This document shows positions 1 through 64,000 of a stretch of DNA of 64,000 nucleotides, piece by piece. The notes beneath the pieces are model-generated. The model worked only from the letters and a program-made list of their open reading frames with translations, did no database searches and was not told the origin of the DNA. This DNA is from an uncultured Alphaproteobacteria bacterium (GTDB taxonomy: Bacteria; Pseudomonadota; Alphaproteobacteria; RF32; CAG-239). The DNA lies in the NCBI GenBank assembly GCA_944392235.1, contig CALXVZ010000003.1, positions 46,788 to 110,787 on the forward strand, in the 5' to 3' direction. Position 1 is the first letter of the stretch, and the number at the start of each line of letters is the position of its first letter. The translations under genes were made by a program, and so were the position numbers.

Positions 1-138
1 GATTAACGGTATTGCAGAAAGTATTTTACATAAATATGCAAGATTACTTTGTATTTCTAAATAAGTTTTGACTTTTCTTATAAAGGTTCTAAGTTCTTCT
101 TAGGGCCTTTTTCTATATCATCGGCATTTTATATACAC

Positions 139-170
139 AAAAAAAGAGCAAGATTTTCTCTTGCTCTTTT
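139..170 (-). terminator. Intrinsic terminator after infC (possibly bidirectional)
   Basis: Perfect inverted repeat AAAAGAGCAAGA-5nt-TCTTGCTCTTTT, with a U-tract on the minus strand, just downstream of the infC stop. Confidence 0.8.
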
Positions 171-185
171 CTTTATTTTTCTTTT

Positions 186-725
186 TTAAGCTGGAGATAT
201 AATCATAAACATTTGCTTTCCTTCTAACTTTGGAGCAGCATCTACTTTACATACTCCTTCAAGATCTTCCAACAACCTGTTTAAGACTTCTTTTCCCATA
301 TCATTAGCGCTCATTTCTCTTCCTTTATAGCGCATTGTAAATTTTACTTTATCCCCTTGCTCTAAGAATTTTTTTGCTTGTTTTACTTTTACCTCATAGT
401 CATGAGTATCTATCATAGGACGTAATTTTAATTCTTTAATATTTACGATTTTTTGATTCTTTTTCGCTTCATTTTTCTTTTTCTGCATTTCATATTTATA
501 TTTTCCATAGTCTAATACTTTGCAGACAGGAGGATTTACTTGTGGGGATATTTCTATTAAATCGAGCCCTACTTCTTGAGCTATCTTTAGTGCTTCTGTT
601 ATTGAAACTATGCCTAAATTTTCCCCATTATAATTTATTAAGCGAACTTCTTTTGATTTTATCTCTCTATTTATGCGCGGTCCGTCACTTTCACGTACTG
701 GTGCATTTGTATTTTCTGTAGCTAT
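186..725 (-). CDS. infC: Translation initiation factor IF-3; probable non-canonical ATA start at 725 (ORF track starts at TTG 737)
   Basis: PRINREI..EVRLI, GLDLIEISP..PPVCKVLDYGKYKYE and KELKLRP..DTHDY motifs; GGAGG SD lies 5 nt before the in-frame ATA. Confidence 0.96.
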   Translation of the reverse strand: MATENTNAPVRESDGPRINREIKSKEVRLINYNGENLGIVSITEALKIAQEVGLDLIEISPQVNPPVCKVLDYGKYKYEMQKKKNEAKKNQKIVNIKELKLRPMIDTHDYEVKVKQAKKFLEQGDKVKFTMRYKGREMSANDMGKEVLNRLLEDLEGVCKVDAAPKLEGKQMFMIISPA

Positions 726-815
726 GACTGCCTCCAATAAAAAATTAATGTTACTCTCTTATATATAAGGAAATTTATTGTATTTCGCAACAAAAATCTT
801 TATTTAATTTTTAAC

Positions 816-1676
816 CTATAAAGCTTTTGTCATTCTTTGTTTTATTTGTAGCTGTTTGTAATTTTGAACCATCATCCTTTGTGCTTGTCTATAGTATTGT
901 GTGTGTGCAAATAGAACTTCACCATTCTCCCTATTAAACTCTACACCGACAAAACCTTTTGATATCATGTAATCTATTAATTCTAATCTTTCAAATGGTA
1001 TTGATACTCTTGGCTTAAAGCATGATAAGACACTATCCTTTTCTATAGGCTTATGTAACAATGAAATTTTTCCACCATCTGAGGGATCTATAGCTGTTGA
1101 AAATAAATTAAATCGACATGCAAAATACGGTCCCATATTCCAGCGATTTTTTCTATCTACTATAGATGTGCAATCTGTGCACCCTAATTTTTGGGCTTGT
1201 TCTATACGATAATTTATCATAATGGTATTTAGTGCATTTCCCCTATAATTCGGAAGAACAGAATCACCCCCCATTGATGCTATTTTGTTTTTCCCATTAT
1301 TTCTTTCTGTTTCAAAAAAATTATATTCGGAGTTGGGCAATTCTTCTTGCAATTCCTCTTTTGTTTCACAAACCCTAATGTAAGACATTCCTATTAAATG
1401 GTTTCCAACGAATACTCCTATATAGTTTATTTGTGTATTATTGAAAACCTCGTGGAAATACTCCTGACTATGCTTGTGAATAAAGCATTCCTCCCCATTT
1501 TTTAGATGCTTATATATGTTTTCAGAAAGTTTACCCATCTGCTCCGCATCATCGGGAGTTAATGGGCGGATATGATATTTTATTGGGTTTCTCTGTTTCT
1601 CGTTATTAACCTTGTAAAGATACCCTTGCCATACATCTTTGCCATTTATTACATATTTTTTTATTTCTGAAACCAT
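816..1676 (-). CDS. GNAT-family N-acetyltransferase with N- and C-terminal extensions
   Basis: IRPLTPDDAEQM beta1/alpha1 start; acetyl-CoA-binding motif A DSVLPNYRGNALNTIMI; later V..KNRWN motif. Confidence 0.7.
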   Translation of the reverse strand: MVSEIKKYVINGKDVWQGYLYKVNNEKQRNPIKYHIRPLTPDDAEQMGKLSENIYKHLKNGEECFIHKHSQEYFHEVFNNTQINYIGVFVGNHLIGMSYIRVCETKEELQEELPNSEYNFFETERNNGKNKIASMGGDSVLPNYRGNALNTIMINYRIEQAQKLGCTDCTSIVDRKNRWNMGPYFACRFNLFSTAIDPSDGGKISLLHKPIEKDSVLSCFKPRVSIPFERLELIDYMISKGFVGVEFNRENGEVLFAHTQYYRQAQRMMVQNYKQLQIKQRMTKAL

Positions 1677-1689
1677 TTTTCTTTTCCAT

Positions 1690-1717
1690 AAAAAATGAGG
1701 GGAGTTACCCCGCCCTC
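1690..1717 (-). terminator. Attenuator-type intrinsic terminator in the GNAT 5' leader
   Basis: Minus strand GAGGG(C)GGG-GTAA-CTCCCCTC followed by ATTTTTT, ending about 13 nt before the GNAT ATG. Confidence 0.75.
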
Positions 1718-1741
1718 TAATTTTCTTCTAATCAATTTAAA

Positions 1742-1822
1742 TCAACAGAATCTATTAATCGGCGGGATGGCTATATCCTGACGTTTCATTTTCATCTGTT
1801 TTATCATTATTGAATAGATCAT
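1742..1822 (-). CDS. Putative 26-aa leader peptide MIYSIMIKQMKMKRQDIAIPPINRFC (not in ORF track)
   Basis: ATG at 1822, TGA at 1744-1742, AGGA SD 7 nt upstream; its Ile-Pro-Pro codons are complementary to the terminator 5' arm. Confidence 0.65.
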   Translation of the reverse strand: MIYSIMIKQMKMKRQDIAIPPINRFC

Positions 1823-1851
1823 TTTTATTTCCTAATAAACATTTTGGGGGT

Positions 1852-1881
1852 ATTCTAAATTGTATATTGGTATTTTGTCAA
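1852..1881 (-). promoter_or_regulatory. Sigma70-type promoter for the leader/GNAT transcript
   Basis: Minus strand TTGACA (1881-1876), 18-nt spacer, TAGAAT (1857-1852). Confidence 0.6.
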
Positions 1882-1902
1882 TATATTTTATATATCTAAT
1901 AG

Positions 1903-4802
<2,900 letters not shown>

Positions 4803-6993
4803 AATCTATACCTAATTTAGATAAGATATCCTCGTTTTCATCCGTTCTTTGAGCTACAATCCAATCTGGAACCCAGGGTGAATGAGGTAATTTAGACATA
4901 GCTAACATTTTCTTATCCAAATAGAAACGTGGAGCATCTGCCATAATTGGTGTATCAATTGCACCTTGCATCAATACTACTTGTTTAAGCATTGGCAAGC
5001 TTAATAAATCATTTGCACTAATTGCTGAAACACCTTGTAATTGGTAACTTACATTTTTTGCAAATGGATTATATTCCTTGGCAAGACTTCCTTCATTTCT
5101 ACTGTAAGATGTTGTTTGAACGGTCTTGTTACCAATCATCTTTGAGAAACGTTGAGCTGTCTGCTCATTGTTTTGTGATAGAATAATTTTGCATGCAGTT
5201 GTTGATATCACTGTTTCCAAGTCATCTTTACCATATTTACCGGAAATTTGGCCTAAGTCTTGACCAATGAGCAAATATGATACTTTTTGACCACGTCCCA
5301 CCGCTGGTCCATCAATTACCGCTTTTAATTTTGGCATTTGTGGAAACTCGTCGAGCACAAACAATGCTGGGAATGGGCCCATTTTTCCATCTGTAGGATT
5401 TACTGAATTCGGCTTATTTGAAATTAAATATGAACTGATTAAATCTACAAATGTCGCACTAATTGGGTTTAATGCTTGGGCGTCTGTTTGGTTAACTGAC
5501 AGATATACAGAAATTGGTTTCCACTCTCCTGTTACAGGATCTTTCATTCCTCGCAAATCCTTAAACTGGATGTCTGAGAAACTTGTTCTTGCAACCACCG
5601 CAGAGTTCTTAAAAATACCAATACCTGTTAAACCTGTTGAAAGAACGGACCCTCTTTCTTTATCCGGCATCGCACTTAATGCACTCAATTCAGTTACACA
5701 ACGACGTGAGTAGCCATAATTATTTGCTTCTTCAACAGCGGCATCTAACAAATCTCGCATCGGATCTGCCATTGCAGCCATTTGATCTCCTTCTTCAAGA
5801 CGACGCTTAATTTCATTCGCTTGCTCAATTTGTGAAGATGTAATCCATTCCAAAATCATTGCCATACATGGTTCATGATTTACCCACTTCTCCGGGAGTA
5901 AGTTCCATGTTCCAATTGGCAAATAATTTTCTATTGTTAAATTGCCACTTTGCAAATCCTGAATTGCTCTTGCAGCATTTGCTCGTAATCCGCCTATGCT
6001 CATATCATCATAATATTGCATGAGCTCTGCTTTATCCTCAGCGGTCATTGAACCTTCATATATCTTTTGTATAAAGCGTTCATTGGCTAATGCTCTCTCA
6101 CACTTTGATGAAATAAAGTGAATAAAACCACAGAGTGCGCTACGACCTGTTTTAGACCAGTGTGGATCTGCTCCGCCTTTTGGATCTTCTACTAAAGTAT
6201 TACACATAGAATCGACATACAAGTCTCTATCAGGTCCTGGTTTAGGTAGAGCTCCTGGCGATAAAGGGTTCCAGCTTGGATAATACTCTCCTGTTGCTGG
6301 ATTATCTTCTTTACCCCAGTTAATAACAAATACTGGACCGACTTTGTTTCTTGCTCCTGTTGTTTGATAGCACAATTCCGGTTTTGGGTCATTCACAATT
6401 ATGCTTAATCCTTCAGAATTAAAAATTGTCGGTATCACAACTCCCGCTGTTTTACCTGTTCCCGGAGGTGCACAGCACAATGTTGATAATGTCTCTTTTA
6501 ATTTCAACATCCTACCTTGAAACTTACCAACAACCATACAAAAACCATCAAACCCTAATAATGGCATATTTTCAATATCTCGTAACGTAGCTATATGGGC
6601 CGAACCATGAATATTTGATTGGAATTTATATGGGCATTTAACACCACCTACAATCAAAATTGTTGGAAAAGATATAAATGGTAATATCGGCGGCCATAAG
6701 CTAATTTTAAATTCTCCACTATATTGGTATATTTTCCTGAACCATCTCATATACCAATCCCAGAGAAAACCAAAATCCATAAATGATTTCTTTAAAAATA
6801 GCCCTGCGATATCCATGCTCTTTTTAGATATTCCATTTTGCATTAAAAATGCTAATATAGGCGCTAGATACATTAAGACTATCGTGACGGCTACGGAAAT
6901 TATGAATGTTGTCGTCATCCATCTTACCGCATTGTCATATTCTTCCCACTCTTTTCCTCTTTCTTTTGCCATTTTTCCCTCTGTGTCTCGATG

Positions 6994-8310
6994 TTATGCC
7001 ATACTACGAATTAGTTTTTTTAACTTTTCTAAAGTGTTTTTATCAACCTTTTCTTCACAATTGTCTATTGATTTAGAAAATAACCGTATTTCTTTTGGAC
7101 TTCCTCTATTTATACGTGTTACATTTATATTCATATTATTCCATATTTCAAACATATCTTCTGCATTTATTATATTACCTGATTGTATTATTAAATATGA
7201 AACAATTTCAAAATTCATATCTCCAACTGCTAATTTTGTCTTTAATATATCTCTAGCTATATCTAATTTTCTCACAGGAGATATTCTATGACTACTTTCT
7301 GAAAACCATAATGGCTCCTCATCATTAAATTTTTCTTCATCTGCTAACCAATCCCCTATTTCCTTATCTACCAAGCACAGATATAATTGTTTTTTTGATA
7401 CCGCAATATAATCAATTGTTGTATTTTTAATTATTGCCGAAGATATTACATCATATCCTTTTTGATTTAATATATCTAATACTGGTGTATGTGATTCTTT
7501 ATTCGGAGTTCCTTGACTCAACTCTTGTTGCTTGTTCTTGTTTTGATTGTCTTTTTTGTTATTTTGGCTTATATCTTTATCTTGATATTTAGAAGGTGGT
7601 GTAGATTTTTGTTCGTTTTTTTCTTCCGGTTTTATAATTTCTGCTTCAACAACCTCTGGTTTATCCGTCATTAACGCAGATGGTATCTGTTCTTCTTGTT
7701 CTGGCTTTTTATCTTTCTTTTCAAAATCAAAATCTAAATCAAAATCGTCGTCATCAAAATTAAATAAAGCATGACTTAATGGGGCTTCTTGCTCTTTTTT
7801 AGCTGGCGAATATGATGTTGTTGGATGGGTGCTCATTGTCGTCAAATTACTGTTTCGATTTGACTGAAGCAGCGTTGCCGATGGTAATGGAGGACGTTTT
7901 ACTGGTGCTTTCTTTATTATCGGTGTCTTTTTTACAGGTGCTACTTCTTCGCTTATAGATTTTTTCTTAATAACAACTGGTGCTTGAGTTTTTAGTTTTA
8001 TTTTTCTATAAGCATATATAGGACTCATCACTATTCGCTTAACTAAGCGTTCCCACTTTAATAAACATAACCCTACCCATCCTGTTAGCCATAATGGAAT
8101 TGAACTTACAATGACTATAAAAAAACCTATCTCTGAATTGCTAATTGGGGCTCCGCTGTTCCACTTATATTTTAGCAAACGCCAATGTTCTGATAATAAA
8201 AGATCAAAATGCCAGTTTATAAGCAATAAAACTCGAATGCCATCTATGAAGATTATACTCCATAAATATCCTACTATTAATGTTTTTAATATTATTGTTA
8301 ATGGCTTCAA
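6994..8310 (-). CDS. Membrane-anchored protein: N-terminal TM domain, disordered linker, C-terminal NERD-like (PD-(D/E)XK-fold) domain
   Basis: TTG start with GGAGA SD; two TM helices; IDYIAVSKKQLYLCLVDK..GDW and SPVRKL resemble the NERD pattern. Confidence 0.6.
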   Translation of the reverse strand: MKPLTIILKTLIVGYLWSIIFIDGIRVLLLINWHFDLLLSEHWRLLKYKWNSGAPISNSEIGFFIVIVSSIPLWLTGWVGLCLLKWERLVKRIVMSPIYAYRKIKLKTQAPVVIKKKSISEEVAPVKKTPIIKKAPVKRPPLPSATLLQSNRNSNLTTMSTHPTTSYSPAKKEQEAPLSHALFNFDDDDFDLDFDFEKKDKKPEQEEQIPSALMTDKPEVVEAEIIKPEEKNEQKSTPPSKYQDKDISQNNKKDNQNKNKQQELSQGTPNKESHTPVLDILNQKGYDVISSAIIKNTTIDYIAVSKKQLYLCLVDKEIGDWLADEEKFNDEEPLWFSESSHRISPVRKLDIARDILKTKLAVGDMNFEIVSYLIIQSGNIINAEDMFEIWNNMNINVTRINRGSPKEIRLFSKSIDNCEEKVDKNTLEKLKKLIRSMA

Positions 8311-8364
8311 GTCTTTCTCCGATATCTATTCTTTCATACTATTCCTTTATTAGTTAATAAGTCA

Positions 8365-8856
8365 TTATTCTTTTTCATTTTCTTCTATTTTTGCAGCTAC
8401 TTGCTTACGAATATCTACAACATTATTGCCTAGATGCTGCTTCTCCTCTTGTTTCTCTATTTTTTCTTTTATTATTTCTTCTATACTTTTGTCTCTTCCT
8501 CCCAAATTTTTTATGGAAACATGTTCTACTTCCATATTTTTGGGACGTGTCAAACGACGATATAGTTTTGATACCGGCAAGGTTATGAGCTTGAATAATC
8601 CAAATTTGTATAATTTATAACTTAAACATAACCATACGATGGGGAGAATTAGTAATCCAAAACCTAGACTGCAATCTCTAAATGTATTAAATACTCCGCC
8701 TCTTTCCCAGTATTCATACATTATCCTATATGATTTTGAATCCAATATATCAAAAGCCCAAATTAATTTAAATAAAATTCTGCTTATATAAATTACTGCC
8801 ACTAAAACAATAATACTTATCATTATAAATCTTATGAGATTTTTTATTTTTTTCAT
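8365..8856 (-). CDS. Small membrane protein, paralogous to the N-terminus of 6994..8310 (likely start ATG 8856)
   Basis: Two TM helices; shares R.L....W.FD.L.S...R.....W..G with its neighbour. Confidence 0.7.
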   Translation of the reverse strand: MKKIKNLIRFIMISIIVLVAVIYISRILFKLIWAFDILDSKSYRIMYEYWERGGVFNTFRDCSLGFGLLILPIVWLCLSYKLYKFGLFKLITLPVSKLYRRLTRPKNMEVEHVSIKNLGGRDKSIEEIIKEKIEKQEEKQHLGNNVVDIRKQVAAKIEENEKE

Positions 8857-8866
8857 TGTATTCTGC

Positions 8867-10471
8867 CTATCTGCTAAATCTATATTCTCTAATTGCTTTT
8901 GCAAATTGCTTTTCTGTTAAAACAAATTCATCTTTTTGTGCGGCTTCGTGCCTTGATGATATCCCTGTTCCATCAAGATCAAATTCGTTAATCGCTTTCC
9001 CTATATTTTCAACGGCTTTTTTTGCTTTTGTATTTTTACTTCTTTTTTCTATATCTAGATTTATTATCTTATCTGTTTCAACTTTTGCAGCTTTACCTGC
9101 TTCGTTAATTGATATCAGATAATTTTTTATTGTTTCTTTTGTTAAATTTTCATCATTTGGATATGTTTCGTGTATTTTATCGATATTACCCATTATTTGA
9201 GAATAAATTTCTTTACTTCTATTTAAAATATGGGGTTTTACTACATCCTCACTATCTATCGCTTCTTTATTAATTTCCTTTATTTCTTTTATTGTTTTTT
9301 GTGCATCTTTCTTTATGTGAGAAATATCTGGCCCTCCTATTGCACTTTGTTTCAATGCTTCTAGTTTTTGTAAAATTTTTGTATTTGTAACGTTTTCTTC
9401 TCCTATTTCCGACGTAAGCGTATTTATGTATAAAACAACATCTTGCTTAAAGGCATCTAAATCATTACTGCGTTGATTTACCTTATTCTCTAAATTTTTT
9501 AAATTTCTAGAAAATGTTGGTGATATTACATGCATTTCATCATTAACAACCTCTTCTATTGTTGCCATTCGAACGGCTAATGTAAATATCTTTTCTTCTT
9601 TTGCAAAACGTCCGTCTATAATTTCTTTTTCTGCTCCTAGGCTATACTTATGAATAAATCTTGCTTCTGCAGAATGTGGATCATCCATTGCTTGATTATA
9701 TATTTGTTTTAATTTATTATAAAATTCAGGCTCTTTGTTCCAAGCATTCCACGTTGGGTTTATTCCATCTCTTTGCTTTGCTAAGTTTTCATTTAATTCG
9801 CATAGCTTTTCTTTTTCTTTTGCTAAGTTAGCCATTCTTTCTTTATGAAATTCACTTCCAATCATATAAATGTTTTTCTTTTTTTCTTCTTTGGGTTCTT
9901 TTACATCTTCTGATTTATATTTTGCAAACAAAACCCATTCTGCAAAATCTAAGGTATTATCAACTATTGTATCAATACTCCATGCATAAAAAGCCATAAT
10001 ACAATCATTCCAGAAAACTTCCATAATATTATCACCACCGGACTTACCTTTTGTTCCTCCTCTTTCTCTTTTAGGAGGTGTCACTCCCGATGATGTTTTT
10101 GTTTTGAAATCTTCTTTACTTTTAGGAGCTTTATTATCAAAATCGCCTATATCTGCATCTCCATATGCTCTTGATATTCCGTCAAAATGTTCACTTGAAG
10201 CTCCGTGATTATCATTTTCTTGGTTTGTTTCTTCTTCCTGTGCTTGTTCTTCTTGATTTTGAGCAGAATTGTCTTCTTTATTCTCTTCTTCATTTTCAGA
10301 ATTTTGATCGTTATTTTGCTCTTGATTTTCTGTGTCTTCCTGATTTTCATTTAAAATATCATTATTTTCAGAGCTTTCTGCTTGAAGATTTGCTTCTATC
10401 TGCTGTTCCATTTCTTCATTTGCTCTTCTTATTTCTTCATCTAATTTGTTTTCTTCTTTATCTTCTTCCAT
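8867..10471 (-). CDS. Hypothetical protein: acidic disordered N-terminus, aromatic core segment, helical/coiled-coil C-terminus
   Basis: 534-aa ORF with a GAGGAG SD; E/N/Q-rich first ~90 aa. Confidence 0.75.
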   Translation of the reverse strand: MEEDKEENKLDEEIRRANEEMEQQIEANLQAESSENNDILNENQEDTENQEQNNDQNSENEEENKEDNSAQNQEEQAQEEETNQENDNHGASSEHFDGISRAYGDADIGDFDNKAPKSKEDFKTKTSSGVTPPKRERGGTKGKSGGDNIMEVFWNDCIMAFYAWSIDTIVDNTLDFAEWVLFAKYKSEDVKEPKEEKKKNIYMIGSEFHKERMANLAKEKEKLCELNENLAKQRDGINPTWNAWNKEPEFYNKLKQIYNQAMDDPHSAEARFIHKYSLGAEKEIIDGRFAKEEKIFTLAVRMATIEEVVNDEMHVISPTFSRNLKNLENKVNQRSNDLDAFKQDVVLYINTLTSEIGEENVTNTKILQKLEALKQSAIGGPDISHIKKDAQKTIKEIKEINKEAIDSEDVVKPHILNRSKEIYSQIMGNIDKIHETYPNDENLTKETIKNYLISINEAGKAAKVETDKIINLDIEKRSKNTKAKKAVENIGKAINEFDLDGTGISSRHEAAQKDEFVLTEKQFAKAIREYRFSR

Positions 10472-10552
10472 TTTAGCTCTCCTCTAATCTATTTTGTTTA
10501 TATTAACACAAAATTAGAGCTTTGTCTACTTAAATAATCCCTTAATTTAGCT

Positions 10553-11596
10553 TTATACTTTTAATTTCTTTATGAATTCTCCAATTTTTTGATTTGCCTT
10601 TATTCCATCTTCTGGAGTAACTTTTATTAATCCAAAAAATTTTGGATGTATTTTTTCAAACTCTATTGGTGAAAACATTGCAGGATTTTTAGTCAAGGCC
10701 TTAAATGCACCTTCAGCATCTTTTTGAGCTGCCTTAAAATAATTTCCTATTAATTTCTCAACATTTATTGGAAAATTTTTTTCTTTTAGCTTTTTTATAA
10801 ATAAAGCCTTTCTTTCTTGTAAACTCATGTATTCTTCATACAATTCTTTTTTTATTCTGTTCTTTTGTAATATTTCTTTCTTCTGTCTGTAATTTACTTC
10901 ACAAATTTCCATATTTATTAGTATTTCTATGTATGATATTATTGACAATTGCAAGTCTGTATCTGTTAAACTTTCTGCAAAGTTCAAATACTCTTCATCT
11001 CCTGCATTCTTGGGTAATTTTTTCATATTTTCTGGATCATATCTATTTATGACATCCCAACAAGATATTAAATATTTTGCAATCTTCTGGCCTATACTAG
11101 GTTTATAATTTGGATATAACATATTTAAATTATAGTCTGTTATAGGCATTTTTAAATTTTTTTTATCTGCTAAAGCTGTTACACCATCTTGAAAATTGAT
11201 TACAGCTCTTGCCAATTCTTGTTCTTCTGCTTTTAATTGAGGCATTTCTTCTTTGGATGCTTCTTTTTCTACTTCCTTATTTATTTGCAAATTTGCAAAA
11301 TCATTCAATGTTTCTTCAGGTCTTATATTGGCAGGCATTTCTCCTTTGGATTTATTTTCTATGTCTCCTCTCTTTTCGTCCTCTATCTCTTCTTGCTCAT
11401 CATTACCAGTATCTGTTAAAAAACTATCTAATCCTTCTTGTGAATGTTGTTCTGCTTTATCTTGCTTATCCTGATTTATGAAATCATTTAACAATCTTGC
11501 AAACTCATCTTCTATTTTTTCCTTTTGTTCTTCTGTTTTTACTTGATTTTCTTGTTTAATAAAAGAATCTAATGTTTCGTTTTCTTCACTCATCAC
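10553..11596 (-). CDS. Hypothetical protein with acidic N-terminus and helical C-terminal domain
   Basis: 347-aa ORF overlapping the upstream gene's stop; codon usage matches other minus-strand genes. Confidence 0.75.
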   Translation of the reverse strand: MMSEENETLDSFIKQENQVKTEEQKEKIEDEFARLLNDFINQDKQDKAEQHSQEGLDSFLTDTGNDEQEEIEDEKRGDIENKSKGEMPANIRPEETLNDFANLQINKEVEKEASKEEMPQLKAEEQELARAVINFQDGVTALADKKNLKMPITDYNLNMLYPNYKPSIGQKIAKYLISCWDVINRYDPENMKKLPKNAGDEEYLNFAESLTDTDLQLSIISYIEILINMEICEVNYRQKKEILQKNRIKKELYEEYMSLQERKALFIKKLKEKNFPINVEKLIGNYFKAAQKDAEGAFKALTKNPAMFSPIEFEKIHPKFFGLIKVTPEDGIKANQKIGEFIKKLKV

Positions 11597-11888
11597 AATT
11601 TTCCTTTGTTAATATTTTAATTCTTTGGACTTCCTTTTCTTTTTTCTCATTAATAATGACTATACTCTCTCCTTCTATGGATTTTACTAATAAATATATT
11701 TTTCCGCCATTAATTTGGAAACTTTTTATTTCTGCAGCTTTTCCTGATACTTGAATATTTATTTCCTTAAAATCTTCTCCTCCATCTCTCATTTTATTAA
11801 GTATTTTTACAATGATTAAAAATGTGCAGATAATGATACTAATACTTAATATTATCACTATTCCTTTTATTATATTATTTTTTTCCAT
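11586..11888 (-). CDS. Small bitopic membrane protein divergent from rluD (DUF6476-like position)
   Basis: N-terminal TM helix then a beta-rich segment; AAGGA SD. Confidence 0.6.
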   Translation of the reverse strand: MEKNNIIKGIVIILSISIIICTFLIIVKILNKMRDGGEDFKEINIQVSGKAAEIKSFQINGGKIYLLVKSIEGESIVIINEKKEKEVQRIKILTKENCDE

Positions 11889-11966
11889 ATTATGTCCTTG
11901 ATTTTATCCTATGTTATGGTTTATTTTATATTAAAAATGATGAACATATATTTAACGTGATATTCT

Positions 11967-12938
11967 ATGATTAAAGAAAATAGTAAAGTTTTTTATACAC
12001 ATCCTGTTTCTGATATTCAGCGTATTGATAAATTTATTGCAGCTCAAATTCCTGAATTATCTCGCTCTCAAATTCAAAGACTTATTGAGCAAGGATGCGT
12101 GTTTACTGATGATGAAACTGTTATTGATAAAAATTGCAAAACAAGATTAGGTGATGTTTATCAAATTGTTATTCCTGAACCTTCTGAAGCAAAACCTCTT
12201 CCTGAAAATATTTCTCTAGACATTTTATTTGAAGATGACGACTTAATTGTTATTAATAAACCTGCTGGTATGACTGTCCATCCCGCTGCTGGAGTTCATT
12301 CTGGCACTCTTGTAAATGCCTTACTCTACCATTGCAAAGACTCTCTATCAGGTATTGGCGGTGTTGCTCGCCCAGGAATTGTCCACAGAATTGACAGAAA
12401 TACTAGTGGTATTCTTGTTATTGCTAAAAACGATTTTGCTCATAGGGCACTCGCTGAACAGTTCTACAATCATTCTATTGAACGGACTTATTATGCTGTT
12501 GTTTACAGCTCTCCCTCCCCTTTAGAGGGAACAATATCAGGTAATATTGCGAGAAGTCCTTATGATAGAAAAAAAATGGCTATTGTTAATATAGGTGGAA
12601 AATATGCTGTTACTCATTATAAAACTATAGAACAATATGCTAATGGGGTTATTTCTTTAGTAAAATGCAACCTTGAAACAGGACGAACTCATCAAATACG
12701 TGTTCATCTCTCTTCTATTGGTTGTAACTTAGTTGGTGATGATGTTTATGTAAAATCTAAAAAAACCATGGTTAAGCTTCCCAATGAGGCCAAACTTTTT
12801 GTAAATAACTTTCCGCGTCAGGCTCTCCATGCCGCTTCTTTGGGGTTTGTTCATCCGCGTTCCTCCCAATTTTTATCATTTAATGCAGATTTCCCTGAAG
12901 ATATGCAAGAACTTATCTCTATATTGAGAAAACTTTGA
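11967..12938 (+). CDS. rluD: 23S rRNA pseudouridine synthase, RluA/RluD family
   Basis: S4 domain, NKPAGMTVHP, GIVHRIDRNTSG catalytic motif, LETGRTHQIRVH, RQALHA. Confidence 0.93.
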   Translation: MIKENSKVFYTHPVSDIQRIDKFIAAQIPELSRSQIQRLIEQGCVFTDDETVIDKNCKTRLGDVYQIVIPEPSEAKPLPENISLDILFEDDDLIVINKPAGMTVHPAAGVHSGTLVNALLYHCKDSLSGIGGVARPGIVHRIDRNTSGILVIAKNDFAHRALAEQFYNHSIERTYYAVVYSSPSPLEGTISGNIARSPYDRKKMAIVNIGGKYAVTHYKTIEQYANGVISLVKCNLETGRTHQIRVHLSSIGCNLVGDDVYVKSKKTMVKLPNEAKLFVNNFPRQALHAASLGFVHPRSSQFLSFNADFPEDMQELISILRKL

Positions 12939-13060
12939 TTTGTAGATTTTAGTTATATTTGTTATTACTTTTATTTGGTTTTTATTAAAACTATTGTCTA
13001 GGTTGTGGAAAATTTTTTGTTATAATATTCTCTCCTTAGTCAACTTTTAGGAGAAGAATT

Positions 13061-13936
13061 ATGGAAAAACAACTTACTCTAAATGGACTTGACTTTTCAC
13101 CTGAGGAAAATTTATCTCGTTATTTACAATCTATAAAAAAATTTCCTCTTCTTTCTTTTGATGAAGAATATAGTTTAGCTTTGAAATATCAATCTACAAA
13201 AGATAAAGAAATAGCTTATAAGCTTATTACTTCTCATTTGAGACTTGTTGTTAAAGTTGTTGTAAAGTATCGTGGATATGGATTGCCTATTGGCGAAATG
13301 ATTTCTGAAGGTAATATTGGCTTAATGTATGCTATTGATAAGTTTGAACCGGAAAAAGGATTTAGATTTTCAACTTATGCCCTCTGGTGGATTAAGGCTT
13401 CTATTCAAAAATATATTCTGAATTCTTGGTCTCTGGTTAAACTGGGAACGACTGCTGCTCAGAAAAAACTTTTCTTTAATCTTCGAAAAATAAAAAATAA
13501 ATTAAATCTTATTGATGATAGAGAACTTTCTCAAAATGTGCTTACTGATATTGCTAAATCTCTTGATGTAAGTGTTCAAGATGTCTCTGATATGAATATG
13601 AGATTGAAATCTCATGATGGATCTCTTAATGCAATTATTGATAGTGATTCAGATGGTGCTACTGAGTGGATGGATTTTATTTCGGATTCTAAACCTAGTC
13701 AAGAAGAGTGCCTTGCTCATGCTGAAATCATGAAATATAGAAAACAGATGTTTTATAAAGCTCTTTATGTTTTAAATAAACGAGAAAAGGATATTTTATT
13801 TAAACGTAGACTTTATGAAAAAACTATCACTCTTGATGATTTAAGTAAAACTTATAATATTTCTAAGGAACGTGTGCGGCAAATAGAACTTAATTCTATA
13901 AAAAAAATTACAAAAGCTATAGAACTTATGCAATAG
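13061..13936 (+). CDS. rpoH: RNA polymerase sigma-32 factor
   Basis: RpoH box QKKLFFNLR, region 2 (HLRLVVK, FSTYALWWIKASIQ), region 4 SKERVRQIE; directly downstream of rluD. Confidence 0.93.
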   Translation: MEKQLTLNGLDFSPEENLSRYLQSIKKFPLLSFDEEYSLALKYQSTKDKEIAYKLITSHLRLVVKVVVKYRGYGLPIGEMISEGNIGLMYAIDKFEPEKGFRFSTYALWWIKASIQKYILNSWSLVKLGTTAAQKKLFFNLRKIKNKLNLIDDRELSQNVLTDIAKSLDVSVQDVSDMNMRLKSHDGSLNAIIDSDSDGATEWMDFISDSKPSQEECLAHAEIMKYRKQMFYKALYVLNKREKDILFKRRLYEKTITLDDLSKTYNISKERVRQIELNSIKKITKAIELMQ

Positions 13937-13988
13937 GTCTTCATCTTTATTTATAGCTTTGATATTTAAAAATATTGTCCTAAAGTAT

Positions 13989-14045
13989 GACTTCTTTATT
14001 ATTAGTTTTTGAATATTGTTCAAAATTCTTAATTCTAAAGAAGTC
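13989..14045. other. Long imperfect hairpin between the convergent rpoH and lipoprotein genes (possible terminator or stability element)
   Basis: Outer arms GACTTCTTTA/TAAAGAAGTC; inner arms TTTTGAA/TTCAAAA. Confidence 0.4.
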
Positions 14046-14119
14046 TGTCTATTTTATTCTGTGTTATACGTCATACTTTGTTATATAGAACCTATAAATA
14101 TTTATGGTGCTATATTTTA

Positions 14120-14572
14120 TCAAGGATAGGTGCTATCTAAAGGGGCATCTTGATTAACGCTTTGCGGTTTGTATATAAATAAATTTGTCGTTCCAGGTAT
14201 ATCTGTTGTCCTTTCAACATATCCTTTTTTTAACATGCATTTCTGGTATTTTCTCGGACTTGCGTCAGTATCATCTCTAACAGAATTTACCAATATAGGC
14301 ATAGCTCCAGGATATGGAACAAAACTTGCCCATATGCCATGCTCTTTATGCCATTTTACAACAATATTATACCTCTGCTCTTCTGTATAAAACCAACTTC
14401 TAAAATTTGGCATCAATTTTAGGGCTTCTGCTTCTCTCATACATTCTGAGTGATCTCTTGCAAACTTTATTCCTCCGGTATTATATCTATCCCAATGGAA
14501 AACAACTTGTCCTTTCGTTGTAGTGCAGGATGTTATTATCATTAGTATTAGTATTATATAAAACCGTTTCAT
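14120..14572 (-). CDS. Lipoprotein of unknown function
   Basis: Signal peptide with lipobox-like ITSC; F..D..EC...A ... Y..CM..KGY pattern. Confidence 0.75.
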   Translation of the reverse strand: MKRFYIILILMIITSCTTTKGQVVFHWDRYNTGGIKFARDHSECMREAEALKLMPNFRSWFYTEEQRYNIVVKWHKEHGIWASFVPYPGAMPILVNSVRDDTDASPRKYQKCMLKKGYVERTTDIPGTTNLFIYKPQSVNQDAPLDSTYP

Positions 14573-14574
14573 CT

Positions 14575-15240
14575 TTAAAAATCCAAATTTGTATAATTTT
14601 TTGAAGGAATTATCCCTCTTATATTGTCCTTTAATATTTCTTTGAAACTTGGTCTTGATTTTATTTTAGCATACCAAATTTTTGCATTGGGATATTCTGA
14701 CCATGGGATATCTCCTAAATAATCAACTATTGATAAATGGGCTGCGGCGGTTAAGTCTGCTAAACTAAGATCCTTTCCTGTTATATAATTATCTCTATCT
14801 GCCAAATAATCAATATATTCCATATGATATCTCAAATTATTCAGACCCGCTTTTAAAACCTTTGAGTTAGGAGCTTGTTTATACTGAAAGCGTTTTACTA
14901 TTTTTTCAATGACAATATACTTATAAACTTCATTATAAAATTTTACATCAAACCAATCCATAACGCGTCGAACTTCTGCTTTCTGAATTAGATCTTCCGG
15001 TAATAATTTATATTGAGGATTACTCTCTTCCAAATATTCCGTTATTGCATAATTTCCTGATATTACTTTTCCATCGAAAATCAAGATAGGTAGATCTCCA
15101 GACGGATTTATCTCAGATATCTCTTGCGATAAATTCCAAGGCTCTTCTTCCTTTAATACAAAAAGCATCTTTTTTTCCGCCATTATTAATCTTATTTTTC
15201 TTGATTGAGGGGATATACTATGATGAACTAATAAAACCAT
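14575..15240 (-). CDS. fzlA: FtsZ-binding GST-fold protein FzlA
   Basis: SPQSRKIRL..AEK, EEPW, AEVRR..DWFD.KF, SLADLTAAAHLS..DYLGDIPW, KSRPSF, C-terminal Y.NLDF. Confidence 0.82.
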   Translation of the reverse strand: MVLLVHHSISPQSRKIRLIMAEKKMLFVLKEEEPWNLSQEISEINPSGDLPILIFDGKVISGNYAITEYLEESNPQYKLLPEDLIQKAEVRRVMDWFDVKFYNEVYKYIVIEKIVKRFQYKQAPNSKVLKAGLNNLRYHMEYIDYLADRDNYITGKDLSLADLTAAAHLSIVDYLGDIPWSEYPNAKIWYAKIKSRPSFKEILKDNIRGIIPSKNYTNLDF

Positions 15241-15299
15241 ATTTTTTGTTTCTCCAATTTTCCGCTATTTTATCGTTCCTTTTTTGCTTTTTCAAGCTT

Positions 15300-16226
15300 T
15301 TATTCCTTACTCTCTAAAGTATTATTTGTTTCTTTGTTTTGATTGATGTATGTTGGTGGAACAATTCCTTTTGTATTTTCTCTGTATATTTCAATTAGCT
15401 CTTGAAATGCTTTATCTCTGATTGTTTTATATCTTTCACTTTTTAAATATTTTTTCAAATTATTTACCCTTTCTTGTTGCGCTACTGATGACTTAATGCG
15501 GATAAACATTGGCATTTTCCATACTGGATTTTTACTGTATGCTACATAGTCTCTTATTCCTAGTTTATATAGCTCTATTTGACTTTTATGATAACTTGCA
15601 ACAATAAAATCAACTTTTCCTGTTAATAGTTCTTTATATCCTTCTGGAAAATTACTTATTCCTCTTATTCCTAGATCTTCCATATTTTTCTTCACAAATT
15701 TTGATATATAATCTTCCTCTATATATACTCCTTGATATTTCCTTAAATCTTCTTTTTGTGAAACTAATAAGTTTTTATCTGTCGTCGTTATTAAGTAAAT
15801 TTCATTTTCAAAAATTGCTGGATATAAATACTCGTTTTTAGAATATGGAATATTTTCATAATATGTTGCAATTATTCCATCTACAACTGTTGTTCCTGTT
15901 TCTATTTGCTTTTCAAATTTTTGTTCATAAAGTTTATATCCGCCATATGGGATTTTTATATTTATTGCGATATGTTCCTTGTTTGCTATATCTTCAAAAA
16001 TTTTAGAAAATATTGATCCTTGTTCTACTGATGACCATGGAAAATTATTTTCAGGACCTATTAATTCTATTTGAAATAGATCAGGCCAATCATATAAATG
16101 TTTTACATATCTTGGAATGCTATACCCATATTCCTCTTTCCCTATCATTCTTATTGAATCATATGCATAACTTGGGCTAAAGTATATTAATGATAATAAT
16201 ACTGCACATATTATTTTTTTTCTCAT
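15300..16226 (-). CDS. Periplasmic substrate-binding protein (type 2 / family 3-like), orphan
   Basis: Signal peptide; FPW, EDLRKYQGV, ELLTGKVDFIV motifs. Confidence 0.6.
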   Translation of the reverse strand: MRKKIICAVLLSLIYFSPSYAYDSIRMIGKEEYGYSIPRYVKHLYDWPDLFQIELIGPENNFPWSSVEQGSIFSKIFEDIANKEHIAINIKIPYGGYKLYEQKFEKQIETGTTVVDGIIATYYENIPYSKNEYLYPAIFENEIYLITTTDKNLLVSQKEDLRKYQGVYIEEDYISKFVKKNMEDLGIRGISNFPEGYKELLTGKVDFIVASYHKSQIELYKLGIRDYVAYSKNPVWKMPMFIRIKSSVAQQERVNNLKKYLKSERYKTIRDKAFQELIEIYRENTKGIVPPTYINQNKETNNTLESKE

Positions 16227-16346
16227 TTTTCCCCCACAGCTTTAAAAGAATCTTTGAATGTTTTAAGTATAGTGTTATAGTGTTAAAAAATAATTTATTC
16301 ATTTTATCTTTTTTTTATTGTAACTCTATGTAATTAAAAAATAGGT

Positions 16347-17155
16347 GTGTTGTCGTTGAATAATGATTCTTTGTTAATTTATAATAGTTTGTTTCTTGAT
16401 TCTTCCATTCAACAGAATATTTCTATCTTGATTTCTGGTGCAGAAAGAATTGGTTCTTCTTGGTGCTCTCTTTCTTTGGCTCATGCTCTTAATTTAGAAA
16501 AAAAAAGAATCCTTTTGGTTGATGGAAATGGTAAATTTTCTAATATTTCATCTTATATTTTACTAAACACACCCCCTGATCTTAGCGAATATTTTAGCGG
16601 AAATAAAACATTGGCGCAACTTATTATTCAATATAGATATAGAAATTTTCATATTATCACGGCTGAGCAAGGTAGTAATTATTTGTCTTATCTTCCTTTG
16701 GGGAGAATCCAAATTTTTGCAAATGATTTAAAAATACTTGCTCAAAATTATGATCATGTCTTTATTGATATTGGAACGGAATTAAATGAAAAAAATTTAA
16801 GTCTTTGCCAAATCGCTAATAATGTTTTAATTTTATCTTCCGAAAACAATGAGGATTTAATTAAAACTTTTGATTTAATTAAATTCTTAAATTCTATTGA
16901 TTTTAACGCTAATTATGGTTTAATAATTAATAAGGTGAATTCTTTTGAGGATGGGTATAAAATTTATGAAAAACTTTGCAAAGCTTCTGATCGGATTTTT
17001 TTGAAATGTCCTGATTTATTAGGTATTGTTCGTGTTGATACTAGAATTCGCGACACTATCCGTAATAAAGAACTTTTGCTAACTCGTTATCCTTCTTCAG
17101 AAGCTGCTTTAGATATTTGTCAAATTGCTCAAAAACTCTCTCAAGGAAACTTAAA

Positions 17156-17159
<4 letters not shown>
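16347..17159 (+). CDS. FlhG/MinD-like protein with degenerate Walker A
   Basis: SGAERIGSSWCSLSLAHAL (cf. SGKGGVGKTW..TLAHAL), RILLVDG, YDHVFIDIG, C-terminal VRVDTRIRDTIRNKELLLTRYPSSEAA. Confidence 0.75.
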
Positions 17160-19445
<2,286 letters not shown>

Positions 19446-19470
19446 TTTTATTAAATGAGGAGATTGGGTT

Positions 19471-20412
19471 ATGCCTAATAAAAAAAATGATGATTTACTT
19501 TCCGCCTTTTTAAAAGAAAATAAAAAAGATGGTATTCGAGTCTTTGTTGCTGGTGGTTCTCGCGGTGGTCATAACCCTGTTTATGTTAAAGAAGCATATG
19601 CTCTTGGAAAAAAAATTGTTGAAATGGGTTTTAAATTAGATTTTGGCTTGTCTAATGCTGGAATTATGGGAGCTGTTGCAAGAGGCGTTATGGATGCTTG
19701 GAATGAAAAACAGCACTCTATATCTCCTGATTTTCCCATTCAAGGTATTACAACGGAAGAGTATTATAAACTTTATGATTCTGATGATGAAATGCTCAAG
19801 CATATTAATGTTATTTTTGCTAAAACTCTTGAAGAAAGAAAAAGACGTTTATTAAATGCTGATTTTGTTGTTTTTACTCCCGGCGGTGTTGGAACTCTTG
19901 ATGAACTTGCTTATGATTGTGTTGCTATGCAAGATGGACTTCTTCAAAAGAAACCTTTTATACTTTATAATATTTGTGGTTTTTTCCATCATCTTCTAGA
20001 ATATTTAAAAGCTATTTCTAATAAAGGCTTTTCTGATCCCGTTCCTTTTGTTGTCGTTGATAATGATTTTGAACTTGAAGTTGCTTTTAGTTTATTAAAA
20101 AACCGCTATTGCCAAGGCAAAAGTGATGTAGGTGTTTATGATAATACTCGGCAACTTGTTTACGAACTTCCTTATTTTATTCAGCAGAAACAAAAAACAG
20201 GAAAGGAAGTTTTAGATATTATTCGTGAAGTTTGCAGTATCAGAGGGCTTGGTAATGATGAAGAAAAAGCGACTCTTGATAATGATATTGAAACGGCTTA
20301 TTTAGAAAAAGAAATTGAAAGAATGTATGATAGATTAGCTAAAACAGGAAGAGATACTTCTGTTGTTAGCTATAAATTATCTAGACTGAAAAGAAGACAA
20401 GGAAAACTTTAA
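19471..20412 (+). CDS. LOG-family nucleotide phosphoribohydrolase with a ~100-aa C-terminal extension
   Basis: GIMGAVARG, ERK, PGGVGTLDEL, KPFILYN..GFF..L. Confidence 0.85.
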   Translation: MPNKKNDDLLSAFLKENKKDGIRVFVAGGSRGGHNPVYVKEAYALGKKIVEMGFKLDFGLSNAGIMGAVARGVMDAWNEKQHSISPDFPIQGITTEEYYKLYDSDDEMLKHINVIFAKTLEERKRRLLNADFVVFTPGGVGTLDELAYDCVAMQDGLLQKKPFILYNICGFFHHLLEYLKAISNKGFSDPVPFVVVDNDFELEVAFSLLKNRYCQGKSDVGVYDNTRQLVYELPYFIQQKQKTGKEVLDIIREVCSIRGLGNDEEKATLDNDIETAYLEKEIERMYDRLAKTGRDTSVVSYKLSRLKRRQGKL

Positions 20413-20437
20413 TATCTCTTTCTATTGTTAAATTTTA

Positions 20438-22114
20438 TTAGAACAATGATGCATCTTTATTGACTAAGACTTGGGCGGCGGCTCTTGCCTCTTTTGTTAT
20501 TTTTTCCCCAGCAAGCATTCTGGCTATTTCTTCTATTTTCCCTCTTGCATCTAATTGTTTTAGACTTGTTGTCGTTTTATTATTTTCGGTATGCTTTTCT
20601 ACTTTGAAATGCTCATTGCTAAAAGCAGCTACTTGTGGAGAGTGCGTTACGACTAAAACTTGAACTTTTTTCCCTAGTCGAGATAAACGTTCTCCTACTG
20701 CTTCTGCTGTCGCACCACCAATTCCTGTATCTATTTCATCAAAAATAAGTGTTTCTTGGCTTGATTCTTGGGCTAAATTAACTTTCAATGCTAGCATAAA
20801 ACGAGATAACTCGCCTCCAGATGCTATTTTATTTAAAGCTCCCATTGGGGTATTAGGATTTGTTGAAACTTCAAAACAAACAGTATCCCAACCTTTTTCT
20901 GACCATTGGCTTTCATCTTTTGATACTATCTTGGTCTTAAAAACTGCTTTTTCCATTTTTAGCGGAGGTAGTTCCTTCATTATGTTTTTATCCAGCTTTT
21001 GCGCTGCTTCCTGTCTTTTTTCACTTAGTTTTTGTGCTTCTTCTCTATATTTTTCTTCAAATATCTTAACTTCTTTCCTCAATTCTCTAAGACTATCTTC
21101 ACCATATTGCAAATTTTTTAATTCTTTTGATAATTCTTCTAATTTCTCAGGTAATAAGTCTATATCTGTTTGATGCTTTTTAGCAATGCTCCGCAAGGTA
21201 AAAAGTCGTGTTTCAATTTCATCAATCTCGTTTTGATTTAAGTTTATATCTGCTGAATTTGCTTCAATTCTTTCCACCGCGTCATTTAAGCTATATAGTG
21301 CTGTTTCTATATTTTGTTCTATATCTGCATATTTGCCATTTACGATTTCATTAGCTCTGGAAATTGCATTTTGTGCCTTGGAAATTTGTTCTAATACAGA
21401 ATTTCCCCCATTTAGATATGAATATGCTTGATTTAATTTTTCAATAATCTTTTCAGCATTCATTAATTCACTTCTTCTATTACGTAACTGCTCTTCTTCA
21501 CCTTTTTGCGGTGCCAACTTTTCCAGTTCTTGAACCCAATGTCTTAAATTTTCTTCTTCCTCTTTTGCTTTGCTTAATGCATTTTCTTTCTCTTTAAGAC
21601 GTTTAGATGCTATTTTATAATTTATAAAGGCCTCTTTTGTTGATGTTAATTCTTTTTCATATTTTCCATAATTGTCTAATATATCACAATGAGTTGCAGG
21701 ATTTAGCAATCCTTGATTATCATGTTGTCCATGTATTTCTATTAGATATTGGCTTAATTCCTTTAGTAATTTTAAAGTGATGATTTGATCATTAAAAAGA
21801 ATCTTCCCTTTGCCTTCAGATGTTATTGTTCTCTTTATGATTATTTCGCCATCTATATCTAAATCGTAGTCTTTTGCTACTTCATATAATTTATTATTTT
21901 TTTGAACCTCAAATACACCTGTAACAGATAGTTTGTCTGCACCAATGCGGACCATTGATGCCTCGGAGCGATTTCCTAGTAGCAACCCAAGTGAATCTAA
22001 TAATATTGATTTTCCGGCTCCAGTTTCACCACTCAAAACCGTTAATCCTTCTTTAAAATCTATATCTAAACTATCGATTAATACAACGTTTCTTATTGAT
22101 AAGGTTTTGAGCAT
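20438..22114 (-). CDS. recN: DNA repair protein RecN
   Basis: SGETGAGKS, IHGQHD, ASGGELSRFMLALK, LIFDEIDTG, VTHSPQVA. Confidence 0.97.
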   Translation of the reverse strand: MLKTLSIRNVVLIDSLDIDFKEGLTVLSGETGAGKSILLDSLGLLLGNRSEASMVRIGADKLSVTGVFEVQKNNKLYEVAKDYDLDIDGEIIIKRTITSEGKGKILFNDQIITLKLLKELSQYLIEIHGQHDNQGLLNPATHCDILDNYGKYEKELTSTKEAFINYKIASKRLKEKENALSKAKEEEENLRHWVQELEKLAPQKGEEEQLRNRRSELMNAEKIIEKLNQAYSYLNGGNSVLEQISKAQNAISRANEIVNGKYADIEQNIETALYSLNDAVERIEANSADINLNQNEIDEIETRLFTLRSIAKKHQTDIDLLPEKLEELSKELKNLQYGEDSLRELRKEVKIFEEKYREEAQKLSEKRQEAAQKLDKNIMKELPPLKMEKAVFKTKIVSKDESQWSEKGWDTVCFEVSTNPNTPMGALNKIASGGELSRFMLALKVNLAQESSQETLIFDEIDTGIGGATAEAVGERLSRLGKKVQVLVVTHSPQVAAFSNEHFKVEKHTENNKTTTSLKQLDARGKIEEIARMLAGEKITKEARAAAQVLVNKDASLF

Positions 22115-22123
22115 AACTGAACT

Positions 22124-22873
22124 TTAGTCCTTTGCTATTAGTTGTGAAGCTCTCTTTGACCATTTGCTATCAGGATAATTGTTACGAAGTATTTTTTCTT
22201 TCTTTATTGCTTCGTTATCTAATCCTAATAGTGTATAAATTTCAACTTCTCTATATAAGGCTTCCTCTATTTGACTTGTTGTCTGATATACATCTGTTAC
22301 TGTTGAAAAACGATTAAGTGCTGAGATATATTCTTTATTCTCTAAGTAATATCTACCAACGCTCATTTCATGTCCGGCTAAATGGTCTTCAATTAATGAC
22401 ATTTTGGCTTGTGCATCTTTTGCATATTCGCTATTTGGAAACATTGCTATAACTTGAGAAAATGTTTCATATGCATCTTTTGTTGCCGATTGCTCTTTTT
22501 CTGATGGGGCTATTTGATCATAATAACATACACCTTTTAGATAAAAAGCATATGCTACATCTTTATTTCCTGGATGGAGGCGAATATATCTGTCTAATGC
22601 TGCTATCGCGTCATCATATTTTTCATCTTTATAATATGAATATGCACTCATTAATTTTGATTTTGTTGCCCATTTTGAATAAGGGTGCTCCATTTCTACT
22701 TTATCAAACGTTTCTGCGGCCTTTTGATAAGAGGTCTTATTTAAGTAATCATATGCCTCATTATATAGTGTTTCTGCACTTTTTTCATCATCACTAATAG
22801 GTTCTTCTGTTGTAGCACACCCCCCCAGAAACATCAGACTTACTATCGGCAAAATATACAGTATCTTTTTCAT
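22124..22873 (-). CDS. bamD: Outer membrane protein assembly factor BamD
   Basis: Lipobox LGGC, TPRs, HPYSKWA, LAGHEMSVGRYY; located between lpxC and recN. Confidence 0.93.
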   Translation of the reverse strand: MKKILYILPIVSLMFLGGCATTEEPISDDEKSAETLYNEAYDYLNKTSYQKAAETFDKVEMEHPYSKWATKSKLMSAYSYYKDEKYDDAIAALDRYIRLHPGNKDVAYAFYLKGVCYYDQIAPSEKEQSATKDAYETFSQVIAMFPNSEYAKDAQAKMSLIEDHLAGHEMSVGRYYLENKEYISALNRFSTVTDVYQTTSQIEEALYREVEIYTLLGLDNEAIKKEKILRNNYPDSKWSKRASQLIAKD

Positions 22874-22884
22874 TTTTCCCTCTC

Positions 22885-23739
22885 TTATAAAATATCATAA
22901 TTATCTTCTGATGAAAATAGCCGCTTTAATATTTCATTATTATGGTAGTGACCACTTTTATTTGCAATCACTTTTCCTAAGATATAGTATCCTGATGTAT
23001 ATAAATCACCTATCGTATCCATAACTTTGTGATTTACACACTCATTCTGAAGGCGAAACCCTCCAGGATTTAATATATTTTCCCCATCTAATACAACCGC
23101 ATTATCTAATGATCCGCCTTTTATTAGGCCTATAGATTGCAAATAGTCTACTTGATATTTTTCACAAAATGTCCGACATGGAGCAATTTGTGATGCATAA
23201 ATATCTCTTGTTATGTCTTTATCAAAATTTTGATGTCCAACTATTTTTGATGGAAACTCTATATCGAAACAGATATGCAATTTTTCTGCAGGTTGTAAAA
23301 CTACACTTCCTCCTTTTCCATCATTGAAGACTATTTCTTTTTTTACTTGCAAATACTTCCTTTGAGTTTTTTGCTGTTTTAACTCTTTTTCTTGTAAAAT
23401 TTTTAAAAATTCTAAACCACTTCCATCTAAAATTGGTATCTCTGGATTATTAATCTTTATATGAGCATTATCTATACCCAATATATATAAAACAGACATT
23501 ATGTGTTCTATTGTGCTTACATAGTTTTCCTTATTTGTTCCAACGCAAGTACAGTTGCGTGTATCTAGCACTCTATTATATAATGCGGGAATTATCTCTG
23601 CCAATTTTATATCTGTTCTTTCAAAGCAGATTCCATAGTTTTCTTCTGCTGGTTCGATTTCCATCAAACAACTACATCCTGAATGCAGTCCTATTCCTTT
23701 TATTTCAACTTTTTCTTTTAATGTTTGTTGATTTTCCAT
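22885..23739 (-). CDS. lpxC: UDP-3-O-acyl-GlcNAc deacetylase
   Basis: GIGLHSG, STIEH, EIPILDGS, GGSLDNA, HKVMDTIGDL, SGH. Confidence 0.95.
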   Translation of the reverse strand: MENQQTLKEKVEIKGIGLHSGCSCLMEIEPAEENYGICFERTDIKLAEIIPALYNRVLDTRNCTCVGTNKENYVSTIEHIMSVLYILGIDNAHIKINNPEIPILDGSGLEFLKILQEKELKQQKTQRKYLQVKKEIVFNDGKGGSVVLQPAEKLHICFDIEFPSKIVGHQNFDKDITRDIYASQIAPCRTFCEKYQVDYLQSIGLIKGGSLDNAVVLDGENILNPGGFRLQNECVNHKVMDTIGDLYTSGYYILGKVIANKSGHYHNNEILKRLFSSEDNYDIL

Positions 23740-23760
23740 TTTTCCCCCTAAAAAAATTAC

Positions 23761-24142
23761 AGGTGGTCTATAAGCCGAGTTCTGTTCTTATCATTTGCTT
23801 TACTATTAAGTAAAGATTCTAAGTGATAGCTATTCATCTAGATCAAATGTCTCCATTTGATTCGAGCGACCTACCTCTGGAGCAGAGTGGAAACACTCCT
23901 TTTAGCGATTTATATCGTTCTCCTAATTTGGTCTTGCGTCAGATAGGGTTTACCTTGCCAAATGATATTGCTATCTTTGCGGTGAGCTCTTACCTCGCCT
24001 TTTCAACCTTACCAATTTATAATTGGCGGTAATTTTCTGTGGCACTTTCCCTTAGATTTCTCTAGCCGGACGTTATCCGGTATCTTGTTTCCATGACGCT
24101 CGGACTTTCCTCACTAATTTTAGCGCAGCTATCCAACCACCT
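23761..24142 (-). ncRNA. rnpB: RNase P RNA, bacterial type A
   Basis: Minus strand GAGGAAAGTCCGAG ... AGTGCCACAGAAAA ... GGTAAACCC ... ACAGAACTCGGCTTA; terminal helix AGGTGGT/ACCACCT. Confidence 0.95.
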
Positions 24143-24313
24143 TGTTTCTTTCTTTATCATGTTTTATTATAAAATCAATCTTTTTAGCATGTTTATTTGT
24201 TGCCTAATAAAAAAAATTTACTTTTTCTTAATTTTTTACTTGTTTTGTTTAAATTTTGTGCTATTTTGTCTACGAATCGATTTTAGGACTTTTTTTTATA
24301 TTGGAGCTTTTTT

Positions 24314-24928
24314 ATGACAATTAATAAAACTTTATTTTTTATTTTTCTCTTTACTTTCTCCATCTTTTCTGGCTTTGCAAAAGCTGAGTGTGATGGTTTT
24401 TATATTGCCGGACGTATTGGATATGCTAAATATGAAATAGAAGATGAGAGAAGTGGTGTTAGTAACAATGTTAATGATTATATTGTTGACAAAAAGAGAG
24501 TCTTAGCTAGTGGTGCTCTTGGTTATAGATATGAACACTTTAGAGCGGCTGTTGAATATACCTGGAGAAAGAAAAATAGTGGATTAGTTTCAGGCATTAC
24601 AGATGTTAAATTTAATTCTCAGTCTTATATGTTCGTTGTTTACTATGATTTCTTCCCTTATTCTTGGTTTACTCCATATGTCGATGCAGGTTTAGGTTGG
24701 AGCAGAAATAAATTATCTCTTAAAAATAATCTTAATGGAACCGGAAATAAAATTAACGAAACAAGTTTTACTTGGTCTCTTGGTGCAGGTATTTCTGCTA
24801 AAATTACAAATAGATGGAATCTTGATTTGGGTTATCGTTATTATGATATGGGTAGTTTGGAAGAATATAATGGCGATACAAGTGTTACTGATCAGGAAGT
24901 TTATCTTGGACTTAGATATGTCTTGTAA
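24314..24928 (+). CDS. Small 8-stranded outer-membrane beta-barrel protein (opacity/OmpA-TM-like)
   Basis: Signal peptide, GFYIAGRIG, FTPYVDAGLGW, LDLGYRY, terminal GLRYVL. Confidence 0.85.
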   Translation: MTINKTLFFIFLFTFSIFSGFAKAECDGFYIAGRIGYAKYEIEDERSGVSNNVNDYIVDKKRVLASGALGYRYEHFRAAVEYTWRKKNSGLVSGITDVKFNSQSYMFVVYYDFFPYSWFTPYVDAGLGWSRNKLSLKNNLNGTGNKINETSFTWSLGAGISAKITNRWNLDLGYRYYDMGSLEEYNGDTSVTDQEVYLGLRYVL

Positions 24929-25010
24929 TTTATAAAACCTTAAAAATTCTTGCATTATAATTTTGTTGGACTTACGCTATCTTCATATTAAAATTTATTT
25001 GGAGTAAAAA

Positions 25011-26363
25011 ATGGCTAATAAATTGTTTGGAACGGATGGTGTAAGGGGAACTGCTAATACCTATCCTATGGATATTAATTTTGCTACGAAATTAGCTTTA
25101 ATTCTTAGCGATTTAGTTTGCAGAGAAAAAAAGAAAATAGCTATCGGAAAAGATACTCGTCTTTCCGGTGATATGATTGAAGCGGCTCTCTCCGCTGGTT
25201 TTATGTCAAAAGGGGTTTCTGTTGTTTCTTTGGGTGTTGTTCCGACACCTCTCGTTACAAAATTAACCCCTTCTCTTGATGTTGATTTGTCTCTGATGAT
25301 TACAGCTTCTCATAATCCTTATCAAGATAACGGCATTAAATTAATTAATGCTCAGGGGGATAAATTTTCTGATGATTTTTACGCTCGTGTTGAAGAGCTT
25401 ATATCCTCTTTCGAATCCATTCAGAATTCTTCAAACTCACTTATTGGTAAAATTATAAAAAACAATTCAGCTGTTGAAGATTATATTTCTATTATGCGCA
25501 ATATTGCTCCTAATTTCAAGGCTCTGCAAGGTCTTAAAGTTGTTATTGATTGTGCTAACGGTGCTTTTTCTTATATTCTTCCTCAAACTTTTAAAGATCT
25601 GGGAGCTGGTGTTATTACTATCAATAATACTCCTGATGGGGTTAATATTAATAAAAATTGTGGCTCTCAACATCCTGAAGGTCTATCAAAAATTGTTGTT
25701 GATACTCATGCTCATTTTGGAATTGCAGTAGATGGGGATGGAGACAGAATTATTATTGTTGACGATAAAGGAACAATTGTTGATGGAGACCAGATTTTGT
25801 GCTTTTTGGCTCTATACATGAAAAAACATAACATCCTTTCCAATAATACTGTTATAAGCACTGAATGGTCTAACCTTGGTCTAGGGGAATATTTATTATC
25901 AAATGGCTTTAACTATTTTAAGAGTAAAGTTGGTGAAAGATACGTCATTGATTTAATGAAAGAAAACAATGCATCTCTTGGTGGAGAAGTTGTTGGACAT
26001 ATCGTTTTATCGAAATATGCACAAACAGGTGATGCGCTTGCAACTGCTATTGTTTTTTCTTTAGCTTATTTAGAAGAAAATAAGCCTCTTAGTGATATTT
26101 TCCCTATATTTACACCTTTTCCTTGTATTGTAGAAAATATACGCTTTTCTGATAGACAGTATATGATTGATAGTGTTGAACATGATGATGTTAAGCAAGC
26201 TCTTATCGACGCTAAAGAGTTACTAGGCTCTCCAAGCACTCTAATTGCTAGAAAATCTGGCACAGAACCAGTCATTAAACTTAGAGTTGAAGGACAAAAT
26301 GCAGATATTGTTCAAGATATTGCAGAAAAACTTAAAAAATTGATTTTACAATATCAAAAATAA
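25011..26363 (+). CDS. glmM: Phosphoglucosamine mutase
   Basis: FGTDGVRG, GKDTRLSG, TASHNP, DGDGDR, RKSGTEP. Confidence 0.93.
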   Translation: MANKLFGTDGVRGTANTYPMDINFATKLALILSDLVCREKKKIAIGKDTRLSGDMIEAALSAGFMSKGVSVVSLGVVPTPLVTKLTPSLDVDLSLMITASHNPYQDNGIKLINAQGDKFSDDFYARVEELISSFESIQNSSNSLIGKIIKNNSAVEDYISIMRNIAPNFKALQGLKVVIDCANGAFSYILPQTFKDLGAGVITINNTPDGVNINKNCGSQHPEGLSKIVVDTHAHFGIAVDGDGDRIIIVDDKGTIVDGDQILCFLALYMKKHNILSNNTVISTEWSNLGLGEYLLSNGFNYFKSKVGERYVIDLMKENNASLGGEVVGHIVLSKYAQTGDALATAIVFSLAYLEENKPLSDIFPIFTPFPCIVENIRFSDRQYMIDSVEHDDVKQALIDAKELLGSPSTLIARKSGTEPVIKLRVEGQNADIVQDIAEKLKKLILQYQK

Positions 26364-26385
26364 TTTCTTATCTCTATTTATTGTC

Positions 26386-26416
26386 TAAAGCGAACAATTA
26401 AAAGTTGTTCGCTTTA
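26386..26416. terminator. Hairpin between the convergent glmM and TPR genes
   Basis: TAAAGCGAACAA-7nt-TTGTTCGCTTTA. Confidence 0.5.
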
Positions 26417-28201
26417 TTCTGTTATATTATTCAAGCTATGTAGAGTTTCTCTTATTTGCTTGTCTTTTATCTTTAATTTTTTACTAGATCTTATACCGTT
26501 TTCAATTTTATTTTTAACTTGCTTTATATTCAACTCATCTTGATCTTCTTTTTGAGTCAAAGCCTGCTTCCATAAAAATACTGCTTCATTTTTCCTTCCG
26601 CCTTGCCAGTATGCGTCTCCTAAATGATCACTTATTGTCGCATTTTGAGGATTTAGCTCTGATGCTTTTTCTAAATAAATGATAGCATTTGCATAATCTC
26701 CTGTTTTATAATAAACCCAACCTAAGCTATCAATAATAACACCATCATTGGGTTCTTTTTCATAGGCTTCTAAAATCATAGCAGCAGCACCATCAATATT
26801 TATATTATATTTTAACCAACTATATCCTAGATAATTAAGAACTTGTGGATGACGATTACTTAACTTCAATGCCTTTTGCAAACTTTCCTCTGCTTTCAAC
26901 CATTCATTGTTTCTATCATATGATACAGCTAAAGCATAGTAGACTGGCCAATATTTTTCATTTTCGTAAAATATTGAATCAATTGCTTTATTATAATACT
27001 TAATCGCACTTGTTTGATTATTACTAATTCTATAAATATCTCCTAAATTGAATAATATTTGAAAATTATTAGGATTGTTGTGTAATAGTTTTTTCAAAAC
27101 CTTTGCTGCTTCTGTATATTTTTTTTCCTCTATAAGATTTGAGGCCTTTTTCATCTGTGCCGGATAATACATCTCTGAGTTTTCTTTTATCGAATCGTAA
27201 TATTGATTCGCTTCCTTGAGCATTAGCCTTTCTTCAAGAAGATCAGCCATCGCTATTTTCATAATATCATTTTCTGAATTAAAATATTCTGATATAGCCA
27301 TATATATTTGTGCGTAATCGTATCCTATCGGAACAGACTTAAATAATAGAGCTATTTCTAAAAATACCTCTCCAACACCTTTATTGGCTGTATCAATTAT
27401 TGGTTTTTCGGGTATTGCTTCTGTTGATACTTTCTTTTTAAGACTTTGCAACATTTCTCTTAAATTTGTTGTTCCATAGTACCTGGAAATTAATTTTTCT
27501 GCTTTTTCCTTTTGCCCGTTTTTTACATAGAAATTTGTTATTATTTGCAGCGCCCTAAATGACAAATCACTTGCTTTGTCATTTACTATATAATCATAGT
27601 TCTCTTCTGCTTCCTTATTCTTTCCAAAATACTCATTAATTAAACCTTTATGCAGGCTGTATACTGTTTGCATTTCTTCTTCTTTTGAAATTCTATTAAG
27701 CTCTTTTATTGCTTCTTTATAATTGTTCTCCCCAACATAGCTCCATGCATTAAATAATGGAGTTATTAATTTTTTATAAGTTTTTTCTTGAATTCCATCC
27801 ATTTCAGCACGAGCAAAACGATAGTTTCCTTGCTTAAATGCATATACCGCATTAATTATATCTATAAAATTGTTTTTATCTCCTTTTTGCCTAGCGATAT
27901 TTGCATATTTTTTAGCCTCTTCTATATTTCCTTGAGATGCTAAAATTATATATGTCTTTCCTAAAATATCTTGGTTTACAAGACCTTTATCCATTGATTT
28001 CATATAATAGTAGGCGGCAAGATTATAGTCTTGGCGTAAATGAGCAATTCTTCCTGCAAGATAGTTACCATATGCCGTTTCCTGTTTTTGCAAATATACA
28101 GTTTCTTGGTAGTATTCCGGTGATTTTATAAAATTACCTGTGCAAGAATTAAATATTCCTAAACCACTTAAAATGGTAATAATGTAGCTTGTTTTTATCA
28201 T
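26414..28201 (-). CDS. Tetratricopeptide-repeat (lipo)protein, conserved alphaproteobacterial type
   Basis: YGNYLAGR, multiple TPRs, VLNYLGYSW, IIDSLGWVYY, DHLGDAYW..GR..EA.F.W. Confidence 0.88.
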   Translation of the reverse strand: MIKTSYIITILSGLGIFNSCTGNFIKSPEYYQETVYLQKQETAYGNYLAGRIAHLRQDYNLAAYYYMKSMDKGLVNQDILGKTYIILASQGNIEEAKKYANIARQKGDKNNFIDIINAVYAFKQGNYRFARAEMDGIQEKTYKKLITPLFNAWSYVGENNYKEAIKELNRISKEEEMQTVYSLHKGLINEYFGKNKEAEENYDYIVNDKASDLSFRALQIITNFYVKNGQKEKAEKLISRYYGTTNLREMLQSLKKKVSTEAIPEKPIIDTANKGVGEVFLEIALLFKSVPIGYDYAQIYMAISEYFNSENDIMKIAMADLLEERLMLKEANQYYDSIKENSEMYYPAQMKKASNLIEEKKYTEAAKVLKKLLHNNPNNFQILFNLGDIYRISNNQTSAIKYYNKAIDSIFYENEKYWPVYYALAVSYDRNNEWLKAEESLQKALKLSNRHPQVLNYLGYSWLKYNINIDGAAAMILEAYEKEPNDGVIIDSLGWVYYKTGDYANAIIYLEKASELNPQNATISDHLGDAYWQGGRKNEAVFLWKQALTQKEDQDELNIKQVKNKIENGIRSSKKLKIKDKQIRETLHSLNNITE

Positions 28202-28331
28202 TTCTTTTAATTTTCCTGTTAATTGCTCTTTTATTTTATCATTTTACTCTTAACTTTAAACTAAATTTATTATATTTGTGTAAATAATTGCTTTATATTG
28301 CAATAAAAAGTATCTTATATATAATCTGGTT

Positions 28332-29162
28332 GTGATGGATAAACAAATTAATATAAAAGAAGCATTAGATTGGTATATTTGGGCGGGAGTTACTGAAACT
28401 TGCGCTGATGAAGTGTGTCTTAATTCTTCAAATTTAGATATACAGCCTAGTTCTAATAATATTTCATCTTTGCCTCCCAAAGAGATTTCTCATGCGTCAC
28501 CAAAAACTTCTTCTAATCGAACTGTAAATGTTACTCCTCATCCTGCTAATTTTGATGCTTTAGCAAAAAGTTCTCGCGATCTGTGTTCAAAAGCTGCCTC
28601 TTTGGATGAGTTGAGAAATTTGATTCAAAATTTTGATGGATGCAATTTAAAGAAAACAGCTGCTCATACTGTTTTGGGTGACGGAAATCCTAATGCTAGA
28701 ATTGTTTTAATTGGCGAAGCTCCTGGTGCAGATGAAGATAGAATCGGTGCTCCTTTTGTTGGAAAATGTGGCAAATTATTAGATAAAATGCTTTTATCTA
28801 TTCATATTAATAGAACTGATTGCTACATTACAAATGTTTTACCCTGGAGACCTCCTGGGAATAGAACCCCTACTGATGAAGAAATCGCTATTTGCTTACC
28901 ATTCTTAAAAAGACAAATAGAATTAATTCAACCGGATTTCTTAATCTTATTAGGTGGTATAACTTTGAAAAGCTTAATGGATGTTAATGATTCTATTTCT
29001 CGAACACGTGGGAAATGGTTAGAGTATTCTATTACTGATCAAAAGACAGCTCAAGTGCTCGCAACATATCATCCTTCTTTTCTTCTCCGTTCACCTTCGC
29101 AGAAATCCAAAGTTTGGAGCGATTTGCTGCGTATTCAAAAAAAAATTAAGGATATCAATTAA
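28332..29162 (+). CDS. Uracil-DNA glycosylase, family 4
   Basis: [41 protein letters not shown]. Confidence 0.92.
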
Positions 29163-29261
29163 ATTCTCATTCAATTAAAAGTTTTTTTGTTTTAATTAAT
29201 AAAAATTAAATACTCTCTTGTTTATGATGAGCATAAAATATTTGTGTTATGAGGTTTTACG

Positions 29262-30020
29262 ATGAAAAAGTCTGTCAAAATATTAGCAGCTCTTGTTCTA
29301 GGTTTTATTTGTATTTCTCCTGACTTATCTTTAGCTGCTAAAGAAGCTCCTAAAAAGGCAGCCAATAAAGCGGCTGAGCCTACTACTCGTTCTGATGCTG
29401 TGATTTTTAAAATTCACGATGTTGATCCTGTCTTAGAAGATGGGGTTGTTAAAGGATGTAACTATATGATTACTCTTTACAATAGAACCTCTATTAATTT
29501 TAGAACTTTTACAATTAATTTATCTTGGCCAGATCCTGTTGATGAGCGTTTTAAGTTCGATAGATATGTCGAATCTATTTTAGGTGTTGAAGAAGCAGAA
29601 AAACAAAGATCTTTCTTTAGCAAAGATGAACCATCAAAACCTACACAAACTTCTGTTACTGTCAATGCTTTTGGTGCTGATAAGCAAATTTCTCTTCGTT
29701 CTTATATGGATAATGAAAAATGTTACTTAATGCTTACTGATGCACAATATACTGTTACACCTTGTGATATCGCTCGCACTATGGATACTGTTGGTAGTTT
29801 TGGCATTAGCTCTGAGCAAAGCGCTTGTACCGAATTATTCCAATTCGTAAGTCCTAAAAATCCTGAATATTTTGGCGAGTTTAAACGACTTTCCGCAACA
29901 GAAGAAGCGGCTGAAAGTGAAGCTGCTGAAAGTCGCGAACTCTCTGATATTGATGTAATCATTAATAAAATTGTTGAGAATATGGGGTCTTCTGACAAGG
30001 CTTTGACCAACATCTATTAA
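29262..30020 (+). CDS. Exported protein with a 4-Cys beta-rich domain
   Basis: Signal peptide; Cys pattern shared with the downstream paralog. Confidence 0.75.
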   Translation: MKKSVKILAALVLGFICISPDLSLAAKEAPKKAANKAAEPTTRSDAVIFKIHDVDPVLEDGVVKGCNYMITLYNRTSINFRTFTINLSWPDPVDERFKFDRYVESILGVEEAEKQRSFFSKDEPSKPTQTSVTVNAFGADKQISLRSYMDNEKCYLMLTDAQYTVTPCDIARTMDTVGSFGISSEQSACTELFQFVSPKNPEYFGEFKRLSATEEAAESEAAESRELSDIDVIINKIVENMGSSDKALTNIY

Positions 30021-30041
30021 TTTTTGCAAAGAGAGGAAGTC

Positions 30042-30710
30042 ATGAAAAAGTTTTGTGTAAGCATTATTTTGTGGAGTTTTCTTTTCTTCTGCAATATTAA
30101 TGCTTTTGCACAAATTCTTGATGACTCGGTTGAATCTATTCCATCACTTGGAGAAACTTCGCAGAATCCATCTATTGATGTTGATGAAAGTGAAGCAATG
30201 TTTAATGATCTTTTTAGCGATCATGATATTTATGAAAGAGAACCTGATAAAATTAAGACTTTTGATGATGCGGTTCAAAGTACAGCAGATTCTCTAAAAA
30301 AGTCGAGTGAAATAACGAATCCTACTCCAGTAAGACCTAATATGGAACCAATTAGCGGAGATTTATTTATTGGTGTTTCAAAAGGAAGTTTTAAGATTTT
30401 TCAGGATGCTATGGGGCAAACAAAATGTTCGTTTGGAGTTACTTTACGCTCTGAACTAAATAAGGATTTGAAAACTCTTGGGTTGAGATTAATTTATCCA
30501 CGTCGAGCTTTCGCCTTTGTTTTTAAGAAAGTTCCGTCTAATGGATCAATAGAACATTTTATTACAACCGCGGGTAATATCTGTTATACCTTATCCGGAG
30601 TTCCTGATATTGAAGTAAATCTTTGTCGTATCCCTAATACATTAAACTCTGAGTGTGCTAAACGTATCAAATGGGATGCCAATATTGAATCCCCAAAAGC
30701 AAAAAAATAA
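30042..30710 (+). CDS. Exported protein with a 4-Cys beta-rich domain (likely start ATG 30042)
   Basis: GAGGA SD, signal peptide ending NAFA, Cys pattern shared with the upstream gene. Confidence 0.75.
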   Translation: MKKFCVSIILWSFLFFCNINAFAQILDDSVESIPSLGETSQNPSIDVDESEAMFNDLFSDHDIYEREPDKIKTFDDAVQSTADSLKKSSEITNPTPVRPNMEPISGDLFIGVSKGSFKIFQDAMGQTKCSFGVTLRSELNKDLKTLGLRLIYPRRAFAFVFKKVPSNGSIEHFITTAGNICYTLSGVPDIEVNLCRIPNTLNSECAKRIKWDANIESPKAKK

Positions 30711-30740
30711 ATTCCTTAATATTTAGCTGATTTTATTTGT

Positions 30741-30764
30741 AGGAGCGCTTTTCGCTCCTTTTTT
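30741..30764 (+). terminator. Intrinsic terminator
   Basis: AGGAGCG-CTTTT-CGCTCCT followed by a T-tract. Confidence 0.8.
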
Positions 30765-30776
30765 GTTCTAAAACTC

Positions 30777-30805
30777 TTGAAAAAAGCAGCAAAATATGGT
30801 ATAAT
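30777..30805 (+). promoter_or_regulatory. Near-consensus sigma70 promoter with extended -10
   Basis: TTGAAA, 17-nt spacer, TATAAT preceded by TGG. Confidence 0.6.
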
Positions 30806-30838
30806 TTTGTCTAGAAACATATAATTTTTATATTTTTT

Positions 30839-31162
30839 ATGAAGGAATCTATCTTTTCGTTCATTTGGGCAGGTATTTGCGCCCTTTTGAGCGTTTGGCT
30901 CATACTATATGTTGACGCCAAATTAAATTTTTCTTCTGACTACTTCTTCCCAGAAATTGTGGATACCATCCATGGTTTTGGGTTGTCTGTCAGAAAAGTG
31001 CTGTTTTTTGCCTTATATCTTTTGTATTGGCTTACGGATATAAGCAAGAAATTCGGTAATTGGCTTTTAGCTATTATCGGATTAATAGCACTTGTTGTCA
31101 TTATATGTATTTTGCTTGTCTTCGGTTACTATATTGTTACCAAGCTTGCAGGATATGTCTAA
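30839..31162 (+). CDS. Small membrane protein (about 3 TM)
   Basis: Hydrophobic 107-aa ORF flanked by its own promoter and terminator. Confidence 0.6.
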   Translation: MKESIFSFIWAGICALLSVWLILYVDAKLNFSSDYFFPEIVDTIHGFGLSVRKVLFFALYLLYWLTDISKKFGNWLLAIIGLIALVVIICILLVFGYYIVTKLAGYV

Positions 31163-31165
31163 ATG

Positions 31166-31210
31166 AAAGAGTTGTTTTTTTGGGTTAATCCTTAAAAACA
31201 ACTCTTTTTT
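31166..31210 (+). terminator. Intrinsic terminator
   Basis: AAAGAGTTGTTTTT...AAAAACAACTCTTT followed by Ts. Confidence 0.7.
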
Positions 31211-31290
31211 GTTTGATTAGTTAAATTTTTACAATTATATGTTAATGCTAATTTGAATAATTGAAAACTGTTACAATAACGAGGATTAAA

Positions 31291-32025
31291 ATGGATACAC
31301 AAGTTGCTACCGAGGTTGTTAATCAACTCTCTATGTGGGATATGGTTTGGTCTTCCGACTTAATTACCAAGGCGGTTATGATTGGATTGATTGCTGCTTC
31401 GGTTTGGTCGTGGGCTATTATTTTTGAAAAAATCAATACCTTGCGTCAAGTTAAACGCTTGTCTAAACTCTTTGAAGAACGCTTTTGGTCCGGCGGATCT
31501 TTAGATAAACTTTATGACTCTATAGGAAATCCTCAGGATCCGATGTCTGCTATGTTTGTCGCTGCTATGAAAGAATGGCGTAGAACAAATATTATGAAGT
31601 CTAAAACTGATAGAGGTTTACGTGGCGTTTCTCTTCAACAACGAATCGAAAAGGCTATGATGGTTTCTATGGATAAAGAATTAGATGAATTAGATAACCA
31701 TATGGGATTTTTGGCTTCTACTGGTTCTGTTGCTCCTTTGGTTGGATTGTTCGGAACCGTTTGGGGTATTATTTCTTGCTTTAACGCAATTGCTGTTACT
31801 CAGAGTAACTCGCTTACCTCTATTGCTCCGGGTATCGCAGAAGCATTGTTTACCACCGCTTTTGGTTTGATTGCAGCTATTCCTGCTTATATTGCGTATA
31901 ATATGATTACGTCTGATATTGATAGATATGCTAAGAAACTTGAAAATTTTATGGCGGAATTTTCTAGTATCTTATCTCGTGAAATTGATGATACAACTAT
32001 TAAAGCTGAAATGGCCGGAGAATAA
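31291..32025 (+). CDS. tolQ: Tol-Pal system protein TolQ (likely start ATG 31291)
   Basis: SVWSWAIIFEK, FEERFWSG, LASTGSVAPLVGLFGTVWGI, APGIAEAL..TA.GL.AAIPA. Confidence 0.92.
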   Translation: MDTQVATEVVNQLSMWDMVWSSDLITKAVMIGLIAASVWSWAIIFEKINTLRQVKRLSKLFEERFWSGGSLDKLYDSIGNPQDPMSAMFVAAMKEWRRTNIMKSKTDRGLRGVSLQQRIEKAMMVSMDKELDELDNHMGFLASTGSVAPLVGLFGTVWGIISCFNAIAVTQSNSLTSIAPGIAEALFTTAFGLIAAIPAYIAYNMITSDIDRYAKKLENFMAEFSSILSREIDDTTIKAEMAGE

Positions 32026-32028
32026 AAC

Positions 32029-32457
32029 ATGGCAATTATTAACGGAAGAATCCAAAGACGTGTCAGTCGTCGTAATGCTGATATTAATATGACTAACCTT
32101 ATGGACGTTATGATGGTTCTTTTAGTCGTATTTATGGTGGCTGCTCCTTTGATGACATCCGGTATCCCTCTTGATTTACCTAAAGTCGGGGGTGGGACAT
32201 TAAATGGAAAAGATACTTCTATCAATATTAGTGTTGATAAAGATGGTTTCTATTACATCGGACAAAGTCAAATTGAACCAGATACTATTATTGATAAAAT
32301 CATGGCTATTAAAGGCGAAAATAAAGATGTTACTATCACAATTTCCGGAGATGCTGCTTCTTCTTATGGTAGTGTTATCGGATTGATGGCTATGCTAAAA
32401 GATGCCGGATTTAGTAAAGTTGGCTTAAAAACAGAAGCTCGTCGTGATAAAAAATAG
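32029..32457 (+). CDS. tolR: TolR/ExbD
   Basis: INMTNLMDVMMVLLVVFMVAAP, GD....YG.V..LM..L..AG. Confidence 0.9.
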   Translation: MAIINGRIQRRVSRRNADINMTNLMDVMMVLLVVFMVAAPLMTSGIPLDLPKVGGGTLNGKDTSINISVDKDGFYYIGQSQIEPDTIIDKIMAIKGENKDVTITISGDAASSYGSVIGLMAMLKDAGFSKVGLKTEARRDKK

Positions 32458-32471
32458 AAAGCTGATTCAGA

Positions 32472-33494
32472 ATGAAGAAAAGTTACGTTTATAAATCGGT
32501 CGCTTTGCACATTGCTGTTGTTCTGCTTTGTGTTTTTGATGTGCCTTTTTTAATGAAAGAACGGACTTTTGATGATCAGCCTCCTATTATGGTTGATTTG
32601 GAAAATATTAAAATTTCTGATACAACTAATATCCCTGAAAAAGCTGTTAAAGGTAAAGAGCGTAAACCTGCTACTCGTAAAGAAAAAACTATTGAAGAAA
32701 ATTTTACTCAAAAAACAACAGCTCCGAAACCTGAACCTAAACCGGCTGAACCTAAGCCTGAACCAGAAATTAAAGCTCCGGAGATAAAATCTCCATCTTT
32801 GATTGAAGAGACTCCTAAAGAAGAAATAACTAAAGAAGAACCAAAGAAGGAATCTAAAGAACCTCTTAAAGAGAAAAAGAAACCTGCTCCTATTCCCCAG
32901 AAAAAGCCACAGGTAAAACCTAAACCAAAACCAGCTCAACCGAAAAAGTCTAATAATGCGGCTAATAATGTTCCGGCCTCTTCTGCAAAATCTAAAAAAC
33001 CTGCTGTTCGTAGTGCAAATCCGTTGCAAAGCCTTATGAACTCTGTTGATGACTTACAGAAACAAATTGGTGAAGAAGATGCTCCAGCACAAGTTCCTGA
33101 GGATGAGCCTGTTAATAATCTTGGTATTGAAGGTGGAAATAGCAAAGGTTCTTATTTCAGTGAGCTATCTGTTTCCGGTATCGATTTTGTAAAATCTAAA
33201 ATTCAAGAATCCTGGAAAACTATTGCAGGTGGTAAAGATGATCGAAACATTGAGGTTATCATTAATGTTAAATTGACTAAGGAAGGTCTTATCCAATCTG
33301 TTGATATAGAAGATATGTCTAGATATCGTTCTGATACCTATTTCCAAGCTTTGGCTGATAGTGCCGAACGTGCTATTTACATTGCTCAAGATGTTCATGG
33401 TGTCTTTAAGGTTTTATCTGCTCAAAATGGCTCGACCTATAATGATTGGAAAGAAATACGCTTTACTTTCACACCTCTTGGTTTGACAAAGTAA
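32472..33494 (+). CDS. tolA: TolA/TonB-like protein
   Basis: TM helix with SVALH motif, Pro/Lys/Glu-rich linker, C-terminal A.SA.RAI domain. Confidence 0.82.
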   Translation: MKKSYVYKSVALHIAVVLLCVFDVPFLMKERTFDDQPPIMVDLENIKISDTTNIPEKAVKGKERKPATRKEKTIEENFTQKTTAPKPEPKPAEPKPEPEIKAPEIKSPSLIEETPKEEITKEEPKKESKEPLKEKKKPAPIPQKKPQVKPKPKPAQPKKSNNAANNVPASSAKSKKPAVRSANPLQSLMNSVDDLQKQIGEEDAPAQVPEDEPVNNLGIEGGNSKGSYFSELSVSGIDFVKSKIQESWKTIAGGKDDRNIEVIINVKLTKEGLIQSVDIEDMSRYRSDTYFQALADSAERAIYIAQDVHGVFKVLSAQNGSTYNDWKEIRFTFTPLGLTK

Positions 33495-33506
33495 TTATTT
33501 GGAATC

Positions 33507-34118
33507 CTATATATTTAAGCGATAACCGTTATTTTCAGTCAAAATTAACTGACTACCTCCTTCTTGCTCAACCTTTTGGCGGAGGCGGTATATATGTGTT
33601 TCTATAGTATGCGTTGTAACATCTGCACAATATTCCCATACATTTTCAAGTAAATCTTCCTTACTGGCACTTTCAGGAGACATTTGATACAAATATTTTA
33701 GTATTATTACTTCTTTTTCTGTTAGCTTTATTGTTTTTCCAGTGGTTTGGACCTCTATTTCCTTTTTAGCTGGATATAAATTATATTCTTTGAAACTTAT
33801 ACATTCTTTTCTACGGACTTTAGGCAATAATGTTCCTTCTTTAAAATCTAGCAAAAACTTATTTAGCTTAAAAGGCTTTTTTATAACAATATCAGCCTGT
33901 TCTAAAACTTCTCGTTGTGATGACAATAAAATTATCGGAATTTCTTTATTTTGTTCCTTTATTTTTTTTACTTCTTCAATATCCTCATCTATTATCACTA
34001 GTTCCATCTCTTTAAGTGTATCTTGATTAATGTCTATTTCTGGAGCTAATAATTTTATCTGTCCTTCTAAATCTTCTAAAAAAGCTGTGTCTTTTGAGTA
34101 GATTTGTATTTTTCTCAT
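33507..34118 (-). CDS. OmpR-family regulator, CenR-like, with a shortened atypical receiver domain
   Basis: LTEKEVIILKYLY..LLENVWEY...VTTHTIETHIYRLRQKVE winged helix. Confidence 0.8.
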   Translation of the reverse strand: MRKIQIYSKDTAFLEDLEGQIKLLAPEIDINQDTLKEMELVIIDEDIEEVKKIKEQNKEIPIILLSSQREVLEQADIVIKKPFKLNKFLLDFKEGTLLPKVRRKECISFKEYNLYPAKKEIEVQTTGKTIKLTEKEVIILKYLYQMSPESASKEDLLENVWEYCADVTTHTIETHIYRLRQKVEQEGGSQLILTENNGYRLNI

Positions 34119-35218
34119 ATTGCTAACTCCAAACCGAAAATAAAGGCATATCCTTTATTGTTATTTTTTATATTATCATTATTTCCTTCAGATTTTAAAT
34201 GTGCTGCAGTCAATGATAGAGTTACATATTTATTATATTGGTAACTATTTGAAAAACTAATTATTTCATCTTTGTTATCCGTTTTTTTAGCTTCTGATAC
34301 GAAATATGATATTCCTGTTGTAAATGGACCAATTTCATAACTTAAGCCAATATTATATGCATCTCCCTCACGATAAGAATCATATAAATTTTCTTTGTCC
34401 AAACCATATCTTTTTGTGTCTGCTTCTGTTTTACGATATGAACCTCCTAGTGTCCAGCCTTTGCGGTAAATACTCATTCCGGCTGAGTACTCCGTATCAT
34501 TATTCTTGAAATCAGCATACCCAAGCGATGTTTCTAATTCATAGCCTAATATATCCCATAATCCATATGCTCCCAAAATATAGGCTTCATCATCTTTATA
34601 TAGAGCATCTTTTGCAACTAGTCCTGTCTGGCTATAAGTCTTAGGAACATATGTCGCCCCGAGCTTTATTCCCAAATAGGAAGGCGTTACGTAGCTTATT
34701 TTAGGAGATACACCATCGGTATTGATATATGTTGAATTTAATGTTTTATATCTTGCATCGTGCCCTTTTTTATACCAGTTCGGATTATTTATAAAATTGA
34801 CCAAATCTGTATTGTTTGTTCGATAAAACCCTATATTTGGTGCACCTACAGCAAACTCATAGGCTACGTTATTTTTTTGACCTATGGATATCTCTCCATA
34901 TGGGGTTTCTGTTAGTAAATATAATTCTTCTCCCCATATGCCTTGATTATAATTTTCTACCTCTTTGGCTGTATCGGCCATTAAATATCCAATTAATGAT
35001 ATTGCATATTCATCATTAAATTCATAAGTCCCTCTTCCGTAAAAATTAAATGAGGAATTTATGTTATTTTGCTTGTATAATTTGCTATAAGGCTTCGCGT
35101 AATCCGTGTATCCGTAGAAATTATTTAATGAAACAGAATAATCTGTTTCAAAACCTTCTGCTCTTGCCATCATTGGGCTTAAAAATATACTTAATAAAAA
35201 TAATTGGGAAATTTTCAT
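34115..35218 (-). CDS. Gram-negative porin
   Basis: Signal peptide, YGEISIG, KISYVTPSYLGIKLGATYVP, alternating beta strands. Confidence 0.82.
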   Translation of the reverse strand: MKISQLFLLSIFLSPMMARAEGFETDYSVSLNNFYGYTDYAKPYSKLYKQNNINSSFNFYGRGTYEFNDEYAISLIGYLMADTAKEVENYNQGIWGEELYLLTETPYGEISIGQKNNVAYEFAVGAPNIGFYRTNNTDLVNFINNPNWYKKGHDARYKTLNSTYINTDGVSPKISYVTPSYLGIKLGATYVPKTYSQTGLVAKDALYKDDEAYILGAYGLWDILGYELETSLGYADFKNNDTEYSAGMSIYRKGWTLGGSYRKTEADTKRYGLDKENLYDSYREGDAYNIGLSYEIGPFTTGISYFVSEAKKTDNKDEIISFSNSYQYNKYVTLSLTAAHLKSEGNNDNIKNNNKGYAFIFGLELAI

Positions 35219-35390
35219 CTGTTTTTCCTAGAAAAATTTTCTCTTTTGCTTAAATATAAAACTATCTTTTTGTCTTAACAAGACTAATGTTGTTTATAAC
35301 CTAAAAAATTCTGGATAAATATAATGCTTTTTGCTTTAACTTGACTTATATATCTAATAGAATGAAAAAAATATTATGGAGTAAAAAATA

Positions 35391-36920
35391 ATGCAAAAAC
35401 CTGTTATGCTTTTAATTTTAGATGGTTGGGGATATCGTGAAAAAACTACGAGCGATAATGCTATTGAACAAGGCCATACACCTAATTGGCATTCTTTATT
35501 ACAAACTTGTCCTCACTGCTTTATTGAAACATCTGGATATGATGTAGGTCTTCCTGATGGACAGATGGGAAATTCTGAGGTTGGTCATACAAACTTAGGG
35601 GCTGGACGCGTTGTTATGCAAGACTTACCTAAAATTGATTTAGCTATTAAAGACGGTTCTTTAGAGAAAAATTCTACTCTTGTTGAAATGATCCAAAAAT
35701 TAAAAGAATCCAAGGGAACTTGTCATTTGATGGGTTTAATGTCTCCTGGTGGTGTGCATTCTCATCAGAAACATATTGAAGCTATGTGCGAAATTTTGAA
35801 TAAAAATAATATTCCTGTTAATGTTCATGCTTTCTTAGATGGTAGAGATACCCCTCCTCAGTCTGCTAAAGAGTTCTTAGCTGATTTTGAACATAATATC
35901 CAACATTTATCAAATGTTAAAGTTGCTACTATCTCTGGACGCTTTTATGCTATGGATAGAGATAAGCGTTGGGATAGAGTTGAAAAAGCTTACAATAATA
36001 TTGTTCTGGCTGATGGACAACGTTTTGCTTCATCTCAAGATGCTATTGTCGCATCTTATAGCAATTCTGTTACAGATGAATTTGTTGTTCCGACTGTTAT
36101 TGGTGATTATCATGGTGCTAAAGATGGTGATGCTGTTCTGATGATTAACTTTAGAGCAGATAGAGCAAGAGAAATTCTTTATGCTCTTGGTGATAAAGAG
36201 TTTTCCGGTTTTGAAAGAAAGAAAGTTATTAACTTTATTGATCTCGTTGGTATGGTTGAATATTCTGTAGATCATAATCGTTTTATGAAAACAATTTTTG
36301 CTCCGGAAGCTTTGAAAAACATCTTTGGCGAAGTTGTTGCTAATCATGGACTTACTCAATTAAGAATCGCTGAAACTGAAAAGTATGCTCATGTTACTTT
36401 CTTCTTTAATGGTGGTGAAGAAAAAGAATTTAAAGGGGAAGATCGTATCTTGATTAATAGTCCTAAAGTTGCAACCTATGACTTAAAACCCGAAATGAGT
36501 GTTTATGAAGTTACAGAAGCTCTTACTGATGCTATCGAAAAACAAAAATATGATGTTATTATTTGTAACTTTGCTAATGGTGATATGGTTGGTCATACAG
36601 GTATTATGGATGCAGCTCTTAAGGCTGTTGCTGCTGTTGATGATTGCTTGGGTAAAGTTATGAAAGCAATTAAAGATGTTAATGGGGTTCTCTTTGTTAC
36701 AGCTGACCATGGTAATGTTGAAAAAATGGTTGATGAGAAAACTGGCGAACCTTATACAGCTCATACTGTTGGAAAAGTTCAAGCAGTGCTTTATAATGCT
36801 GAACCAGCAGTGAAATCCTTAAATGATGGTAGATTGGCAGACGTTTCTCCTACCCTTTTGGATTTAATGGGAATCGAAAAACCACAAGAAATGACAGGTA
36901 AATCTTTAATCGTTAAATAG
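35391..36920 (+). CDS. gpmI: 2,3-bisphosphoglycerate-independent phosphoglycerate mutase
   Basis: LILDGWG, QMGNSEVGH, GGVHSH, AETEKYAHVTFF, NGDMVGH, TADHGN. Confidence 0.98.
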   Translation: MQKPVMLLILDGWGYREKTTSDNAIEQGHTPNWHSLLQTCPHCFIETSGYDVGLPDGQMGNSEVGHTNLGAGRVVMQDLPKIDLAIKDGSLEKNSTLVEMIQKLKESKGTCHLMGLMSPGGVHSHQKHIEAMCEILNKNNIPVNVHAFLDGRDTPPQSAKEFLADFEHNIQHLSNVKVATISGRFYAMDRDKRWDRVEKAYNNIVLADGQRFASSQDAIVASYSNSVTDEFVVPTVIGDYHGAKDGDAVLMINFRADRAREILYALGDKEFSGFERKKVINFIDLVGMVEYSVDHNRFMKTIFAPEALKNIFGEVVANHGLTQLRIAETEKYAHVTFFFNGGEEKEFKGEDRILINSPKVATYDLKPEMSVYEVTEALTDAIEKQKYDVIICNFANGDMVGHTGIMDAALKAVAAVDDCLGKVMKAIKDVNGVLFVTADHGNVEKMVDEKTGEPYTAHTVGKVQAVLYNAEPAVKSLNDGRLADVSPTLLDLMGIEKPQEMTGKSLIVK

Positions 36921-36927
36921 GATTTAT

Positions 36928-38175
36928 ATGAAGAAAATATGTATCTTTAGCATGGTTTTAGCTCTTTTTTGGGGCAATTGTATTAGTTACAATTTATGCC
37001 ATGCTAAAGATATTTCTGAAACTGAATTAAAAAGAATCGAAGCAGAAGCCAGAAAAAAAAGTATCGAATCGAGAAAATTACAAGCCCAAGCTTTACAGTT
37101 AAATCTTGAACTTTCTAAAATTGATAAAACTGTTATTAATTTAGCTAGTGAAATTCAAAATAATGAAGATAAAATTTCTGAACTAGAAAAAAAATTAGCA
37201 GCGCTAAAAGAAGATTTAACTATTAAAGAAGCTGCTTTTGCTAAAGAAAATAATTCTCTCGTGCAAACAATTGCTTCTTTGCAGAATATGTCTCTTAACC
37301 CTTCAGAAGCTGTCATTTTGCAACCAATCTCACCTGTTGATGTTATTAGAAGTGCTATTTTGCTAAGGGAAACAATCCCTTTCTTAAATAATAAATCTTC
37401 TCAATTAAAAACTGATTTAGATGCTATTTATACGCAAAAGCAACAAATCGAAAATACTATGACTGAGGCAAAAAATAGTCAGACAACTTTAAATCAACAG
37501 CAAAAAAAAATGCGCTCTCTTATGCAGAAAAAGGCAAGTATGAGACAGGTCTTGGAATCTCGTGGCGCTGAAACGCAAAAACAAGCTGAAGAATTGGCCT
37601 CTAAAGCTAATAATCTCAGAGATTTGTTAGATAAACTGGAAAAACAAAAAGAGCTTGAACGAAAAAAACAGCAAGAAGCTGAAAGATTGGCTGCTCTTAA
37701 AAGACAAGAAAATTTAAAAAAATTAAATGCACAAAGTCATACAATCTCTAAGAGAGAACATGCTTCTATAAAACAAAAAGTAAAAGGCGGACGCTTTGCT
37801 AAAGCCAAAGGAACCTTATCTCGACCTGTTAGAGGTTCTATTATTACTGAATATGGACAGCCTCTTTCAAAAGGGGTTACTTCCAAAGGTATTGTTTATA
37901 AAACTCGCCCAAATGCTCAAGTTATTGCTCTTTATGATGGAACTGTTATTTTTTCTGGTCCATTTAAAGGATATGGTAATATTATTATTGTAGAACATGG
38001 TGATGGATATTTGTCTTTGTTAGCAGGTTTGGGTGTTATTGACTGTGAATTAGGACAGATGTTGTTGGCAGGAGAACCTGTTGGTATGATGCCAGACTCT
38101 TCTAATGCGAAACTTTATGTCGAAATTAGAAAGGATAGGCATCCTATTAACCCTTCTCCTTGGATTGCCAGTTAA
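36928..38175 (+). CDS. envC: Murein hydrolase activator EnvC-like (coiled coil plus degenerate M23 domain)
   Basis: Signal peptide, long coiled coil, GYGNIIIVEHG, LYVEIR...PINP; zinc-ligand histidines absent. Confidence 0.85.
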   Translation: MKKICIFSMVLALFWGNCISYNLCHAKDISETELKRIEAEARKKSIESRKLQAQALQLNLELSKIDKTVINLASEIQNNEDKISELEKKLAALKEDLTIKEAAFAKENNSLVQTIASLQNMSLNPSEAVILQPISPVDVIRSAILLRETIPFLNNKSSQLKTDLDAIYTQKQQIENTMTEAKNSQTTLNQQQKKMRSLMQKKASMRQVLESRGAETQKQAEELASKANNLRDLLDKLEKQKELERKKQQEAERLAALKRQENLKKLNAQSHTISKREHASIKQKVKGGRFAKAKGTLSRPVRGSIITEYGQPLSKGVTSKGIVYKTRPNAQVIALYDGTVIFSGPFKGYGNIIIVEHGDGYLSLLAGLGVIDCELGQMLLAGEPVGMMPDSSNAKLYVEIRKDRHPINPSPWIAS

Positions 38176-38196
38176 TTTTATTTGATAGGGATGATT

Positions 38197-39486
38197 ATGA
38201 AAAAAAACAAACTATTGTTTATCGCTTTATTTGCAGGGCTGTTTTTATGCATTGCAGATGCTTATGCTGCGAAAAAAAAAGATGATGATGCCAATACTTA
38301 TGAATTGTTAAATTTGTTTGGTGAAGTTATGGAAAGAGCTAAGCTTAATTATGTTGAAGAGGTTAGCGATAAAAAACTTATTGAAGCTGCTATTAATGGT
38401 ATGCTCACATCTTTAGATCCTCATTCGAGCTATTTGGATGCTGAAAGTTTTAACTATATGAATGAGCAAACTAAAGGTAAATTCGGTGGTTTAGGTATTG
38501 AAGTTACTATGGACAATGGTTTAGTTAAAGTCGTATCTCCTATTGATGATACTCCTGCTGCTAAAGCTGGTATAAAAGCGGGAGATTATATTACTCATAT
38601 TAACGGAGAAACTGTTGTCGGAATGACTCTTAATGATGCAGTTAGTAAAATGAGGGGAAAAGTTGGTGAGAAAGTTAAACTCTCTATCAGAAGAGTTAAT
38701 TCTAAACCTATTGAGTTGACTATTAAAAGACAGGAAATAAAAATTCAATCTGTAAAAAGTGAAATTAAGGAAGATTCTATTGCCTATATCAGAATTTCAT
38801 CTTTTTCTGAAGATGTAGATGATGCTGTTAGTAAAGCCATTACTGATGCTAAGAAAAAATTGAAAAATAAATTACTTGGTATTGTTATTGATGTTAGAAA
38901 TAATCCGGGGGGATTATTAGATCAAGCTGTTGATGTTTCTGATTTATTCTTAGAAAAAGGTGAAATTGTTTCAACTCGTTCCAGAAATGAAAGTGATACT
39001 GTAAAATTTATGGCTAATGAAGGTGATGTTGCTCAGGGACTTCCTATTGTTGTTATTATTAATGAAGGTTCTGCTTCTGCTTCAGAAATTCTTGCAGGTG
39101 CCCTTCAAGATCATCATCGTGCTATTATTTTAGGTGAAAAATCTTTCGGAAAAGGATCTGTGCAAACAGTCATTCCTCTAAGAGATTATGGGGCTATGAG
39201 ATTAACTACTGCTAGATATTATACTCCTTCTGGTCGTTCTATTCAAGCTAAAGGTATCGAACCTGATATTGAAGTTAAACCAGCAAAAGTAGAAGAACTC
39301 GAATCCTATTCTTTGAATATTAGTGAGGCTGACTTAAATAATGCACTTAAAAATGATAGTGAAATTTCTGCTGATTCTGACAAGAAAAAGGGTAAATCAG
39401 CAGAAGATTTAGCTGATTATCAATTGGTACGTGCTCTTGATTTGGTTAAAGCTTTGGCTCTGTATTCTAAATCAGATGCAAACTAG
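38197..39486 (+). CDS. ctpA: Carboxyl-terminal processing protease S41
   Basis: LDPHS, GGLGIEV PDZ, DVRNNPGG, SASASEI, SFGKGSVQ, TTARYYTPSG. Confidence 0.93.
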   Translation: MKKNKLLFIALFAGLFLCIADAYAAKKKDDDANTYELLNLFGEVMERAKLNYVEEVSDKKLIEAAINGMLTSLDPHSSYLDAESFNYMNEQTKGKFGGLGIEVTMDNGLVKVVSPIDDTPAAKAGIKAGDYITHINGETVVGMTLNDAVSKMRGKVGEKVKLSIRRVNSKPIELTIKRQEIKIQSVKSEIKEDSIAYIRISSFSEDVDDAVSKAITDAKKKLKNKLLGIVIDVRNNPGGLLDQAVDVSDLFLEKGEIVSTRSRNESDTVKFMANEGDVAQGLPIVVIINEGSASASEILAGALQDHHRAIILGEKSFGKGSVQTVIPLRDYGAMRLTTARYYTPSGRSIQAKGIEPDIEVKPAKVEELESYSLNISEADLNNALKNDSEISADSDKKKGKSAEDLADYQLVRALDLVKALALYSKSDAN

Positions 39487-39496
39487 GAGGTAAATT

Positions 39497-39985
39497 ATGG
39501 GTAAACTTTTTAGGCGTTGTGCTGGAGCTGTCGTTTTTAATTCTTCCGGATTAGTTTTACTTGGAAATCGTATTGATGTGCCTTCGGATGATTGGCAATT
39601 TCCACAAGGAGGAATCGAAATAAACGAATCACCTCTTGCAGCGGCTAAAAGAGAACTCTTTGAAGAAACAGGAGTATCTTCTGTTATTCCTATCTATACG
39701 GATGATACTCCTTCTCGTTATGAGTTTACTGAAGAAATTAAACATAATTTTAGAAAACGTGGCATCTTTAATGATGGGCAAGATATCTATTTCTCTTTAT
39801 TCTTTTTTGCCGGAGATAATAGTGAAATTAATATAAATACTCCTCAACCTGAATTCAAATCTTATTGTTGGAATACATTAGAGTTTGCCGCAGAAAATAT
39901 TATTAATTTTAAAAAAGATGTTTATAAAACAATGGTAAATCGTTTCGCACCTCTTATTGAGCAATATCTTAAAACCCTATCTTGA
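39497..39985 (+). CDS. rppH: RNA pyrophosphohydrolase (Nudix)
   Basis: WQFPQGGI, Nudix box RELFEETG, PEF..Y.W, FKKDVY. Confidence 0.9.
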   Translation: MGKLFRRCAGAVVFNSSGLVLLGNRIDVPSDDWQFPQGGIEINESPLAAAKRELFEETGVSSVIPIYTDDTPSRYEFTEEIKHNFRKRGIFNDGQDIYFSLFFFAGDNSEININTPQPEFKSYCWNTLEFAAENIINFKKDVYKTMVNRFAPLIEQYLKTLS

Positions 39986-40045
39986 TATTTTATACTTCTT
40001 ATCATAAATTTATAAAGAGATTGTTTTGTTTTAGAGGAATAATAA

Positions 40046-40495
40046 ATGAATAATCTTCCACAGTTTAGAGATATTCAAATACCTGATGGGGTTTCAATTT
40101 TCCCTATAGCCTATGGTTGGTGGGTTTTGTTATTTATTGTTGTTTTTTTATTCCTTTTTATAAAATTTTTTATTGCTTTTTGGAAAACTCGCAGGAAATA
40201 TTATTCCTTAAAAAAATTAGAAAACATTTCTACCGATAATCCTATTCAAGCTGCAGTCGCTATCTCTGAGCTTTTAAGGCGTATTTGTCTTATTAAAGAT
40301 AGAAAATCATGTGCTCTTACCGGGAAGGATTGGATTGACTTTCTTAATCAGCATTCTTCTAATCCTCTTTCTCAAAAAAGTGCTGATTTTTTATCATTTG
40401 CTCCTTTCATGAATAGTTCTAATCAAACATATACTACAGAAGATGCTATCAAACTCAAAAACTTTTGTAAAAATTGGATAGGAGAAAATTTATGA
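40046..40495 (+). CDS. DUF4381-like protein of Bat/MoxR operons
   Basis: RDIQIP....FP.AYGWW, LLRR, LTG..W..FL. Confidence 0.8.
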   Translation: MNNLPQFRDIQIPDGVSIFPIAYGWWVLLFIVVFLFLFIKFFIAFWKTRRKYYSLKKLENISTDNPIQAAVAISELLRRICLIKDRKSCALTGKDWIDFLNQHSSNPLSQKSADFLSFAPFMNSSNQTYTTEDAIKLKNFCKNWIGENL

Positions 40496-41490
40496 TTGTT
40501 TTCGCTTATCCCAAATTGTTTCTGCTTGTTTTTCTTCCATTTTTATGGCTTTTACTTATACCTCGAAAAAAACAAGAGTTTGGTGATGCTTTATCTGTTC
40601 CTTTCTTAAAAGATTTAAAAGAAATAAAAAATCTTGCCTCTCATCACTTCTTTGGGACTAATAAAAAAATTATATCTTCTTTGAAATTTTTGTATCTATT
40701 TCTAATCTGGAGTTGCTTAACTATAGCTGTTGCTCGTCCTCAAATTGTTGGTTTGCCTTATAGGCTTAATGCAAACAACAGAGATATTATGTTGGTTATT
40801 GATATCTCTACTTCCATGTTGGAACCTGATTTTTCCACTCAAAATCGTCGTATTGATAGATTATCAGCTGTTAAAGCTGTTGTAAGTGCTTTTGTTCAGA
40901 AAAGAACTGAAGATAGAATCGGATTAATCCTTTTCGGAACAAGAGCTTATTTACAAGCTCCGCTCACTTTTGATAAAGCATCTATTCAAGAAATTTTGCT
41001 AAACACAGACGCTGGAATGGCCGGACGTTCTACCTCTATCGGTGATGCTCTGGGATTGGCTTTGAAAAATTTAAGAGATGATGCTAAAAAAGAAAATAAA
41101 GTTATTATTTTACTTTCTGATGGAGAAAATAATGATGGAGCCCTTAGTATGGCTCAAGCTATTGATCTTGCTGAAAAAGAAAATATAAAAGTTTATACCA
41201 TTGGTGTAGGTGCTGAAGTTAATTTTATTAACTCTCTTTTTGGATTACGCAATAATGAATTAGATGAAAAAAGCTTAAAAGAATTAGCTTCTCGAACTAA
41301 GGGACGTTATTTTAAAGCAACAGATTTAAATTCTTTGGCTCAGATATATAATTACATTGATACTCTTGAACCTGAACAAAGTGAAGGAAATGTTGTTCAA
41401 AATAAAACAGATCTATTTTATCTTCCTCTTTTAGTTGCTATTGTTTTATCTTGCTTTTTTCTTATTTCATCTGGGAGAAATTTAAAATGA
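40492..41490 (+). CDS. batA: BatA-like vWA protein (likely start ATG 40492)
   Basis: ARPQ, MIDAS DISTSM, DRIGLILFG..AY..APLTFD, TSIGDALG, LLSDGENN. Confidence 0.85.
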   Translation: MIVFAYPKLFLLVFLPFLWLLLIPRKKQEFGDALSVPFLKDLKEIKNLASHHFFGTNKKIISSLKFLYLFLIWSCLTIAVARPQIVGLPYRLNANNRDIMLVIDISTSMLEPDFSTQNRRIDRLSAVKAVVSAFVQKRTEDRIGLILFGTRAYLQAPLTFDKASIQEILLNTDAGMAGRSTSIGDALGLALKNLRDDAKKENKVIILLSDGENNDGALSMAQAIDLAEKENIKVYTIGVGAEVNFINSLFGLRNNELDEKSLKELASRTKGRYFKATDLNSLAQIYNYIDTLEPEQSEGNVVQNKTDLFYLPLLVAIVLSCFFLISSGRNLK

Positions 41491-43403
41491 TAGATTTTTT
41501 TACTAACTTTCATTTTATTAGACCTTGGGTGCTTTTTTTACTTATTATCCCAATTATCTTTCTTTTGAAAAAAACAAAAATAGCTTATACTTCTTCCGCT
41601 TGGGAAAATGTTTGTGAGCAGAATTTATTAAATTTTCTTATTATCAGAGATAGTCGTTTTTCCTTTATTTCTCTCAAAAAAATTATCTATTTTGGTATTT
41701 TTTCTGCTATTATTTCGGCAGCAGGTCCTTCTTGGAAAAAAAATGAAATTCCATCTTTTACTATTGAGAATCCTAATATGATTGTTTTAAGTTTGGCTCA
41801 AGATATGCAACTCCAAGATATCTCTCCTTCTAGGCTTGAACGTGCTAAATTTCTTATTTCTGATTTAACAGATGCTTTTCCTAAAGGACAATTTGGTTTT
41901 GAAGTTTATTCTCAAGAACCTTATATTATTTCACCTATCTCTGATGATATTCTGCTATTAAAAAATTTATTACCTCAAATTGTTCCTAATATTGTTCCTG
42001 ATCAAGGTGATCGACTTGATCGTGCTATTAATCTTGCAATTGAACGTTTTAATTCCGCGGGATTTTCTCACGGAAATATTATTATTTTTGCTTCTGATGT
42101 TGGACAACGCTTTGATCTTGCAATAGAAGCTGTTCAAAAAGCTGCTAAACTTAATTATCATATTTATATTGTTGATACATCTTTCGCTAAAAATGAAAAA
42201 CTAAAAATTCTTACTGATAAAGCTAGTGGATTCTATACTTCTATTCAAAATGCTGACCTTCAAGCTCTAATTAATAATATTAATGATGTAAATGATGCTC
42301 AAGTCAAATTAAGTCAAAATATGCGATCTCAATTTATTGACTTTGGCTATTATTTATTAATTATCCCATTGATTTGCACTTTATTTTTATTTCGAAGAGG
42401 TGTTTTATTTGCTTTTCTTCTCTGTATTTTTAATATTAACTATGCTTACGCTGGTTTCTTCTTAAATGAAAATCAAGAAGCTTTAAAATTCTTTAATGAT
42501 GCTAACTATTCAAAAGCCTCCCAGCTTTTTCAAAACTCAACTTGGAAAGGCATTTCTTTGTATAAAGAAAATAAACTTGAAGAAGCCCTTAAAGAATTTG
42601 AAAAAGGAAAGTCTGATATTGATTTTTATAATAAAGCTCTTATCGAAGCTAAGCTTTGTAAATATGAAGATGCTTATAAAGATTTTCAAAATGCTTTAAA
42701 AATAAATCCTAAAAATGATGATGCCTCTTATAACCTTTCTTTATTGAATGATCTATTTGAAAAAGCAAAATCAGATCCTTCTTTACTCTCTTGCGATGAT
42801 AATCAAAAGCAAAATTCTTCATCTCAAAATAATAACTCTGATAATGAAGATAATAATCAACAATCTGAGAAATCAAGTTCATCTCAAAATAATGAATCTC
42901 AAAACAACAACAATAATTCACAATCCGCTGAGCAACGGCAAAATGATAAATCTCAAGAAAACTCTTCTGATGAAAAACAACAAAAAGAACAGTCTCAGCA
43001 ACAATCTGACAATAATTCAGAAAATCAGAAAAATTCTGAAAATACTCAGGAAGCTAGTAATAACAATAAATCCTCCGAAAATTCTCAAAAAAATAATCAA
43101 GATTCAAATAACTCTTCTCAAGAAAAAGAAAATTCTCCTGAACAAACAAATCAAGATCAAGGTGCTCCTCAAAAAACTCATAATGAAGAAGGGGATGAAA
43201 ATGAAGGTTTTGAAAATCAAGATCAGGAACAAACTGTAAATCTTGTTAATGCTAAAAAAGGCAGTCCAGAGGAAAATTATGATGAAAAGGCACTTATTAT
43301 GCAACGCCGTTATAGGGATATTCCTGAAGATACAGGTGGTCTATTAAGAGAATTTATTAAAAAAGAATATTCAAAAGGTAGGTATAAAAATGAAGGCATT
43401 TAA
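41487..43403 (+). CDS. BatB/BatC-like vWA + TPR protein with N/Q/S-rich tail (likely start ATG 41487)
   Basis: FHFIRPW, AAGPSW, PSRLERAK, TPRs, low-complexity tail, IPEDTGGLLR. Confidence 0.82.
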   Translation: MIDFFTNFHFIRPWVLFLLIIPIIFLLKKTKIAYTSSAWENVCEQNLLNFLIIRDSRFSFISLKKIIYFGIFSAIISAAGPSWKKNEIPSFTIENPNMIVLSLAQDMQLQDISPSRLERAKFLISDLTDAFPKGQFGFEVYSQEPYIISPISDDILLLKNLLPQIVPNIVPDQGDRLDRAINLAIERFNSAGFSHGNIIIFASDVGQRFDLAIEAVQKAAKLNYHIYIVDTSFAKNEKLKILTDKASGFYTSIQNADLQALINNINDVNDAQVKLSQNMRSQFIDFGYYLLIIPLICTLFLFRRGVLFAFLLCIFNINYAYAGFFLNENQEALKFFNDANYSKASQLFQNSTWKGISLYKENKLEEALKEFEKGKSDIDFYNKALIEAKLCKYEDAYKDFQNALKINPKNDDASYNLSLLNDLFEKAKSDPSLLSCDDNQKQNSSSQNNNSDNEDNNQQSEKSSSSQNNESQNNNNNSQSAEQRQNDKSQENSSDEKQQKEQSQQQSDNNSENQKNSENTQEASNNNKSSENSQKNNQDSNNSSQEKENSPEQTNQDQGAPQKTHNEEGDENEGFENQDQEQTVNLVNAKKGSPEENYDEKALIMQRRYRDIPEDTGGLLREFIKKEYSKGRYKNEGI

Positions 43404-45123
43404 AATATTTCTTTTTTTGTTAATTAATTGTTTCTTTTCCGCTTGGGTTTTTGCTGATACGGTTGATATATCTTTAGATAAAAATGTTATTTCTGAAGGA
43501 GATACTGTTAATTTGACTATTTCTTATTCTGGAGAAAATGATGATAATCCAGATTTAAGCGATCTTCAAAAGGATTTCCAGATTGTTTCTAATTTTACAT
43601 CCAAACAGGTTAATTATATTAATGGAGTATTTTCTCAAATAAAAAAATGGACGATTGGACTTAAGCCTTTAAAGTTAGGTAAAATAACTATTAAACCAAT
43701 TAAAATTGGTAATATAAGCTCTAATTATGCTGATGTTGAGGTGAAAGAGATTACTGATGTGGCTTATGTTCCTGATCGTAAAGAAAATTCGAATTCTCCT
43801 TATTTTCAGATTGAACAAACACTTTCTCCTTCTTCGCCATATATTAATCAACAAACCATTATTTGGGTAACTATTTATGATAGCCTAGGTTTACATAATG
43901 CCTCTCTTCTTCCTACTGAAGAAACAATGAATAATTGGTCTTTATCTCAATTGACCAAAGAACCTTTTGTTTCTACAGATATTGTTCAGGGAAAAAAAGT
44001 TAATGTTGTCAAATATGCTTTTGCAGCATTTCCTTTAAAAAGTGGTGAGATTGCTTCTCCTCAATTTGTATTTGATGGTGCTTATATAAAAAATGTGGGT
44101 TTTTCTTTCCCTAATTTTAATGATAGTTTTTTAACTTTTGGTGTTGATTTTCAAAATGCTTTCGCTCCTAAAGTTCCCGTTCGCATGAAAACTAAAATTG
44201 AAAAAATAAACGTTAAACCGATCCCTTCTTCAAATACAAATGTGTGGCTACCTTTATCAGATTTAGTTATTAGCTCTCAATGGGCTCCTAATACAAAGTT
44301 CCAAGTTGGAGAAGCTTTAACTCGTCAGATAACTGTTCGTGCTTTTGGATTACAAGAAGAAAATTTTCCTGATTTAACTTTTCCTGATATTAAAGGTTTT
44401 AAGAAATATCCGGAAAAACCGGTTCTTTCTTCTGCTATTGAAAAAAATCAAATTGTAATCACCGCAAAGTATAATATTATTTATATTCCGTCACAGTCTG
44501 GTAATTTTCTTTATCCTAGACAAGAAATTACATGGTTTGATATCAATAGTGAAGAATTTAAAAACACTGTTATTCCTTCTGAAAATATCACAATCTTATC
44601 AAATCCTAACTTTTCTGAGAAAATTTCAGAAACTTTTTCTCCTTCTAATCAAATAGAACAGAAAACACAGAACGAAAATTCTTCTAATATTAATGAAAAA
44701 AATAATTCCTCTTCTACTGTTAAAAATGATATTCCTTATTTCCTTATAGTTATATCTTTGTTTATTGCTCTTTTATTTGTTTTTCTTATAAATGCTTTTT
44801 CTAAAAAATTTAAAGTCCAGGATTATCGTTCTAATGTTATTACATCCCTCAAAAGAGAAAAATATTCTGAAGCAAGAAATAATCTTATCTTATGGGCACA
44901 GAAAAAAATGAAGGACACTACTATTCAAAACTTAAATGATGTTGCAGATGTTTTTGAAAATACCGAATTTAAAGAGCAATTAAATAAACTTAATCAGATT
45001 TTATATTCTCCAGATGTTCTCTCTTTTAATAAGTCCGAATTTCTCAAAATTTTTAAAAAAATTGATGCAAAAAAAATAAAACAAATTAAAAAGAAAGATA
45101 TTTTACCAAATCTTTACAATTAA
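43390..45123 (+). CDS. batD: BatD family protein
   Basis: Signal peptide, PDLS.L..DF, VGEALTRQITV, WFD, TM helix, terminal LPNLY. Confidence 0.82.
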   Translation: MKAFKIFLFLLINCFFSAWVFADTVDISLDKNVISEGDTVNLTISYSGENDDNPDLSDLQKDFQIVSNFTSKQVNYINGVFSQIKKWTIGLKPLKLGKITIKPIKIGNISSNYADVEVKEITDVAYVPDRKENSNSPYFQIEQTLSPSSPYINQQTIIWVTIYDSLGLHNASLLPTEETMNNWSLSQLTKEPFVSTDIVQGKKVNVVKYAFAAFPLKSGEIASPQFVFDGAYIKNVGFSFPNFNDSFLTFGVDFQNAFAPKVPVRMKTKIEKINVKPIPSSNTNVWLPLSDLVISSQWAPNTKFQVGEALTRQITVRAFGLQEENFPDLTFPDIKGFKKYPEKPVLSSAIEKNQIVITAKYNIIYIPSQSGNFLYPRQEITWFDINSEEFKNTVIPSENITILSNPNFSEKISETFSPSNQIEQKTQNENSSNINEKNNSSSTVKNDIPYFLIVISLFIALLFVFLINAFSKKFKVQDYRSNVITSLKREKYSEARNNLILWAQKKMKDTTIQNLNDVADVFENTEFKEQLNKLNQILYSPDVLSFNKSEFLKIFKKIDAKKIKQIKKKDILPNLYN

Positions 45124-45163
45124 TTTGCATCTTATTATGTGTATGTAACCTAAGGGAGATGCC

Positions 45164-46030
45164 ATGCTTTGGTTTAAAAGAATTGTCTGCGGTATAGTTG
45201 CCCTACTTTTGGTTCTTTTAAGTATTAAACTTTTGCAGAATCAAATACAATTATGGCAAGCTTTTGGGTTATGCGTTTTTGTTGGTGGTATAACTCTTGC
45301 TCATATCGCTATTTTTCAGCAACTCCCTAAATATGATTTTTGGATTACTCTGATTGCTATTGGGTTGGCTGTTGCTTTGTATTTTACTAATTCCAAAAGT
45401 GTTTCTTCTAAAGTTTCTGTATCCCCTTCTGAAAATATAAAAGAAAATACCTTGAAAACTCAAAAAGTAGTAACTGTTGTCAAAAAGAAACCTAAAAAGA
45501 AAAAATATAAATCTACAGGCTTTAACCCGTCTGATTATCCTAAAATTAGTGGTAGTGCTACAATTATTCATGCAAATGTTTTTTATATCGGTGGTCGTTA
45601 TGTTAGGTTGTATGGCGTAGATGCTCCAGATAATGACCAAATTTGTTCTGATGCTAATGGTAGCTCCTATAACTGTGGACAAGCAGCTGTTTCTTGGTTA
45701 AGAGGTTGGATTGATACAAATTCTATTGATTGCTATTTGCTGAAAATAAATCCAAATGGACAAGATTTAGCAACTTGTGTCTGGGGTGATTATGATATTG
45801 GAGCTGCTCTGGTTGGAACGGGGTGGGCGATTGCTAATACTAAAGAATCCGATATATATCGTCCATATGAGGCTAAAGCAAAAGGGGAATCTTCAGGTTT
45901 GTGGCAGGGAACTTTTTATGCTCCGGAAGATTGGCGAGATATAAAAAGAAGACAGAATGATTTCACAATTAGAAGATCTTCTTTTTCTAAAGGTAGTTCT
46001 TTCTTTGATTTTGGTTCTTGGTTCAAATAA
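45164..46030 (+). CDS. Membrane-anchored thermonuclease (SNase)-fold protein, probably inactive
   Basis: Three N-terminal TM segments; VRLYGVDAPD..Q.C, CG..A, LV..GWA, E..A.....GLW.G.F..P.DWR. Confidence 0.82.
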   Translation: MLWFKRIVCGIVALLLVLLSIKLLQNQIQLWQAFGLCVFVGGITLAHIAIFQQLPKYDFWITLIAIGLAVALYFTNSKSVSSKVSVSPSENIKENTLKTQKVVTVVKKKPKKKKYKSTGFNPSDYPKISGSATIIHANVFYIGGRYVRLYGVDAPDNDQICSDANGSSYNCGQAAVSWLRGWIDTNSIDCYLLKINPNGQDLATCVWGDYDIGAALVGTGWAIANTKESDIYRPYEAKAKGESSGLWQGTFYAPEDWRDIKRRQNDFTIRRSSFSKGSSFFDFGSWFK

Positions 46031-46031
46031 T

Positions 46032-46502
46032 ATGATTAATTATATTGAAAATTTTGTATGTGAAACTGAAAATGATACAAATCGTTTAGCTCAATTATTT
46101 GCTTCTTCTGTTAGAAAAGGCGATGTTATTGCTCTTTATGGAACTTTAGGTGTGGGGAAAAGCACTTTTTCTCGATTTCTTATTCAATATCTGACTAATG
46201 CTACTGAAGTCCCTAGCCCGACGTTTACTCTAGTGCAATCTTACGATACTGCTAATTTTACAATCTTTCATTATGATATGTATCGTTTGGAACAGCCTGA
46301 GGATGCTTATGAACTTGGTATTGAAGAATCTTTTTTCATGGGTGTTAATCTTATTGAATGGCCTGAAAAAATAGAATCTCTTTTACCTAGAAATATTTGG
46401 AAAGTTTGTATTTCTTCAAATTTAGATTCAAGAATCTTTTCTGTTTCTGTAACTGATGAGGAAAAAAAGAAGCGACTGGAGAAAATTGCTCATGACTTCT
46501 AA
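46032..46502 (+). CDS. tsaE: tRNA t6A biosynthesis ATPase TsaE (likely start ATG 46032)
   Basis: GTLGVGKS, VPSPTFTLVQ.Y, HYDMYRL, LIEWP. Confidence 0.93.
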   Translation: MINYIENFVCETENDTNRLAQLFASSVRKGDVIALYGTLGVGKSTFSRFLIQYLTNATEVPSPTFTLVQSYDTANFTIFHYDMYRLEQPEDAYELGIEESFFMGVNLIEWPEKIESLLPRNIWKVCISSNLDSRIFSVSVTDEEKKKRLEKIAHDF

Positions 46503-46920
46503 TAATATTCATGCTACATTGATTGCTTATAAAGGTAAAGGTATCCTTTTTTCTGGGAAATCTGGTAGCGGTAAATCTGATCTTGCTTTGCGTTTTATTC
46601 TTGAACATGATGCTATGCTTGTTGCTGATGATCGTGTAGATATTTTTACTGTTAATCATTGCTTATTTGGTTCTTCTCCAAAGGAAATTGCTGGTAAACT
46701 TGAAGTTAGAGGTGTGGGTATTGCTTCTTTTCCATTTCTTGAAAATTCCCCGATTTCTCTTTTTGTTGAATTGATTGATGATATTAAACAGATTGATAGA
46801 CTTCCTGAATATCAAGAAACTGAATTGTTAGATATATGTATTCCTAAGCTGACATTATTTCCCTTTGAATCTTCCGCAATTTGTAAAATTATTGCAAAAA
46901 TAAGTGGTATTATTTCTTAA
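46492..46920 (+). CDS. hprK: Short HPr kinase/phosphorylase (proteobacterial type; likely start ATG 46492)
   Basis: IHAT, GKSGSGKSDLAL, LVADD, LEVRGVGI. Confidence 0.85.
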   Translation: MTSNNIHATLIAYKGKGILFSGKSGSGKSDLALRFILEHDAMLVADDRVDIFTVNHCLFGSSPKEIAGKLEVRGVGIASFPFLENSPISLFVELIDDIKQIDRLPEYQETELLDICIPKLTLFPFESSAICKIIAKISGIIS

Positions 46921-46962
46921 ATATGTTATTAGTAAGTAGGATTTGTTTGTGAGGATTTTGAT

Positions 46963-47754
46963 ATGATTATACGTTTAAGCGAGGCTTTTCTTAGAACTCT
47001 TGGTAAACCTTTAGTCAAATTTCTTTTTTCTTTGGGAGATTTGACTGCTTTTATTGTTAAGGCGATTTACCATTGTTTTGTTCCTCCTTTCTACTTTAAA
47101 TTATTCTTTCGGCAGGTTCTTGATATTGGTTTCTACTCGCTTCCTGTTGTTGGTTTAACTACTCTCTTTGCCGGTATGGTTATTGCTTTACAAACTTATT
47201 CTGGTTTTTCTGGTTTTAAAGCTGAAAGTGTTATCGCTTCTGTTGTTCTTATTTCTGTTACTCGTGAATTGGCTCCTGTTCTCTCTGCTCTGATGGTGGC
47301 TGGTAGAATTGGGGCTGCTATGGCTGCAGAAATCGGAACTATGAGGGTTACTGAGCAAATTGATGCTCTGGTTACTTTATCTACTAATCCTTTTAAATAT
47401 TTAGTTGCTCCAAGACTTTGGGCGGGGCTTATTGTTCTTCCTTTATTGGTTTTAGTTGGTGATATTATTGGTATTTTTGGTGGTTATGTTGTTGGTGTCT
47501 ATAAATTAGGTTTTAATCCAGCTAACTATATTAATGCTACTTTTCAGGACCTACAATATATTGGTATTATATCAGGACTTGTTAAAGCTGCTGTTTTTGG
47601 TTTTATTATTTCTATGATGGGTTGTTATCATGGATACAAATCTAAAGGTGGAGCACAGGGGGTTGGAAATGCAACAACAAATGCTGTCGTTTCTTCTTCT
47701 ATCCTTATCCTTATCTTTAACTATCTTATTACTGAAATGTTCTTCTCTCGATAA
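46963..47754 (+). CDS. mlaE: MlaE-family ABC permease
   Basis: RELAPVLSALMVAGRIGA...AEIGTMRVTEQIDAL, GGAQGVG.ATT.AVV. Confidence 0.93.
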   Translation: MIIRLSEAFLRTLGKPLVKFLFSLGDLTAFIVKAIYHCFVPPFYFKLFFRQVLDIGFYSLPVVGLTTLFAGMVIALQTYSGFSGFKAESVIASVVLISVTRELAPVLSALMVAGRIGAAMAAEIGTMRVTEQIDALVTLSTNPFKYLVAPRLWAGLIVLPLLVLVGDIIGIFGGYVVGVYKLGFNPANYINATFQDLQYIGIISGLVKAAVFGFIISMMGCYHGYKSKGGAQGVGNATTNAVVSSSILILIFNYLITEMFFSR

Positions 47755-47766
47755 TGGAGGTCTTAT

Positions 47767-48534
47767 ATGGAAAAAGAAATAAAAATTAGAATTAGAGATC
47801 TTCATAAAAGCTTTGGTAAAAAGAATGTCTTAAATGGAGTAAACCTTGATTTATATAAAGGGGAATCTCTTGTTGTTATTGGCGGGTCTGGTACTGGTAA
47901 ATCTGTTTTGATTAAATGTATTCAAGGACTACTTACTCCTGATAGTGGCTCTATTGAAATTGATGACGTTGAAATTGTTAATGAAAATCCTGATGTTATT
48001 GACAGCTTGCATAGTAAAATGGGAATGCTCTTTCAAGGCGGTGCTCTTTTTGATAGTTTAACTGTTTGGGAAAATGTTGCTTTTGATTTAATTCAAAATA
48101 GAGGTTATGCTAAAAAAGAAGCTAAAATTGTTGCTATCAAAGTATTAAGACAAGTTGGACTAACGGAAGATATTGCTGACTTATACCCTTCTGAATTGTC
48201 CGGAGGTATGCAAAAGCGTGTTGGTTTGGCTAGGGCTGTTATCACTCGTCCGGAAATTATATTTTTTGACGAGCCTACTACCGGTTTGGATCCTATTATG
48301 GCAGATGTTATTAATGATCTGATTATTGAATCTGCTAAAGATTTAGGGGCAACAACACTAACTATTACTCATGATATGGCTTCTGCTCGAAAAATTGCTG
48401 ATAAAATCGCTATGCTTTATCAAGGGAAAATTATTTGGTATGGAACTGTTAAAGAACTAGATAAAACAACTAACCCTTATGTTAGACAGTTTATAAATGG
48501 TTCATCTAAAGGACCAATTAAGGTGGAGAAATAA
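47767..48534 (+). CDS. mlaF: MlaF-family ABC ATPase
   Basis: GGSGTGKS, FQGGALFDS, LSGGMQKRV, FFDEPTTGLDP. Confidence 0.92.
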   Translation: MEKEIKIRIRDLHKSFGKKNVLNGVNLDLYKGESLVVIGGSGTGKSVLIKCIQGLLTPDSGSIEIDDVEIVNENPDVIDSLHSKMGMLFQGGALFDSLTVWENVAFDLIQNRGYAKKEAKIVAIKVLRQVGLTEDIADLYPSELSGGMQKRVGLARAVITRPEIIFFDEPTTGLDPIMADVINDLIIESAKDLGATTLTITHDMASARKIADKIAMLYQGKIIWYGTVKELDKTTNPYVRQFINGSSKGPIKVEK

Positions 48535-48535
48535 T

Positions 48536-49912
48536 ATGGCAAAAAAATCAACTGTTGATTATGTTTGTCAGTCGTGTGGAGCTGTTTATCCTAAATGGCA
48601 GGGAAAATGTGATTCTTGTGGTGAGTGGAACTCTATAGTTGAAGAAGCGAAACCTTCTGCCGAATTTTCTAATTTATCTTCAAAAAAGCAAGGACATCAA
48701 ATTGATTTTGTTTCTCTTAATGGTGAAAGTCAGTCTTATCAAAGACTTGTAACTAATCTTTCTGAAATTAATCGTGTTTCAGGCGGAGGGTTAGTTCCTG
48801 GATCTGTTATTTTGGTTGGAGGAGATCCGGGAATTGGAAAATCTACCCTTCTTTTACAGATTTGTGCTGGTGTTGCTAATAAACTTAATGACGATAGTTG
48901 TTTTTATATTTCTGGTGAAGAAGCTATTGATCAAGTTCGTATCAGAGCAAAACGTCTTGGATTAGCTGATGCACCTGTTAAACTAGCAAGCACGACTAGT
49001 GTAAAAGATATTATTGTTACTTTAGAAAAAGAAAATCCTTCTCTGGTAATCATAGATTCAATTCAAACGATGTATATTGATGATGTGGAATCTACTCCGG
49101 GCAGTGTTGCACAAGTTCGTGCGGCAGCATATGAGTTAATCAAAATAGCCAAGAAAAAAGGGTTTATTTTATTTTTAGTTGGTCATGTTACAAAACAGGG
49201 TGCTATTGCAGGTCCGAGAGTTCTTGAACATATGGTTGATACAGTTCTTTATTTTGAAGGTGATAGGGGACACCATTTTCGTATCCTTCGTGCCGTAAAA
49301 AATAGATATGGTGCTACAGATGAGATTGGCGTTTTTGAAATGCAAGACAATGGCTTAATTGAAGTTGAAAATCCATCTGCGTTATTTTTAGCGGAAAGAC
49401 AGGGATGCGTCTCTGGTTCTTGTGTTTTTGCGGGAATTGAAGGTTCTAGACCTCTCTTAGTTGAAATTCAAGCTCTTGTTGGCAATAGTGGCTATGCTGG
49501 TGCAAAGCGTGCGGTTGTTGGTTGGGATTCTAGCAGATTGGCGATGATCCTTGCTGTATTAGAAGCTCGTTGCGGAATGAACTTTAGTACTCATGATGTT
49601 TACTTAAATATTGCGGGAGGGCTAAAAATTACAGAACCTGCAGCGGATTTGGCTGTTGCTATGGCTGTTATCTCTTCAATGACAAATAAACCTCTTCCTG
49701 CTGACATGGTTGTTTTTGGTGAAATTGGCCTATCTGGTGAAATAAGAGCAGTTAGTCAGCCTACGCTTCGATTGAAAGAAGCTCAAAAATTAGGATTTTC
49801 TAACGCTATTATTCCTAATTCTTTTGCGAAAGATAAAAAACAGAAACTTATTACAGGTATGTCTTATCATGAAATAGGTAATGTTCAACGACTTATTTCT
49901 AAATTTAGTTAA
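48536..49912 (+). CDS. radA: DNA repair protein RadA/Sms (likely start ATG 48536)
   Basis: C4 zinc finger, GDPGIGKST, KNRYG, Lon-like C-terminal domain. Confidence 0.97.
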   Translation: MAKKSTVDYVCQSCGAVYPKWQGKCDSCGEWNSIVEEAKPSAEFSNLSSKKQGHQIDFVSLNGESQSYQRLVTNLSEINRVSGGGLVPGSVILVGGDPGIGKSTLLLQICAGVANKLNDDSCFYISGEEAIDQVRIRAKRLGLADAPVKLASTTSVKDIIVTLEKENPSLVIIDSIQTMYIDDVESTPGSVAQVRAAAYELIKIAKKKGFILFLVGHVTKQGAIAGPRVLEHMVDTVLYFEGDRGHHFRILRAVKNRYGATDEIGVFEMQDNGLIEVENPSALFLAERQGCVSGSCVFAGIEGSRPLLVEIQALVGNSGYAGAKRAVVGWDSSRLAMILAVLEARCGMNFSTHDVYLNIAGGLKITEPAADLAVAMAVISSMTNKPLPADMVVFGEIGLSGEIRAVSQPTLRLKEAQKLGFSNAIIPNSFAKDKKQKLITGMSYHEIGNVQRLISKFS

Positions 49913-49922
49913 GGAGTATTTT

Positions 49923-50699
49923 ATGGAACCGTTAAATAATATTGATGTTGCGATTTTAATTGGTGTTGCAATCTCTATGCTTGTTGCTTTTATTCGTGGT
50001 TTTGTTAAAGAACTTCTTTCTATTATCGGGTTGGCTTGTTTTATTATCTTAACAGTTCAACTAACTCCTTTAATTACTCCTTGGATGAATAAGTTTATTG
50101 CAAGCAAACTTATGGCGCAATTTGTTGTCTTTTTATTAATTATGGCTTTCTTTTATGCTATCTGGATTATTAGCACGGATAAACTTATTGCTATGATTAG
50201 AACTAGCACTCTGAGTTTTATGGACAGACTTTTTGGACTTCTTTTTGGTTTTGTTCGAGCTGTTCTTATTCTTGGTTTTTGTTTCTTGATTGTAAAAATA
50301 GCCCTTCCTGAAGAATTAAAAAGTGGTATTTTAAAAGAATCTAAATACTTTATGATGGCTAAACCTTGTTCAGATATGATTGAAGCTTTTCTTCCTAAAG
50401 ATTTTGTTAAAAATACAAAGAAATCTATAGAAGGTATAAATAAGGTTAATACTCAACATAAACATAAAAAAGATGAACAAGATGATACTAAAGAAAAAAC
50501 TGATGATGGCAAAAGTTTTCCGTCTAAATTAGATCAAAAACAGATGGATAAAATGTTTGATTTATTAGTTAAACCTGAAATAAAAAATACGTCTTCTAAC
50601 AGTAAAAGTAGTAAAAATTCTACTGCTGAAGAAGAAAAAGGATATGATAAAAAAGAAACTAATAGCTTGGATAGATTAATTGATATTACTGCTGAGTAA
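49923..50699 (+). CDS. cvpA: CvpA family membrane protein with charged C-terminal tail (likely start ATG 49923)
   Basis: RGFVKELLS, DRLFGLLFGFVRA; follows radA. Confidence 0.88.
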   Translation: MEPLNNIDVAILIGVAISMLVAFIRGFVKELLSIIGLACFIILTVQLTPLITPWMNKFIASKLMAQFVVFLLIMAFFYAIWIISTDKLIAMIRTSTLSFMDRLFGLLFGFVRAVLILGFCFLIVKIALPEELKSGILKESKYFMMAKPCSDMIEAFLPKDFVKNTKKSIEGINKVNTQHKHKKDEQDDTKEKTDDGKSFPSKLDQKQMDKMFDLLVKPEIKNTSSNSKSSKNSTAEEEKGYDKKETNSLDRLIDITAE

Positions 50700-50717
50700 G
50701 GTTATTATTCCTTTTAC

Positions 50718-50749
50718 AAAAAAAGGCGGTTAGTGAACCGCCTTTTTTT
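50718..50749. terminator. Bidirectional intrinsic terminator between cvpA and tyrS
   Basis: A7-GGCGGTT-AGTG-AACCGCC-T7. Confidence 0.88.
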
Positions 50750-50758
50750 AGTTTTGTT

Positions 50759-52012
50759 CTACTGCAATATTAGTAACCCATGTTTCTTTTTGCCTTGTGA
50801 TAATTTTATATTACCATTTTCTATATCTTTTTCTGTAATGACATAGTTTTCATCGGTTATCACTTTGTCATTAAGTTTTAATCCAGATTGTTTAATTAAA
50901 CGACGAGCTTCTCCCTTGCTTGCAACAAATCCTAAAGCAAGAAATGCATCCAATACACCTATGCCTTCTTTCGAGCCTTTTGCTGTTGGTAATTCATTTC
51001 CAGCAACTCCTTTTTCGAATGTCTGGATAGCTGTTTCTTGAGCGGCTTTTGCTTCGGATTCACCTCGACAAATCTTGGTTGCTTCATATGCTAAAATTTT
51101 CTTAGCTTCATTTATTTCTTTATCTTTTAATACTTCTAAACGATGAACTTCATCCATTGGTAAATCAGTGAAAATTCTTAAGCATTTTCCAACTTCTGCA
51201 TCTCCAATATTTCTAAAATATTGATAATAGTTATAAGATGGAAGTTTTTCTTCATTTATCCAAACAGCATTTCCTTCTGATTTTCCCATTTTTTTGCCGG
51301 CAGAATCTGTAATTATTGGGCTAGTAAAACCAAATAATTCTGTGTCATATCTTCTTCTTCCTAACTCTGTTCCTGAAACGATATTTCCCCATTGATCGGC
51401 TCCAGCAATTTGAGCTCGGCAACCATACTTTTGTAAAAGAACACAAAAATCATATCCTTGTAATAGCATATAATTAAATTCTAGGAAAGACATTGGTTGT
51501 TCACGTTCCAATCGACTTTTTACGCTATCCATTGTCAACATTCTATTTACAGAATAACATGTTCCTATATCTCTTAAAAATTCCAAATAGTTAATATCTT
51601 TAAACCAATCATAATTATCAACCATTTGCGCATCATTTTTTCCATCTCCGAATCTAAGAAACTTCATAAATGATTTCTTCAAGCCCTCTACATTATGTTT
51701 CAGAGTTTCTTCACTCAAAAATGGGCGTAATTTATCTTTACCGGATGGATCTCCAATGCGTGCTGTAGCTCCACCAACCAAAGTCAATGGCTTATGACCG
51801 CATTTTTGAAACCATCTTAACATCATCAAAGGAACAATGTGCCCTACATGCAAACTATCACCTGTTGGATCTGATCCTAAATATCCAACAGCAGGTTCTC
51901 CTCTTTTTTCACAATCTGCTAGGTATTCATCAAATCCCTCTTCATTCGTGCATTGGTTGTAAAAACCTCTTTCATGCATTATATTTAAAAATTCTGATTT
52001 AAAACTTGTCAT
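50759..52012 (-). CDS. tyrS: Tyrosine--tRNA ligase
   Basis: DPT..SLHVGH, GDPSG, EFNYMLLQGYDF, DQWGN, KMGKS, C-terminal S4 domain. Confidence 0.97.
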   Translation of the reverse strand: MTSFKSEFLNIMHERGFYNQCTNEEGFDEYLADCEKRGEPAVGYLGSDPTGDSLHVGHIVPLMMLRWFQKCGHKPLTLVGGATARIGDPSGKDKLRPFLSEETLKHNVEGLKKSFMKFLRFGDGKNDAQMVDNYDWFKDINYLEFLRDIGTCYSVNRMLTMDSVKSRLEREQPMSFLEFNYMLLQGYDFCVLLQKYGCRAQIAGADQWGNIVSGTELGRRRYDTELFGFTSPIITDSAGKKMGKSEGNAVWINEEKLPSYNYYQYFRNIGDAEVGKCLRIFTDLPMDEVHRLEVLKDKEINEAKKILAYEATKICRGESEAKAAQETAIQTFEKGVAGNELPTAKGSKEGIGVLDAFLALGFVASKGEARRLIKQSGLKLNDKVITDENYVITEKDIENGNIKLSQGKKKHGLLILQ

Positions 52013-52091
52013 TTTTACTTCCTTATTACTAAATTTTAAAGCATATTATCATAATAATTTGATATTGCAATTAATAAAGAGGTTTTTGTAT

Positions 52092-53189
52092 ATGCTTATT
52101 AGGGGACTGAATTGCTTGGGGTTAATGGGAACTTCTACTTTCGGCGGAGTAGAACTTGCTCTTATTAAAACTGACGGCATTGATGTTATTGAGAGAAAAA
52201 AAGCTTATGTTGTCCCTTATACAGATTATCTTAAAGATTTAATAAACTCTGTTTATGGTTTGCAAAAAGATTCTCCAGAACATGAAAATTTGCTCAAAAA
52301 TGTTGATAAGGAAGTCTCAGATTTTTATATTCAATTAATCAATGACTTTAAAAAAGATTGTGATCAAAATATTGATGTCGTGGGAATTGATGGTTTAACT
52401 ATTCTTCATAATCCTAATATTCCTTATACTTATCAACTTGGTAATGGGCGTTATATTGCAGAAAAAGTGGGTATTAAAGTTGTTACCCATTTTCGTAATG
52501 CAGATATTTGTAGCGGCGGACAAGGAACCCCTATTTCTTGTAGTTATTTTAACTCTGTTGCTATTGATGAAGTAAAACCTGTTGCCTTTATTAATATTAG
52601 TGGGAAGTCTAGTATTACATGGATAGGATCTTTTGGGGAATTTATTGGTTTTGATTGTGGTCCAGGTGATAATTTTATAAATAATTGGACTGCGAAACAT
52701 GCTCATATGGAAAATGATTATAATGGACGCCTTGCTATTATGGGAAATGTTCATGAAAAAATTGTAAATTCCTTAATGCATCACAAATTTTTTGCTAAAT
52801 TTCCGCCTAAAGCTGCTTATACTGGTATTTTTGCTGATAAAGCTGAACATCTTGAAGGACTTTCTTTAGAAGATGGGGCTGCTACTGCCACCGCTTTTGT
52901 GGCTGAAGCTATTTGTTATTCTATTTGCCTTTACCTGCCGGAACTTCCTAAAAAAGTTATTATTTGTGGTAAAGGTGCTGCGAATCCTACTCTTGTTCGT
53001 TTTATTCGCATGAGACTGCCTAATATAGATGTTTCTTTAAGTAAAGAAGAGGGTATTCCTATTGATACTGTTAATGCTGAAATCAGTGCTTTTTTAAGTG
53101 CAAGAACTCTTTACTCGCTACCTATTACCTTTCCATCTACAACAGGAGTAAGTCAACCTATTCCAGGAGGTGAAATCTATGAAGCCTAA
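52092..53189 (+). CDS. anmK: Anhydro-N-acetylmuramic acid kinase-like protein, divergent (likely start ATG 52092)
   Basis: FR.AD...GGQG.P, FDCGPG, LPITFP.TTG; divergent from tyrS as is usual for anmK. Confidence 0.8.
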   Translation: MLIRGLNCLGLMGTSTFGGVELALIKTDGIDVIERKKAYVVPYTDYLKDLINSVYGLQKDSPEHENLLKNVDKEVSDFYIQLINDFKKDCDQNIDVVGIDGLTILHNPNIPYTYQLGNGRYIAEKVGIKVVTHFRNADICSGGQGTPISCSYFNSVAIDEVKPVAFINISGKSSITWIGSFGEFIGFDCGPGDNFINNWTAKHAHMENDYNGRLAIMGNVHEKIVNSLMHHKFFAKFPPKAAYTGIFADKAEHLEGLSLEDGAATATAFVAEAICYSICLYLPELPKKVIICGKGAANPTLVRFIRMRLPNIDVSLSKEEGIPIDTVNAEISAFLSARTLYSLPITFPSTTGVSQPIPGGEIYEA

Positions 53190-53958
53190 TCAACCAGATT
53201 TTTCTATTATTGTTGATAATATTTCTAAAAAATATGAAGAGACTGTTGCCGTTGATAATGTTTCATTCAAAGCAGCAAAAGGAGATATTATTGCTTTATT
53301 AGGGCCTAATGGGGCTGGTAAAACAACCTTAATGAATATGATTTCTGGGTTTCTTTCTCCTTCTTCTGGAGCTATTTTTGTTAACAATGAGAGTGTAGCT
53401 TCTAATGACAAATTTACCAAAAAATGTATTGGTTTTTTACCAGAAGGGGCTCCAATGTATTCTGATATGAATGTTTCTTCTTTTCTGAAGTATATTATAG
53501 AACTTAAGCTGAATTTATCGCATTCTGATACTCTTTCTCGACAAGAAATAAAAAGTATTTATTTAACCGAATTTAATCGTATTATTGATTTAGCGAAAAT
53601 TTCTGATGTTCTTAATAAACGCATTGAAACTCTATCTAAAGGATATTTAAGGCGTGTCGGTTTTGCTCAAAGTATTATTGGTAACCCGCCTATCCTTCTC
53701 CTTGATGAACCAACTGATGGTTTAGACCCCAATCAAAAAGAACATATGAGAACTTTAATTAAACAAATGAAAAAAGATAAAACAGTTCTCATTTCAACAC
53801 ATTTACTTGATGAAGCTGAAACTATTGCAAATCGGATTATACTAATTGATAAAGGGAAAATTATTATTGATGGAACTGTTTCTTCTATCTTGAAATTTGC
53901 AAAAAAAGATAGCCTCTTTGAGGCTTTTAAAACTCTTACTCAACATGAGGAGGATTAA
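53179..53958 (+). CDS. ABC transporter ATPase (GldA-like; likely start ATG 53179)
   Basis: GPNGAGKTT, LSKGYLRRVG.AQ, LLLDEPTDGLDPNQ, STH. Confidence 0.9.
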   Translation: MKPNQPDFSIIVDNISKKYEETVAVDNVSFKAAKGDIIALLGPNGAGKTTLMNMISGFLSPSSGAIFVNNESVASNDKFTKKCIGFLPEGAPMYSDMNVSSFLKYIIELKLNLSHSDTLSRQEIKSIYLTEFNRIIDLAKISDVLNKRIETLSKGYLRRVGFAQSIIGNPPILLLDEPTDGLDPNQKEHMRTLIKQMKKDKTVLISTHLLDEAETIANRIILIDKGKIIIDGTVSSILKFAKKDSLFEAFKTLTQHEED

Positions 53959-56900
53959 ATGAATAATATTAAAACAATCATTCGATATGAATTAATTAGA
54001 TACTTTACATCTCCTCTTGCTTATGTTTACTTAATTAGCTTTTTATTATTAAGCGGTTCTTGCGCAATCTATTTTGGGCACTTTTTTATTGATGGTAATG
54101 CTGTTTTATGGGGGCTATTTGATTTTCAACCTTGGATTTACCTTTTGTTTATTCCTGGGATTGCTATGAGAACTTGGGCTGAAGAATTTCGTTCCAAAAG
54201 TATTGTGCAAATTTTGTCTTTACCTGTTTCCATTTCTGATTTTGTCTGGGGTAAGTTCTTCGCGTCTTGGTTATTTGCTGTTCTTGCTATATCTCTTACT
54301 TTTCCTTTTTGGATTACAGCGAATATATTCGGTAATCCTGATAATACGGTTATTGCTGTCGGATATGTTGGGTGCTTTATTCTTGCTGGAGCAATGTTAG
54401 CTATTTCTCAAACAATGTCTGCTTTATCTAAAAACTCTGTTATTGCTTTGGTTCTTGCTGTCTTTGTTAATTTATTGTTCTTCTGGAGTGGTTTTGAATA
54501 TGTACTCTTTTGGGCTAGAGAACTTTTCAGCGATGTTGTTGTTGATACTATAATTTCCTTTAGTTTTCTTGCTCATTTCTCTTCTTTAAGTCGTGGATTG
54601 GTTGAATTTAGAGATTTAATATTTTTTTCCTCTTTAATTATATTTTTTAATCTTATTACAATTTCTATCATTAGTATTAAAACAAAAGGTGTTTCAAGTC
54701 TTGTCTCTTCTTCTAGTTTACAACATTGCTCTTTGGTTATTCTGCTTTTATTTTTTGGATTCTTTGGTATTAATATTATTGCTAATAATGTCTTTCGACA
54801 AATTAGTTATGATTTTACTGAAGATAAATATCTTAGTTTAACAAAAAATACTAAAGATATTTTAAGAAAACTCGAAAGACCAGTTGTTGCTAAACTTTAC
54901 TACTCCCCTATTTTAGGACAAAGAAATCCTGAAATTCGGCAAATCTTTGATCGTATAAAACTTATTCTTAAACAATATAAAACTTATTCAAACGGGAAAT
55001 TTGATTATAAAATTTATACTCCTTCATTCTTGGATAAAATTGAAGATAGAGCTTTAGCAGAAGGTCTACAACCTATTCCTTTAATAGATATTAACCAAAA
55101 TGCTCTTTTCGGCATTAGTTTTTCTGACTCCCTTAGGGGAAAGTCTGTTATTCCTTTTTTCTCAATAGAAAGACTTCCTTTTCTTGAGCAAGATTTAACA
55201 ACCAATATTTACAAATTACAGCATAAAAAGAAAACACTAGGTATTTATACTTCTCTTCCCCTAAATGGTGGTGTTCATGAAAACGATGTTGTTATAAATA
55301 AATGGGAAATTATTAAATATATTGAAGATTTATATGACGTAACCTTTATTTCTAATTCTGGTGATTTAGATAAAAAATTTGACGTATTTATGCTTGTTCA
55401 TCCTTGGGGGCTTACAGATGAGAATATTGAAAAAATAAAAAAACAGGAAAAAATTTTATTACTTATGGATGTGGCTGATGATGCTTCTCGATTATACTCT
55501 CCTTTTGGAGGACAATTTATTACATCTGATTTATCTTCTTTAGCAGATTATTGGGGGATTCAATTTTATAATATTGGTGTTGCTGCTGATTTTAATAATT
55601 CTATTTTAGTAGATGATACTATTAATTATAAATCAAATCCTTCTTTTTCACAAGATTTATTACAATTTAAAACTACTGCTAAAGAATTAAATCCTAATCA
55701 TCGTATCACTTATAAACTAAATAATTTGCTTTTTTCTTCGGCTACAATGGTTTTACCTGATCCTAAAGCAAATGTTTTATATTTTCCTCTTGTTAAAACT
55801 AGTGATAATTCTTCCCTTCTTAATGTTTATCTTGCAAAAAAAAGTGTCTCACCACGCGAAATTTTATCTCAATATACACCTAGTAATGAAATTATTGTGC
55901 TTGCTGCTGAATTCTTAAGTAATGATCCATCCAAACCTTTTGATGTCATTGCTGTTGGTGATACAGATTTTATATATGATGCTTTTTGGACGAGAGAATC
56001 TAAATTTTTAGATACTTCATATCATATCCCTCTGTTTGATAATGCAAACTTTATCCTTAATGCTCTTGATTATCTTGCAGAAAATGATGATTTAATATCT
56101 CTTAGGGGCAAAACAGCAAAAAGAAGACCTCTTGAGCGTATTGATAATATGAGAAAAATGAATCTTTATCGTTATAAACTTAAGGAAAATGATATTTTTA
56201 AGGCTATTAATGCTGCAAAACAGGGATTAGTTGAAGTTGTTGCAAAAAAGGATTTTGAAGAAAGAAATACTTTTAGTGCTGATGAACTTGCTGTTATTGG
56301 AAATATAAGGTCTGATATAAATAATCTTAAACAGCAGCTTAGCTCTCTGAAAATTAATGCAAATAATGATATTGATAGATTAGAAGTATTGGTTAAATTC
56401 TTCAATATTTATGCTGTTGCTCTTCTCATTATTTTTACTGTTTTATGTTGGGTTGCTTATAAAAAGAAATTCTATTTAAATGATATAAAAAAGATTTTTT
56501 ATTTTGATAAACAAATCCTAAAACTGTCAGTATGGGTTATTTTTATTTTTATCTTGGCTCTCTTCAGTATTTATATGGAAAATAAAAATAGTATCTCAGA
56601 TTATGAAGATACTCTTGTTTTCGAAAATCTTAACTCTAATTTAAATGACATTGATACTATTCAATTACAAAATAGAAAAAATACTCTTACTTTCAAAAAA
56701 ATTAATGGTTTATGGATGCTTCAAGAACATCCTGAAATTCCTGTTTATCAGGAAAGAATTAGATATTTACTTATTACTATTAGCAATATGACTTTTTATG
56801 AGAAAAAATCTGATAAAGTTGCAGATATGGCTTATTTTGGTTTTTCGCCTTTTGAAGATAAGAATTCTCCAATGATTTCTGTTAAGCTTAAAGGAACTGA

Positions 56901-57411
56901 TAATATTGAATTTGCTAATTTTGATATCGGTTGGTATGATTTAGACCTAGGCAGAGGTTACAAGGCAGCGTATATTCGTCTTAATAATAATTTCCAAGTT
57001 TGGACTGTTGAAGCTGATTTTTATGATTTATCTCTTGATCTGGCTAATTGGACATATTCAAGTCTTTGGAATTTGCGTTTTGGACGTTTTATTAGTTTTA
57101 ATGACATATCCGATGATAATGCTGTTATGAACTTTGTAAAAATTTTACTTAATTCATATTATTCTAATATCCTAGATAATGTTAAAGCTGATAAAATTGA
57201 TTCTATTCGTATTAAAGCTGAGTATAATAATCTTTTAGATGTTGTTTTTTATAAGTCTTCTGATGATAAATATTTTCTAAAGTATGAATTTTTAAATCAA
57301 CCTTCTGGAAAACATCTGGAATTTTTTGAGAAATTTGTTCGTGGAAAATTTTTAGAGATATCAAAGAAAACATGGGAGAATATTCATAATGCTACTAAAT
57401 CAAAAAGATAA
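53959..57411 (+). CDS. Fused GldF-like ABC permease / GldG-like auxiliary domain / DUF4340-like domain
   Basis: YFTSPLAYV, MRTWAEE, GKFFASW; DFTEDK..SL...T..IL, EQDLT, VGDTDF, N..FILNALDYL; C-terminal TM plus exported domain. Confidence 0.82.
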   Translation: MNNIKTIIRYELIRYFTSPLAYVYLISFLLLSGSCAIYFGHFFIDGNAVLWGLFDFQPWIYLLFIPGIAMRTWAEEFRSKSIVQILSLPVSISDFVWGKFFASWLFAVLAISLTFPFWITANIFGNPDNTVIAVGYVGCFILAGAMLAISQTMSALSKNSVIALVLAVFVNLLFFWSGFEYVLFWARELFSDVVVDTIISFSFLAHFSSLSRGLVEFRDLIFFSSLIIFFNLITISIISIKTKGVSSLVSSSSLQHCSLVILLLFFGFFGINIIANNVFRQISYDFTEDKYLSLTKNTKDILRKLERPVVAKLYYSPILGQRNPEIRQIFDRIKLILKQYKTYSNGKFDYKIYTPSFLDKIEDRALAEGLQPIPLIDINQNALFGISFSDSLRGKSVIPFFSIERLPFLEQDLTTNIYKLQHKKKTLGIYTSLPLNGGVHENDVVINKWEIIKYIEDLYDVTFISNSGDLDKKFDVFMLVHPWGLTDENIEKIKKQEKILLLMDVADDASRLYSPFGGQFITSDLSSLADYWGIQFYNIGVAADFNNSILVDDTINYKSNPSFSQDLLQFKTTAKELNPNHRITYKLNNLLFSSATMVLPDPKANVLYFPLVKTSDNSSLLNVYLAKKSVSPREILSQYTPSNEIIVLAAEFLSNDPSKPFDVIAVGDTDFIYDAFWTRESKFLDTSYHIPLFDNANFILNALDYLAENDDLISLRGKTAKRRPLERIDNMRKMNLYRYKLKENDIFKAINAAKQGLVEVVAKKDFEERNTFSADELAVIGNIRSDINNLKQQLSSLKINANNDIDRLEVLVKFFNIYAVALLIIFTVLCWVAYKKKFYLNDIKKIFYFDKQILKLSVWVIFIFILALFSIYMENKNSISDYEDTLVFENLNSNLNDIDTIQLQNRKNTLTFKKINGLWMLQEHPEIPVYQERIRYLLITISNMTFYEKKSDKVADMAYFGFSPFEDKNSPMISVKLKGTDNIEFANFDIGWYDLDLGRGYKAAYIRLNNNFQVWTVEADFYDLSLDLANWTYSSLWNLRFGRFISFNDISDDNAVMNFVKILLNSYYSNILDNVKADKIDSIRIKAEYNNLLDVVFYKSSDDKYFLKYEFLNQPSGKHLEFFEKFVRGKFLEISKKTWENIHNATKSKR

Positions 57412-58312
57412 TTTTTTGAAAAAATCTGCGGCTATCGCTGGTGTATCTTTAGCAATTATTCTTATTGCATTGAAGTTTTTCGCATTCTTAAAAACAGACT
57501 CCTTGGCTATTTTTTCGTCTCTTGCAGATAGTGTTACTGATTTGTTCGCATCTATGGTCTCGTTTGTTGCTGTTTATTTTTCTACGAAACCCGCTTCAAA
57601 AAATCACAGATATGGATATGGTAAAACGGAGGCTCTTAGTGCTTTCTTACAAGCTATTTTTGTTGGTGCTTCTGGATTGTTTGTTATTATCGATGGTGTT
57701 AAAAGACTTATTTATCCCGTTTCTATTGAAAAAACTGATGTGGGTATTTTTATTATGTTATTTAGTATTTTTGCTACCTTTATTCTTGTTCTTTTTCAAA
57801 CATATGTTGCTAATAAAACTAATTCTTTAGCTATTAAAGCAGATAGAGCTCACTATACTGTTGATTTTTTAACTAACTCAACTGTTGTTGTTTCTTTAAT
57901 TCTTGTTCACTTCTTCGGATTTGCTTATTTTGACGTTATTGCTGCTTTATTTATATCTCTTTATTTACTCTATAACGCATATGATTTGGCTAGAGAAGCT
58001 ATTGAGCAAATTACTGATAAAGAATTAGATACAGAAATTCGTCAGAAAATTCAGAATATTGTTGAGCATAGTCAAGGTATCCATGGTATGCATGATTTGA
58101 GAACACGTAGTTTAGGTGATATATACTTTTTTGAACTTCATTTGGAAATTGATGGGAAACTCTCTTTATTTGAAGCTCATGAATTTGCTGATGCTGTGGA
58201 AAGAAAAATTATTGAAACTTTTCCTGGCAGTCAAGTTATCATTCACCAAGATCCTTTCGGAATTCATGAAGATAGATTAGATCATCAAATTGATGGAGCT
58301 TGCAGTCTTTAA
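57389..58312 (+). CDS. fieF: Cation diffusion facilitator (FieF-like)
   Basis: SLADSVTD, HRYGYGK.E, ADRAHY..D, HDLRTR, IIHQDP. Confidence 0.88.
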   Translation: MLLNQKDNFLKKSAAIAGVSLAIILIALKFFAFLKTDSLAIFSSLADSVTDLFASMVSFVAVYFSTKPASKNHRYGYGKTEALSAFLQAIFVGASGLFVIIDGVKRLIYPVSIEKTDVGIFIMLFSIFATFILVLFQTYVANKTNSLAIKADRAHYTVDFLTNSTVVVSLILVHFFGFAYFDVIAALFISLYLLYNAYDLAREAIEQITDKELDTEIRQKIQNIVEHSQGIHGMHDLRTRSLGDIYFFELHLEIDGKLSLFEAHEFADAVERKIIETFPGSQVIIHQDPFGIHEDRLDHQIDGACSL

Positions 58313-59385
58313 ATTTTATTTTCTTGTGATTTTTTTGATTTTAATTGACCGCATGCTGCTAATATATCTTGTCCTCGTGCAACTCTGATTGGTGCTGCGA
58401 ATCCGGCTTTTTCTAGTATTTCAGAAAATTCCTCCACGCTTTTTCTATCACTTGGGGAAAATTCACATCCTGGCCAAGGGTTGAATGGTATTAAATTAAA
58501 TAAAGCTCTTATCTTATATTTTCTCAGCAATGATATTAATTCTTGTGCGTTTTCCGGTTTATCATTAATATCTTTCAACAAGAGATATTCAAAAGTAATA
58601 TATCTACTGTGATCACCTTTTTGATATTCAGAACAAGCTTTCATAACTTCTTCTATATGAAATTTATTATTTATCGGCATAATTTGTGATCTAATTGTAT
58701 TATTTGGCGCATGAAGAGATATTGCTAACCTAACTCCTGTCTTTTGCATTGCGTCAACTATTCTTGGAGCAATGCCTGATGTCGACATTGTTACTCGACG
58801 TCTGGATATGCCTATTCCTTCACAATCTGTTATGATATTTAATGCTTTTACTACATTATCTAAATTATTTAGAGGCTCCCCCATCCCCATTACAACAATA
58901 TTTGATAAATAGCGTGTTTCATCTGTTGGACTTGGCCACTCATTATAGGCATCTCTGGCAACCATAAATTGCCCAACAATCTCTCCTACTGTTAAATTTC
59001 TTGTAAACTTTTGACTTCCTGTGTGGCAAAAACGACACCCCATTGCACATCCTACTTGAGTTGAAATGCATACTGCTCCCCTATCCTTTTCGGGAATGTA
59101 TACCATTTCAACGCGTTCTTTATCATTAAATTCTAAGAGCCATTTGTGCGTTTTATCTACAGATATTTGCTCTGCAACTATTTTAGGGCGTGTTATTTTA
59201 TATCGGTTCTGTAGTTTGTTTCTCAATTCTAGTGATAGATTGCTCATATCATTAAAATCTGTTGCTCCGCGGAAATATATCCATTGCCAGAGCTGTTTGG
59301 CTCTGAATTTTTTTTCTCCTAATTTTTCTATTTCCGCATAGATTTCATCTTTGCTTAAATCTGTTAATTCTATCTTATCTGTCAT
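58309..59385 (-). CDS. rlmN: 23S rRNA m2A2503 / tRNA methyltransferase RlmN
   Basis: CAMGCRFC radical-SAM motif, MGMGEP, SLHA, AACGQL. Confidence 0.96.
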   Translation of the reverse strand: MTDKIELTDLSKDEIYAEIEKLGEKKFRAKQLWQWIYFRGATDFNDMSNLSLELRNKLQNRYKITRPKIVAEQISVDKTHKWLLEFNDKERVEMVYIPEKDRGAVCISTQVGCAMGCRFCHTGSQKFTRNLTVGEIVGQFMVARDAYNEWPSPTDETRYLSNIVVMGMGEPLNNLDNVVKALNIITDCEGIGISRRRVTMSTSGIAPRIVDAMQKTGVRLAISLHAPNNTIRSQIMPINNKFHIEEVMKACSEYQKGDHSRYITFEYLLLKDINDKPENAQELISLLRKYKIRALFNLIPFNPWPGCEFSPSDRKSVEEFSEILEKAGFAAPIRVARGQDILAACGQLKSKKSQENKI

Positions 59386-59889
59386 TTATTTACACTTTGC
59401 ACTAATTGCTTTATAAGCACTACTAAATCCTGCTAAAGAATATGTATCTTTTGTTTTTGTTCCTCTGGATGAAACACCTTCTACAATCATTCTTTGACCT
59501 CTTTTCATTGCTTCTACTAATTTTTTATCTGTTGAAGCATCAGGTGCCCATGCATTATCCCCACTCGTAAATAGATTATTAAATGTTGTTGTTCCTATTT
59601 TTACTATTACATTGGCTCCTTTTTTATAATCATACCCAGCTACAAAGTTTACAACATTATAGCTCTTATCTGCTGGTCTATGTGTTACAACAGCATATAT
59701 GTCACCTCTTTTTTTATAGTTTCCTTCATCCTTTTTAGGGGTTGATGCCATATAGCATACTTGATTTTTTCCTTCTTTATATGAGTATGCCGTCCAGTCT
59801 CCATATTCGCCTAATTCTGTTGGCATACTCCCTGCTTGTGCAGTTGTTGATACTAATATTGATAAAAACAAAATTACATACTTTTTCAT
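59386..59889 (-). CDS. Invasion-associated locus B (IalB)-like exported protein
   Basis: Signal peptide, YGDW, CY, LVEAMKRG, GVSSRGT.T.DTYSL.GF; directly upstream of rlmN. Confidence 0.82.
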   Translation of the reverse strand: MKKYVILFLSILVSTTAQAGSMPTELGEYGDWTAYSYKEGKNQVCYMASTPKKDEGNYKKRGDIYAVVTHRPADKSYNVVNFVAGYDYKKGANVIVKIGTTTFNNLFTSGDNAWAPDASTDKKLVEAMKRGQRMIVEGVSSRGTKTKDTYSLAGFSSAYKAISAKCK

Positions 59890-59987
59890 GATATTATTCC
59901 TAAAAAAATCAACTTTGTTATACTATAATTAAGATATTTATAATAAACCATTAATAAATTTATTAAATCTGTAAAAATGAGGTAAAA

Positions 59988-61181
59988 ATGTTTCATCCTG
60001 AGTATATTAATGTAAAAAAATTGATTACTAATAATGATATATTAAGGTTATTTGATATTGTCGAAAAACATGGTGGTGTTCTTAGATTTGTTGGAGGTGC
60101 TGTTAGAGACGCCATTGCAGGAATCGAAAGATCTGATATCGACCTAGTTACAGATATGTCTCCAAGTGAATTTTCAGAAATGTGTGCTGATGAAGGATTA
60201 AAAACAGTTCCTATCGGTATTCAATTTTTCACTATGGGAGTTATTATCAATGATAACTTCTTCAAAGTGACTTCTCTTTGCTCTGATGACGCTAATACTA
60301 AAGATGAGTGGAAAGATGATGCTGCAAAACGTGATCTAACTATCAATGCTGTTTATGCTGATGAAAAAGGTAATGTTTTTGATTATTACAATGGTATTAA
60401 CGATTTAAATCTTGGCAATATTAAATTTATTGGATCACCTCAGAAAAATATTGAATCTGATTATATTCGCATTATGCGTTTCTTTAGATTTTGTGCAATG
60501 TTTGGAAAAAATATTGATAAAAAATCTTTAAATGCCTGCATTAAAAATAAAGATCTATTGCATAAAGTTTCTTTGGAAAAAATTAAAGAAGAATTATTCA
60601 AGATATTTTTAGCACCTCAGGCTGTTACCGCGCTACAACTGATTTTTGATAATGGTATTTTAGATTTTTTAGTAGCTTATCCTCAGCACCTTGATAATTT
60701 GGATAAATTAATTCAGTTGGAAAATAAACTTAATATAAAAACTAATATTATTCGTAGACTTTTTATTTCCTTCGAACCGGATGCAAAAAGATGCAATAGA
60801 CTTGCAGATATTTTCAGATTAAACAAATCTGAAAAAGATTATTTATTAGCATTATGCAAGACAAATTTAAAACTCTCCGACTTTAAAGACAGCGTTTCAA
60901 TCAACAAATCTCTCTTTAAATTTGGAAAAGATGTTTGTATTGATAAATGGCTATATTTAAATCTACATAACAACAATATTGCTATCACTGTAGAAACTTT
61001 AAATACACTGTCTGAACAAGAAAGACCTATTTTCCCTTTATCTGGTAAAGATCTTATCGATCTTGGTGCCGACGCAAAACTGATTGGATTATATTTAGAC
61101 AGCTTAAAAAAAGATTGGTTTGAAAATGGTTGTTTAGCTTCAAGAGCTGATTTAATAAAAAAATACCAGTCTATTTTTTAA
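59988..61181 (+). CDS. cca: Class II tRNA nucleotidyltransferase (CCA/CC-adding), atypical
   Basis: VGGAVRD, DIDL, DAAKRDLTINA, DYIRIMRFFRF, S.EKI..EL.K. Confidence 0.85.
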   Translation: MFHPEYINVKKLITNNDILRLFDIVEKHGGVLRFVGGAVRDAIAGIERSDIDLVTDMSPSEFSEMCADEGLKTVPIGIQFFTMGVIINDNFFKVTSLCSDDANTKDEWKDDAAKRDLTINAVYADEKGNVFDYYNGINDLNLGNIKFIGSPQKNIESDYIRIMRFFRFCAMFGKNIDKKSLNACIKNKDLLHKVSLEKIKEELFKIFLAPQAVTALQLIFDNGILDFLVAYPQHLDNLDKLIQLENKLNIKTNIIRRLFISFEPDAKRCNRLADIFRLNKSEKDYLLALCKTNLKLSDFKDSVSINKSLFKFGKDVCIDKWLYLNLHNNNIAITVETLNTLSEQERPIFPLSGKDLIDLGADAKLIGLYLDSLKKDWFENGCLASRADLIKKYQSIF

Positions 61182-61312
61182 ATACATCGCTTTTAGCAAA
61201 AAATCATTAAAAAACAATATGATAAATCCATTCTATTTTTTTACTCTTTGATCCATCAATTTTATTTTTTTTGAATCAACATACATAAGAAGTAAAAAAT
61301 CTTCTCTATGAT

Positions 61313-61356
61313 AAAAAAATCCCCCTTTATTTAAATATTATAAAATAAAGGGGGTT
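61313..61356 (-). terminator. Intrinsic terminator after parB
   Basis: CCCCCTTTATTT...AAATAAAGGGGG stem with a U-tract on the minus strand. Confidence 0.75.
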
Positions 61357-61379
61357 ACTTTATCAATATATGTTTTTTG

Positions 61380-62273
61380 TTATTGATTATTTCTGCTTCT
61401 TTCGAGAATTTCTAATATCTGGTTTAATTCAGATGGATTTTTATATTCAATAGTTACTTTTCCTTTATCATTTTCTTTGGCATTAATTTTTACTTTCATT
61501 CCAATATTCTTAGATAAATCTTTTTCTAATTCCTTTAAATTAGGATCCTTGCGTATACTTTTACTAATTTGTGATAAAGCATTATTTTTAATTTTATTAA
61601 CTAAATCTTCTGTCTGTCTAACTGTTAAACCTTTATCAATGATTTTTTGAGCAATCTCTTCTGCTTTATCTAAACCGACTAAAGCTCTTGCATGACCAGC
61701 ACTCAGTTTGTTTTCTTTTATCATATTTTGTACAGACAATGGTAGACTTAGTAATCTTAGAGTATTTGTTATATAGCTTCTCGATTTTCCTACTATTTGT
61801 GATAGAGCTTCATGAGTATGTGAAAATTCATTAATTAAACGATTAAACCCTTCAGCTTCCTCTATAGCTGTCAAATTTTCGCGAAGCAAATTTTCTATCA
61901 ATGCTACTTCGAGAACTTCTTGATTATCTAGTTCTTTTTCTATTACAGGAACCTCTGTTAGTCCTGCCAACTTAGATGCTCTCCAGCGGCGTTCACCAGC
62001 TATTATTTCATATTTATTATCCTTTTTTCTTACCAAGAGGGGTTGTAAAATACCTTTTTCTTTAATAGAATTTACCAAGGCTTCCAAAGCTTCCTGATTA
62101 AACTCTTTACGGGGTTGATATTGGCTAGGTTCTAAATCCTCTATTTTTACTGTTTTTATACCAGAATCCGATATGTCTGTTGTATTTATACTATCAAGGT
62201 TAAAGCTTAGATCATCCTCTCCTAAAAGGGCCTCCAAACCTCTTCCTAATCCATGCTTCTTATTCATTGACAT
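61380..62273 (-). CDS. parB: Chromosome partitioning protein ParB
   Basis: GLGRGL, QPRK.F, GILQP, IIAGERRWRA, EN..RE.L, HTH GKSRS.I.N.LRLL, GHARAL. Confidence 0.97.
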   Translation of the reverse strand: MSMNKKHGLGRGLEALLGEDDLSFNLDSINTTDISDSGIKTVKIEDLEPSQYQPRKEFNQEALEALVNSIKEKGILQPLLVRKKDNKYEIIAGERRWRASKLAGLTEVPVIEKELDNQEVLEVALIENLLRENLTAIEEAEGFNRLINEFSHTHEALSQIVGKSRSYITNTLRLLSLPLSVQNMIKENKLSAGHARALVGLDKAEEIAQKIIDKGLTVRQTEDLVNKIKNNALSQISKSIRKDPNLKELEKDLSKNIGMKVKINAKENDKGKVTIEYKNPSELNQILEILERSRNNQ

Positions 62274-62275
62274 AT

Positions 62276-63046
62276 CTATATCTCCTTTTCTCTTTTTAAT
62301 ACTTCTTTTGCTAAATTTAAGTAAGCTTTAGCTCCATTACTTTTAAAGTCATATATTAAAACAGGTTGTCCATGTGATGGTGCTTCTGATATTCTTACAC
62401 TTCTCGGTATTACTGTTTTGTATACTTTTGAGCCAAAATATTTACGAACATCTGTTTCAACCATTTGACTGAGATTGTTTCTTTTATCAAACATTGTAAG
62501 AACAATCCCCTGCAAATCTAATTTAGAATTAAAGTTCTTCTTTATTATATTTATATTTTTTATTAAATCTGTTAATCCCTCTAATGCTAAAAATTCACTC
62601 TGAAGCGGCACAATAACTGAATCAGAGGAAACTAGAGCATTTATCGTTATTAAATTTAATGATGGAGGACAATCAATTAGAATATAATCATATTTACTAC
62701 TTAAAACATTTAGTGCATTTTTTAATACATACTCTCTTTTATTTACATCTATTAATTCTATTTCAGCAGCAGCTAATGCAGGTGCTGATGGTAAAATATC
62801 AAATTTCTTTATATCTGTTTTTACAATAGCGTCTTCTGCTTTACAATTATTAATCATCAAGTCATACGTTGAAAAAAGACATTTATTTTTATTAATCCCC
62901 AATGATGTTGTAGCGTTTCCCTGAGGATCCATATCCAAAATCAAGACACGCTTTCCTATAGCTGCCATTGCTGTTGCTATATTTACAGCTGTTGTCGTTT
63001 TACCTACTCCACCTTTACGATTTGCTATTGAGATGATTTTTACCAT
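62276..63046 (-). CDS. parA: Chromosome partitioning ATPase ParA/Soj
   Basis: KGGVGKTT, DMDPQGNA, IDCPPSL, EAPSHG. Confidence 0.97.
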   Translation of the reverse strand: MVKIISIANRKGGVGKTTTAVNIATAMAAIGKRVLILDMDPQGNATTSLGINKNKCLFSTYDLMINNCKAEDAIVKTDIKKFDILPSAPALAAAEIELIDVNKREYVLKNALNVLSSKYDYILIDCPPSLNLITINALVSSDSVIVPLQSEFLALEGLTDLIKNINIIKKNFNSKLDLQGIVLTMFDKRNNLSQMVETDVRKYFGSKVYKTVIPRSVRISEAPSHGQPVLIYDFKSNGAKAYLNLAKEVLKREKEI

Positions 63047-63663
63047 TACAATTTTCTCCTTAAATCGCTTATGCGTAAAATTTTTCCAACACTACTTGTA
63101 TCGCTATCATATATTTCACAATTGTATAACCATTTTTGACTAGCCTCTTCATCTTCCTTTGCCCAATTTTCACCTTTAGGTAAAATAAGCTTCGTTTGTT
63201 TTTTACAAAAAGGTTTAGCGTATTCTAGAAGTTTAGGTAATGAAGCTAATGCTCTTGATGTTATAACATCTACTTTTGCTATTTTTAGATTTTCTATCCT
63301 TTCTTGATAAATATTAATATCTAATTCTAGTTCTTTTTTTACAACATTTAAGAAACTTATTTTCTTTCCTATACTTTCAACTAAACTTATCTTTAGATTC
63401 GGAAAAAGTTCCTGACTTGCTATAGCTAAAACCATCCCTGGAAATCCGGCACCAGATCCTAAATCTAACAACAACGAATCATCTTTTGTTATAAAATTAA
63501 TAAGCTGCAAAGAATCAACAATATGTCTTTCCCAAATGTTTTCTTCTGTAGATTTGCTTATTAAATTAAATTTATTATTCCACTCTAATACTAGAGCTTT
63601 ATAACTCTCTAGCTTATCGTATGTTTCACGTGAAACATTATATTTTTTCATAACATCAATCAT
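63046..63663 (-). CDS. rsmG: 16S rRNA m7G527 methyltransferase
   Basis: WN..FNLIS, RHIVDS, DLGSGAGFPG, TSRALA. Confidence 0.95.
   Translation of the reverse strand: MIDVMKKYNVSRETYDKLESYKALVLEWNNKFNLISKSTEENIWERHIVDSLQLINFITKDDSLLLDLGSGAGFPGMVLAIASQELFPNLKISLVESIGKKISFLNVVKKELELDINIYQERIENLKIAKVDVITSRALASLPKLLEYAKPFCKKQTKLILPKGENWAKEDEEASQKWLYNCEIYDSDTSSVGKILRISDLRRKL
63621..63638. promoter_or_regulatory. parS: parS centromere site within the rsmG 5' coding region
   Basis: Perfect palindrome ATGTTTCACGTGAAACAT containing the canonical TGTTTCACGTGAAACA. Confidence 0.92.
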
Positions 63664-63764
63664 AATTTCATCTTATTTTAAGATTCTTTCTTTGTGTATT
63701 AAAAAATAAACTTATGAACACATATATTTTATCTTTTCAAAATTAAAATAAATATACTGTGTTG

Positions 63765-64000
63765 CTAATTATTTCTCATATATCCTAAAATAGCCATAAT
63801 AGCTGCTGGGGTTACTCCTGATATTCTTGAAGCCTCACCAATCGTTTCCGGTCTAATCTTTTCAAGCTTACTAACCATTTCACGAGAAAGACCACCAATC
63901 TTATTATAATCTATATCTTTTCGTATTTTTATACTTTCATCTTTTTTAAATACTTCAATATCACTATTCTGGCGTTTCATATATCCAGCGTATTTTGCCT
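63765..64000 (-). CDS. mnmG: 3' part of tRNA modification enzyme MnmG/GidA (truncated by window edge)
   Basis: AKYAGYMKRQ, GLSREMV.KL...RPETIGEASRISGVTPAA; upstream of rsmG. Confidence 0.93.
   Translation of the reverse strand, partial: AKYAGYMKRQNSDIEVFKKDESIKIRKDIDYNKIGGLSREMVSKLEKIRPETIGEASRISGVTPAAIMAILGYMRNN

What the first reader, a model, noticed from the sequence alone, without database searches (positions are those of the whole stretch)
816..1881. Unannotated leader-peptide attenuator (..KMKRQDIAIPP..) controlling a GNAT acetyltransferase
Seen on the minus strand, in order: promoter TTGACA-18-TAGAAT; AGGA SD; a 26-codon ORF (1822-1742, MIYSIMIKQMKMKRQDIAIPPINRFC); a GNRA-capped terminator with U-tract (1717-1690); then the GNAT start. 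The Ile-Pro-Pro codons (ATCCCGCC, 1768-1761) pair with GGCGGGGT in the terminator 5' arm, and the helix extends through TTAAT/ATTAG. Antiterminator and terminator are therefore mutually exclusive, and these are conspicuous GC-rich patches in an AT-rich spacer. Established: this is the architecture of ribosome-mediated attenuators. Inference: the signal could be antibiotic-induced stalling at the +X+ motif K-M-K, which would free the antiterminator and induce a drug-modifying acetyltransferase. Alternatively it could be EF-P- or Pro-tRNA-dependent pausing at IPP. I do not recognise this peptide as a described leader.
Basis: partly seen in the sequence, partly recalled or inferred. Interest (0 to 1): 0.78.

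Follow-up and report, generated by a model that had tools for sequence, protein, structure and literature searches.

The report
Lysine-codon leader attenuator before GNAT gene
A tiny translated gene and competing RNA hairpins form a conserved on/off switch before an uncharacterised acetyltransferase gene of uncultured gut bacteria, and it most likely reports lysine supply rather than an antibiotic.

Summary
On the minus strand lie a near-consensus promoter, a Shine-Dalgarno (SD) site, a 26-codon ORF, an intrinsic terminator and a 286-aa GNAT gene.

The element is not chance. A covariance model finds it upstream of 69 of 73 GNAT homologue loci from several genera of gut Alphaproteobacteria. The antiterminator covaries: 9 of 9 pairs change on both sides.

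The Pro-Pro codons are not conserved as amino acids (17 of 62 leaders), so that box is RNA and the EF-P idea falls. The conserved peptide core is K-Q-[LM]-K-[SI]-K-(K)-R. All 62 leaders have 3-4 Lys in 8 codons, never swapped for Arg.

New context:
- A paralogous GNAT in the same genome has an Arg-rich leader ending CGA-CGA-stop.
- In other genera the GNAT is co-transcribed with an AstE/AspA-type deacylase.
- The three genes co-occur.
- dapA, lysA, argB and argH were not found.

Best reading: a trp-type attenuator that senses Lys-tRNA and controls a basic-amino-acid acylation/deacylation module of unknown chemistry. Drug-induced +X+ arrest is not excluded.

There are no expression data and no structure model. 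The scan found this family earlier on another genome (e1-5091309).

The parts
1876..1881 (-). -35 hexamer TTGACA
   Evidence: 11 of 12 promoter match; TTGACA is conserved in the own + 28 same-genus sequences (the L013 row was cut 3 bases short by me).
1852..1857 (-). -10 hexamer TAGAAT, 18-nt spacer
   Evidence: aligned TAnAAT in relatives.
1830..1833 (-). Shine-Dalgarno AGGA of the leader ORF, 7 nt before the ATG
   Evidence: an SD-like purine tract stands 4-16 nt before an in-frame ATG in 56 of 62 leaders.
1742..1822 (-). Leader ORF, 26 codons plus stop (MIYSIMIKQMKMKRQDIAIPPINRFC)
   Evidence: a homologous ORF is present in 62 distinct leaders.
1781..1801 (-). Conserved peptide core K8-Q-M-K-M-K-R14: three Lys codons and one CGU Arg codon; proposed stall site
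   Evidence: 3-4 Lys in these 8 codons in 62 of 62 leaders; the codon before R/M is Lys in 62 of 62; the Arg codon is CGN in 59 of 59.
1774..1784 (-). Region 1 (ACGUCAGGAUA), able to pair with region 2 as an anti-antiterminator; weak in this genome (-5.5 kcal/mol)
   Evidence: family-wide 74.2% of cells paired, but covariation is no higher than in shuffles.
1754..1768 (-). Region 2 (AUCCCGCC GA UUAAU), the 5' strand of the antiterminator; overlaps codons I19-P20-P21
   Evidence: -15.0 kcal/mol with region 3; covariation.
1707..1721 (-). Region 3 (AUUAG AG GGCGGGGU), the 3' strand of the antiterminator; it is also the 5' arm of the terminator
1690..1717 (-). Intrinsic terminator: 8-bp stem with a bulged C and a GUAA loop (1717-1697), then A and U6 (1695-1690)
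   Evidence: -12.8 kcal/mol; family-wide 86.5% of cells paired and 8 of 10 pairs changed on both sides.
816..1676 (-). Regulated gene: 286-aa GNAT-fold protein with a C-terminal extension (GNAT1)
   Evidence: PF00583 at 19.1 bits against a cut-off of 20.7 for the window's own protein; 35 of 36 family members match at E <= 0.1, best 1.6e-7.

Best explanation
This is a classical ribosome-mediated (trp-type) transcription attenuator. Transcription starts at the strong promoter. The 26-codon leader is translated from its own SD and ATG.

If the ribosome runs through to the stop codon, or if the leader is not translated, region 2 (the CCCGCC box) is covered or held by region 1. The GC-rich hairpin plus U-tract then forms at 1717-1690 and ends transcription before the GNAT gene.

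If the ribosome stalls on the conserved Lys-rich core K-Q-M-K-M-K-R (codons 8-14), it covers region 1 but leaves region 2 free. Region 2 pairs with the 5' arm of the terminator as soon as that arm is made, the terminator cannot form, and RNA polymerase reads into the GNAT gene.

The most likely cause of the stall is a shortage of charged tRNA-Lys. On this reading the element is a lysine-hunger switch in a bacterium that seems unable to make lysine or arginine. It turns on one of two paralogous GNAT enzymes. The other paralogue has an arginine-codon leader. Both work with an AstE/AspA-type N-acyl-amino-acid deacylase.

Shown: the parts, their conservation, covariation of the terminator and antiterminator, and the gene associations. 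Inferred: translation of the leader, the stall site, lysine as the signal, and the chemistry of the enzymes.

Odds: the attenuator itself about 0.9. The confidence below is for the whole statement, including lysine sensing.
For: Anatomy in the window.

Conservation
- The window's own genome and all 28 same-genus genomes with a strong GNAT orthologue (of 35 relatives searched) carry promoter, ORF, box and terminator.
- Homologues at 32-52% identity from other genera carry it too.
- Model R1 finds it upstream of the gene in 69 of 73 loci and only once in the own genome. The second hit there is the greA terminator.
- The five same-genus genomes without an R1 hit are the ones without the GNAT.

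Structure
- Terminator: 86.5% of cells paired, 8 of 10 pairs with changes on both sides, 0 of 500 shuffles reach the covariation score.
- Antiterminator on the MAFFT alignment: 76.5% paired, 9 of 10 pairs changed on both sides, 0 of 500 shuffles, against 43-54% paired when slid.
- Antiterminator on the CM alignment, which was fitted to the other two helices: 77.8% paired, 9 of 9 pairs changed on both sides, 0 of 500.
- Whole arms are swapped between clades, for example CCCGCC/GGCGGG, CCCACC/GGUGGG, UCUCCUGC/GCGGGAGA and UUCGGCUUG/CAAGCCGAA.
- The 2:3 duplex beats shuffled windows in 57 of 62 leaders.
- In transcripts cut after the terminator's 5' arm, that arm pairs with box 2 in 55 of 62 when a ribosome is placed with Lys in the P site and Arg in the A site. 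The figure is 20 of 62 without a ribosome and 30 of 62 with one at the stop codon.

Translation
- An SD-like tract is present in 56 of 62 leaders, and the K-R pair sits at codon 12-16.
- There is synonymous variation at the core codons: AAA/AAG, CAA/CAG, CGU/C/A/G.

Lysine
- There are 3-4 Lys in the 8 core codons in 62 of 62 leaders, against 8.2% Lys genome-wide.
- No Arg codon appears at any Lys position.
- The invariant Arg codon is always CGN (59 of 59), although AGR makes up 46% of Arg codons in the genome. Its C and G pair in helix 1:2, and the R-to-M clade changes the partner too, so the Arg is explained by the RNA.
- The paralogue GNAT2 (22% identity over 246 aa, E 1e-9) has its own promoter, leader and terminator. 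Its leader is Arg-rich and ends [LM]-R-R-stop with CGA CGA in 24 of 24 leaders found among 29 loci.
- argB, dapA, lysA and argH were not found in G000 or in four 100%-complete relatives, while the controls rang in 13-14 of 14 genomes.
Against: - There are no expression, 3'-end or stalling data, and no RNA run is listed.
- Helix 1:2 is only weakly supported. Its covariation score equals that of shuffles (0.118 against 0.118), and its energy beats shuffles in only 22 of 62 leaders.
- In the window itself, 1:2 is weak (-5.5 kcal/mol) and the antiterminator forms in the model even without a ribosome (12 bp). This copy may therefore be leaky or poised differently.
- The Lys codons are interspersed rather than in a run. 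Gln at position 2 is nearly invariant, and codon choice is skewed: AAG in 31 of 49 Lys codons at position -3, against 19% genome-wide. Lysine sensing does not explain this. An outer helix AACAG/CUGUU might, but it is only 56% paired.
- A +X+ motif is present in 58 of 62 cores, so macrolide-type arrest fits the same residues.
- The regulated genes are not lysine-biosynthetic. Why a lysine auxotroph would induce an acyltransferase when starved of lysine is not explained.
- The GNAT's substrate is unknown.
Confidence: 0.55

Rival explanations
1. Ligand- or drug-dependent nascent-peptide arrest. A tunnel-binding compound such as a macrolide or ketolide stalls the ribosome at the +X+ motif (K-M-K here, K-I-K or K-S-K elsewhere), freeing the antiterminator and inducing the GNAT.
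For: - [KR]x[KR] lies in the core of 58 of 62 leaders.
- The GNAT2 leader contains R-L-R, the ErmDL-type motif. +X+ arrest by ketolides and macrolides is established (PMC8298421 and PMC12583479, abstracts seen in the listing).
- The stall site sits at codon 12-16 of a short ORF, as in drug-sensing leaders.
- The stall geometry is the same as for lysine sensing.
- The gene is patchy within the genus, present in 29 of 36 genomes.
Against: - K and R are interchangeable in +X+ arrest, yet the Lys positions never become Arg, and the GNAT2 leader's last two codons are always Arg.
- 4 of 62 cores lack +X+.
- The GNAT does not match the aminoglycoside acetyltransferase (AAC) resistance models searched, apart from single stray hits at E 0.08-0.09.
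- It is co-transcribed with a deacylase in 33 of 44 distant loci. The two would undo each other on a single drug substrate.
- The locus is syntenic and single-copy, not on a mobile element.
Confidence: 0.15
2. Unspecific translation-stress sensor. Any slowing of elongation over the first 14 codons (general amino-acid starvation, sub-inhibitory ribosome inhibitors, low ribosome supply) frees region 2 and induces the GNAT, much as the whiB7 uORF attenuator does.
For: - The geometry makes any ribosome held upstream of box 2 an inducer. With the first core Lys in the A site, 12 of 62 leaders switch even in full-length MFE folds.
- A precedent is the whiB7 leader uORF, which responds to translation stress and alanine starvation (PMC10274678, abstract seen in the listing).
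Against: It does not explain the strict conservation of 3-4 Lys codons at fixed positions over GNAT divergence down to about 32% identity. It also does not explain the parallel Arg-only leader on the paralogue.
Confidence: 0.15
3. EF-P- or Pro-tRNA-dependent pausing at Ile-Pro-Pro. A ribosome paused on PP would sit on box 2.
For: The window and 16 other leaders encode PP on the CCCGCC box.
Against: PP is absent from 45 of 62 leaders. The same box is read as PS or, in another frame, SR. The box covaries with the terminator arm as RNA, including a synonymous CCG-to-CCA change matched by GCGGG-to-GUGGG and CCCGC-to-CCCAC in L018.
Confidence: 0.02
4. The small ORF is not translated, and the leader is a riboswitch or a protein- or tRNA-binding RNA that toggles the same antiterminator and terminator.
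For: Parts of the 'peptide' conservation have RNA explanations: the CG of the Arg codon pairs in helix 1:2, and AACAG may pair with CUGUU. There is no direct evidence of translation.
Against: - ATG and an SD-like tract are kept in 56 of 62 leaders, and the frame is kept open through the core in all 62.
- There are synonymous changes at Lys, Gln and Arg codons.
- No Rfam family matches, including T-box and the lysine riboswitch.
- The element is short (about 110 nt) and consists of three simple helices.
Confidence: 0.05

Closest known systems
Leader-peptide attenuators of amino-acid operons (E. coli trpL, hisL, pheL, thrL, leuL, ilvL; Sinorhizobium meliloti trpL). Named from my own knowledge; for S. 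meliloti trpL, abstracts of PMC6614838 and PMC7298713 seen in the listing.
   Same: A promoter-proximal short ORF with SD. Regulatory codons lie on or before region 1. There are mutually exclusive 1:2, 2:3 and 3:4 helices and an intrinsic terminator before the structural gene. A stall gives read-through.
   Different: The regulatory codons are Lys, and no Lys attenuator was found in my searches. They are interspersed in a conserved 7-8-residue motif rather than forming a run. The regulated gene is a GNAT (plus a deacylase in other genera) in an organism where lysine-biosynthesis marker genes were not found, not a biosynthetic operon. No Rfam leader family matches.
Macrolide-sensing leader ErmDL (MRLR) and the +X+ arrest motif (PMC8298421 and PMC12583479, abstracts seen in the listing)
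   Same: A short leader with a [KR]x[KR] motif about 7-14 codons in. A stalled ribosome remodels the downstream RNA.
   Different: Erm leaders mostly release a sequestered ribosome-binding site (recalled), and the regulated gene is an rRNA methylase. Here the switch is a terminator. K and R are not interchangeable, and the regulated gene has no link to resistance.
whiB7 5' leader uORF attenuator of mycobacteria (PMC10274678, abstract seen in the listing)
   Same: A uORF-dependent terminator/antiterminator that responds to ribosome slowing; its regulon includes the GNAT Eis (recalled).
   Different: It controls a transcription factor and responds to alanine starvation and many drugs. The sequence is unrelated and the phylum is different.
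CphZ/AotO beta-Asp-Arg/Lys dipeptide hydrolases and other AstE/AspA-family deacylases (PMC9974463, passages read)
   Same: The deacylase linked to this GNAT has the same catalytic domain: PF24827, E 1e-19 to 4e-20. Characterised members of the family release Arg/Lys, Glu, Asp or diaminobutyrate from N-acyl forms.
   Different: The best NCBIfam and PDB matches are weak and spread over AstE, aspartoacylase, DoeB and N-acetylornithine deacetylase. No subfamily can be assigned. CphZ genes are not reported next to a GNAT in the passages I read.

Membership tests
Ribosome-mediated leader-peptide transcription attenuators (trp type) | A short ORF with translation-initiation signals between the promoter and the structural gene | tested here: met
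   ORF 1822-1742 with AGGA 7 nt upstream; an SD-like tract in 56 of 62 leaders.
Ribosome-mediated leader-peptide transcription attenuators (trp type) | An intrinsic terminator (GC-rich hairpin plus U-tract) upstream of the regulated gene | tested here: met
   found by my simple finder in 70 of 75 upstream regions; 86.5% of cells paired, 8 of 10 pairs changed on both sides.
Ribosome-mediated leader-peptide transcription attenuators (trp type) | An antiterminator that shares a strand with the terminator and lies within reach of the leader ribosome | tested here: met
   9 of 9 or 9 of 10 pairs with compensatory change, 0 of 500 shuffles; box 2 lies inside the ORF.
Ribosome-mediated leader-peptide transcription attenuators (trp type) | An anti-antiterminator (1:2) overlapped by the regulatory codons | tested here: inconclusive
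   74.2% of cells paired but no covariation above shuffles. The energy beats shuffles in 22 of 62. Clear in some clades, such as AAGUCGAAAC/GUUUCGGCUU, and weak in the window (-5.5 kcal/mol).
Ribosome-mediated leader-peptide transcription attenuators (trp type) | Regulatory codons for the amino acid whose biosynthesis the operon serves | tested here: not met
   Lys codons are enriched (3-4 of 8 in 62 of 62 leaders). But the gene is a GNAT, and dapA and lysA were not found in 5 genomes. It works like this family but is not a biosynthetic-operon attenuator.
Ribosome-mediated leader-peptide transcription attenuators (trp type) | Termination and read-through shown to depend on leader translation | not testable with these tools
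   No RNA run is listed; the organism is uncultured.
Drug-inducible arrest leaders (ErmDL/ErmCL/cat/cmlA type) | An arrest motif in the leader (+X+ for macrolides) | tested here: met
   K-M-K in the window; [KR]x[KR] in 58 of 62 cores.
Drug-inducible arrest leaders (ErmDL/ErmCL/cat/cmlA type) | The regulated gene is a resistance determinant against the inducer | tested here: not met
   No resistance family matches at meaningful E. The gene is paired with a deacylase and lies in a syntenic chromosomal locus.
Drug-inducible arrest leaders (ErmDL/ErmCL/cat/cmlA type) | The stall depends on the drug | not testable with these tools
   Needs toeprinting or reporter assays.
Rfam leader and riboswitch families (Trp/His/Leu/Thr/Phe leaders, T-box, lysine riboswitch) | A match to the covariance model at the gathering score | tested here: not met
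   No match overlaps 1690-1881 at E <= 10. There is none at the leaders of 5 related loci at E <= 0.1, apart from a sub-threshold L20_leader hit of 27.3 bits against a gathering score of 58.7.
GNAT acetyltransferases (Pfam PF00583) | A match to the family profile above the gathering score | tested here: inconclusive
   The window protein scores 19.1 bits against a cut-off of 20.7. 35 of 36 family members match at E <= 0.1, best 1.6e-7. A profile search of the PDB finds only PaiA-like GNATs at E about 1e-3. No structure model could be made.
EF-P-dependent polyproline stalling leaders | A conserved PP(P/x) motif at the regulatory site | tested here: not met
   PP is present in 17 of 62 leaders; the frame of the box differs between clades.

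The most novel reading that the evidence does not exclude
The Lys-codon leader here and the Arg-codon leader on the paralogous GNAT are two arms of one undescribed starvation response in gut Alphaproteobacteria that appear auxotrophic for lysine and arginine. Each leader reads the charging of one tRNA. Each switches on a GNAT specific for 'its' basic amino acid, and both GNATs work with a shared AstE/AspA-type deacylase. The module would either free Lys/Arg from N-acyl or isopeptide conjugates, as CphZ frees them from beta-Asp-Arg/Lys. Or it would acetylate competing D-forms or analogues that block charging, while the deacylase rescues any L-Lys/L-Arg acetylated by mistake. Either way, amino-acid-specific leader-peptide attenuators would be doing a job outside biosynthesis, and a new GNAT-plus-deacylase pathway would become testable.
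Probability: 0.3. Interest if true: 0.75.

Novelty: new variant of a known kind. Interest (0 to 1): 0.6.

Why it matters
Leader-peptide attenuators are textbook devices for amino-acid biosynthetic operons. I found no lysine version in print or in Rfam 15.

Here a Lys-type and an Arg-type leader sit on two paralogous enzymes of unknown function, in abundant but uncultured gut bacteria in which marker genes for making either amino acid were not found. That gives a direct handle on three questions: what these bacteria do when a host-supplied amino acid runs out, what a widespread uncharacterised GNAT/AstE-type gene pair does, and whether a conserved basic motif acts through tRNA charging or through the nascent chain.

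The element is compact, about 190 nt from promoter to terminator, and could be tested in E. coli or in a cell-free system.

Tried and rejected
- Structure prediction of the GNAT. There is therefore no model, no fold search and no active-site comparison.
- ESM Atlas. The window protein is not held. The stored homologue P0059 gave only 'hypothetical protein, PF00583' clusters.
- Sequencing runs. Nothing can be said about expression.
- Classical biosynthesis. I considered that GNAT1/GNAT2 plus the deacylase replace ArgA/ArgE or DapD/DapE, or an N-acetyl-aminoadipate route. I rejected this because argB, argH, dapA and lysA were not found in G000 (77% complete) or in four 100%-complete relatives.
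- A regulon. R1 finds no second real copy in the own genome; the hit at E 0.01 is the greA terminator.
- Repeat or mobile element. The leader DNA is single-copy in G000.
- Outer helix AACAG/CUGUU as an explanation for the conserved Lys-Gln codons. It is only 56.3% paired, against 53.0% in shuffles, with weak covariation. Left open.
- Full-length MFE folding with a modelled ribosome. The terminator wins in most cases (42 of 62 even with the stall), because equilibrium folding of the complete hairpin ignores the order of synthesis. The truncated-transcript test replaced it.
- Subfamily of the deacylase. PDB and NCBIfam hits are weak and mixed, so there is no assignment to CphZ, AstE, DoeB or aspartoacylase.
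- Rows dropped before the 62-leader counts. I started from 75 distinct upstream regions.
  - My hairpin finder missed or mis-set five (L013, L014, L066, L089, L094).
  - My motif pattern missed six (L074, L078, L080, L083, L087, L102).
  - Two were duplicates of kept rows (L045, L051).
  - The covariance model later recovered seven of these eleven (L013, L014, L066, L083, L087, L089, L102), but not L074, L078, L080 or L094.
  - L074, L078 and L080 carry a variant leader (SIKR...IKKK) with a different terminator.
Full report
**1. What is in the window**

All features lie on the minus strand.
- Promoter: TTGACA (1881-1876), 18-nt spacer, TAGAAT (1857-1852). This is 11 of 12 matches, the best of the 6 promoter-like sites in 600-2300.
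- SD: AGGA (1833-1830), 7 nt before the ATG.
- Leader ORF: 26 codons, 1822-1742, MIYSIMIKQMKMKRQDIAIPPINRFC.
- Terminator: a hairpin GAGGG(C)GGG-GUAA-CUCCCCUC (1717-1697), then A and U6 (1695-1690).
- Regulated gene: a 286-codon ORF at 1676-816.

The hairpin is in both the MFE and the centroid fold. The simple terminator scan did not list it, probably because of the bulged C. The 181-nt leader as a whole folds no better than shuffles (z -0.64).

AUCCCGCC (1768-1761) is complementary to GGCGGGGU (1714-1707). UUAAU (1758-1754) is complementary to AUUAG (1721-1717). Together the duplex is -15.0 kcal/mol. Whether it means anything has to come from comparison.

Neighbours: ligA is divergent upstream (1924-3996, +). 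infC follows downstream behind a promoter-like TTGCGA-17-TATATA of its own.

**2. Conservation**

The protein has strong orthologues (59-75% identity) in 28 of 35 same-genus genomes. All 28, and the window, carry the same set of parts: TTGACA, an SD, a small ORF, a CCCGCC-type box and a GCGGG...CCCGC+U terminator.

A scan of species-representative genomes gave 72 loci from uncultured Alphaproteobacteria; many record titles name gut or rectum samples. Homologues down to 32-52% identity, from other genera and with different upstream neighbours, have the element too.

From 75 distinct upstream regions I compiled 62 distinct leaders (the dropped rows are listed under Tried and rejected). A covariance model built on them (R1) gave these results:
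- It finds the element just upstream of the gene in 69 of 73 loci, including seven that were not in the seed.
- It hits once in the own genome. The next hit is the greA terminator.
- It hits 39 of 151 genomes of the order under strict filters.
- In the genus, the five genomes without a hit (G002, G007, G008, G014, G026) are ones that lack the GNAT.

The leader DNA is single-copy in the own genome. No Rfam family matches.

**3. RNA structure**

| Helix | Alignment | Cells paired | Pairs changed on both sides | Covariation vs shuffles |
|---|---|---|---|---|
| Terminator (3:4) | A3, 62 rows | 86.5% | 8 of 10 | 0.271 vs 0.152, 0 of 500 reach it |
| Antiterminator (2:3) | A3, 62 rows | 76.5% (43-54% when slid) | 9 of 10 | 0.283 vs 0.182, 0 of 500 |
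| Antiterminator (2:3) | A4, 70 rows | 77.8% | 9 of 9 | 0 of 500 |
| Anti-antiterminator (1:2) | A3, 62 rows | 74.2% | 3 of 8 | 0.118 vs 0.118 |

Alignment A4 was fitted by the model to the other two helices, so it is not biased towards 2:3.

Whole arms differ between clades while staying complementary:
- CCCGCC / GGCGGG
- UCUCCUGC / GCGGGAGA
- UUCGGCUUG / CAAGCCGAA
- CCCACC together with GGUGGG and CCCAC in L018, where the leader change is a synonymous CCG-to-CCA

The native 2:3 duplex beats shuffled windows in 57 of 62 leaders.

Helix 1:2 joins the Lys-Arg-x-Glu codons (AAACGUnAGGAA) to UUCCCGnCGUU. Its energy beats shuffles in only 22 of 62 leaders. It is obvious in some clades, such as AAGUCGAAAC/GUUUCGGCUU, and weak in the window (-5.5 kcal/mol).

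I also modelled a ribosome on transcripts cut after the terminator's 5' arm. That arm pairs with box 2:
- in 55 of 62 leaders with Lys in the P site and Arg in the A site
- in 20 of 62 with no ribosome
- in 30 of 62 with the ribosome at the stop codon

For the window's own sequence the arm pairs in all three cases (12, 12 and 6 bp). This copy may be leaky.

**4. What is conserved as peptide and what as RNA**

The same box is read as PS or, in another frame, SR. It is therefore an RNA element, and the EF-P idea falls as a family mechanism.

The peptide core is [IT]-K-Q-[MLF]-K-[ISQ]-K-(K)-R.
- All 62 leaders have 3-4 Lys in the eight codons ending at R (or at M in one clade). Lys is 8.2% of codons genome-wide.
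- The codon before R/M is Lys in 62 of 62 leaders.
- No Arg codon ever replaces a Lys.
- Synonymous variants occur: AAA/AAG, CAA/CAG, CGU/C/A/G.
- The Arg codon is CGN in 59 of 59 cases, although AGR makes up 46% of Arg codons in this 33%-GC genome. Its C and G pair in helix 1:2, and the clade with Met in place of Arg changes the partner as well (CG to UA). The invariant Arg therefore has an RNA explanation, which leaves Lys as the candidate regulatory residue.
- An SD-like tract stands before an in-frame ATG in 56 of 62 leaders, and K-R is codon 12-16.

**5. The regulated gene and its partners**

The protein is GNAT-like but otherwise unassigned.
- PF00583 scores 19.1 bits for the window's own protein, below the cut-off of 20.7. 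35 of 36 family members match at E <= 0.1.
- A profile search of the PDB finds only PaiA-like GNATs at E about 1e-3.
- There are weak AblB (beta-lysine acetyltransferase) hits in 6 of 36 members, and stray AAC hits in 1 of 36 each.
- The 100 database homologues are unnamed, 'hypothetical' or 'GNAT family'.

Three pieces of context are new.

(a) An operon partner. In 33 of 44 distant loci the GNAT stop overlaps the start of a gene of about 280 aa, typically by 7 nt. That gene has the AstE/AspA catalytic domain (PF24827, E 1e-19). It gives weak hits to aspartoacylase, DoeB, AstE and a Shewanella-type N-acetylornithine deacetylase. The same family includes CphZ/AotO, which releases Arg or Lys from beta-Asp-Arg/Lys (PMC9974463, passages read).

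(b) The partner's place in this genus. Here the deacylase lies elsewhere (G000:C2, locus L142 1486-2337, minus strand). It converges on a paralogue, GNAT2 (L142 707-1480; 22% identity to GNAT1 over 246 aa, E 1e-9). The deacylase is next to 13 of the 14 close GNAT2 orthologues. Over the 36 genomes of the genus, including G000, GNAT1 and the deacylase occur as follows:
- both present in 28
- both absent in 6
- GNAT1 alone in G006, which is 65% complete
- the deacylase alone in G035

(c) A second leader. GNAT2 has its own promoter, leader and terminator, and its leader is arginine-rich. In G000 it reads MIGLKNTSLRLRRLSLRR*. In 24 of 29 loci the leader ends [LM]-R-R-stop with invariant CGA CGA and has 3-7 Arg codons.

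Finally, argB, dapA, lysA and argH were not found in G000 (77% complete) or in four 100%-complete relatives. The same searches rang in 13-14 of 14 control genomes.

**6. Reading**

The element is a trp-type attenuator; I put that at about 0.9. For the signal I favour tRNA-Lys charging, at about 0.55 for the full statement. The reasons are:
- The Lys positions are strictly Lys.
- The sister element is strictly Arg. In +X+ arrest, K and R are interchangeable (PMC8298421, abstract).
- The organisms seem to depend on outside lysine and arginine.
- The partner enzyme family acts on N-acylated amino acids, several of them basic.

Against this reading:
- The Lys codons are interspersed rather than in a run.
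- Gln is conserved and codon choice is skewed.
- Helix 1:2 is weak.
- +X+ is present in 58 of 62 cores.
- I cannot say why a lysine-starved auxotroph needs an acyltransferase.

Drug- or ligand-dependent arrest (0.15) and unspecific translation stress (0.15) remain open. EF-P pausing (0.02) and an untranslated riboswitch (0.05) are unlikely.

**7. Novelty**

My searches found no lysine-codon attenuator and no leader for this GNAT (listings and abstracts only), and Rfam has none. This scan had already noted the same family on another genome (e1-5091309) and read it the same way. I re-derived the attenuator independently.

Earlier notes on Arg-rich leaders before GNAT or deacylase genes in other phyla (e1-3088166, e1-2058334) suggest a wider theme; I did not check them.

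**8. Limits**

There are no RNA data. The organism is uncultured. Counts across relatives are not independent events. Supplements of the cited papers were not opened.

Noticed in passing
G000 contig C2, locus L142 about 490-690 (+), upstream of L142:707-1480: A second, different leader-peptide attenuator stands before a paralogous GNAT. It has a TTGACA promoter, the ORF MIGLKNTSLRLRRLSLRR* and the terminator AGATTTGAG-CTCA-CTCAAATCT followed by T7. In 24 of 29 related loci the leader is Arg-rich and ends [LM]-R-R-stop with invariant CGA CGA. GCGAC at the end of the ORF is complementary to GUCGC just before the terminator.
   Followed up: partly
L142:1486-2337 (-) and L142:2334-2693 (-): An AstE/AspA-family deacylase (PF24827, E 4e-20) is preceded by an overlapping 119-aa ORF with no Pfam or NCBIfam family. 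In other genera the deacylase is instead translationally coupled to the leader-controlled GNAT.
   Followed up: partly
Whole genomes G000, G018, G024, G013, G008: argB, argH, dapA and lysA were not found, while the controls were positive in 13-14 of 14 genomes. This suggests Lys and Arg auxotrophy and raises the question of where the diamino acid of the cell wall comes from.
   Followed up: partly
window 723-740 (-): The infC (IF3) frame is listed from a TTG at 737-735 that overlaps a GGAGG (735-731). An AUA codon at 725-723, 5 nt after the GGAGG, looks like the real, non-canonical start. I recall that IF3 genes autoregulate through an AUU-class start codon.
   Followed up: no
window 1846-1851 (-): A C-rich stretch (ACCCCC) directly follows the -10 hexamer. 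It is conserved as ACCCCC, ACCCGC or ACCAGC in most same-genus leaders but not in other genera. It could be a discriminator-like element or a further partner for the G-rich terminator arm.
   Followed up: no
L074, L078, L080 (upstream of the GNAT homologue): A variant leader (..SIKREYKVKANSASYRV / ..SIKRLVIKKKAS..) with a GCCGA..UUCGG terminator and a long-range AUAAAACG/CGUUUUUAU complement. Model R1 does not detect it. It is still Lys-rich.
   Followed up: no
window 816-1676 (-), protein residues 62-69: The GNAT family has an invariant Cys64, Ile66, His67 and His69 (EECFIHKH) and a conserved C-terminal domain shared with the paralogue. This is unusual for a GNAT and may be a metal or substrate site.
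   Followed up: no
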